Source: a virus
Lineage: Duplodnaviria; Caudoviricetes
DNA: 25,741 nt
IMG/VR virus record: IMGVR_UViG_3300033141_000111
Coordinates: 1 to 25,741 of that record
Direction: 5' to 3' (one strand)
Below the pieces are notes generated by a model. That model was not told the origin of the DNA. It saw nothing but the letters and a program-made list of their open reading frames with translations, and did not search any database. Made by a program: the position numbers and the translations under genes. Shown here piece by piece: positions 1 through 25,741 of the stretch; positions within the stretch are counted from its first letter, which is position 1, and the number at the start of each line of letters is the position of its first letter.

Positions 1-84
1 AAAAAAGATTTAGAAGGAAAATACGGTCAAGTAAATATTAATTTAGAAGACGGAACATATACAGAGATAGAAAAAGAAAAGTAA
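1..84 (+). CDS. 3' end of small hypothetical phage protein (partial)
   Basis: Frame 1 is open from the window edge: KKDLEGKYGQVNINLEDGTYTEIEKEK*. The stop at 82-84 is 1 nt before the next ATG. Confidence 0.7.
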   Translation, partial: KKDLEGKYGQVNINLEDGTYTEIEKEK

Positions 85-85
85 A

Positions 86-313
86 ATGGACAACATTATA
101 AGAAAAATCAGTATTGGATCTGATTATAAAAATGATGCCATGCACTATTCTGTTGGACAAGAAGTATATGGCGGGCACACTATATCTCACATACTGCTAG
201 AAGATAAAGATTTATCATATAACATTTATATAAAAAAGAACGATGAGGTATTACCTTGGAAGAAGTTTAATTCTAACATGGCTATATCAATCGAGTATGA
301 TCTTAAGTACTAA
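86..313 (+). CDS. Small hypothetical phage protein (75 aa)
   Basis: ORF with genome-typical codon usage; its stop overlaps the next start (TAATG). Confidence 0.8.
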   Translation: MDNIIRKISIGSDYKNDAMHYSVGQEVYGGHTISHILLEDKDLSYNIYIKKNDEVLPWKKFNSNMAISIEYDLKY

Positions 314-918
314 TGAGAAGTGTGTATGATTTTATCGTTAAGCCGATAGGTGAAAGATATTCTAATACAAAAAAAATAGGTGATAAGGAATTAGTTTTAA
401 ATACTAAAGTTGAAGGTTGGAAATTTGTAAATAGATTTGCTGAAGTAGTATCAACACCTCTCGCTATTGCAACGCCTGTTAAACAGGGTGATATAGTTGT
501 AATACATCAAAACATTTTTAGAAGATTTTATAACATGCAAGGTAAGCAGACAAATAGTAGATCTTATTTTAAAGATGATTTATATTTTGCTAGTGTAGAC
601 CAGGTTTATTTGTATAAAAGAAATAAATATTGGAACTCTTTAAACGATAGGTGCTTTATAATACCTATTAAAAATAAAGATATTCTATTAAACAAAAAAG
701 AATTAAACAATATTGGTATACTAAAAATAGGTAATAGCTTCTTAGAAGAGCTAAGAATAACTCCAGGACACATAGTTACTTATAAAGCTGGGTCAGAATG
801 GGAGTTTAATATAGACGGTGAGCGTTTGTATTGTATGAAATCAAATGATATTTTATTAGAACATGGATATAAAGAAGACCAAAAAGAGTATAATCCAAGC
901 TGGGCAAAAAGCAGTTGA
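313..918 (+). CDS. Co-chaperonin GroES-like protein, two tandem GroES-like repeats
   Basis: Repeat 1 is FIVKPIGERY...EVVSTP...VKQGDIVV; repeat 2 is RCFIIPIKN...GILKIGN...ITPGHIVTY...EFNIDGERLYCMKSNDI. Both resemble Cpn10 beta-barrel signatures. Confidence 0.65.
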   Translation: MRSVYDFIVKPIGERYSNTKKIGDKELVLNTKVEGWKFVNRFAEVVSTPLAIATPVKQGDIVVIHQNIFRRFYNMQGKQTNSRSYFKDDLYFASVDQVYLYKRNKYWNSLNDRCFIIPIKNKDILLNKKELNNIGILKIGNSFLEELRITPGHIVTYKAGSEWEFNIDGERLYCMKSNDILLEHGYKEDQKEYNPSWAKSS

Positions 919-1138
919 AGAGTTAATCAAAGTAGCTAAAGAAGCTATTGTTGATTCAGATGATGATATATCAGCTGACAGACTTAAGAACGCTGCCGCT
1001 ACAAAAAAACTAGCTATATTTGATGCGTTTGAAATACTACAACGCATACAAGAAGAAGAGAATATGTTAAATGAAAAACCTAAAGAAGTTAAAAAAGAAA
1101 GAGCTTTTAAAGGTTTTGCTGAAGGTAGATCTAAATAA
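863..1138 (+). CDS. Helical protein, possible terminase small subunit
   Basis: 91-aa helical ORF directly upstream of TerL with TAATG coupling. It overlaps the GroES-like gene by 56 nt. Function is inferred from position only. Confidence 0.5.
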   Translation: MDIKKTKKSIIQAGQKAVEELIKVAKEAIVDSDDDISADRLKNAAATKKLAIFDAFEILQRIQEEENMLNEKPKEVKKERAFKGFAEGRSK

Positions 1139-3357
1139 TGTATACTCAAGATCTTTATAAAGTTTTAGATGATTATATAAAACCACATATAATCAAAAAA
1201 AACAATAGATATAAAAAATGGAAATATGGTTATAACAAAGAGCATGATGTAGTTGTTATAAGTAAGACTGGTCAAATAGGTGAGATATATGAAATACAAA
1301 ATTTAAAAATAGCTCTACCAAAACAACCAAAAGACGTACATAAGTTTAAGTCTAATACTTGGGAGCAAACCCCTATACCTGTTGAATTAAAGAAAATAAA
1401 AACGATATTTGATTGGGAGAGATACCCTGTTGATTTCAAGGAGAAATGGTATGATTACATTGATAAAGAATTTACTCGCAGAGACGAAGGCTTTTGGTTC
1501 TATAATAAAGGTGTGGCTACTTACATTAGTGGTACTCATTTTATGTACTTGCAGTGGTCCAAAATTGATGTTGGGAAGCCAGACTATAGGGAAGCAAACA
1601 GATTATTCTTTATCTTTTGGGAAGCTTGCAAGGCAGATCCACGATCCTATGGGATGTGCTACCTTAAGAACAGGCGTTCCGGGTTTTCTTTCATGGCCTC
1701 TGGAGAGGTGGTCAACATGGCAACCATATCAAGTGACTCCAGGTATGGTATACTTTCAAAGTCCGGTCCTGATGCAAAGACGATGTTCACAGACAAGGTG
1801 GTTCCAATTTCAGTTAATTATCCCTTCTTTTTCAAACCCATCCAGGACGGAATGGACCGTCCAAAGACCGAGCTTGCCTACCGTGTCCCCGCCAGTAAGT
1901 TCACCCGTAGAAAACTTACCACAACCCCTGACGAAACCCAACAGGAATTACAGGGACTTGACACGACCATCGATTGGAAGAACACCGGTGATAACTCCTA
2001 TGATGGAGAGAAACTCAAACTCCTCGTCCACGATGAATCGGGTAAATGGGAACGTCCGAACAACATCCTCAACAACTGGAGGGTTACGAAAACCACACTA
2101 CGATTAGGTAGTAGAATTATTGGAAAGTGTATGATGGGTAGTACCTGTAATGCGCTGGACAAAGGTGGTGATAACTTTAAAAAACTATATTATGACTCCG
2201 ACGTTACAAAACGAAACCGCAACGGACAGACTCGCTCGGGATTATATAGTTTGTTCATACCTATGGAATGGAACTACGAAGGATACATTGATTCTTATGG
2301 CGTACCTGTATTCGAAACACCAGAAACTGAAAGTGTTGGACCGCATGGAGATATAATAGATTTAGGTGTAATTGAATATTGGCAAAACGAAGTAAACGGT
2401 TTAAAAGGAGATCAAGATGCTTTAAATGAATTTTATAGACAATTTCCAAGAACTGAAGAACATGCTTTTAGAGATGAAGCAAAGCAATCTCTTTTTAATT
2501 TGACAAAAATTTATGAGCAAATTGATTTTAATGGAGATTTAAAACACAGTAATTTAGTTACTAAAGGTAGTTTCCAATGGAGAGATGGAATAAAAGATAC
2601 TAGCGTTATATTTGTTCCAAATAGCAATGGCAGATTTTTAGTAACTTGGGTTCCACCTGAAAACTTACAAAATCGTGTAATAGTAAAGAATGGGGTTAAA
2701 TATCCAGGTAATGAGGATTTAGGTGCTTTTGGTTGTGATAGTTATGATATATCTGGAACAGTGGATAGTAGAGGTTCTAATGGTTCGTTGCATGGATTAA
2801 CTAGTTTTAGTATGCTAGACGTTCCACCTAATCATTTCTTTTTAGAATATATAGCTAGACCTCAAACAGCAGAGATATTTTTTGAAGATGTACTTATGGC
2901 CTGTGTTTTTTATGGCATGCCTATATTAGCGGAAAATAATAAACCTAGATTGTTGTATCATTTTAAAAGAAGAGGATATAGAGGTTTTTCAATGAATAGA
3001 CCTGACAAAATATATAACAAGTTATCTGTTACTGAAAGAGATATTGGAGGTATACCAAACTCAAGTGAAGATATAAAACAAGCACACGCTGCTGCAATAG
3101 AAACTTATATAGAAAACTTTATAGGTTTACAAGATAAGGGTTATGGAGACATGTATTTTCAAAGAACTTTAAATGATTGGAGTAGATTTAACATAAACAA
3201 TAGAACAAAGCATGATGCGTCTATAAGTTCTGGACTTGCTTTAATGGCATGTAACAAAAATAGATACAGACCTGTACCAAAAAGACAAGTTATATCTTAT
3301 GATTTGGGTATAAAAAAATATGATAACACTGGTATTGTTTCGAAAATTATAAAATAA
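1138..3357 (+). CDS. terL: Terminase large subunit
   Basis: Walker-A-like LKNRRSGFS, Walker B LLVHDESGKW, coupling motif MMGST, RNase-H-like nuclease FGCDSYD and C-terminal KHDASISSG. Lies upstream of the portal gene. Confidence 0.93.
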   Translation: MYTQDLYKVLDDYIKPHIIKKNNRYKKWKYGYNKEHDVVVISKTGQIGEIYEIQNLKIALPKQPKDVHKFKSNTWEQTPIPVELKKIKTIFDWERYPVDFKEKWYDYIDKEFTRRDEGFWFYNKGVATYISGTHFMYLQWSKIDVGKPDYREANRLFFIFWEACKADPRSYGMCYLKNRRSGFSFMASGEVVNMATISSDSRYGILSKSGPDAKTMFTDKVVPISVNYPFFFKPIQDGMDRPKTELAYRVPASKFTRRKLTTTPDETQQELQGLDTTIDWKNTGDNSYDGEKLKLLVHDESGKWERPNNILNNWRVTKTTLRLGSRIIGKCMMGSTCNALDKGGDNFKKLYYDSDVTKRNRNGQTRSGLYSLFIPMEWNYEGYIDSYGVPVFETPETESVGPHGDIIDLGVIEYWQNEVNGLKGDQDALNEFYRQFPRTEEHAFRDEAKQSLFNLTKIYEQIDFNGDLKHSNLVTKGSFQWRDGIKDTSVIFVPNSNGRFLVTWVPPENLQNRVIVKNGVKYPGNEDLGAFGCDSYDISGTVDSRGSNGSLHGLTSFSMLDVPPNHFFLEYIARPQTAEIFFEDVLMACVFYGMPILAENNKPRLLYHFKRRGYRGFSMNRPDKIYNKLSVTERDIGGIPNSSEDIKQAHAAAIETYIENFIGLQDKGYGDMYFQRTLNDWSRFNINNRTKHDASISSGLALMACNKNRYRPVPKRQVISYDLGIKKYDNTGIVSKIIK
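1451..2107 (+). CDS. Overprinted +1-frame gene inside terL: putative lipoprotein or membrane-anchored protein (218 aa)
   Basis: The +1 frame is stop-free from 1400 to 2104. ATG 1451 follows AAGGAG with a 7-nt spacer. The protein has K-VWLLTLVVLIL-CTC-SG (hydrophobic helix plus Cys) and a Pro/Ser/Thr/Arg-rich C-terminus. It coincides with the GC and codon anomaly in terL. Confidence 0.75.
   Translation: MITLIKNLLAETKAFGSIIKVWLLTLVVLILCTCSGPKLMLGSQTIGKQTDYSLSFGKLARQIHDPMGCATLRTGVPGFLSWPLERWSTWQPYQVTPGMVYFQSPVLMQRRCSQTRWFQFQLIIPSFSNPSRTEWTVQRPSLPTVSPPVSSPVENLPQPLTKPNRNYRDLTRPSIGRTPVITPMMERNSNSSSTMNRVNGNVRTTSSTTGGLRKPHYD
2192..2356 (+). CDS. Second overprinted +1-frame small ORF inside terL (54 aa; 68 aa if started at 2150)
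   Basis: The +1 frame is open 2135-2356. ATG 2192 has the leader AAAAAACTATATT, like the TATATT-ATG leaders of genes 5722 and 8520. C-rich terL codons persist here. Confidence 0.4.
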   Translation: MTPTLQNETATDRLARDYIVCSYLWNGTTKDTLILMAYLYSKHQKLKVLDRMEI

Positions 3358-5112
3358 ATGAATATAAATTATAATACTAATAGCGCTTTTCCCAATCAGG
3401 TGGTACCTTTGGAGGAAAAATTAAGTATGAAGTATGGTAGTCAGGTTGCTGATGCTATACAATCAGAATGGTTTGCGCAAGGTAGAACTAATGGAAATAG
3501 GTATTTAACAACCTTTAACAATTATCACACTCGTAGATTATATGCTAGAGGTGAACAATCAACTCAAAAATATAAAGATGAATTATCTATAAATGGTGAT
3601 TTATCTTATTTAAACTTAGATTGGAAACCAGTGCCTATATTATCTAAATTTGTAGATATACTTACTAATGGTATTTCTAATAAAGATTATGATATAAAAG
3701 CTTATGCTAATGATCCTATGTCTGTTAAAAAGAGAACAGACTACGCTACTAGACTAGCTATGGATATGTATGGTCAAGATATTATAGAAGAAGTAAAAGC
3801 TACTACAGGACAAGATATATCACAAACAAATATACCAGCAGTTGATCTTCCTAAAACAATGGAAGAAATGGAACTTCATTTACAACTATCTTATAAACAA
3901 TCAATTGAGATAGCTGAAGAAGAAGCAATAACACAAACGTTAGATAAAAATAAATACGATTTACTTAAACGTAGGTTAAATTATGATCTAGTTACATTAG
4001 GTATTGCAGCTGCAAAAACAAATTTCAATACAGCTGAAGGTATAACTTTAGATTATGTTGATCCTGCTTATATGATTTATTCATATACAGAAGATCCTAA
4101 TTTTGAAGATATATATTATGTTGGAGAGGTTAAAGCTGTTACTATTCCAGAAATAAAACAACAATTTCCAAACATATCTGATGACGCGTTAGAAAAAATT
4201 CAAAAGTCTTATAGTAATAATAATTATATTTACGGTTGGGGTGCTTACGATGAAAACACTGTTCAAGTTTTATATTTTGAATATAAGACTTATATGGATC
4301 AAGTATTTAAAATAAAACATACAGATCAAGGTTTAGAAAAAGCATTAGAAAAACCAGATACTTTTAATCCACCAGAAAGTGATAATTTTAATAAAGTTTC
4401 AAGAAGTGTAGAGGTTTTATTTGAGGGTGTAAAAGTGTTAGGAACAGATATGATGCTTAGCTGGAAAATGGCTGAGAACATGACTAGGCCATTAGCTGAT
4501 ACAACTAAAGTAGAAATGAATTATGCTATTTGTGCACCTCGTATGTATAAAGGTAGAATAGAATCTATTGTTAGTAAAACTATAGGTTTTGCTGATATGA
4601 TACAATTAACTCATTTAAAACTACAACAGGTTATAGCTAGAATGGTTCCTGATGGTGTATTCTTAGACATGGATGGGTTAGCGGAAGTTGATTTAGGTAA
4701 TGGAACTAATTATAATCCAGCTGAAGCATTAAACATGTATTTTCAAACTGGTTCTGTAGTTGGTAGATCACTTACTCAAGATGGTACTATGAACGCTGGT
4801 AAAGTACCTGTTCAAGAATTATCCACCTCTTCAGGTCAAGCTAAAATAGGTTCTTTAATAAATACCTATAATTACTACGTACAAATGATACGGGATGTAA
4901 CAGGATTAAACGAAGCTAGAGATGGTAGTTTACCAGATAGAGATACTTTGGTTGGTTTACAAAAAATTGCAGCTCAACAGTCTAATATAGCGACTAAGCA
5001 TATTAACAATGCTAGTTTATATTTAACGTTAAGATTATGCGAGAATATATCTAAAAAATTAGTTGATGTTCTTAATTTTCCATTAACAGCTATGATTTTG
5101 GAATATTCTTAG
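3358..5112 (+). CDS. Portal protein, N-terminal part (reading frame broken near 5090)
   Basis: Abuts terL (TAAATG). Portal-like content: LNLDWKPVPILSKFVD, IRDVTGLNEARDGS. The last residues MILEYS* look out of frame. Confidence 0.85.
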   Translation: MNINYNTNSAFPNQVVPLEEKLSMKYGSQVADAIQSEWFAQGRTNGNRYLTTFNNYHTRRLYARGEQSTQKYKDELSINGDLSYLNLDWKPVPILSKFVDILTNGISNKDYDIKAYANDPMSVKKRTDYATRLAMDMYGQDIIEEVKATTGQDISQTNIPAVDLPKTMEEMELHLQLSYKQSIEIAEEEAITQTLDKNKYDLLKRRLNYDLVTLGIAAAKTNFNTAEGITLDYVDPAYMIYSYTEDPNFEDIYYVGEVKAVTIPEIKQQFPNISDDALEKIQKSYSNNNYIYGWGAYDENTVQVLYFEYKTYMDQVFKIKHTDQGLEKALEKPDTFNPPESDNFNKVSRSVEVLFEGVKVLGTDMMLSWKMAENMTRPLADTTKVEMNYAICAPRMYKGRIESIVSKTIGFADMIQLTHLKLQQVIARMVPDGVFLDMDGLAEVDLGNGTNYNPAEALNMYFQTGSVVGRSLTQDGTMNAGKVPVQELSTSSGQAKIGSLINTYNYYVQMIRDVTGLNEARDGSLPDRDTLVGLQKIAAQQSNIATKHINNASLYLTLRLCENISKKLVDVLNFPLTAMILEYS

Positions 5113-5696
5113 ATCTTGAACCAGATGAAGAAGAAAAAGCTCAACTAGAACAAAACATCCAAGTTGCATTGCAATCAGGTGGTATTGATTTAGAAGACGC
5201 TATTGATCTTAGACAAATACGCAATTTAAAGTTAGCTAATCAAATGCTAAAACAAAAACGTAGATTAAAACAGGAAAGAGATCAAAAGGCTGCTCAAGCT
5301 AATATGCAGGCTCAAGCTCAAGCAAATGCAAAATTAGCAGAGCAAACAGCATTAGCTGAAACTCAAAAACAACAAGTTTTAGTTGATCAAAAAATGCAAT
5401 TAGAACAAGCCAAATCTCAATTTGAAATACAAAGAATGCAGGCTGAAGCTGAAATTAAACGACAGTTAATGGCTGAAGAGTTTAATTATAATGTTCAACT
5501 TGCTAAAGAAAAATTCTCTAGTGAAGGAAATAAAGAGAAAGAAATAGAAGATAGAAAAGATAAAAGAGCTAGAATAATAGGGACTCAACAGTCTCAAATG
5601 ATACAGCAGAGACAAAATGATGGAACACCTATCGATTTTGAATCTACTAATGATAGTTTAGGTGACTTTGGTTTAGAAGCCTTTGGTCCTAAATAA
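5091..5696 (+). CDS. Portal protein, C-terminal part (-1 frame continuation)
   Basis: Frame open from 5076 reads YDFGIFLDLEPDEEEKAQLEQNIQVALQSGGIDLEDAID... into a Q/A/E-rich coiled coil typical of podoviral portal barrels. There is no convincing independent start. Confidence 0.8.
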   Translation, partial: YDFGIFLDLEPDEEEKAQLEQNIQVALQSGGIDLEDAIDLRQIRNLKLANQMLKQKRRLKQERDQKAAQANMQAQAQANAKLAEQTALAETQKQQVLVDQKMQLEQAKSQFEIQRMQAEAEIKRQLMAEEFNYNVQLAKEKFSSEGNKEKEIEDRKDKRARIIGTQQSQMIQQRQNDGTPIDFESTNDSLGDFGLEAFGPK

Positions 5697-5721
5697 TTTT
5701 TTAATTTTATAATATTATATT

Positions 5722-6960
5722 ATGTCAGAAGTAAAACCGACCGAAGAGGTCAAACAAGAAGGTGACTTTTCTTTAAAAGGAAAGAAAACAAAACCTAAAA
5801 AATTGGTTGACAGTTCAAAAGAACAACCAGTAAAAGTAGATTTAACTAAACCTGAAGCACAAGGAGAACTTGTAGAGGATATAGTTAAAGTTGATTTAAC
5901 AGATAAAAAACAAGAAAATGCCGTTCAAGCACAAGAGACAGATGATAGCAATGTTGTTATCGAAAAGCCCGAAAACAGTGGCGACAGCAAAGAAGTGGTT
6001 GAAAAAGTACGGGACACCGAAGAAAAACTAGAAAGTCCTTTACAAGAAATAACTGAAGAAGAAGTTGACGAAAAGACTATTGAGTTATATGAAGAAGCAG
6101 AGCAAGCTGTTAAAGATCAAGTTACACAAGGTAAAGAATTACCTGAAAACGTACAATCACTTGTAGACTTTATGTCAGAAACAGGTGGTACAATAGAAGA
6201 TTATGTAAGATTAAATCATGATTATTCTAATGTAAACGAAAAAGTATTATTACAAGAATACTATAAACAAGCTAAACCTCATTTAGATCAAGAAGAAATT
6301 AACTTTATTATGGAGGATAATTTTTCTTATGATGAGGAAATTGATGAGCCAAGAGAAATTAGAAAAAAGAAATTGGCTTTCAAAGAAGAAGTTGCTAAAG
6401 CTCGATTAGAGCTTGATGCTATGAAGGATAAATATTACCAGGAAATCAAGTTGAGACCTGGTGTTACCCAAGAACAGCAGAAAGCCACGGACTTTTTCAA
6501 TAGATACAAGCAGCAAGAAGAGCAAGCGAAAACCCTTCAACAGGATTTTAAAAAGCAAACTGAACAAATTTTTAACGACGATTTCAAAGGTTTTGATTTT
6601 AGTTTAGGTGAAAAAAAGTTTAGATATAAAGTTCAAAATCCAAGTGAAGTAGGTAAGTCACAGTTAGATGTTAATAATTTCATTAGTAAATACATTGATG
6701 AAAAAGGAGCTGTAACTAACCCTGCAGGTTATCACAAAGCACTTTATGCTGCAATGAATGCGGATAAAATCGCTAATCATTTTTACGAACAAGGAAGAGC
6801 TGACGGTGTTAAAAACGTTGTCGATTCTTCTAAAAATCTAAGTAGTGACAAGCCTAGGCAAGTTGCCGACGGAAACGTCTTTATAAATGGTTTAAAAGTA
6901 AAATCAATAAGTGGTTTGGATTCGTCTAAACTAAAAATTAAAAAACGAAAATTTAACTAA
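5722..6960 (+). CDS. Acidic head assembly or scaffolding-like protein (412 aa)
   Basis: Very E/D/K-rich, with a disordered N-terminus, coiled coil and basic C-terminal tip. Lies between portal and capsid genes. Confidence 0.65.
   Translation: MSEVKPTEEVKQEGDFSLKGKKTKPKKLVDSSKEQPVKVDLTKPEAQGELVEDIVKVDLTDKKQENAVQAQETDDSNVVIEKPENSGDSKEVVEKVRDTEEKLESPLQEITEEEVDEKTIELYEEAEQAVKDQVTQGKELPENVQSLVDFMSETGGTIEDYVRLNHDYSNVNEKVLLQEYYKQAKPHLDQEEINFIMEDNFSYDEEIDEPREIRKKKLAFKEEVAKARLELDAMKDKYYQEIKLRPGVTQEQQKATDFFNRYKQQEEQAKTLQQDFKKQTEQIFNDDFKGFDFSLGEKKFRYKVQNPSEVGKSQLDVNNFISKYIDEKGAVTNPAGYHKALYAAMNADKIANHFYEQGRADGVKNVVDSSKNLSSDKPRQVADGNVFINGLKVKSISGLDSSKLKIKKRKFN
5918..6031 (+). CDS. Overprinted +1-frame small basic protein MPFKHKRQMIAMLLSKSPKTVATAKKWLKKYGTPKKN (37 aa)
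   Basis: ATG after A-rich AGATAAAAAACAAGAAA; stop TAG at 6029-6031. The host frame uses rare C/G-ending codons across this span (GCC, ATC, AAG CCC, GGC GAC AGC, CGG GAC ACC). Confidence 0.55.
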   Translation: MPFKHKRQMIAMLLSKSPKTVATAKKWLKKYGTPKKN

Positions 6961-6976
6961 TTAAAACTTTTAAATT

Positions 6977-8434
6977 ATGGGAATTTTAAATCCACAATTT
7001 GGTACAATAGTTCCATCGCAGGTACAACAAACTCTTGCGAGTAACTATTTGACTTTTGACGGCGCTGCTGGTGGAAATTTCGCACAACAATACTTACCTG
7101 AGCTTTATGAGCAGGAAGTTGAAAGATATGGTAATAGAACTTTATCTGGATTCTTAAGAATGGTTGGTGCTGAATTACCAATGACGTCTGACCAAGTAAT
7201 CTGGTCTGAACAAAATAGATTACATATTGCATATGATAACTGTGCTAACGGTGGTGCTGCGAATACAATTACTATTCCAGTTGCTGCAGATATTAACAAC
7301 GTTGTTTCACCACAACAAACTATTGTCGTAATGGATGATTTTGGTGGTGAGTCAAAATGTTTAGTTGTTGATTCTGATTTAAGAACAGCTGCTGGGGGTG
7401 GTACTGGTGTACTTAATGTATTACCTTACGGTTCTGCTAGTTTAGCTACTGAAGGTCTTGTAGGTAACGTAAAGATATTTGTTTACGGTTCTGAATATCC
7501 AAAAGGAACAAACACTACAATCGCTCCTTCTGCTGCTGGTGTAGCTGTTGCTGGTAATGATTATCCAATCGCTACAGTAACTCCTGACTTTACTCAGTTT
7601 TCTAACAAGCCAATCATTATTAGAAGCCAATATTCAATCAATGGTTCTGACACTGCTCAGATCGGTTGGGTAGAAGTTGCTACTGAAGATGGTACTTCTG
7701 GATATTTATGGTATTTAAAAGCTGAGTCTGAAACAAGACTTAGATTTGAAGACTACCTAGAAATGTCTGTTGTAGAAGGTGAGCAAGTTGGTGCTGGTTC
7801 TGCTATTGCAAACGTAACAGGTACTGAAGGTTTATTTGCTGCTATTGAAGATAGAGGTAATGTACAAGTTGGATTCTCTGCTGGAACAGGTATTAGTGAC
7901 TTTGATGATATTCTTAGAAACTTAGATACTCAAGGAGCAATTGAAGAAAACATGTTATTCTTAAACAGAAATACTAATCTTGATTTTGATGACATGCTAG
8001 CTTCTATATCTTATGGAAATGCTGGTGGTACTGCTTTCGGTTTATTCGAAAACTCTGAGGAAATGGCATTAAATTTAGGTTTCTCTGGATTCAGAAGAGG
8101 TTCTTATGACTTCTACAAAACTGACTGGAAATACTTAAACGATGCTTCAACTCGTGGTGCTATGAGTGGACCTGCTTCTATTGAAGGTGTATTAGTTCCT
8201 GCTGGAACAAGTACAGTTTACGATCAGATTTTAGGTACTAACATTAGACGTCCTTTCTTACACGTAAGATATAGAGCGTCACAAGCTGATGATAGACGTA
8301 TGAAGTCTTGGTTAACTGGATCTGTTGGTGGAGCTTTCACTAGCGATTTAGATGCTATGACTGTAAACTTCTTATCTGAAAGATGTTTAGTAACTCAGGC
8401 TGCTAATAACTTTGTATTATTCAAAGGAGTGTAA
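6977..8434 (+). CDS. Major capsid protein (485 aa)
   Basis: Follows the scaffold-like gene, shows high-expression codon bias (TTC/AAC/TAC/GGT/GCT) and is followed by a strong hairpin. Motifs WSEQNRLH, FSNKPIIIRSQYSINGSD, TGTEGLFAAIEDRGN. Confidence 0.85.
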   Translation: MGILNPQFGTIVPSQVQQTLASNYLTFDGAAGGNFAQQYLPELYEQEVERYGNRTLSGFLRMVGAELPMTSDQVIWSEQNRLHIAYDNCANGGAANTITIPVAADINNVVSPQQTIVVMDDFGGESKCLVVDSDLRTAAGGGTGVLNVLPYGSASLATEGLVGNVKIFVYGSEYPKGTNTTIAPSAAGVAVAGNDYPIATVTPDFTQFSNKPIIIRSQYSINGSDTAQIGWVEVATEDGTSGYLWYLKAESETRLRFEDYLEMSVVEGEQVGAGSAIANVTGTEGLFAAIEDRGNVQVGFSAGTGISDFDDILRNLDTQGAIEENMLFLNRNTNLDFDDMLASISYGNAGGTAFGLFENSEEMALNLGFSGFRRGSYDFYKTDWKYLNDASTRGAMSGPASIEGVLVPAGTSTVYDQILGTNIRRPFLHVRYRASQADDRRMKSWLTGSVGGAFTSDLDAMTVNFLSERCLVTQAANNFVLFKGV

Positions 8435-8456
8435 TTACTCAATACTAATGTAATTT

Positions 8457-8494
8457 TTACCCTCGTTATATTAACGGGGGTAATTATTACTTTT
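8457..8494 (+). terminator. Probable intrinsic terminator after the capsid gene
   Basis: Stem TACCCTCGTTA (8458-8468) / TAACGGGGGTA (8472-8482), loop TAT, followed by T-rich ATTATTACTTTT. Confidence 0.7.
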
Positions 8495-8519
8495 ATAAAC
8501 TATTTAATTATATTATATT

Positions 8520-9338
8520 ATGGCTAAAAAAGCTAAAGCAGAAGCTGTTGAGGTTGCACCTCAAGAGGTTGCGGTAAAAACTGCACCTCCAAAACCCACG
8601 AAACCAGAGTGGGAAATAAAACCTAGAACATATATTATTAAAGGAAATAAACAACCTTTAACAATGACTATTCCAGGTAAACATACAAGAAAAAGTCCTT
8701 TATTGTATTTTGATCCAAAATCAAATTCACAAAGAGAACTAAGATACGCTACTAATATGAACAGTCCTTTTGTTGATGAACAAAAAGGAGAAGTTACATT
8801 AGGGCATATTACCTTTAGAGATGGAGTGCTATCGGTTCCACAAGAGAATCAAATTTTACAAAAATTATTAAGTTTATATCACCCATTAAAAGGTAAAAAA
8901 TACTATGAGTTTGACGCTGTTATAGAAGCAGAAGATGATTTAGATATTATTGAAATGGAAATAGCAGCATTAAATGCAGCTCAATCAATGGACGTTGATC
9001 AAGCAGAAGCTATATTAAGAGTTGAAAAAGGTAGTGCTGTTTCTAATATGAAATCTAAAGAACTCAAAAGAGATTTATTATTATTCGCTAAACGCAAACC
9101 AGGTTTATTTTTAAACCTAGCTAATGATGAGAATGTTCAATTAAGAAACTTTGGTATAAAAGCAATTGAAGCCAGAATAATTAATTTATCTCAAGATCAA
9201 AGAACTTTTCACTGGGGCTCAAATGATAGAAAATTATTTACAGTACCATTTGATGAAAACCCATACTCAGCTTTAGCCGCTTGGTTTAAAACTGATGAAG
9301 GTGTAGAAGTTTATAAATCTATAGAAAAAAGAATATAA
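8520..9338 (+). CDS. Hypothetical phage protein following the capsid gene (272 aa)
   Basis: Long ORF with a TATATTATATT leader. K/A/P/E-rich N-terminal arm followed by a globular/helical region. Confidence 0.8.
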   Translation: MAKKAKAEAVEVAPQEVAVKTAPPKPTKPEWEIKPRTYIIKGNKQPLTMTIPGKHTRKSPLLYFDPKSNSQRELRYATNMNSPFVDEQKGEVTLGHITFRDGVLSVPQENQILQKLLSLYHPLKGKKYYEFDAVIEAEDDLDIIEMEIAALNAAQSMDVDQAEAILRVEKGSAVSNMKSKELKRDLLLFAKRKPGLFLNLANDENVQLRNFGIKAIEARIINLSQDQRTFHWGSNDRKLFTVPFDENPYSALAAWFKTDEGVEVYKSIEKRI

Positions 9339-9350
9339 ACAAGTGATACT

Positions 9351-9391
9351 AATATATTAGGGTGTCACCAATAGTGATACCCTAGTGTATT
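9351..9391 (+). terminator. Long intergenic hairpin (terminator, processing or translational control element)
   Basis: 18-bp stem 9351-9368 / 9374-9391 with 3 G-U pairs and loop CAATA. The U-tract is weak and the stem ends 15 nt before ATG 9407. Confidence 0.5.
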
Positions 9392-9406
9392 ATAATTTAA
9401 ATAAGT

Positions 9407-10222
9407 ATGGCTATAAACGTAAACACTGTATATCAAACAGTCCTGTCTATATTAAACAAAGAGCAGAGAGGTTATCTAACTCCAGCAGAATTTAACAAAG
9501 TAGGTGGTCAAGTACAATTAGAAATATTTGAAAAATACTTTGAAGATTTAAATCAACAGTTGAGAGTTCCTCAGGCAGATGCAGATTATTCAGACAGAAT
9601 AATGAATCTTGATGAGAAATTAGCTATATTTAAAACATTTGGTAATGCGTCTTACGACACAGTGAGCACACCCGGGTTAGAATATTTCACACTACCAAAA
9701 ATAGATGCTTATGGTGCTACTGTTGATTTTTATAGACTTGGTACTGTGATATACACTGATGATAGAGGTAATCAAATAGAACTTCAAAGATTATCTAGAA
9801 CAGATTTCTACAACATAGAAAGATCTCCACTAACAAAAGCAACAAAAAGTTTTCCTACATATTTATATGAGAATAGAGGTAATCAAAATACTTCAGGATC
9901 AAGTTTAGATGATCATTTACAAAACATCTTATTTGTCAATCCTACTAGTATTACTAGCAATATTACAGTGGATTATATTAGAAAACCTGTTAGTCCTATA
10001 TGGGGTTTTTCAACAGGTAGTGCAGGTCAATATATATATAAAGATTCTTTTTATGATCCTGCAACTGGCTTAGGTTCAAGAAATTTTGAACTACATGAAT
10101 CAGAACAAACAAATGTTATATTAAGAATATTGGCTTATTCTGGAATAATAATAGAAGATCCTGCTATAATACAGGTAGCTAGTCAACAAGTTCAAGGTAA
10201 AGAAGTAAATAAAAAAAGTTAA
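9407..10222 (+). CDS. Putative head-tail adaptor or tail tubular ring protein (271 aa)
   Basis: N-terminus NKEQRGYLTPAEFN, ITVDYIRKP and ELHESEQTNVILRIL resemble ring/adaptor proteins. Position in the tail module supports this. Confidence 0.55.
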   Translation: MAINVNTVYQTVLSILNKEQRGYLTPAEFNKVGGQVQLEIFEKYFEDLNQQLRVPQADADYSDRIMNLDEKLAIFKTFGNASYDTVSTPGLEYFTLPKIDAYGATVDFYRLGTVIYTDDRGNQIELQRLSRTDFYNIERSPLTKATKSFPTYLYENRGNQNTSGSSLDDHLQNILFVNPTSITSNITVDYIRKPVSPIWGFSTGSAGQYIYKDSFYDPATGLGSRNFELHESEQTNVILRILAYSGIIIEDPAIIQVASQQVQGKEVNKKS

Positions 10223-10225
10223 TAA

Positions 10226-11449
10226 ATGGCAGTTATAAATGAAACCAATCAGCAGTATTACGCAGGCGCACAAGGCTTTGTAGTTAAAGAACTTTTAGGT
10301 GAAACTGATTTTACTTTTACCTTTGATACAGATTTAATATTTGGATCTTTTGATCCTACAGATATTAACTATCAAAAAAATAATTTTAAATTATATTCTA
10401 GTATTGATGGATTGACATATAATGAATATACAAACTCTTACACTGTAACTGGTAACACTATTTCATTAGGAGTAGCATTACCATTTGAACATGTTTTAGT
10501 TTGTCAATTAAAAAGATTAGATGGTGGAAGTTATGGTAATAGAGATGCTTACGGTTCTACTACAGAACAAAACTATGGAAGTTATGAATATATAACTTTA
10601 AATGATGTAGTTAATAATTTTATAGTAGCATATGTAGGAGCAGGTAAATTAATACCTAGTGTTAAAAGAACTGACTTAATATTCCATGCGAAAAGAGCAT
10701 TGCAAGAATTTAGTTACGATACACTTAAGAGTATAAAATCTCAAGAGCTAACTATACCACCAAGTTTAAGTGTAGTAATACCTCAAGATTACGTAAACTA
10801 TGTACGTATGTCTTGGATAGATATGCAAGGAGTACAAAGAATTATATATCCAGCTAATAACTTAACAGACTCACCCTATAGAACTCCAATACAAGATGGC
10901 GAAGGAGTACCAACACAAGATAATTTTGGAGAAAATTTACAAGGAACTTCTATAACAGAAGAAAGATGGAGAAATAATAATCCTAGTTTAATAAACCAAG
11001 AGTTTAACCAAGGTCAATACAATGCTGGTTTAGATTGGTGGGGCTATGATTGGGGTTATGGAGGTATGTGGTTTTGGGGTTACGGACAGTTGTATGGAAA
11101 TGATCCTCAATATTCTCAAGTAAACGGTTGGTTTAACATGAATGAAAGAGAAGGTAAAATATCTTTTTCTAGTAATTTAGTTGGAAGATTAATAATACTA
11201 GAATATATATCAGACGGCTTAGCATATGATATGGATAGTAGAGTTCCAAAATTAGCTGAAGCTGCTATATACGCTTATTTATCTCACGCTGTATTAGCGA
11301 GTAGAATTAATCAACCAGAGTATATCATACAAAGATTGAAAAGAGAAGCAAGTGCTAAATTAAGAAATGCTAAAATAAGATTATCTAATATTAAACTTGA
11401 TGAGATAGTACAAGTAATGAGAGGTAAATCTAAATGGATAAAACACTAA
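10226..11449 (+). CDS. Putative tail tubular or ring structural protein (407 aa)
   Basis: Motifs VIPQDYVNYVRMSW, IILEYISDGL, VPKLAEAAIYAY and LRNAKIRLSN. Precedes the nozzle gene. Confidence 0.6.
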   Translation: MAVINETNQQYYAGAQGFVVKELLGETDFTFTFDTDLIFGSFDPTDINYQKNNFKLYSSIDGLTYNEYTNSYTVTGNTISLGVALPFEHVLVCQLKRLDGGSYGNRDAYGSTTEQNYGSYEYITLNDVVNNFIVAYVGAGKLIPSVKRTDLIFHAKRALQEFSYDTLKSIKSQELTIPPSLSVVIPQDYVNYVRMSWIDMQGVQRIIYPANNLTDSPYRTPIQDGEGVPTQDNFGENLQGTSITEERWRNNNPSLINQEFNQGQYNAGLDWWGYDWGYGGMWFWGYGQLYGNDPQYSQVNGWFNMNEREGKISFSSNLVGRLIILEYISDGLAYDMDSRVPKLAEAAIYAYLSHAVLASRINQPEYIIQRLKREASAKLRNAKIRLSNIKLDEIVQVMRGKSKWIKH

Positions 11450-11455
11450 AATTAA

Positions 11456-14400
11456 ATGGCGGAATTTAAAAATGTTTTTATAAAGTCTAAAATGAACAAA
11501 GATCTTGATGATCGTTTGTTACCACAAGGCGAATATAGAAACGCAGTAAATATACAAGTCAGTAAATCCGAGTCTTCAGATGTTGGTGCGCTAGAAAATG
11601 TTTTAGGTAATGATAAGATAATTAGTTTTGAAACAGTAACAGGTGAAGATGATGTAATTTGTGTAGGTTACCTAGTTTCAGAAGTAAACTCTAGTGTTTA
11701 TTTTTTCCTTACATCAAACACATTAGATAGTAATCCAAACGGAGTTTATGCGCCTGGTGCTACAAATTTTATTATTGAATCTATAATATCTCAAGGCGTA
11801 GCAACAACTAATACTATATTAGTAGAAGGAGCTTTTTTAAATTTTTGGGAAGGTTCACCTATATATGGAGTTAACTTATTAGAAGATTTATTATTTTTTA
11901 CTGATAATAGAAATCAACCTAGAAAAATTAATATTAGTTTTGCTAGAGATGATTCTACTTATTACACAATAGAAGATACTATAAGTGTAGCTAAATACAT
12001 GCCTTATAAAGCACCTGTGTTATGGCAAGAAATTACACAAAAAGTTATTGACGATAGTGGTACTCCTGCTGATTTAACACCGGCTTTAGGTGAATACCAA
12101 ACAACTATGCAAGATGTTGTTAGTGAATTTTTACCTGACGGCACTACACCTAATCCATATGAAGATCCCTTATATCAAGGTGATCCTGATTATTTAGAAG
12201 ATAAATTTGTTAGATTTAGTTATAGATTTAAATTTGATGATGGAGAATATTCTGTATTTGCTCCTTTTACTCAAGAGTGTTTTATACCTCAACAAGATGG
12301 TTATTTTTTATTTAATCCATCAGGAACTGACAATGATGATAACGACATGTCAGCTGCTTATAGAAGCACGATAGTTGATTTTATGGAAAACAAAGTTAAT
12401 CAGTTGACTTTGTTAATTGAAATGCCTGAAAATCAAGACCCAGCTTTTCCAGGTACAAGATTATCTAATGTTACAGACTATTTTAAAATAACAGAGTTAG
12501 AAATATTATTTAAAGAATCTGATAGTGCGGCTGTTTTGGTTGTAGATACAATACCTGCTAGTCAGATAATTGCACAATATGATCCAACAGGTTTGGGTAA
12601 TACATATTTATATAAATACTCTGGTACAAAACCATTTAGAACTTTACCTGAAAGTCAATTAGTTAGAGTTTATGATAAAGTACCAGTAAAAGCTTTAGGT
12701 CAAGAAGTAATAAGCAACAGAGTTGTATATAGTAATTTTCAAACTAGACACACTCCACCAGCTGGTATTGATTACAATGTTGGTGCTGGTCCTAAACTAC
12801 CTTTTGATGTTAGTACTCCAGCAACTTCTGTTTCTTGGAACACAAGCATTGTTGAATATCCTAATAGCACTTTAAAACAAAATAGAAATTATCAAGCTGG
12901 TTTTGTATTATCTGATAGGTTTGGTAGAACAACTTCAACGTTGCTTTCAAATCAAGCAACTGTTTCAGCATCTACTGCATCACAGTTATCCACAGTTTAT
13001 TCTGCTTATAATTTAGATCCTGCAGATGGTGGTCCAGATATAGGACAATGGCCAGGAGATGCTTTATTTGTTCAGGTTAATGATACAATTAGTGAAACAC
13101 CTATTGCTCAAACTTTATACCCAGGTACTTACAAGGGAGATCCAACGCAATCAGATTATAATCCTTTAGGATTTTATTCTTGGAAAGTTGTAGTAAAACA
13201 ACAAGAACAAGATTATTATAATGTTTATTTACCTGGTATATTAGCTTCATATCCTGACGATCCAACAAAAGAATTAGGTTTAACATCGCATATAGTATTG
13301 TTAAATGACAATATAAATAAAGTTCCAAGAGATTTAAGTGAGGTTGGTCCTGATCAAAAACAATTTAGAAGCTCTGTACAGTTATTTGGTAGAGTGGAAA
13401 ATACAAATCAAACACCAGCTGGAACACCATCAACTGATTTCGGCGTTGTTAATCAACAATATTATCCTTCTAGATTTTCAGATACAGTATCTACAATATC
13501 TACTGAATTTGAACTTTTCAATGTAGGTTCCGCAGGTCCCACAGGCGAACAAGAGGCTTCTTTTTATGAAGTAGAATCAAACCCATTAATAGCTAGAATT
13601 AGCACAACTAATCAAATAGGTCAAATAGAACCAACATCGGGTGGTGGTACTTATTCTATTTTTAATTTAGCAGTGTATGAGACAGAGCCTACAGAATCAA
13701 GATTAGATATATATTGGGAAACAAGTACAACAGGTACTATAGATGATTTAAATGAACAAGTTGAAGAAACTGGGGGCCAAACTATATTTCAAACTGTAAA
13801 CTTCAGTTTTGAGTTTAATGAATTTTTTGGAATATTTGATCCTGCAGTAACAGGTGCTTGGAATCCAGCTGTACAAGGAACACCAGAACAACCAGGTCCA
13901 ACATATCCTTCATGTACACCAGTGCCTTCAAATGGTGAGTGTGGTAGATTTAGAAATGTTTTAGCTGGTCCTTTTTGGTTTGAAGATACAACTTCAACTG
14001 CAATTGTAGATGTTATAGTTGAAGGATTTACAGTAACTGATGGAGCAGGTGTAGATGTAACAGCGGATTTTGAAATACTTCAAATATACGGAACATCGTC
14101 ATCAACGCCTGGTCCAGGTAACTATATAAAATATGATGGAACAACTGTTCCAACTGTTGCGTATGCACATGATTCTTTTTTATTAGTAAATAAATCATAT
14201 AGATTATGGCAAACAAGCACTCCTAACTCTCAAGAGTTTGATATAGAACTACAGGTTAGTGACGCAAGTGTGCCATCACCTAGACCTATTAAAGTATTTA
14301 CGTACACTCCACTAGCCAATGGAACTGAATTAGATAATTTAGATACAATTTTTGTAGGTGGTGAAAGCTTTGGTAGTGTACCACAACAGTGGGGTCAAAA

Positions 14401-16048
14401 CCCATCTGCAAGTACACCATCGCCTCCTATTTTAGATTACGCAAAAGTTTGTCCACCTTCTCAAGTAATTGTTGATTTTGGAACATTAGGAGTTTTAGTA
14501 AAACTATACGCTATGAATGGTGCTAATTATGGTGATCCACCATCGGTTCCATTAAGTGAAAATCAATTTGGATTACAATTTAGTTTTATTACAGTAACGC
14601 AAGGTGGAGTTGCATCAACAGCTTTTCAAATAGATCCAGCAAGTGGTGAAATAACTGAAACATCCCCAGGTAGTGCAACGGGTAGATATGATATAAGAGT
14701 ACAAGTTACAGGTACTGACGGTACTTTTGATATATGTTTATTTTCTTTAGTTATAGGTGTACCTCCAGCAGATGGTTCTTTTACATCAGGAGGAACAAGT
14801 TTAAATTTATTGTTTTATGATAGTGCATATGTTTTTAGTTTACACAATGATATTTCTGTTGCTTATAACCAATTAAATAACGTTGGTTATCCCGGTATAT
14901 ATCCTAATGTTCTTAGTTTAGCATCTACTGGTTCGTTTAATAATTTCATTAACAACACGTCTTGTAATAGTTATACTTCGGGTGTTGGTGGTCCTCAAAC
15001 TCTTGAAAGTCGTCAACTACCTTCATCTGGTACTGTTGGTGCAATAACTCAAGGAACAGGTTATATATGGTTGGATGTAGAAATTAATAGTAGTGGCTTT
15101 GGAGCATTTGGTTCTTACAATAGTTGTGATATATCTTGGGCTATAGAATATAGACCAATTGGTACGCCTACGTGGAGAGCTGCGGTTGATATTGAAGGAA
15201 ACATATTATCTTTTAATAGTCTTTTGTCTGGACCATCTCCAACTAATCCTATACAGTCTAACACAGCTCATATTGGGGCTTTAGCGAATAATTCTAGTTC
15301 TTCTGGAATGGATCAAAATTTTGGTGCTGCAACAACGTCAATTGGAACTGTAGGTGCACCAAATAATAACTTTATAAGAATGACATCGCAGAGAGGAAAT
15401 ACTTCTTCGGCTCCATCTTCAACAGCTGTTATGAGTAAATTTGTAGCTGTTGGAAATAGTCCAACATATGGTTTACCAGCTGCTTATGGAGAATATAGAG
15501 TTGTTATACAAACTATAGGTGGTGATTGTCTCACGTGTCAAGGATGTGGTTCTACTGGACCAAAAGCTATTTCTTCTTCCAATCCGTTTGTAGGAGAATT
15601 AAAACATGGAGATTTCTTCTATGATTTAGGAACACAAAGAGCTTTTTCTTATCTAGTATGTACTGAAAAATTTGCAACTGAATCAGCTGCTCTTGCGTTT
15701 AATGGCCTCGGACTAACAACACAAACTTTATACGCTAGAGAACCAGTATGTAGATATGTAAGTACATTTTTTACAGATCCTGCTTTAACAACACCGTATG
15801 TAGCTTGGACTAACCCAGCTAATAGCTTTGTAGCATATAACGCTGGAAGTAATGCTGGTGCTACTTGGACTACTCCATTAGGTGGTGCTGCTTCTACAAC
15901 AATCACTAAAGATTTAGCAAAAGCCGCTGAAGGTGCTCAATTAGATGGAGCAAATTCATCTACTACTCAATCATTTAGAAGATGGGCTTGTCAAGTTAAT
16001 TCTGCTACAGGAACAAAAGTAGCTGGTACATCTGTATATAATGACTAA
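11456..16048 (+). CDS. Tail nozzle or 'stabilization protein' N-terminal part with long variable C-terminal extension (1530 aa)
   Basis: Start KMNKDLDDRLLPQGEYRNAVNI...VGALENVLGN, then LFFTDNRNQPRKINI and FSYRFKFDDGEYSVFAPFTQ, resembling crAss-like/Bacteroidota phage stabilization proteins. The sequence is G/S/T/P-rich after about 13750. Confidence 0.7.
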   Translation: MAEFKNVFIKSKMNKDLDDRLLPQGEYRNAVNIQVSKSESSDVGALENVLGNDKIISFETVTGEDDVICVGYLVSEVNSSVYFFLTSNTLDSNPNGVYAPGATNFIIESIISQGVATTNTILVEGAFLNFWEGSPIYGVNLLEDLLFFTDNRNQPRKINISFARDDSTYYTIEDTISVAKYMPYKAPVLWQEITQKVIDDSGTPADLTPALGEYQTTMQDVVSEFLPDGTTPNPYEDPLYQGDPDYLEDKFVRFSYRFKFDDGEYSVFAPFTQECFIPQQDGYFLFNPSGTDNDDNDMSAAYRSTIVDFMENKVNQLTLLIEMPENQDPAFPGTRLSNVTDYFKITELEILFKESDSAAVLVVDTIPASQIIAQYDPTGLGNTYLYKYSGTKPFRTLPESQLVRVYDKVPVKALGQEVISNRVVYSNFQTRHTPPAGIDYNVGAGPKLPFDVSTPATSVSWNTSIVEYPNSTLKQNRNYQAGFVLSDRFGRTTSTLLSNQATVSASTASQLSTVYSAYNLDPADGGPDIGQWPGDALFVQVNDTISETPIAQTLYPGTYKGDPTQSDYNPLGFYSWKVVVKQQEQDYYNVYLPGILASYPDDPTKELGLTSHIVLLNDNINKVPRDLSEVGPDQKQFRSSVQLFGRVENTNQTPAGTPSTDFGVVNQQYYPSRFSDTVSTISTEFELFNVGSAGPTGEQEASFYEVESNPLIARISTTNQIGQIEPTSGGGTYSIFNLAVYETEPTESRLDIYWETSTTGTIDDLNEQVEETGGQTIFQTVNFSFEFNEFFGIFDPAVTGAWNPAVQGTPEQPGPTYPSCTPVPSNGECGRFRNVLAGPFWFEDTTSTAIVDVIVEGFTVTDGAGVDVTADFEILQIYGTSSSTPGPGNYIKYDGTTVPTVAYAHDSFLLVNKSYRLWQTSTPNSQEFDIELQVSDASVPSPRPIKVFTYTPLANGTELDNLDTIFVGGESFGSVPQQWGQNPSASTPSPPILDYAKVCPPSQVIVDFGTLGVLVKLYAMNGANYGDPPSVPLSENQFGLQFSFITVTQGGVASTAFQIDPASGEITETSPGSATGRYDIRVQVTGTDGTFDICLFSLVIGVPPADGSFTSGGTSLNLLFYDSAYVFSLHNDISVAYNQLNNVGYPGIYPNVLSLASTGSFNNFINNTSCNSYTSGVGGPQTLESRQLPSSGTVGAITQGTGYIWLDVEINSSGFGAFGSYNSCDISWAIEYRPIGTPTWRAAVDIEGNILSFNSLLSGPSPTNPIQSNTAHIGALANNSSSSGMDQNFGAATTSIGTVGAPNNNFIRMTSQRGNTSSAPSSTAVMSKFVAVGNSPTYGLPAAYGEYRVVIQTIGGDCLTCQGCGSTGPKAISSSNPFVGELKHGDFFYDLGTQRAFSYLVCTEKFATESAALAFNGLGLTTQTLYAREPVCRYVSTFFTDPALTTPYVAWTNPANSFVAYNAGSNAGATWTTPLGGAASTTITKDLAKAAEGAQLDGANSSTTQSFRRWACQVNSATGTKVAGTSVYND

Positions 16049-16083
16049 GTAAAGCGTAGTTAAAACATGTAATCTAATATATA

Positions 16084-17610
16084 ATGGCATTAATAGAAGT
16101 AAAATATTTTAATTCTTTTCTACTTAGAAAAAGTGTAGATTCATCTAATCAACCACAATGGTTTGGTTCTAGAGGTATACCTCAAGTTGTAGGTGGTTGG
16201 GAACAGGGAGCTGTTGACGCTAATAATACATTAAATTGGGCTATTGAAGAGTCTAGAATTAGAGGCGGTTACAATAATACATCAACTTCTTTAGGCGCTA
16301 AAGCTTATTTAGTAGAAGATGAACCTGAAGGAAGTATTAGAGGTAACTCTATGATTTACTCTGGAATATTTAATTCTAGAACTGGAATAAACCAAACTAA
16401 TCAGTTTCCTGTTGGTAGTGAAATAACTAAATCTACTGATCCATCAGATGGTAGTATACAAAGATTGTACGCAGAAGATACTAATTTAATTATATTTTCT
16501 GAAAAGAAAGTAAGTAGAGCTTTAATAGATAAAGATGCTATATACACAGCTGAAGGTGGCGGTGTACCTGTTAGTCAATTAAACCTAGTTATAGGACAAA
16601 TAATACCTTACGCTGGAAATTATGGTATAGCTGATAATCCAGAAAGTTTTGCTGTATATGGTTATAGAAAATATTTTGTAGATAAAAATAGAAACGCTGT
16701 TTTAAGACTGTCTAGAGATGGTATTACAGAAATATCTAACTACGGTATGATTGATTGGTTTAGAGATAATCTAAGCGCAGTAGATTCAACTAGTTTTGGT
16801 GCTGGAAAAATAATAGGTGGATGGGATATATATACAAAACAATATACAGTATCATTACAACAAAATGATGCTGCTCCAGAATCCACTTATCACACATTAC
16901 AGTTTGATGAAAAAATATTAGGTTGGCCTTCTTTCTATACATTTAAACCAAGGTTCATGTTTAGTCTAGCTAATAGATTTTATAGTATTAGTAATGAGGG
17001 ATCTACTCAAGATAATGTTTGGGTTCACAATGATTTAAATACTAATAGAGCAAACTTCTATTCTATTCAAGGTAAATCTAATATAACATTTGTTGTTAAT
17101 CCTTCAGTCAGTACTAGTAAAGTGTTTAAAACAGTTAATTACGAAGGTAGTAATGGTTGGGAAGTTATTTCATATGTTTCTGATATAACAGGAGTTGATA
17201 GCATTGAAGTAGATTCTTTTGGACAACCAGTTTGGTTGTTACCACCAGAAACAAGAGATACTACAAATAGTATACTTAGTTATTATGAAGGAGAATATAT
17301 AATAAACCCTTTACAAGCTAGTCCTACTTTTGGAACACCAGTATACAGACCAGATTATGTAACTGTTTTTGGAAGCGATGATCCTCCTTATAATAAAGAA
17401 TATGCTGGTTTTGTAAGAAAAGAAAATAAATACTATGCTAATCTTGTTAATAATTCTTCAGCAACTGCAGGCGAAGTTAGATTTGGTGAAGAAATGACTG
17501 GTATTAAAGCTTACTATTGTACGGTAACTATTGAAAATGATGACTACACAAACATTGGTGGTGCAAAAGAATTATTTGCAGTTAACTCTACGTTTGTACA
17601 AAGTAGTTAA
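16084..17610 (+). CDS. Tail nozzle or 'stabilization protein' C-terminal part (beta-propeller-like, 508 aa)
   Basis: IEESRIRGGYN, GNYGIADNPESFAVYGYRKYFVDKNRNAVLRLSRDGITEIS, KVFKTVNYEG and FVRKENKYYA match the C-terminal half of this family. Confidence 0.7.
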   Translation: MALIEVKYFNSFLLRKSVDSSNQPQWFGSRGIPQVVGGWEQGAVDANNTLNWAIEESRIRGGYNNTSTSLGAKAYLVEDEPEGSIRGNSMIYSGIFNSRTGINQTNQFPVGSEITKSTDPSDGSIQRLYAEDTNLIIFSEKKVSRALIDKDAIYTAEGGGVPVSQLNLVIGQIIPYAGNYGIADNPESFAVYGYRKYFVDKNRNAVLRLSRDGITEISNYGMIDWFRDNLSAVDSTSFGAGKIIGGWDIYTKQYTVSLQQNDAAPESTYHTLQFDEKILGWPSFYTFKPRFMFSLANRFYSISNEGSTQDNVWVHNDLNTNRANFYSIQGKSNITFVVNPSVSTSKVFKTVNYEGSNGWEVISYVSDITGVDSIEVDSFGQPVWLLPPETRDTTNSILSYYEGEYIINPLQASPTFGTPVYRPDYVTVFGSDDPPYNKEYAGFVRKENKYYANLVNNSSATAGEVRFGEEMTGIKAYYCTVTIENDDYTNIGGAKELFAVNSTFVQSS

Positions 17611-17626
17611 ATTAAATTAAATTAAA
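17607..17626. repeat. (TTAAA)x4 tandem repeat forming the stop, spacer and start junction
   Basis: TTAAA TTAAA TTAAA TTAAA spans stop 17608-17610 to the A of ATG 17626. Confidence 0.8.
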
Positions 17627-18033
17627 TGGATTTTAAAGCAAGAATATTAAAAGAAGAAGACTATAGTCTTTTAGAAACATGGTGGAAAGCTTGGGGTTGG
17701 CCATCTGTTAATAAAGCTATATTACCAGACAACGGAACTGGTGGTGTGATGATTGAGTATAAAGGTAAACCAATAGTAGCTGGATTTATATATTGGAGTA
17801 ACTCGGGTTTGTGTTGGTTTGATTGGGTAGTTTCTGATCATGATGGTAATAAAAGAGCTAGACCTTTAGCTGTAAAGTTTTTAATAGAAACTGTAGAGCA
17901 AATGGTTAAAGATGCAGGTAAAGCTTGCATTATGTCAATAAGTAGAAGTAATAGTTTACTTAAGATACATAAAAAATTAGGTTGGTCGGTTGATGATAAA
18001 CCGTCACACGAAATGATAAAAATGATAATTTAA
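17626..18033 (+). CDS. GNAT-fold (acetyltransferase-like) protein (135 aa)
   Basis: ARILKEEDY...GKPIVAGFIY...WVVSD...LIETVEQMVKDAG...LLKIHKKLGW matches GNAT topology. Lies between nozzle and ejection genes, as in many podoviruses. Confidence 0.6.
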   Translation: MDFKARILKEEDYSLLETWWKAWGWPSVNKAILPDNGTGGVMIEYKGKPIVAGFIYWSNSGLCWFDWVVSDHDGNKRARPLAVKFLIETVEQMVKDAGKACIMSISRSNSLLKIHKKLGWSVDDKPSHEMIKMII

Positions 18034-18043
18034 AAACAATATT

Positions 18044-18775
18044 ATGGCAGTAGTAGCAGCAGTAGCAACAGCAGTTGTTGGAACAGCAGTAGGTGGTGCG
18101 GTCCAAGCGGGCAAGCAGCATAAAGCCATGCGTAGAGCTAGAAATGAAAAGGAAGCAGCTAAATGGAAAGTTGAAGAGCTTCAGGCTAGTAGGCAAGAAA
18201 TAACAAACCCTTTTGCGGGAGTACAATCGTTGTCTAGTATGGCTAGTGATTTATCTGGTCAAATGAGTAATCCTTATGCTAGTTTAGGTGTAGCAACTCA
18301 AGCTGCAGAAATACAAATGGAGCAAAGTGATATAGCTTTAGCTAATTCACTAGACACAGGAGCTAGTGCTGGTGGAGCAACTGCATTAGCACAAGCCGCA
18401 TTAAGAAGTAAAAAAGGTGTATCAGCTGGAATCGAAGCTCAAGAAGCAACTAATGAAAAACTAAGAGCAGAAGGTGAAGCTAAACTACAACAAGCAAAAA
18501 TAAGTGAACAACAAAGATTACAATCAATAGCAATCACAGAAGGACAAAGAGTTCAAGCTGCAGAGGCTCAAGGTAATATATTTGAGTTTCATGCTCAAGA
18601 AGATAGAACTAATGCTGATTTAGCTTATAATATTGCCAAAGAAACAGGTGCTCAACAAAGACAAGCACAAGCTAGAGCAAATAGAGATAGTGCTACATCT
18701 GGTATATTTACTAGTATAGCTTCAAGTGTTGCAACTGCTGGACTTACAGGAGGATTAGGTAATACTGGGCCATAA
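18044..18775 (+). CDS. Internal virion or ejection protein (small, P22 gp7/T7 gp14-like position)
   Basis: Hydrophobic A/V/G N-terminus, A/Q-rich coiled coil and G/A/S-rich hydrophobic C-terminus. Confidence 0.6.
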   Translation: MAVVAAVATAVVGTAVGGAVQAGKQHKAMRRARNEKEAAKWKVEELQASRQEITNPFAGVQSLSSMASDLSGQMSNPYASLGVATQAAEIQMEQSDIALANSLDTGASAGGATALAQAALRSKKGVSAGIEAQEATNEKLRAEGEAKLQQAKISEQQRLQSIAITEGQRVQAAEAQGNIFEFHAQEDRTNADLAYNIAKETGAQQRQAQARANRDSATSGIFTSIASSVATAGLTGGLGNTGP

Positions 18776-18811
18776 ACAAGATTGATGTTGAATTTAAAAG
18801 AATAAGTTAAT

Positions 18812-19129
18812 ATGGGATATAGAATACCACCACCAGACTTTGTATTACCGCCTATGCAGATAAACGTTGCCGCAGAAATGGGTAGAACATTTGCTGCAGG
18901 TATAGACAAAATAGCGGCTTACAATAGAGAGCAAAAAGAAAAAGCTAAGAAGCTTCAAGATACTCAAAACGCTTTTAAGAATCAATTAATATTACAGCAA
19001 AATGAATTAAAGAATAGTTATTTTAAATCATTAGATAAAGCTGGTATAAATGATGATCCTGAAAAAGAAAATGAATTGTTTGATGTCAAATTGTTACTGA
19101 TTTTAAATCTTATTCTGAAAGTAGTTTAA
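18812..19129 (+). CDS. Internal virion or ejection protein, N-terminal part (frame break near 19085)
   Basis: Ejection-protein-like N-terminus with coiled coil. The tail VKLLLILNLILKVV* looks out of frame. Confidence 0.6.
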   Translation: MGYRIPPPDFVLPPMQINVAAEMGRTFAAGIDKIAAYNREQKEKAKKLQDTQNAFKNQLILQQNELKNSYFKSLDKAGINDDPEKENELFDVKLLLILNLILKVV

Positions 19130-20364
19130 CTCAAATGGGTGGGGTGTTAGCTGATTCAGAGCTTGTTCTTAATAATGATTACGTAGTAGTAGGAGATCCT
19201 ATGAATGGTGAGCAAATAAGCAACACGCTTGCATTACAAAATATAAATGGTGTTAACGCTAAAACATTTGATCCTAATGCTATAACAAGTAGAAAACTAA
19301 CTACTAAAGGCAATCAAAACGTGGTTACTTCTACTGTTAAAATACCTGTAAATTCTAATTATTTTAAAAAGGTAAATAAAGACGGAGGAGGAGATGGCGC
19401 AAATATAATACTACAAAATGGTGTAGACGCTGGAATTATTAAAACAGAAAATATAGATGGTAAGGATTACTATGTATTTAAAAGTGATATAAATGTTTCT
19501 AACTATTCTACTAAAGGTGGAATGGATTTAGTACAAGAAAAATTACCTACATTAAAATCTGATGACACGTTGACTGAATTAGGGTATTTACAATCTGATG
19601 GCGCATTTGCTAAAAGTTACGTTTCAAAAGATGAAGTTATAACTCAAGAAATTGAAAAAGATTTAGATGGTAATTCTACTGGATATAAAAAACAAGTAGG
19701 CTATAAGATTATAGACGTTGGATCTATGGTTGAAAATAAAGCTTATATAGACATGTTAAATGTTGAGTATGGTAGTGTTTTTAAAGATACGTCTAGATCA
19801 GAAGCTCAAAGACAACAGTATTTAGTTGATATAGGTATACCCATGAATCTTAAATCATTCAATAAGTTAACTGAAGCAGAAAGACAGCAAACCGTTACCG
19901 CGGCTATAGAAAGAAAAATGTGGACAGGTTATTTTCCTGCTAAATATAAATCATCAGGTAGACTACCTCAACAAGTTCAAGTGAAATTAGATGAATCTCC
20001 AGAAGGTGTGGCATTACTAAAGCAATTAAATGATATAGGTTATAAAAACCCTTCAACAGGAAAACTTTATAAACAAGGTGACTATGCTTATGTAATTAGA
20101 GAAGAGCAAAGCAGATCTATATCTGAGGATTCTACTGAAAGAATAGATGCTTACTCTGCTTTCTTGAAAAAATCAGATGAACAAATATTGAGTGACTTAG
20201 CAAGTATTCCTTTGTCAGTTTCTAATAGAGGAAGTTTTTACGCTAGAGATGGTAAAATATATTTGAACAAAGGTGGTGATGATCGTACAAACGATAAAGT
20301 AATTCCAATGAACATGTTTAGAGATGCTTTAACAACAGCTAGCTCTACAGAAAGAAATAAATAA
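19084..20364 (+). CDS. Internal virion or ejection protein, C-terminal part (-1 frame continuation; track start 19135)
   Basis: Frame opens at 19084 (CQIVTDFKSYSESSLTQMGG...) with normal codon usage upstream of the ATG at 19135. Confidence 0.6.
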   Translation, partial: CQIVTDFKSYSESSLTQMGGVLADSELVLNNDYVVVGDPMNGEQISNTLALQNINGVNAKTFDPNAITSRKLTTKGNQNVVTSTVKIPVNSNYFKKVNKDGGGDGANIILQNGVDAGIIKTENIDGKDYYVFKSDINVSNYSTKGGMDLVQEKLPTLKSDDTLTELGYLQSDGAFAKSYVSKDEVITQEIEKDLDGNSTGYKKQVGYKIIDVGSMVENKAYIDMLNVEYGSVFKDTSRSEAQRQQYLVDIGIPMNLKSFNKLTEAERQQTVTAAIERKMWTGYFPAKYKSSGRLPQQVQVKLDESPEGVALLKQLNDIGYKNPSTGKLYKQGDYAYVIREEQSRSISEDSTERIDAYSAFLKKSDEQILSDLASIPLSVSNRGSFYARDGKIYLNKGGDDRTNDKVIPMNMFRDALTTASSTERNK

Positions 20365-20370
20365 TATTAT

Positions 20371-23300
20371 ATGTACAAGTATAACGGAAACACGTATAGC
20401 TTAGAAGACTTAAAAATAGTTCTAGGTGTAGAAGAAATTACTCAAGATATTCTAGCTCAGTACGGTATAACTGAGGCAGAAGAAGAAGTTAAAATAGACC
20501 CACCAACTACAACAGTAGACGAAGTGGGAAAGAGCAACGATGTTGTAGAAGATGCGATTGCAACATCAGACGAAGAAAGAGCATCGATGTTGGAATTAGA
20601 ATTGGAGCGTATTTCATCGGAATTAGAAAAGATAGATCCATATAAAGACGCAGAAACAGTTACATATAAATCTTTTGGTGGTTATGAGCAGAAACAAATA
20701 GGTGTAGATAATGCTGCTTTAAAAAAAGAACAAGAGTTAAAAGAAAAAAGAAAGAAAACAAAAGACGAACTAGAAAGAGTTTTATTTAACATAGGTCCTA
20801 ATATAGATATACCAGCTACTTTAGTTAGTTCAGATGAGGAAGCTGTAGAAAAATATCTACGCCAACAAGTACCGTGGGCTAGGGTAGAACAAACAGACGC
20901 TGGCGATGGGGTTAATATATATATTGACGAAGATTTTTATGGTTTTGGTGAAGGTGAAATACCAGATTGGATGCAGAAACCTAGATCAGAAGGTGAACCT
21001 ATATATATAAATTTACAACCTAATACAGACGAAGGTAGAGAAATAGCTATTGATCAATTTAAAAGAATAAATGCGTTTGGTAATGCTTTAAGTCCAGACG
21101 CTAAAAGAGATTATACTTTAGATGTTGCTATAGCAAAAATGGAAGAACTTAAAGATCCTTCTGACTTAAATTATTTATTAAAAGGTACTGGTTATAGAAT
21201 CGATTATGAAAAAACATATAAAGATTCTGGCATGAAAACAAGAGAGGAAGACGATGCTATTATGCTTCCTGAACATAACTATGTTTTAGTAAAAGATGGT
21301 AGTGCAGAGACATTAGATTTTGGAATAGAAAATGATGGCGAACCTATTGTAGTAGCAAGTGATATAGAAGGTATAAGAACTACATTAAAAGATAATATTG
21401 TAGGTAGTGAATTGTATGAGACAATTATAAGTAATAACGCTTTTGAAGCTCAAAAAGATTTTCTACTAGCTAAACACGAAGCTCTTGAAAAAGAAAAAGA
21501 AAGAATAACAAATTCTCCAGATCTTACTTTAGATTATTTTGAAGATCAATTTGAAAAAGATTTACTAGAAGCTTTAGGTTATAAAAATAAAAAAGAAGCA
21601 TACCAAGACCCTAGCGTTAGACCTTTGCTAGATCACTTTAGTTCTTTAACAAAAGCCACAAGGCCTGGTGCTGTACCTACTTATGGTACTAATCTAACAA
21701 TGAAATTACTTAGGTTTTTAACAGGAACTGAAGAAGCATCAGAGACGGATAAAAGAAAAAACAGAATATCAGCTTATCAAAATCTTGGTGATTTACCTGA
21801 AGATTTACAACAAAGATTAATAGATGCTGGATTTGGAGGGGATAACTCTAAGTTTTTACAAGACAATATAAACAAATATGCTCATAATCAACTAATAAAT
21901 AAAAGTGATAAAATAATAGAGGGGGTTATGAAAAGAAGCGGTAATCAATCTCTTATTAGATTATCTCAAAGGTTTTTAGAAGTTGACGAAAATATTTTTA
22001 AAGAAGAGCTTGATAAAAAAGTAAAGACGGTTCAAAAAATAGATGATCAGTATAGAAAATTATTTGCTCAAAGAGGGAAGAATATTGAGAAGATGTTGCC
22101 AAAAGGTGCTGAGTTTGAAATATCAACGCTAGGTGGTGTTACTCAATTGAATTTAAAATACGATGGTGAATTAAACGAGTCTCAACAAAAAGCTTTCGAT
22201 AAAGCCCAAGACGAATTAATGGACTTACAGTATGTCATGGGTATTTATCAGCAAGATTATGCTGGTACTATGCGAAACATACAAACTGAAATTGCTGAAT
22301 ACTATGCTCAAGGTAGAGGTGTAGATGAAAGCACTTTTGATTTTGCTGCTAAAGATTATGACTTAAGTAGTATTTTAGCTAAAGATATTGGTGATAGTTT
22401 TAAAAGTGTTTTCTTAACCGTACCTACATTACTAGGTGAAGACAGTGCTGTATTAGAACAAGAGAGAATGAATCAGAAGAATCAACTCTTTGAAACAATG
22501 ATAGACTATGATGATGGTAATTTTTTAAGATATGCTATAAGAACTACTGGTCAACAGTCTGCTAATTTAACCTTAGCAATAGGTACAGCTGGTGCTGGTA
22601 GCGCTTTGGGTTTAACAAACGCTGTAACTAGAGTCGCAATAGGTACTACATTTGGTTTAACTAGTGGTACTCAAACGTTTAGAGATCTTAAAACTCAGCA
22701 GGAAATATACGACTACGCTGTATTGAAAGGTAAGCAAGCTGATAGAGCTTTACGTGAAGGTATAATAGGTCAATATGAACATACTCAAATAATGCTTGAT
22801 GTAAATAAAACTAAAGCAATGGGTAGACTTACTGATAATCAAATTATAGGAGCTAGCTGGGCAAACGGTTTTATAGAAGGTACAATTACTACAGCGGTAG
22901 GTACAGCTCCTAACTCTATAAAACTATTAAAAGATTTTAAAGCACCGACAAAATTAACTGAAATAGGTAAAAACTTATTTAAAAGTGATGTTACTAAGTT
23001 GTATAACTTTATTGGTAAACCAATTGGTCAAAGAGTTGGTGGTGAAATTTTAGAAGAAGAATTAATATATGGTGGTCAACAGTTTTTTACTGAGTATGGT
23101 ATACTAGGTAGAGACTTTGATTTAAGTAATTGGGATGATGTTGCTGTAGCTTCATTAGTAGTTAGTGGTGTTAGTCAAGGTCCTGGGGTTGGTTATTCTG
23201 GTATAATGACATATGGCGCAACTGCAAAATATGAATCAGCTATAAACAAGCTAAGAATAAACACTCAAAATTTAAACTCTATACTAGCAGATCCTAACAA

Positions 23301-25332
23301 CAACTTAACAGATAAACAAAGAAAAGATTTAATTTTTAGTATTGCTGAAAATTTAAAAGAACAAGGTTTAGAAACAGATAAGCTTTCTATTGATGTTATG
23401 AACTTAGGTTCTGATAATGTAAAAAGATTAATAGGTAATTCTATAATAAAACAAGACCTATTAAAACAAGCTGGGGTAACTCCTGACATGAATGATGTTC
23501 AACAAGCAGAGGTGTTAAACTCTTATAAAAAAAGTTTAAAAGAAAGTAATCCTCAAGCTTTAGAAGATTTTAATAATCAGCTAAATGCTATTGATACTCA
23601 AATAAACAATATTAAAAAGAAAGTTGAAAGTCCTGGTAGTTATAAAAGAGCTAAAGAATCTTTGGGTAATATATACAATGTATATGATGCTCAATATAAA
23701 AGAGAAGGTAGAGTTTTTGATAGTGAGTCAGATAAATTAGCAACAATTTTAGAAGATATTAGACAAGATATAAACACTTCTAACATAGATAAAGCTAAAG
23801 CAAATCCTGAAATAGCTGAAACCGTAGAAAATATAAGAGTAGATAAAGAAGGTAACGAACGCTACACTAAGTCCGGCGAAAGTGATAAGAGGTTTAAACC
23901 TTTAAACGACGCACAGAAAGACGCTATGTATTCCGATTTCGGTAGATTAATAACATTAAATTCTGCTAGAGGAGTTGCTAATAAAATAAACATAGAAACA
24001 TCTGTACAATCTATATTAGGCGATGATGTTAAACTAGAAGTTGCTAGTTGGAAAACTAAAGAAGATCTAGAAGCATTGTTAGAAAATGAAATAAAAGATA
24101 AACAAGAAAGATTAGATGCTTTTACTAAATTAAATGATGGTAAAGTATTTGGCTTAATTGTTGGTAATAAAATTATAACTCAAAACGAAAAGCAAGCTCA
24201 AGAAGATTTAGACAAAGGAATTGTAAGAGCTGGTACGGTTGTACTTCATGAATTAAACCACGCTATTGATGATGGGCGTATTAACACTGCTGAAGGTAAA
24301 TTAAACTACGCAACAAACTTATTTAAAGCTGCTAGCGAAAGTGATAACGCTCAATTAAAAGCTTTACATAGTTATACCATGAATTTATTAAATGGTATAT
24401 ACGGGCCAAGAGGAGAAACATTTGAAAACAGTGAAACATTTAGAGATGAATACACAAAGTATCTTCAAGAACAGGCTTTTGCTTATGAAGATCAACTACA
24501 ATTAGAAAAAGACGAGAGCAGTTTAATAAAAGCTTTTAACAGTATTACTACAAATGCTAATGCTTTAAACACACCTCAAAAAGCTTTAAACTACATGGTG
24601 GCTAATAACTCTGGATTTAGATCTGGTAAGTTAAGTAAAAAATCTCAAAATGCTTTAAAGAATAGAAAAGAAGGTGAACTTAAGTTTTCTGAAAAAAATA
24701 TAAATGATCTTGCTGTAAAGTATAAAGCTGGTGAATTAAATGCAGAGCAGACTATGGATTTCTATAATCAATATAGAAATACAGCGTTAGCAGCTATGGG
24801 CTTTGATACTCGTAAAGGTGATATACCAACCGACAAGGCTTTAGGTTTTGCAACCGATGCTTTCGGTAGAGTAACTAGAACTTACAAGCCAGAAGATGGA
24901 TCATTCACTAACTGGATATATAACACTATAGGTAGAGAAGGTAGAGCTAAAATAGGTCAAGAAATAGAACGTAAAAAAGCTACGTCACGTATTAGCGAAG
25001 CTCAAGAACAAACAAGGTTGAAGTCTACAGAAACTGCAGAAACAGGATTAGAACTAGAAGAAAGAGCCGCGCGTGAAAAGAAAGCCGAACTAAAACTAAT
25101 TAACCCGTTAAAGTCAAAAGAAGTTGCTAGAAATATAAAAGAGATTGAAGCTGCAGTTGCTATTACACCATCTAAAGCACCTATAGCTGACTTTAAGAAT
25201 ATATCTCAAGACTTCGGAGGAAAGGTTGCTAGTATAATTTTTAATGTCCCAGAAACAAAAATCACTGATGGCACTAAAAACCTTACTTACGCTAAAAAAA
25301 TTGTTGATGGTATAATGAAAAAGTTACTGTAA
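20371..25332 (+). CDS. Giant internal virion or polyvalent ejection protein with membrane-inserting segments, zincin HExxH and sigma-region-2-like segment
   Basis: 1653 aa. G/A/T-rich hydrophobic helices at about 22560-23220, VVLHELNH at 24238-24261 with a later DE (FRDEY), and RTYKPEDGSFTNWIYNTI. Continues in the -1 frame after about 25310. Confidence 0.75.
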   Translation: MYKYNGNTYSLEDLKIVLGVEEITQDILAQYGITEAEEEVKIDPPTTTVDEVGKSNDVVEDAIATSDEERASMLELELERISSELEKIDPYKDAETVTYKSFGGYEQKQIGVDNAALKKEQELKEKRKKTKDELERVLFNIGPNIDIPATLVSSDEEAVEKYLRQQVPWARVEQTDAGDGVNIYIDEDFYGFGEGEIPDWMQKPRSEGEPIYINLQPNTDEGREIAIDQFKRINAFGNALSPDAKRDYTLDVAIAKMEELKDPSDLNYLLKGTGYRIDYEKTYKDSGMKTREEDDAIMLPEHNYVLVKDGSAETLDFGIENDGEPIVVASDIEGIRTTLKDNIVGSELYETIISNNAFEAQKDFLLAKHEALEKEKERITNSPDLTLDYFEDQFEKDLLEALGYKNKKEAYQDPSVRPLLDHFSSLTKATRPGAVPTYGTNLTMKLLRFLTGTEEASETDKRKNRISAYQNLGDLPEDLQQRLIDAGFGGDNSKFLQDNINKYAHNQLINKSDKIIEGVMKRSGNQSLIRLSQRFLEVDENIFKEELDKKVKTVQKIDDQYRKLFAQRGKNIEKMLPKGAEFEISTLGGVTQLNLKYDGELNESQQKAFDKAQDELMDLQYVMGIYQQDYAGTMRNIQTEIAEYYAQGRGVDESTFDFAAKDYDLSSILAKDIGDSFKSVFLTVPTLLGEDSAVLEQERMNQKNQLFETMIDYDDGNFLRYAIRTTGQQSANLTLAIGTAGAGSALGLTNAVTRVAIGTTFGLTSGTQTFRDLKTQQEIYDYAVLKGKQADRALREGIIGQYEHTQIMLDVNKTKAMGRLTDNQIIGASWANGFIEGTITTAVGTAPNSIKLLKDFKAPTKLTEIGKNLFKSDVTKLYNFIGKPIGQRVGGEILEEELIYGGQQFFTEYGILGRDFDLSNWDDVAVASLVVSGVSQGPGVGYSGIMTYGATAKYESAINKLRINTQNLNSILADPNNNLTDKQRKDLIFSIAENLKEQGLETDKLSIDVMNLGSDNVKRLIGNSIIKQDLLKQAGVTPDMNDVQQAEVLNSYKKSLKESNPQALEDFNNQLNAIDTQINNIKKKVESPGSYKRAKESLGNIYNVYDAQYKREGRVFDSESDKLATILEDIRQDINTSNIDKAKANPEIAETVENIRVDKEGNERYTKSGESDKRFKPLNDAQKDAMYSDFGRLITLNSARGVANKINIETSVQSILGDDVKLEVASWKTKEDLEALLENEIKDKQERLDAFTKLNDGKVFGLIVGNKIITQNEKQAQEDLDKGIVRAGTVVLHELNHAIDDGRINTAEGKLNYATNLFKAASESDNAQLKALHSYTMNLLNGIYGPRGETFENSETFRDEYTKYLQEQAFAYEDQLQLEKDESSLIKAFNSITTNANALNTPQKALNYMVANNSGFRSGKLSKKSQNALKNRKEGELKFSEKNINDLAVKYKAGELNAEQTMDFYNQYRNTALAAMGFDTRKGDIPTDKALGFATDAFGRVTRTYKPEDGSFTNWIYNTIGREGRAKIGQEIERKKATSRISEAQEQTRLKSTETAETGLELEERAAREKKAELKLINPLKSKEVARNIKEIEAAVAITPSKAPIADFKNISQDFGGKVASIIFNVPETKITDGTKNLTYAKKIVDGIMKKLL
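20526..20585 (+). promoter_or_regulatory. Putative -1 programmed ribosomal frameshift signal (G_GGA_AAG plus H-type pseudoknot)
   Basis: In-frame heptamer 20526-20532, 6-nt spacer, stem 1 20539-20548 / 20558-20567, stem 2 GATGC 20551-20555 / GCATC 20581-20585. Confidence 0.75.
20532..20645 (+). CDS. -1 transframe segment EQRCCRRCDCNIRRRKSIDVGIRIGAYFIGIRKDRSI* (gives a 91-aa product with residues 1-54 of the giant gene)
   Basis: The -1 frame is open 20493-20645 with no ATG, GTG or TTG, so it is most simply reached by slippage. Confidence 0.6.
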   Translation, partial: EQRCCRRCDCNIRRRKSIDVGIRIGAYFIGIRKDRSI

Positions 25333-25741
25333 CAAGAGACGTGCAAGGTAGATCATTAGGCTTACCTAATAGGATTATAAAATACTTTTATGAAGATACG
25401 GGTAAAAGATCTAGAGGTACAACTTCTCAAACAAAAGTATATAAAAAGAAAAAGAAATTTAATAACCCTACTTCTCAAGTTTTAAAAGAAGTACAGCGTG
25501 AGATGGGTATAACTCCAGCTAGAGAGTTAAATAAATATGACAGAACAATAGGTCAATTTTTAAAAGGTTTTGCTAAAGTAAAAGGTGCAGTTGCTTCAGT
25601 TGCTGTAGCTAAAAACAAGGTAAAAGCTATGGACTTGAAAACTGCTAAAGGTAAAAAACAAATCGAAGCAGATGTTGGTGCTGGTAGATCTCGTGTTCAG
25701 TTTAGTGAAAAAGCAAAAGTTAGAAGAGCGTTTGATTTAGA
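25308..25741 (+). CDS. Continuation of giant ejection protein in the -1 frame (runs off the window)
   Basis: Frame is open from 25308 to the window end: YNEKVTVTRDVQGRSLGLPNRIIKYFYEDTGKRSRG...RVQFSEKAKVRRAFDL, with normal codon usage. Confidence 0.75.

Follow-up and report, generated by a model that had tools for sequence, protein, structure and literature searches.

Comparative analysis of codon use confirms that a +1 reading frame lying over the ATPase half of a phage terminase large-subunit gene (terL) constitutes a second gene that selection keeps open, and predicted export of its product is the best-supported conserved feature. The gene (positions 1451..2107, + strand; 218 aa plus stop) lies in the window, that is, the whole 25,741-nucleotide stretch of DNA analysed. 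The initial annotation had proposed an unannotated envelope protein; what stands of this proposal is a real gene under selection and, for its product, predicted export and probable lipidation, whereas the wording 'spanin-like' is abandoned below.

Locus and ancestral frame

The ancestral frame is that of terL (1138..3357, + strand; 739 aa), which matches PHROG 6681 (E=2e-159) and, at a coverage of at least 80%, 87 annotated phage records; a 91-aa gene lies on one side of it and the portal gene on the other, and the window includes no lysis region. Beneath the overlap, TerL carries KNRRSGFS (1666..1689, + strand; K177, R179, R180, G182 and F183 are invariant in 30 TerL sequences), which we take to be a Walker-A-like motif, and LLVHDESGK (2020..2046, + strand), presumably Walker-B-like. 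PDB sequence searches yielded no solved relative of this TerL, and the ATPase-domain label comes from PHROG 6681 and these presumed motifs. No antisense ORF runs across the overlap, and scans for sigma-70 promoters and terminators gave results at or below chance. The DNA is present, as fragmented DNA contigs, in four runs from four studies; in RNA runs the word share was at most 0.42, and only 0.05-0.07 for X16-X20.

The open frame exceeds chance

The measurements on which the hidden gene was first proposed were all reproduced. The +1 frame is stop-free over exactly 235 codons (1400..2104, + strand; bounding stops at 1397 and 2105); GC counts are 33/60, 11/60 and 20/60 at 1861-1920, 1141-1200 and 2881-2940; the shift of terL to C- or G-ending codons over the span corresponds to a GC3 of 0.50 inside versus 0.19 outside; and the rough estimate that this frame closes about every 10 codons elsewhere compares with a measured 8.7-13.8 codons per stop in the 11 other genes of the window, the longest +1 frames of which are 31-62 codons. 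When the TerL protein was held fixed and codons were redrawn from the window's other genes (5000 runs), 13.0 +1 stops were expected, the minimum was 5, and the longest +1 frame averaged 55 codons with a maximum of 137. Redrawing with the overall codon usage of terL left the span stop-free in 0/5000 runs, and redrawing with the usage inside the span did so in 0.24% of runs, which supports the earlier judgment that a chance origin is very unlikely.

An alignment of terL homologues likewise bore out the open frame. After removal of partial terL genes and duplicates from 416 loci, 340 distinct homologues remained (another set was reduced from 300 to 235, 232 of these being full-cover), and 157 of the 340 keep the +1 frame open to at least codon 221: 128 copies of type A and 29 of a sub-clade, clade B. 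Within the frame, NTA codons for Ile, Leu and Val in 61 open copies numbered 0/840 before a purine (zero by the definition of open) versus 413/741 before a pyrimidine; outside the frame the same copies gave 1610/2623 and 941/1526, respectively, and clade B gave 0/418 versus 218/333. High GC3 extends just to each lineage's own +1 stop, and the stop count per copy is two-peaked, with 97 copies having none, 2 having one and 58 having 2-8.

Start codons follow the open frame as well. ATG at 1451 is the likely start in the window, with TTG at 1460 as an alternative. A start of the gene's own occurs at terL codons 103-113 in 128/128 open type-A copies versus 43/93 nested closed relatives; where codon 108 is a +1 stop, a start follows at codons 109-113 in 43/43 open copies versus 13/56 closed ones; and the start position in open copies shifts between codons 105 and 112. 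A Shine-Dalgarno-like AAGGAG (1438-1443) was discarded, its conservation being absent among homologues. Programmed frameshifting from TerL was also rejected, inasmuch as the candidate site, GGT TTT TGG, varies and own starts are always present; among 11 longer database entries inspected there are fusions of TerL to the +1 frame, with differing junctions and in clusters of one or two, which we read as indel errors. A further 68-aa +1 ORF at 2150-2356 is unsupported in type A. Translation of the product from the late terL message is very probable.

Origin, spread and loss

All 157 open copies fall inside one clade of 250 in a tree of the ATPase half (FastTree), interspersed with the 93 nested closed relatives, and the frame is closed in the 90 outgroup terL genes and in five named distant phages. 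The tree shows one origin of the hidden gene and about 22 losses, a distribution narrower than that of the ancestral frame. Recombination inside terL has produced chimeric genes (L448-L452, L341, L342, L363 and L401). The phage group is widespread, uncultured and aquatic. The product matched no family in Pfam, PHROGs or NCBIfam; the ESM Atlas gave no usable match for type A or B, and tblastn against 50,697 phage records gave none. All 253 proteins from two profile searches (one limited to 64-385 aa) map onto the +1 frame of a terL gene, so that no stand-alone copy was seen.

A predicted signal peptide and a selected cysteine

The initial annotation described an organised product, and its amino-terminal part was upheld: a basic n-region and a hydrophobic core are present ahead of a Cys. 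The n-region (residues 1-22; 1451..1516, + strand) has three Lys and one Glu and shows no selection for hydrophobicity. The core (residues 23-31, terL codons 127-135; 1517..1543, + strand) has a mean hydropathy of 2.94 in 97 open copies versus 0.95 in 60 near closed relatives; the codon for TerL Thr131, always ACT in open copies, is read as +1 Leu in 92/92 open versus 20/126 closed copies; and every open type-A copy (128/128) has both its own start and a hydrophobic core. The AlphaFold model has a sole helix, spanning residues 2-34.

The predicted lipidation or cleavage site, C32-T33-C34-S35-G36 (1544..1558, + strand; Cys34 is TGC at 1550-1552), was partly chosen and partly imposed. Cys34 (codon 138) is present in 93/97 open versus 21/60 near closed copies and Thr33 (codon 137) in 94/97 versus 22/60; across type A, Cys138 is chosen in 119/128 copies, Ser or Phe codons being available, and a Thr-Cys pair occurs in 127/128 (versus 87/183). 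The choice was free only at Thr33-Cys34-(Ser/Asn)35 and at the Leu positions, with C34, T33 and S35 selected; TerL Met-Tyr and Trp codons dictate C32, the first Cys, and G36. Much of the Trp-rich middle remarked upon earlier is likewise dictated by TerL or differs among homologues. Suppressed synonymous variation, another expectation for a hidden gene, is seen over the signal peptide (codons 127-140, 0.24 versus 0.51) but not over codons 171-255 (0.53-0.54 versus 0.43-0.45). It was not found in close pairs, a comparison whose open class also took in a few copies having their first stop at 190-221, two of which lack the helix; the clade-wide figures are corrected for this.

As had been remarked at the outset, the lipobox is non-canonical and the leader long: type A has a 33-residue leader, and L-C-T-C in the window, with Thr at -1, does not fit the consensus [LVI][ASTVI][GAS]C given in PMC7857515 and PMC6139136, the latter of which also describes a deviation, AWAC. 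A regex screen of 400 kb from one Bacteroidota genome, judged by eye, gave about 24 plausible lipoboxes, one of them with Thr at -1. The residue at +2 is Ser, Asn or Ala, never Asp. Sec export of the product is likely, and lipidation at Cys34 by Lgt and SPase II is somewhat favored despite the Thr at -1.

In clade B, whose terL carries two tandem +1 frames, the signal peptide is placed 16 codons further upstream: its hydrophobic core lies at codons 112-119 (hydropathy 2.83 versus -0.07 in type A), and its Cys (codon 122) follows G-S in 20/29 copies and G-L in 9/29. Ser occupies -1 in those 20/29, yet -2 is Gly and -3 is Thr, Ile or Phe. TerL itself reads F-M-C or F-M-R in 29/29 of these copies versus F-M-N in 89 closed relatives, the latter forcing a TGA in the +1 frame.

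A predicted disordered, basic tail

The remainder of the product (1559..2104, + strand) is predicted to form an exported, disordered and basic tail. The 185-aa mature part in the window has 21 K+R, 8 D+E, 21 P, 22 S and 19 T; the tail is 88-187 aa long across type-A homologues and the mature part 88-206 aa overall, with six main tail lengths, ends varying from codon 221 to 327, and a median net charge of +13 in type A and +19 in clade B. AlphaFold gave the tail no fold (pLDDT 48, pTM 0.18), and a fold search was abandoned because the model is too poor. Hydrophobic residues are purged, Arg is enriched, and the sequence is unconserved beyond composition (mean identity 48%). In the tail, four-fold degenerate positions lose T (Thr codons, 0.39 to 0.10; Pro codons, 0.47 to 0.11) and A stays similar (0.48 to 0.36 and 0.42 to 0.42); together with the exclusive use of ACT at Thr131, this loss of T indicates that the tail avoids Leu where the core demands it, rather than GC pressure. 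Two further Cys residues, C69 and C112, could in principle serve for periplasmic disulfide links of the o-spanin kind, but C112 is common to all closed relatives and C69 to most, so that both follow from TerL Met codons.

Comparison with known systems

Overprinting is familiar from phiX174, where gene E lies inside D. The statement that no such gene was known inside a terminase is contradicted by T7 genes 19.2 and 19.3 (NC_001604), which are nested in the +1 frame of T7 terL at offsets of 646 and 1183 nt. These encode 85 and 57 aa, belong to an unrelated TerL lineage, lack similarity to the hidden gene and, on inspection, have no signal-peptide-like leader.

By its defining sequence features, the hidden product is neither an o-spanin nor a u-spanin. 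Its gene lies neither in nor beside an i-spanin gene, the only candidate with a TM segment and a coiled-coil-like region being far from terL and occurring in open and closed phages alike. No copy (0/128 in type A, 0/29 in clade B) exceeds a hydropathy of 1.6 over 19 residues toward the C-terminus, as a transmembrane domain (TMD) there would. Median Pro is 5.5% in type A and 4.3% in clade B, and in 91/128 type-A copies no Pro run exceeds a single residue. With lambda Rz1 (within Rz) and T7 18.7 (within 18.5), as described in PMC6139136, it shares an out-of-frame embedded position, an unstructured, exported, lipoprotein-like product and a late operon; here, however, the host gene is TerL rather than an i-spanin, no dedicated i-spanin partner was found, the mature part is 88-206 rather than 40 aa, Pro is about 5% with no conserved proline run, the lipobox is Thr-Cys, and there are about 22 losses. 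An N-terminal lipoprotein signal is common to it, to u-spanins of the T1 gp11 type and to u-spanin-like genes in three closed relatives (G005, G020 and L234) from its own phage group, but the hidden gene lacks both the C-terminal TMD (0/157) and the beta-rich domain.

A cationic peptide can replace spanins: phiKT gp28, as outlined in 10.1101/515445, is a cationic disruptin of a spanin-less phage, and disruption of the outer membrane is its proposed role. That protein is a short, 56-aa amphipathic helix, absent from the hidden product, which is also cationic but 3-4 times longer, starting with a signal peptide and ending in a tail for which no helix is predicted. As for mode of origin, de novo overprinted viral accessory genes are characterized in PMC8227390 by restricted distribution, disorder bias, weak constraint and accessory status, all of which apply here; those cases, however, are mainly from eukaryotic viruses, whereas this one lies in a conserved ATPase core of a 60-kb dsDNA phage genome and has two signal-peptide placements and many losses.

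What the product may do

A role in lysis that depends on charge and composition, not on a fold, is the explanation we tentatively prefer, at rather less than even chance. The product, translated from the late terL message, would be exported via Sec and likely lipid-anchored at Cys34, and its long, unfolded cationic tail would destabilize the outer membrane of the host during lysis; the protein would be a late accessory that the phage can do without. Pointing this way, a stand-alone gene with a lipobox and a C-terminal TMD occurs in the 3-10 kb upstream of 0/70 open, 5/41 nested closed and 13/62 outgroup loci (loci with under 3 kb upstream were dropped), a u-spanin-like gene or an i/o-like pair in 0/8 large open contigs versus 3/8 closed ones, and no examined locus combines a u-spanin-like gene with the hidden one. 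About three independent nested lineages underlie this exclusion, and holin type is a confounder, since none of 36 closed loci with a phrog_3427-like holin has the stand-alone lipobox gene. Moreover, 35/41 nested closed loci, and likewise four near-complete closed contigs (G019, G012:C28, G013:C66 and G014:C9), have neither the hidden gene nor a recognizable spanin. Strict replacement of a lysis lipoprotein was rejected, the relation being only one-way and weak. Stand-alone u-spanin-like genes occur only in phages without the hidden gene, but most of these phages have none, and a lysis role therefore stays tentative. In one open locus, L192, a gene for a small lipoprotein adjoins the holin gene. 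The survey in PMC6139136 could identify no spanin in about 13% of its genomes.

Next in standing, though unlikely, is that the product is exported or anchored in the inner membrane with lipidation not obligatory (SPase I cleavage or none), and that it has some envelope role apart from rupturing the outer membrane, such as the timing of lysis or, with its basic tail, the tethering of DNA or of the packaging machinery. The non-canonical lipobox and long leader of type A and the Arg enrichment of the tail agree with this; so do the 9/29 clade-B copies reading G-L-C-[AV]-[TM]-A-Q-Q, which fit an SPase I site followed by Gln, as in the Bacteroidetes Q-rule (PMC5837995), and several of the 9/128 type-A copies without Cys138, which read N-G-Q or S-G-Q. 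The near-constant Thr-Cys pair and Cys138 of type A and the G-S-C of most clade-B copies speak against it.

Less likely again, a lipoprotein might block a receptor or mask the surface, providing superinfection exclusion or keeping progeny from adsorbing to debris. T5 Llp, a lipoprotein that reportedly blocks FhuA, is a precedent; the lipoprotein-like leader with Ser, Asn or Ala at +2 would suit such a role, as would a patchy, fast-changing spread typical of accessory host-interaction genes. However, there is neither a fold nor a conserved binding surface in a tail of such variable end point, the gene sits in the late packaging operon, and an acidic, export-signal-like motif occurs in 0/157 copies.

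That translation itself is what matters, regulating ribosome traffic on terL mRNA or targeting the message to the membrane with an inert tail, seems distinctly improbable: the poor conservation of the tail and repeated loss would fit, but selection against Leu and towards Ser, Thr, Pro and Arg, which in every lineage continues as far as its stop, and the two placements of a signal peptide with a Cys, imply that the product matters. That there is no gene, the frame having been opened by recombination of a high-GC segment, by RNA structure or by chance, is highly improbable, for although terL recombines internally and tail synonymous diversity is normal or high, stop avoidance is context-specific, Thr codons are oppositely selected in core and tail, starts are rescued, stop counts are two-peaked, and neither an RNA folding signal (z -0.5 to +1.4), an Rfam match nor an antisense ORF was found.

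Implications

The birth, remodelling and death of a gene can be traced here in hundreds of natural copies, each with a codon signature in an essential gene. A predicted exported protein of 200 codons can overlie Walker motifs with TerL little changed, and annotation misses such a gene; as TerL is a common marker gene, codon-based rates and GC3 will be distorted in this phage group. Speculatively, and with the odds against it, the lipid-tethered, disordered polycation may represent a new lysis class that disrupts the outer membrane by composition, a spanin substitute born de novo in the ATPase core of terL in abundant aquatic Bacteroidota phages, with a second signal peptide paid for by a TerL substitution and, in one clade, a second overprinted gene, terL then being a gene nursery. 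If the lysis reading holds, it would provide an answer to how spanin-less Bacteroidota phages cross the outer membrane.

Evidence for an overprinted gene

In the window, a 25.7-kb phage contig spanning its whole record, the +1 frame of terL is free of stops between those at 1397 and 2105, in line with the open stretch that the initial annotation had reported, whereas 13.0 stops are expected when TerL is held fixed and its codons are redrawn from genome usage (minimum 5 in 5000 redraws); with terL's own codon usage 10.6 are expected, and 0/5000 redraws are stop-free. The longest +1 frames in 11 other window genes span at most 62 codons. The annotation's GC counts and its placement of Cys34 were exact on recount, and the hidden frame (1451-2107; 218 residues) is almost certainly a real overprinted gene.

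Selection on this frame was explored by comparing open copies of terL (those lacking +1 stops over the hidden gene) with closed copies (those having them). Within 61 open copies, Ile, Leu and Val NTA codons never precede purines inside the frame (0/840; zero by definition of open), but before pyrimidines they account for 413/741 codons inside versus 941/1526 outside; being normal there, they indicate no general shift away from A. GC3 is high as far as each lineage's own +1 stop (near terL codons 255, 270, 293 or 321) and lower beyond it. Four-fold sites in the tail are depleted of T while A is mostly preserved, so that Leu is removed from the +1 product. Open and closed copies also differ in the codon for Thr131 of TerL (ACT in 92/92 versus 20/126), in mean hydropathy of the hidden product's core (2.94 versus 0.95) and tail (-0.2 to -1.2 versus +0.75 to -0.8), in having a start codon within codons 103-113 with no stop after it (128/128 versus 43/93 of the 'nested' closed copies, which fall inside the clade of open ones), and in whether a stop at codon 108, where there is one, is followed by a start (43/43 versus 13/56)--counts that share a phylogeny and are not independent; the pattern recurs across the tree. 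Reduced synonymous variation, which the annotation had proposed as a check, is seen at codons 127-140 only, where diversity is halved; the tail shows no reduction, which counts against a tightly constrained hidden product.

Two other features of this region may be mentioned. A Walker-A-like motif (1666-1689) reads R-R-S-G-F-S, Phe occupying a position where Lys is usual; across 30 TerL with identities as low as 42%, neither F183 nor K177 varies. A 68-residue +1 ORF directly 3' of the hidden gene (2150-2356) is not supported as a selected gene in copies of the window's type, having few stop-prone sites and being open in 104/183 closed relatives too.

Distribution and descent

Six scans (five viral, one genome) yielded 416 usable loci, which reduce to 340 distinct terL: 128 'type A' copies sharing the window's architecture (open over codons 112-225), 29 copies of a sub-clade termed clade B (27 open over these codons, 2 ending at 221) and 183 closed copies. 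In an earlier 232-sequence set the near group was two-peaked (97 with no stops, 2 with one and 58 with 2-8) and 0/75 distant copies were open. A FastTree of the ATPase half places 157/157 open copies in one clade (support 0.96) together with 93 closed copies, another 90 falling outside it, and Dollo counting gives 22 losses. A tree built from the rest of terL, without the overlap, places a few open copies elsewhere; these are terL chimeras. The trees are quick ones; one origin followed by many losses is their simplest reading, and some of the patchiness may be due to recombination. In the chimeras L448-L452, L341, L342, L363 and L401 similarity to type A is much greater in the ATPase half than in the nuclease half; hence the overlap region can pass from one terL background to another. 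Four +1-frame database proteins of more distant terL (P0209, P0217, P0186 and P0171; 33-42% identity to the nearest sampled locus) suggest further variants or clades beyond the sampled set.

The closest cultured relatives, at 30-44% TerL identity, are podoviruses of Flavobacteriia (Elemovirus, Baltivirus, Callevirus and Gundelvirus), from which a Bacteroidota host is inferred; a spring-water genome at 63% is also among the nearest relatives. Another relative (L386:10001-12241; 64% identity, frame closed) sits inside a 3.0-Mb Saprospiraceae contig, possibly as a prophage or a misjoin. The group is common, an estimated 15,000 or so IMG/VR stretches matching its TerL patterns. In the window a GroES-like gene and a 91-residue gene precede terL (1138-3357; PHROG 6681, E 2e-159), which is followed by the portal and virion proteins. 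The portal is split (3358-5112 and 5169-5696), its frame changing at about 5095, and gene 18812-20364 likewise continues in another frame across about 19110; both breaks are probably single-base assembly errors.

Anatomy of the product

The type-A product begins with a weakly basic n-region of 22 residues and a hydrophobic core of 9-11, followed by C-T-C-S-G and a 184-residue tail. TerL dictates C32 and G36; T33 (kept in 94/97 open versus 22/60 closed copies), C34 (93/97 versus 21/60) and S35 are free choices, and a Thr-Cys pair occurs at either of two positions in 127/128 open versus 87/183 closed copies. Tyr137 of TerL permits no small residue but Thr at that site, so Thr-Cys looks like the best lipobox available. 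It misses the consensus given in PMC7857515 and PMC6139136, and a regex screen covering 400 kb from one Saprospiraceae bin showed Thr at -1 once among about 24 plausible lipoboxes. An AlphaFold model has a single helix (2-34) and nothing structured beyond; the mature part (88-187 residues) has a median net charge of +13, and type-A products lack a second TMD. Four loci (L090, L348, L215 and L365) retain C-T-C-S-G and the leader in its entirety, yet their frames close at codons 192-226; a tail as short as about 55-90 residues can thus occur. Judged from sequence, the product would be an exported, disordered, basic protein that is probably lipidated.

Clade B (66-71% TerL identity to the window) lacks both the core at codons 127-135 (hydropathy 0.02) and C-T-C, having instead a core further upstream at codons 112-119 (2.83), followed by G-S-C in 20/29 copies and by G-L-C-x-x-A-Q-Q in 9/29. 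The latter fit SPase I cleavage that leaves Gln at +1, in keeping with the Bacteroidetes Q-rule (PMC5837995). The TerL of clade B has F-M-C or F-M-R where 89 closed relatives have F-M-N, a reading that imposes a TGA stop on the +1 frame. That one tail frame is served by two different signal peptides is the strongest indication that selection preserves export. That the product is an unlipidated envelope or tethering protein, as the departure from consensus and the SPase I-like sites might allow, seems rather doubtful beside the chosen Thr-Cys. Clade B has a second +1 frame (codon 341 to 419-449, 78-110 codons; L413:11037-11306, for example, and the same frame in the other 28 loci), which is open in 29/29 copies and has NTA before purines in 0/247 cases versus 90/160 before pyrimidines, clade B comprising few independent lineages; its counterpart in the window is the 68-residue ORF at 2150-2356.

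A possible link to lysis

Database searches found no family, fold or stand-alone homologue of the hidden product, and the window is without lysis genes of its own. Where at least 3 kb of flanking sequence was available, genes of u-spanin anatomy (lipobox plus C-terminal TMD) were looked for upstream of terL: 0/70 open loci have one, as against 5/41 nested closed loci and 13/62 in the outgroup (nominal p 0.006). Whole contigs add a u-spanin-like gene (G005) and an i/o-like pair (G002), giving 0/8 open versus 3/8 closed large contigs with either. The exclusion is one-way and weak, because the nested closed cases represent about three independent lineages and track absence of a phrog_3427-like holin, because a spanin can be recognised in only a minority of closed phages, and because one open locus (L192) has a small lipoprotein gene beside its holin. 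It would favour lysis over other roles only modestly; a receptor-blocking lipoprotein is an unlikely one. The function would most likely be tied to lysis.

Lysis cassettes in the upstream flanks are of two kinds. One has a phrog_3427-like holin and no lipobox gene (L192 excepted); the other combines a different holin with an endolysin and either a u-spanin-like gene or an i/o-like pair. In many marine-type members a spanin cannot be recognised, yet several small, highly basic proteins are encoded near the holin. Open and closed phages alike carry, 3' of the giant virion gene, a recurring module that encodes a 350-400-residue exported protein, one of 94 residues with TM and coiled-coil-like segments, and a further, small exported one, none of them assigned to a family (L306:13861-15784 in G001; also G003, G006, G012, G013, G015 and G019).

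A mechanism can be proposed. The late terL message would be read also, at low level, from the ATG at 1451; the leader, to go by the two selected signal peptides, would route the chain through Sec; and Cys34 would likely be acylated and the protein sorted away from the inner membrane, the +2 residue being Ser, Asn or Ala and never Asp (the sorting rule as in E. coli). Least certainly, the unfolded polycationic tail would weaken the outer membrane once holin and endolysin act. Such a role needs charge and solubility rather than a fold, which would leave tail length and sequence free, and, being accessory, would permit repeated loss. Translation of the frame for a regulatory reason is quite improbable beside the two signal peptides; that the frame holds no gene is least credible of all, given that stops are avoided in a context-specific way.

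Relation to known systems

The hidden gene resembles embedded o-spanins in layout but lacks the features that define them; nor does its product have those that define u-spanins or the gp28 disruptin. A title-level literature search, with subscription journals mostly outside it, found no published description of the gene; PMC8776804 annotates lysis genes for related cultured phage families, and its accessible part does not mention a terL overlap of this kind. The annotation knew of no overprinted gene inside a terminase; T7 19.2 and 19.3, however, are likewise +1 genes within terL, though shorter and with no leader seen, and the tandem frames of clade B form a similar pair. In its disorder bias and accessory status the hidden gene matches overprinted genes in general (PMC8227390).

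Follow-up and report, generated by a model that had tools for sequence, protein, structure and literature searches.

Background

Genes nested within other genes are a known feature of phages. In lambda, the small gene Rz1 lies on the same strand as Rz and wholly in its +1 frame; separated forms of the pair occur in other phages, and Rz and Rz1 are fixed partners that act in one complex. Small basic proteins packed in the head together with the DNA are likewise familiar, examples being phiX174 J and the internal proteins of T4, where a capsid-targeting leader is carried by unrelated cargo. In phiX174, gene E is placed out of frame within gene D, which encodes the external scaffold. In PMC8227390, E is treated as the newer frame and the majority pattern is that of de novo frames in +1.

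Here we describe a small basic gene of a tailed phage that invites comparison with each of these systems. Like Rz1, it lies wholly within the +1 frame of a larger phage gene and has separate forms elsewhere; unlike Rz1, it is found inside host genes of two or more unrelated kinds, and the stretch of host protein that it overlaps seems to be no more than a passive spacer. Its position resembles that of E within D in that the host gene is a putative scaffolding gene, a designation based on position and acidity only. Unlike E, the small frame is probably the older one by the same distribution criterion, against the majority pattern. The comparison with phiX174 J and the T4 internal proteins is a functional analogy only, searches with the nested peptide having returned no sequence or fold match. 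Nested phage genes are known; what appears to be new is the family itself, unnamed and very large, together with its repeated +1 nesting in virion genes that are unrelated to one another and a genealogy that is probably reversed. A literature search that included full text for MPFKS returned no description of the family; it covered mostly open literature, and a 2022 small-gene survey or closed supplements may list the family. The family has no assigned function and is testable in cultured phages whose hosts are harmless.

The locus and its setting

The window, that is the whole stretch of 25,741 nt that was analysed, is a 25.7-kb virus record (IMGVR_UViG_3300033141_000111) about 42 % complete. 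Its genes include GroES, terminase, portal, a 412-aa acidic gene, a likely major capsid gene, tail genes and a giant gene; the features around the nested gene are collected in Table 1. The capsid assignment, which we consider likely, follows from position and size. Homologues of the 412-aa gene in cultured phages belong to Flavobacterium phages in 68 of 79 records, the others being Cellulophaga, Tenacibaculum and Maribacter phages and one uncultured record, and Elemovirus shows an identical gene order. On the strength of these carriers and of the Elemovirus gene order, the host of the phage is likely to be a marine member of the Flavobacteriia.

Table 1 Features at and around the nested gene, in coordinates of the window
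Feature	Position	Strand	Remarks
Portal gene	3358..5696	+	upstream of the 412-aa gene; two ORFs in the window; phrog_6547 on both pieces
Host gene, 412 aa	5722..6960	+	codons 66-103 overlap the nested gene; conserved domain ~136-412
Leader of the nested ATG	5898..5917	+	A-rich, A at -3; predicted fold -0.6 kcal/mol (41-nt window), essentially unstructured
Nested gene, 37-aa basic mini-protein, type A of the MPFKS family	5918..6031	+	ATG to TAG; +1 relative to 5722-6960
Virion structural gene	6977..8434	+	downstream of the 412-aa gene; phrog_13704, head and packaging, E 3.8e-86

The portal is a single protein of 800-810 aa in all 51 relatives with enough flank, and the window is without 70 nt near 5090 that are present in the otherwise near-identical L001 and L002; the split of the portal gene is thus likely an assembly artefact. 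A 105-aa ORF directly precedes a 409-aa ORF at 18812-20364, the two together matching one Elemovirus gene slot, and the giant gene (20371-25332) ends at 1,653 aa, just short of the record end; both may be further assembly breaks. A 232-codon alternative-frame ORF (1409-2107, +) lies within the more GC-rich part of the terminase gene.

The initial annotation of this DNA had pointed to a 37-aa +1 ORF, rich in Lys and devoid of Asp and Glu, behind an A-rich leader with A at -3, and every part of this description was confirmed (10 Lys, 1 Arg, no Asp or Glu). It had also remarked on odd codons in the host frame over the interval. This is borne out by an adaptation index of 0.425 in the overlap against a mean of 0.718 (11 of 381 other 38-codon windows are equally low); codon adaptation of the +1 frame is low as well, at 0.297, a value matched by 4 of 381 windows. 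When the host gene was recoded synonymously at random, a +1 ATG ORF of at least 37 aa appeared somewhere in 423 of 5000 runs and at this very site in 86 of 5000, and the 13 genes of the window contain six such +1 ORFs. Because of these recodings and these six ORFs, the bare existence of the ORF is weak evidence. Another +1 ORF, at 6065-6166, was discarded as it is not conserved in relatives.

The 412-aa host protein matches no family. In Elemovirus and other Flavobacteriia phages, homology to it extends over residues ~135-387, which is outside the overlap.

Conservation and selection

Conservation was assessed in the best 80 of 348 scaffold relatives in IMG/VR. As the initial annotation had proposed to check, start codon and frame are kept in most scaffold homologues: the nested ORF is intact in 71 of the 80, as type A in 53 (at three of these loci the host ORF was incompletely recovered), type B in 8 and type C in 10. 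The nine exceptions are of several kinds, with the start changed in L013 (plus a stop) and L048, an internal stop in L035, L036 and L072, an in-frame deletion in L051, and a replaced segment with a host protein 10-20 aa shorter in L027, L033 and L045. No second copy was found in the five of these nine that were searched, whose records are only 16-37 % complete. Since it is lost in relatives, the gene would be accessory or dispensable. A frameshift fusion of scaffold and peptide is unlikely, as +1 stops lie a few codons 5′ of the ATG in the intact relatives shown.

The pattern of substitution in the overlap is the reverse of that in the rest of the host gene. Among 42 distinct type-A genes, pairwise differences at host codon positions 1, 2 and 3 are 0.274, 0.074 and 0.050 in the overlap, compared with 0.11-0.19, 0.05-0.13 and 0.23-0.38 in six other regions of the host gene; in each of the six, as in every 19-codon window clear of the overlap, variation is highest at position 3. 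Amino-acid difference over the overlap in the same genes is 0.08 in +1 versus 0.32 in the host frame. For 33 distinct type-A sequences, pN/pS over the overlap is 0.088 in +1, 1.91 in the host frame and 1.32 in +2, with these ratios, like the codon-position figures, being pairwise counts on related sequences and not independent events. With a pS of 0.53 in the +1 frame, divergence is ample, and the pN/pS of 0.088 at this pS shows that selection is on the protein rather than on the nucleotides. Within the overlap, purifying selection acts on the small protein while the host frame drifts.

It had been cautioned that a GAA-rich frame automatically yields a Lys-rich +1 frame. The caution holds for the existence of the ORF, as the recoding shows, and fails for its conservation, which exceeds chance. 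On these comparisons of sequence the nested ORF is almost certainly a real gene.

A large family of small phage proteins

The initial annotation had likened the peptide to small phage proteins that begin MPFKS.KQ and suggested a homologue search. Stand-alone homologues of the form MPFKS..Q do exist. Profile searches gave 25 short homologues at first and then 1,169 short proteins of 20-126 aa at E<=0.001 among 2,025 candidates, with source names that, where shown, are all 'hypothetical'. M1, P2, F3 and Q8 are invariant in the alignments, and the nested peptide bears the family marks (the M-P-F start, Q8 and the Trp of the second helix); it matches the family profile at E 1.7e-11, a profile of which it is itself a row. 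Extrapolation from a pattern scan of 6 of 64 parts of IMG/VR estimates ~7,600 viral stretches with the family, and 68 Flavobacterium phage records match. Stand-alone copies are found in FlowerPower and 023Pt_psg01, where they are annotated as hypothetical, and in S-CBS2, P-RSP2 and C75C1, where they are unannotated. Five larger records (63-85 % complete) have one copy each.

Resemblance to catalogued families is slight. The nested peptide has no Pfam, NCBIfam or PHROG match, with only DUF1391 and SpxO below threshold. PHROG 1375, of unknown function, is weakly matched by 16 of 28 family members (best E 7.2e-05, profile positions ~17-46); unlike the MPFKS family, it has no recorded nested form, and the peptide of the window itself does not match it. 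Using family member P0009 as query, the ESM Atlas returned unnamed clusters of 45-52 aa (0.90-0.94) and a DUF3008 cluster at 0.78, which is a lead only. Matches to Arthrobacter SprT were not significant (E 2-9).

The genomic layouts of the family were compared in the best 80 of 428 loci confirmed from the pattern scan. The gene is not nested in 45, nested in a giant gene (a frame of more than 1,200 codons) in 20, nested in a scaffold homologue in 10 and doubtful in 5, the last class consisting of short or GC-rich frames; one of the scaffold-nested loci, L096, is the same contig as L058. All 20 giant-nested copies are in +1. A +2-type frame is open in three loci, each time beside an open +1-type frame. 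The 20 giant hosts fall into six similarity groups with a GC content of 0.32-0.63, and no Pfam family was found in 9 of the 11 giant hosts scanned from these loci. Among the giant frames (L118 3297-8885, L125 2940-9782), one has a histidine phosphatase domain (E 2e-22) and another a sub-threshold zincin-type match, as in the large polyvalent proteins of phages. In cultured or complete records, Elemovirus elemoC and MW202828 have copies of 42 and 43 aa in +1 within giant structural genes, both missed in annotation, and no copy within codons 1-150 of the scaffold homologues of these phages.

Actinophages have a remoter branch whose members are extended at the N-terminus, with 486 records that match Barnyard gp9. 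Like the family, the group of Barnyard gp9 and Patience gp10 has the core F.SK.Q..W....K..A..W and sits just after the portal gene; it differs in that a basic extension precedes the core and the proteins do not begin with Met-Pro, and it is stand-alone. Barnyard gp9 scores 22.7 bits against the family profile, with none of 2000 shuffles as high, and Patience gp10 3.6 bits, with 14 of 2000 as high; the homology of Patience gp10 to the family is marginal, being linked through Barnyard gp9. In PMC4324244, Patience gp10 is listed as a virion protein; its gene follows that of the portal, in company with genes of other small basic proteins of the particle. Table S1 gives it one particle spectrum together with 4 and 2 in infected cells; gp111, gp11 and gp12 have 30-33 particle spectra each. 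Runs of very small Arg/Lys-rich genes lie behind the portal at 6726-7789 in Patience (L180) and 5805-6153 in Barnyard (L087).

Expression of the nested gene

Twenty-four distinct leaders of nested copies carry A at -3 in a fraction of 0.92 and at -6 in 1.00. Bacteroidetes use A at -3 and no Shine-Dalgarno sequence, according to PMC6847099. The leader of the window copy is likely to be a Bacteroidota-type initiation region without Shine-Dalgarno sequence, although the Lys and Glu codons of the host would by themselves also give an A-rich leader. For the giant-nested starts, a Shine-Dalgarno match of at least 5 bases precedes 5 of 20, compared with 33 of 1,595 other +1 ATGs in the same genes; 13 of the 20 are without a Shine-Dalgarno match. 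A 211-nt metatranscriptome contig of a relative, from one of three confirmed RNA runs, spans 5836-6046, and contigs of this kind cannot show transcription or translation. Very probably ribosomes initiate at the nested ATG itself on the late head transcript; the low codon adaptation of the +1 frame speaks against this.

Structure, neighbours and possible function

The peptide is predicted to fold into a two-helix hairpin (H6-13 and H18-31) with a basic tail, at a pLDDT of 89 from an alignment of 92 rows. Searches with this fold against the PDB gave nothing significant, with a best Foldseek E of 1.3 and a best Z of 3.6 (a 37-residue hairpin), and PDB sequence searches gave chance matches only (best split match E 0.06, others above E 0.4). 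Prediction of a complex between the peptide and the likely capsid protein scored 0.00 in both runs and counts neither way. Two candidate identities found no support in the sequence, namely an embedded o-spanin of the Rz1 type (the peptide is without Cys or a hydrophobic signal as in lipoproteins, and it lies in an acidic gene of the head module) and a capsid stabiliser of the Patience gp4 type (gp4 is not reported by the family profile, and there is no PDB sequence match).

Neighbours were scanned at 47 of the 50 non-nested or doubtful loci, for 148 of 171 neighbouring ORFs. A named neighbour was present at 28 of the 47 loci and absent at 19; terminase, portal, scaffold or capsid genes account for 14 of the 28, tail genes for 2 and a lysis gene for 1, these being raw counts without a base rate, and half of the named neighbourhoods (14) are not head genes. 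The family also occurs as a module of longer proteins. Of 156 longer homologues the best 120 were compared, and 114 of these carry it N-terminally, on 60 partner clusters; a profile that starts with Met may bias toward such N-terminal matches. The named partners, few in number, include a lysozyme, a head morphogenesis domain of the MuF type and a domain also present in a minor head protein, most partners having no named family. Many partners in the fusion proteins (P0027-P0146) have short repeated helices right after the module that end in L/I-x-E, shared by a cluster of 39; we take these ends to resemble T4-type prohead protease sites.

From the head-gene neighbours and the N-terminal fusions, we tentatively favour, at a little under even confidence, an accessory DNA-binding internal head protein. 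The N-terminal helical hairpin and the Lys tail would bind nucleic acid, the protein, made alongside head proteins, would enter the prohead, and once packed it would help to neutralise or organise the packaged DNA. Across such different phages nucleic acid is the more likely common target, over a particular head protein; basic charge alone does not distinguish a DNA, RNA or membrane target. The initial annotation had suggested a DNA- or scaffold-binding head assembly peptide; a role specific to the scaffold is made doubtful by the nesting of the family in giant virion genes and its stand-alone occurrence in unrelated phages.

An assembly role of a wider kind, which we think unlikely, would make the product a protein-binding factor of the head, one that either pairs with scaffold or portal or acts, as Patience gp4 does, as a cement on the inside of the capsid, with the fused module serving as a cargo-loading tag for the prohead. 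It would account for the nesting in a scaffold-like gene between portal and capsid, for the frequency of portal and terminase neighbours, and for the strict N-terminal placement on 60 partner clusters, as in a targeting leader. Yet the family is conserved among phages with unrelated scaffolds and capsids, neither Patience gp4 nor a chain in the PDB matches it significantly in sequence, and the gene was lost in several lineages. The same conservation across phages of very different hosts with unrelated head proteins would suit a conserved target in the host cytoplasm, most likely the ribosome or rRNA, where the product would tune late translation. The size, charge and aromatic residues of the peptide do resemble those of small ribosome-binding proteins. 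Patience gp10 spectra are, moreover, more numerous in infected cells than in particles in PMC4324244. We nevertheless regard an action on the ribosome as improbable: ArfA (PF03889) has no match at E<=1 in either of two sets of aligned members, 19 and 28 in number, its profile finds nothing in this record while the E. coli control is positive, and a role in the virion is the better fit to the lysozyme and MuF-type fusions and to the neighbours from the head module.

That the peptide is a cationic lysis accessory active on membranes is very unlikely. We would liken such a protein to disruptin gp28 of phage phiKT; the second helix is amphipathic and basic, FlowerPower gp48 sits between peptidase and holin genes, and one of 28 members has a sub-threshold match to Ponericin. 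However, of the 28 named neighbourhoods just 1 has a lysis gene, the invariance of the M-P-F..Q core points to a specific fold, and the family extends to phages of hosts without a Gram-negative outer membrane. Least probable, and strongly disfavoured, is that the ORF is a side effect of the GAA-rich codons of the host gene and is not translated, or that it is the remnant of a decaying gene, retained for a reason at the RNA level. The 423 of 5000 recodings with a +1 ORF of such length, the loss in 9 of 80 relatives and the decayed partial copies in the Elemovirus giant gene are what it would predict, and it is opposed by the +1 pN/pS of 0.088 at a pS of 0.53 and by the clear homology to stand-alone genes.

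Origin of the overlap

The initial annotation had described the small gene as overprinted in the host gene. This was not supported, since the small gene has the wider spread and the host-frame segment looks like its by-product. Under de novo overprinting the nested frame would be the narrower one; it is not, with 1,169 short homologues outside, versus scaffold homologues that, among cultured phages, are nearly all in Flavobacteriia phages. Because of this far wider distribution, the small frame is to be considered ancestral by the criterion of frame age in PMC8227390. Of the 45 non-nested copies, 37 have stops within the first 40 codons of the frame that begins one base earlier, but that frame still reads like the host segment, and an opening of the form DAVQ, NAVQ or DAIQ is common to the host segments of scaffold-like and giant genes. 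In all likelihood, then, the small gene is the older frame and was captured into a floppy acidic linker rather than overprinted.

Capture of this kind would be possible where Lys-rich codons, read one base earlier, give a spacer rich in Glu, Gln, Asp and Ala, which a disordered linker would tolerate once its stops had been purged; recombination could afterwards swap or delete the cassette. A quick tree of 67 scaffold cores places type B among type A and requires four changes for it, at least three forced by well-supported branches, while type C forms one clade and the more distant relatives are B-like. This distribution fits exchange and deletion of a cassette by recombination, though these phages recombine generally. 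If the small gene is the older, it would be a clean, repeated case of an overlap that originated by capture and not by overprinting, and the recurring acidic DAVQ segment of scaffold-like and giant phage proteins would be its shadow.

A broader reading, possible but distinctly doubtful, is that the MPFKS module serves tailed phages in general to load heads and bind DNA, either as a mini-protein by itself or as a tag at the N-terminus that takes dozens of unrelated cargoes into the capsid, and that its gene is a nomadic cassette that lands repeatedly in the disordered linkers of large virion genes, its shifted frame making new host-gene sequence. Were this true, overprinting would be reversed across thousands of phages, and a head-loading tag would have practical use.

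The Elemovirus giant gene (L082, NC_062743) contains three copies, one possibly decayed, one a 5′ fragment and one intact, at host codons ~883, 1089 and 1221. The fragment and the possible decayed copy lie upstream of the intact one, which suggests internal duplication. The intact peptides of Elemovirus and MW202828 contain a Cys pair.

Follow-up and report, generated by a model that had tools for sequence, protein, structure and literature searches.

A putative −1 frameshift site and pseudoknot near the start of a giant phage gene predict a short protein with a conserved tail

Introduction

GGGAAAG is the slip site of the lambda gpG/gpGT pair. That pair and the marine phage locus described here have in common the class of heptamer, the −1 direction, a shared N-terminus and a place in the structural region of a tailed phage (PMC5009743). 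In lambda the shift lies near the end of a short gene and leads to a longer product, whereas here it would lie at codon 54 of about 3,100 and lead to a shorter one. The shift near the gene end and the longer fusion that characterize tail assembly chaperones of the G/GT kind are absent, and no PHROGs or Pfam match to a tail-chaperone family was obtained in the window (the whole 25,741-nt stretch of DNA that we analyzed).

Other phage cases, described for T3, T7 gene 10, A2, A118 and PSA, extend capsid or tail-tube proteins (PMC5009743). They resemble our locus in that a virion structural gene is frameshifted to give two products, but they add a C-terminal extension near the gene end, while here more than 95% of the protein would be cut off. 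The dnaX tau/gamma pair is obtained through a ribosomal shift on A_AAA_AAG in E. coli and through slippage on a run of 9 in Thermus thermophilus (PMC5009743). One long/short pair is thus made by two mechanisms according to lineage, as may be the case for the pseudoknot sites and A-runs reported below. On the other hand, gamma ends about 1 codon past the shift with no new conserved domain, and its stimulator is a stem-loop.

The short product of copA is essentially the N-terminal metal-binding domain. In E. coli a slippery site and an mRNA pseudoknot yield this product, CopA(Z), beside the large one (PMC7558416). Our locus likewise has a site and pseudoknot near the gene start and a small predicted N-terminal product besides a large protein; it differs in being a phage gene and in that the new frame adds a conserved 37-residue tail. 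A literature search that covered mainly openly available main texts turned up no account of frameshifting in this giant gene. The mechanism is not new, but its setting, the conservation of a transframe tail and the swapping of one recoding device for another seem not to have been described before.

Results

The giant gene and its neighborhood

The window corresponds to a virus record of 25.7 kb with a completeness of 42%. Terminase, portal and capsid-type genes are present, as are genes for tail structural proteins. The giant gene (20371..25332, + strand) encodes 1653 aa in the window. The preliminary description of this DNA gave the protein as >1650 aa; its full length in intact near-identical records is about 3,100 aa (P0001). 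The window copy is short of about 39 codons, with a frame change near 25314 (25314-25341, residues 1650-1688 absent). Short stretches present in relatives are missing elsewhere too: about 27 codons, with a frame change, from the portal gene (5079-5112), 7 residues from the pilot-like gene (about 18330-18370), and residues 92-126, with a frame change, from the gene after it (19084-19135). These gaps are probably assembly artefacts.

Two genes precede the giant on the + strand (18044..20364), a 243-aa pilot-like gene and a second gene that encodes 551 aa in a relative (L004) and is split in the window. The giant closes a group of three genes that follows the tail genes, the position expected of an ejection protein, and this part of its earlier designation as an “ejection protein” stands. 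No match in sequence or structure to a characterized member was obtained: Pfam matched none of the five proteins searched (0/5; giant, neighbors and N-terminal module), a PDB sequence search with P0001 gave no match, and neither did tblastn of P0001 against the giant virion proteins of cultured relatives. The designation is therefore a putative one, based on gene order and from the virion annotation of gp123, the positional counterpart in phage phi18:3. The only PHROG match in P0001 was a kinase/HAD-like domain at residues 2176-2364 (PHROG 415). By eye it also contains an HExxH motif (about residue 1300) and a sigma-factor-like stretch (1480-1540), features that we take to be reminiscent of polyvalent proteins.

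The giant begins with an acidic module of 52 aa (20371..20526, + strand; net charge −9) that would be common to both predicted products. Among relatives its place is taken by several unrelated types. One of these, a two-helix module (P0009 type), also begins genes in GC-rich phages where the element described below is absent (L257-L269, L272 and L276), and it is a widespread stand-alone module.

A slippery heptamer and an H-type pseudoknot

At codons 52-54 of the giant ORF lies the in-frame heptamer G_GGA_AAG (20526..20532, + strand), an X_XXY_YYZ site of the kind used for −1 programmed frameshifting and the sole copy of GGGAAAG on the + strand of the window. It is followed by the 6-nt spacer AGCAAC (20533..20538), within the 5-9 nt typical of such sites, and then by a predicted pseudoknot. 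Stem 1 and its loop occupy 20539..20567, with 20539-48 paired to 20558-67 (10 bp, 2 G-U, −9.8 kcal/mol), and the loop carries the 5′ strand of stem 2 (20551-55). A 13-nt purine-rich loop (20568-80) and the 3′ strand of stem 2 (20581-85) complete the structure (20568..20585), as folding and covariation indicate. Stem 2 has 5 bp with a duplex energy of −4.9, near the weak end of the family range.

These coordinates and pairs agree with those first described, as does the use of rare codons throughout the element (about codons 52-72). Compared with the rest of the giant gene, GTG makes up 3% of Val codons and AAG 19% of Lys codons, and AGC, GCG and TCG account for 8/82, 4/118 and 0/82, respectively.

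We scored the sequence downstream of all 66 in-frame X_XXY_YYZ heptamers in 17 ORFs with a pseudoknot score of our own, a heuristic, and G_GGA_AAG ranked first (−18.8; runner-up −15.9). Among 500 synonymous recodings 10 matched this score, and one left the −1 frame open for 30 codons. The nested fold of 20526-20600 alone was unremarkable (z −1.73) and lacked stem 1. In windows ending at 20590-20600 stem 1 had a competitor, and the pair probability of stem 1 itself was 0.08-0.4 in 6 of 8 of these windows, compared to about 0.99 in most other windows. Contigs from four public runs, one of which may be the source of the record, contained no variant letters over 20300-20900. The nearest relative differs at three positions within 20526-86, and each change gains a base pair. 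An Rfam search of 20000-21200 gave five matches (E 1.6-7), all scoring well under the gathering threshold and all located off the element. A scan of 20300-20800 gave no sigma-70-type promoter or terminator match, Bacteroidota promoters being outside its models.

The element is conserved and both stems covary

Relatives were fetched through the upstream 243-aa gene, that is, independently of the element. This gave 226 loci, from which 65 incomplete ones were removed; the remaining 161 had a readable giant start, and 113 were distinct at <97% identity. Searches with the giant's own N-terminus and with the second upstream gene gave one locus and none, respectively. A second sample (L241-L276) came from tail-containing queries and hence provides no independent count.

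The element is kept in 101 of the 113 distinct relatives, namely at 98 sites, for which an open −1 frame and a pseudoknot score of −15 were required, and in three more where the tail was recognized by profile. A score of −20 or lower after an in-frame Y_YYN site was reached in 81/113 giants compared to 4/113 upstream genes. Out-of-frame control sites in the giants reached it in 36/113 and 26/113, which is not low, probably because the same pseudoknot is reached from them.

The slip sites of the 98 relatives are G_GGA_AAG (24), A_GUA_AAG (15), G_GAU_UUU (11), A_GAU_UUU (8), A_GCA_AAG (6), A_AAA_AAG (6), A_AAU_UUU (5), U_GAU_UUU (4) and others (19). The strict X_XXY_YYZ form occurs at 39/98 and the remainder have the A-site tetramer form; for A_GUA_AAG, A_GCA_AAG and U_GAU_UUU, P-site re-pairing would be poor. 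The encoded 0-frame residues vary (GK, VK, AK, KK, DF, NF, SF, GN) while slipperiness is kept, and the distance to stem 1 is 5-6 nt in 82/98. A count that used neither slip site nor fold gave a similar picture: an in-frame A_AAG or U_UUU lies 5-11 codons upstream of a −1 frame CxC in 83/91 genes, compared to 473/3440 background windows (13.8%).

To assess covariation we used a sequence-only MAFFT alignment of the window and 98 distinct rows. Stem cells were paired in 88.8% of cases, compared to 74.4% in shuffled alignments and 24-51% in slid registers, and two-sided changes were found in 235 cells compared to 70 shuffled. In stem 1, 91% of cells were paired, with two-sided changes in 9/9 pairs; in stem 2 the corresponding values were 85% and 6/6. 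These figures are not probabilities, since the rows are related and were chosen after a pseudoknot prediction. As both stems covary, a simple hairpin is insufficient as an explanation, and the compensatory changes in both argue for an H-type pseudoknot. Conservation of the heptamer and covariation of the stems had been proposed as a check on the original reading of the locus as a −1 frameshift cassette. With the element in 101/113 relatives and compensatory changes in 15/15 pairs, conservation, covariation, spacing and frame all lend that reading strong support.

In 12 of the 113 relatives, spread across a quick tree, the element is absent. These loci (L028, L030, L035-L037, L049, L068, L089, L140, L190, L194 and L198) have no slip site, pseudoknot or tail and could serve as controls provided by nature; in L049, codon 39 carries an A9 run, where no alternative frame is open. 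We searched five element-less records for a tail elsewhere in the genome. The positive controls matched and the two complete genomes had none, so the element seems dispensable in some lineages.

The −1 frame encodes a conserved tail

The −1 frame ORF (20526..20645, + strand) has no start codon and runs for 39 codons to a TAA at 20643-45. The preliminary description had the shift truncate the protein at residue 54. Instead, the predicted product is 91 aa long (10.5 kDa), with 37 new residues after Gly-Lys that carry a net charge of +8. The junction peptide proposed for mass spectrometry would be cleaved by trypsin at K54. The tail contains a cysteine cluster, CCxxCxC (20541..20561), which overlaps the pseudoknot and of which CxC is found in 93/98 relatives, and then, 3′ of the pseudoknot, an aromatic/glycine motif (20589..20624; consensus YGIxIGRxFFGI). 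Across relatives the predicted products are 69-143 aa long and the tails have a median net charge of +6.

Several observations point to selection on this frame. At 81 sites chosen on pseudoknot score alone, the −1 frame was open for at least 30 codons in 79, compared to 1.6 expected from synonymous recoding, and the +1 frame in 4. The tail motif occurred in 67/113 genes, always in the −1 frame, and was not seen in the upstream gene. Alignment of 23 disjoint pairs on their 0-frame protein gave second:third position differences of 144:163 for the overlap, compared to 266:579 for the flanks (p 2e-6), and of 66:88 for the tail alone (p 0.007). Pointing the other way, changes within the tail were synonymous more often in frame 0 (48/158) than in the −1 frame (30/155), the flanks giving 30/352 and 53/476. 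Frame 0 is still constrained within the overlap. The motif glycines are spread over all four codons while 0-frame residues change, the columns being partly fixed by the search pattern, and at the cysteine columns the U-G letters are constant, with variation confined to the partner or wobble base. Taken together, the alignments argue for a conserved tail of 37 residues, encoded in the −1 frame and subject to a constraint of its own.

A stop codon lies in the −1 frame at a median of 3 codons ahead of the slip site, and a start codon is present in only 1/98 relatives, so that entry into the frame would have to be via slippage. AlphaFold predicted a beta-hairpin for the tail motif with modest confidence (mean pLDDT 63, about 80 at residues 21-30), and the modeled hairpin is amphipathic.

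At six loci (L040, L054, L055, L059, L062 and L139) the site and pseudoknot are kept and the tail differs, being Phe/Trp/Arg-rich with no glycine pattern. Pfam searches with 78 tails gave just four weak single-member matches, and tblastn of one tail against annotated phages gave three chance matches at E 10. The tail was found in only 15 records among 1.84 billion representatives. We considered whether it might be a stand-alone gene for a short protein. The 15 tail-bearing database proteins are mostly fused in frame to an N-terminal module, and 9 of the 10 records looked up are single-member clusters, which we read as assembly indels; furthermore, the five loci matching one of them (P0012) have the ordinary two-frame layout. 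We therefore rejected a separate gene. P0015 and P0019, which cluster as a pair, each have module and tail in a single frame but differ in the middle; they could represent either a real in-frame form or two distinct indels.

Cultured relatives carry an A-run at the same place

Among annotated phages, those closest to the window are Elemovirus, Maribacter phage Panino, Pachyviridae and Pervagoviridae, with Flavobacteriia hosts, and the cultured relatives are podoviral (PMC8776804, PMC11590407). Their head and tail gene order is the same as in this phage, their capsid and terminase proteins are 42-47% and 30-63% identical, respectively, and the corresponding position of their giant gene also holds a slip-prone site. 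In contrast to the window, this site is an A9-A11 run, and the marine-type pseudoknot and the CxC are absent. Six complete genomes have a single + strand run of at least nine A within the 20-41 kb fetched, and it falls at the slip-site position; and a run of about 9 or more is present in 10/10 annotated relatives examined (these six and four more). The frame −1 to the giant is open for 24-44 codons after the run in the six genomes and encodes basic, aromatic, glycine-rich sequence. The tail profile weakly matched Panino (12 bits) and a Manatee Spring genome (9 bits). It gave no match to the phi18:3, phi38:1 and elemo tails, whose likeness was seen by eye. These data suggest homology between the cultured and marine tails.

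In five A9 genomes (Panino and four Pachyviridae) the N-terminal module and the giant are not in the same frame, and the two are annotated separately, split at an A9 that puts the giant in the −1 frame: L073:23310-23633 (phi18:3 gp122/gp123), L077, L078, L079 and L071:31577-31759 (Panino). This could reflect either obligatory slippage or homopolymer error. Panino was sequenced by MinION only (PMC11590407) and the four out-of-frame Cellulophaga genomes all come from one study. With homopolymer error a live explanation, we do not take the split as proof of obligatory slippage. The proposed recoding suggests that phi18:3 gp122 and gp123 may be one gene; gp123 is annotated from virion mass spectrometry and gp122, the N-terminal piece, has no such mark. 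In phi13:2 (L079:390-653) the module resembles that of Gundel by eye and the sequence from the A-run onward matches phi18:3, which suggests a module swap at the slip site.

Discussion

We propose, with a probability of roughly 0.8, that the slip site and H-type pseudoknot cause a share of ribosomes to shift into the −1 frame and make a 91-residue protein with a predicted role in building or loading the virion. Ribosomes would pause at the pseudoknot with the Gly and Lys tRNAs on GGA AAG, and the tRNAs would re-pair on GGG AAA. Shifted ribosomes would read 37 new codons and terminate at 20645, while unshifted ones would produce the protein of about 3,100 aa. G_GGA_AAG is highly shift-prone in E. 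coli (PMC5009743), the data coming from that species rather than from Bacteroidota. Translation of the −1 frame by way of this site is, in our estimate, very probable.

As to what the short protein does, we favor a role in assembling or loading the virion that is exerted through the shared module, and we would give this about an even chance. The module might direct both products to one site in the assembling head, and the more numerous short form might fill sites there or work through its hairpin tail; these are the most conjectural steps of the model. The preliminary description had proposed a truncation that fixes the ratio between two products. Two predicted products sharing an N-terminal domain are indeed what the locus would give, but that proposal missed the conserved tail.

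Alternatively, given a real frameshift, the short protein could work somewhere other than in the virion, for instance by binding metal, by assisting the giant as its chaperone, or at lysis as a cationic peptide that weakens the host envelope. The basic tail, its CxC in 93/98 relatives and the predicted amphipathic hairpin are consistent with such roles, lambda gpG and gpGT do not remain in the completed tail (PMC5009743), and it is gp123 of phi18:3, not gp122, that bears the virion mass spectrometry mark. The annotation of gp122 is split by frame, however, so the database search could have overlooked it. Moreover, although the N-terminal module of this virion-cluster gene is swapped among relatives, the tail has remained attached to it, and the tails of cultured relatives are without the cysteine cluster. 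We consider a role outside the virion possible but on the unlikely side.

It could also be speculated that a real frameshift serves only to lower the output of the giant, the short product being incidental and looking conserved because of the RNA structure. The cysteines do fall in the stems, the downstream motif of some members can by eye partly fold as a small UUCG-type hairpin, and 12/113 relatives have lost the element. For such a purpose an immediate stop would suffice, yet the frame is open at 79/81 sites. The aromatic/glycine motif lies outside the pseudoknot with its glycines on all four codons amid 0-frame change, and the cysteine columns hold U-G fixed, varying only at the partner or wobble base. 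Dosage control as the sole function is thus improbable.

A pseudoknot that serves mRNA stability, pausing or packaging, with the −1 frame unread, would fit the many imperfect heptamers, but it leaves unexplained why an in-frame A_AAG or U_UUU should lie at a fixed 5-6 nt, why the −1 frame is open and has a motif found in that frame only, and why cultured relatives have a lone A-run at the same spot, and we regard it as very unlikely. Least likely of all is entry into the −1 frame by RNA polymerase slippage or a separate start, since, although the A9-A11 relatives could use the former and runs of 9 A or T slip efficiently (PMC5009743), the slip site in the window has no run >3, compared to the ~9 or more A or T of the Thermus dnaX type, and there is no −1 frame start codon in the window or in 97/98 relatives and no sigma-70-type promoter match in the region scanned.

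Returning to the role in virion assembly or loading, we tentatively offer a broader reading, with a smaller chance of being correct. A large clade of Bacteroidota podoviruses may hide, within the giant gene's −1 frame, an unannotated virion protein of small size composed of a swappable head-targeting module and a beta-hairpin tail, in which the recoding device has been exchanged and the product kept. The marine clade would use a pseudoknot with several slip sites and the cultured families poly-A slippage, and in some Pachyviridae the full giant might be slippage-dependent as well. The short form would set the loading of a 350-kDa cargo or form a hairpin plug or collar for DNA ejection.

To our knowledge, few bacterial examples of pseudoknot-stimulated −1 shifting have been documented, and this family would provide about 100 natural variants of slip site and stems in a Bacteroidota setting. 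From the locus one would predict a protein, small and conserved, that has escaped gene callers, and the prediction is testable in the cultured relatives phi38:1, Calle, elemo and Gundel. If correct, it would point to a widespread class of phage recoding beyond the tail-chaperone and capsid cases, and it would bear on how podoviruses dose their giant cargo proteins.
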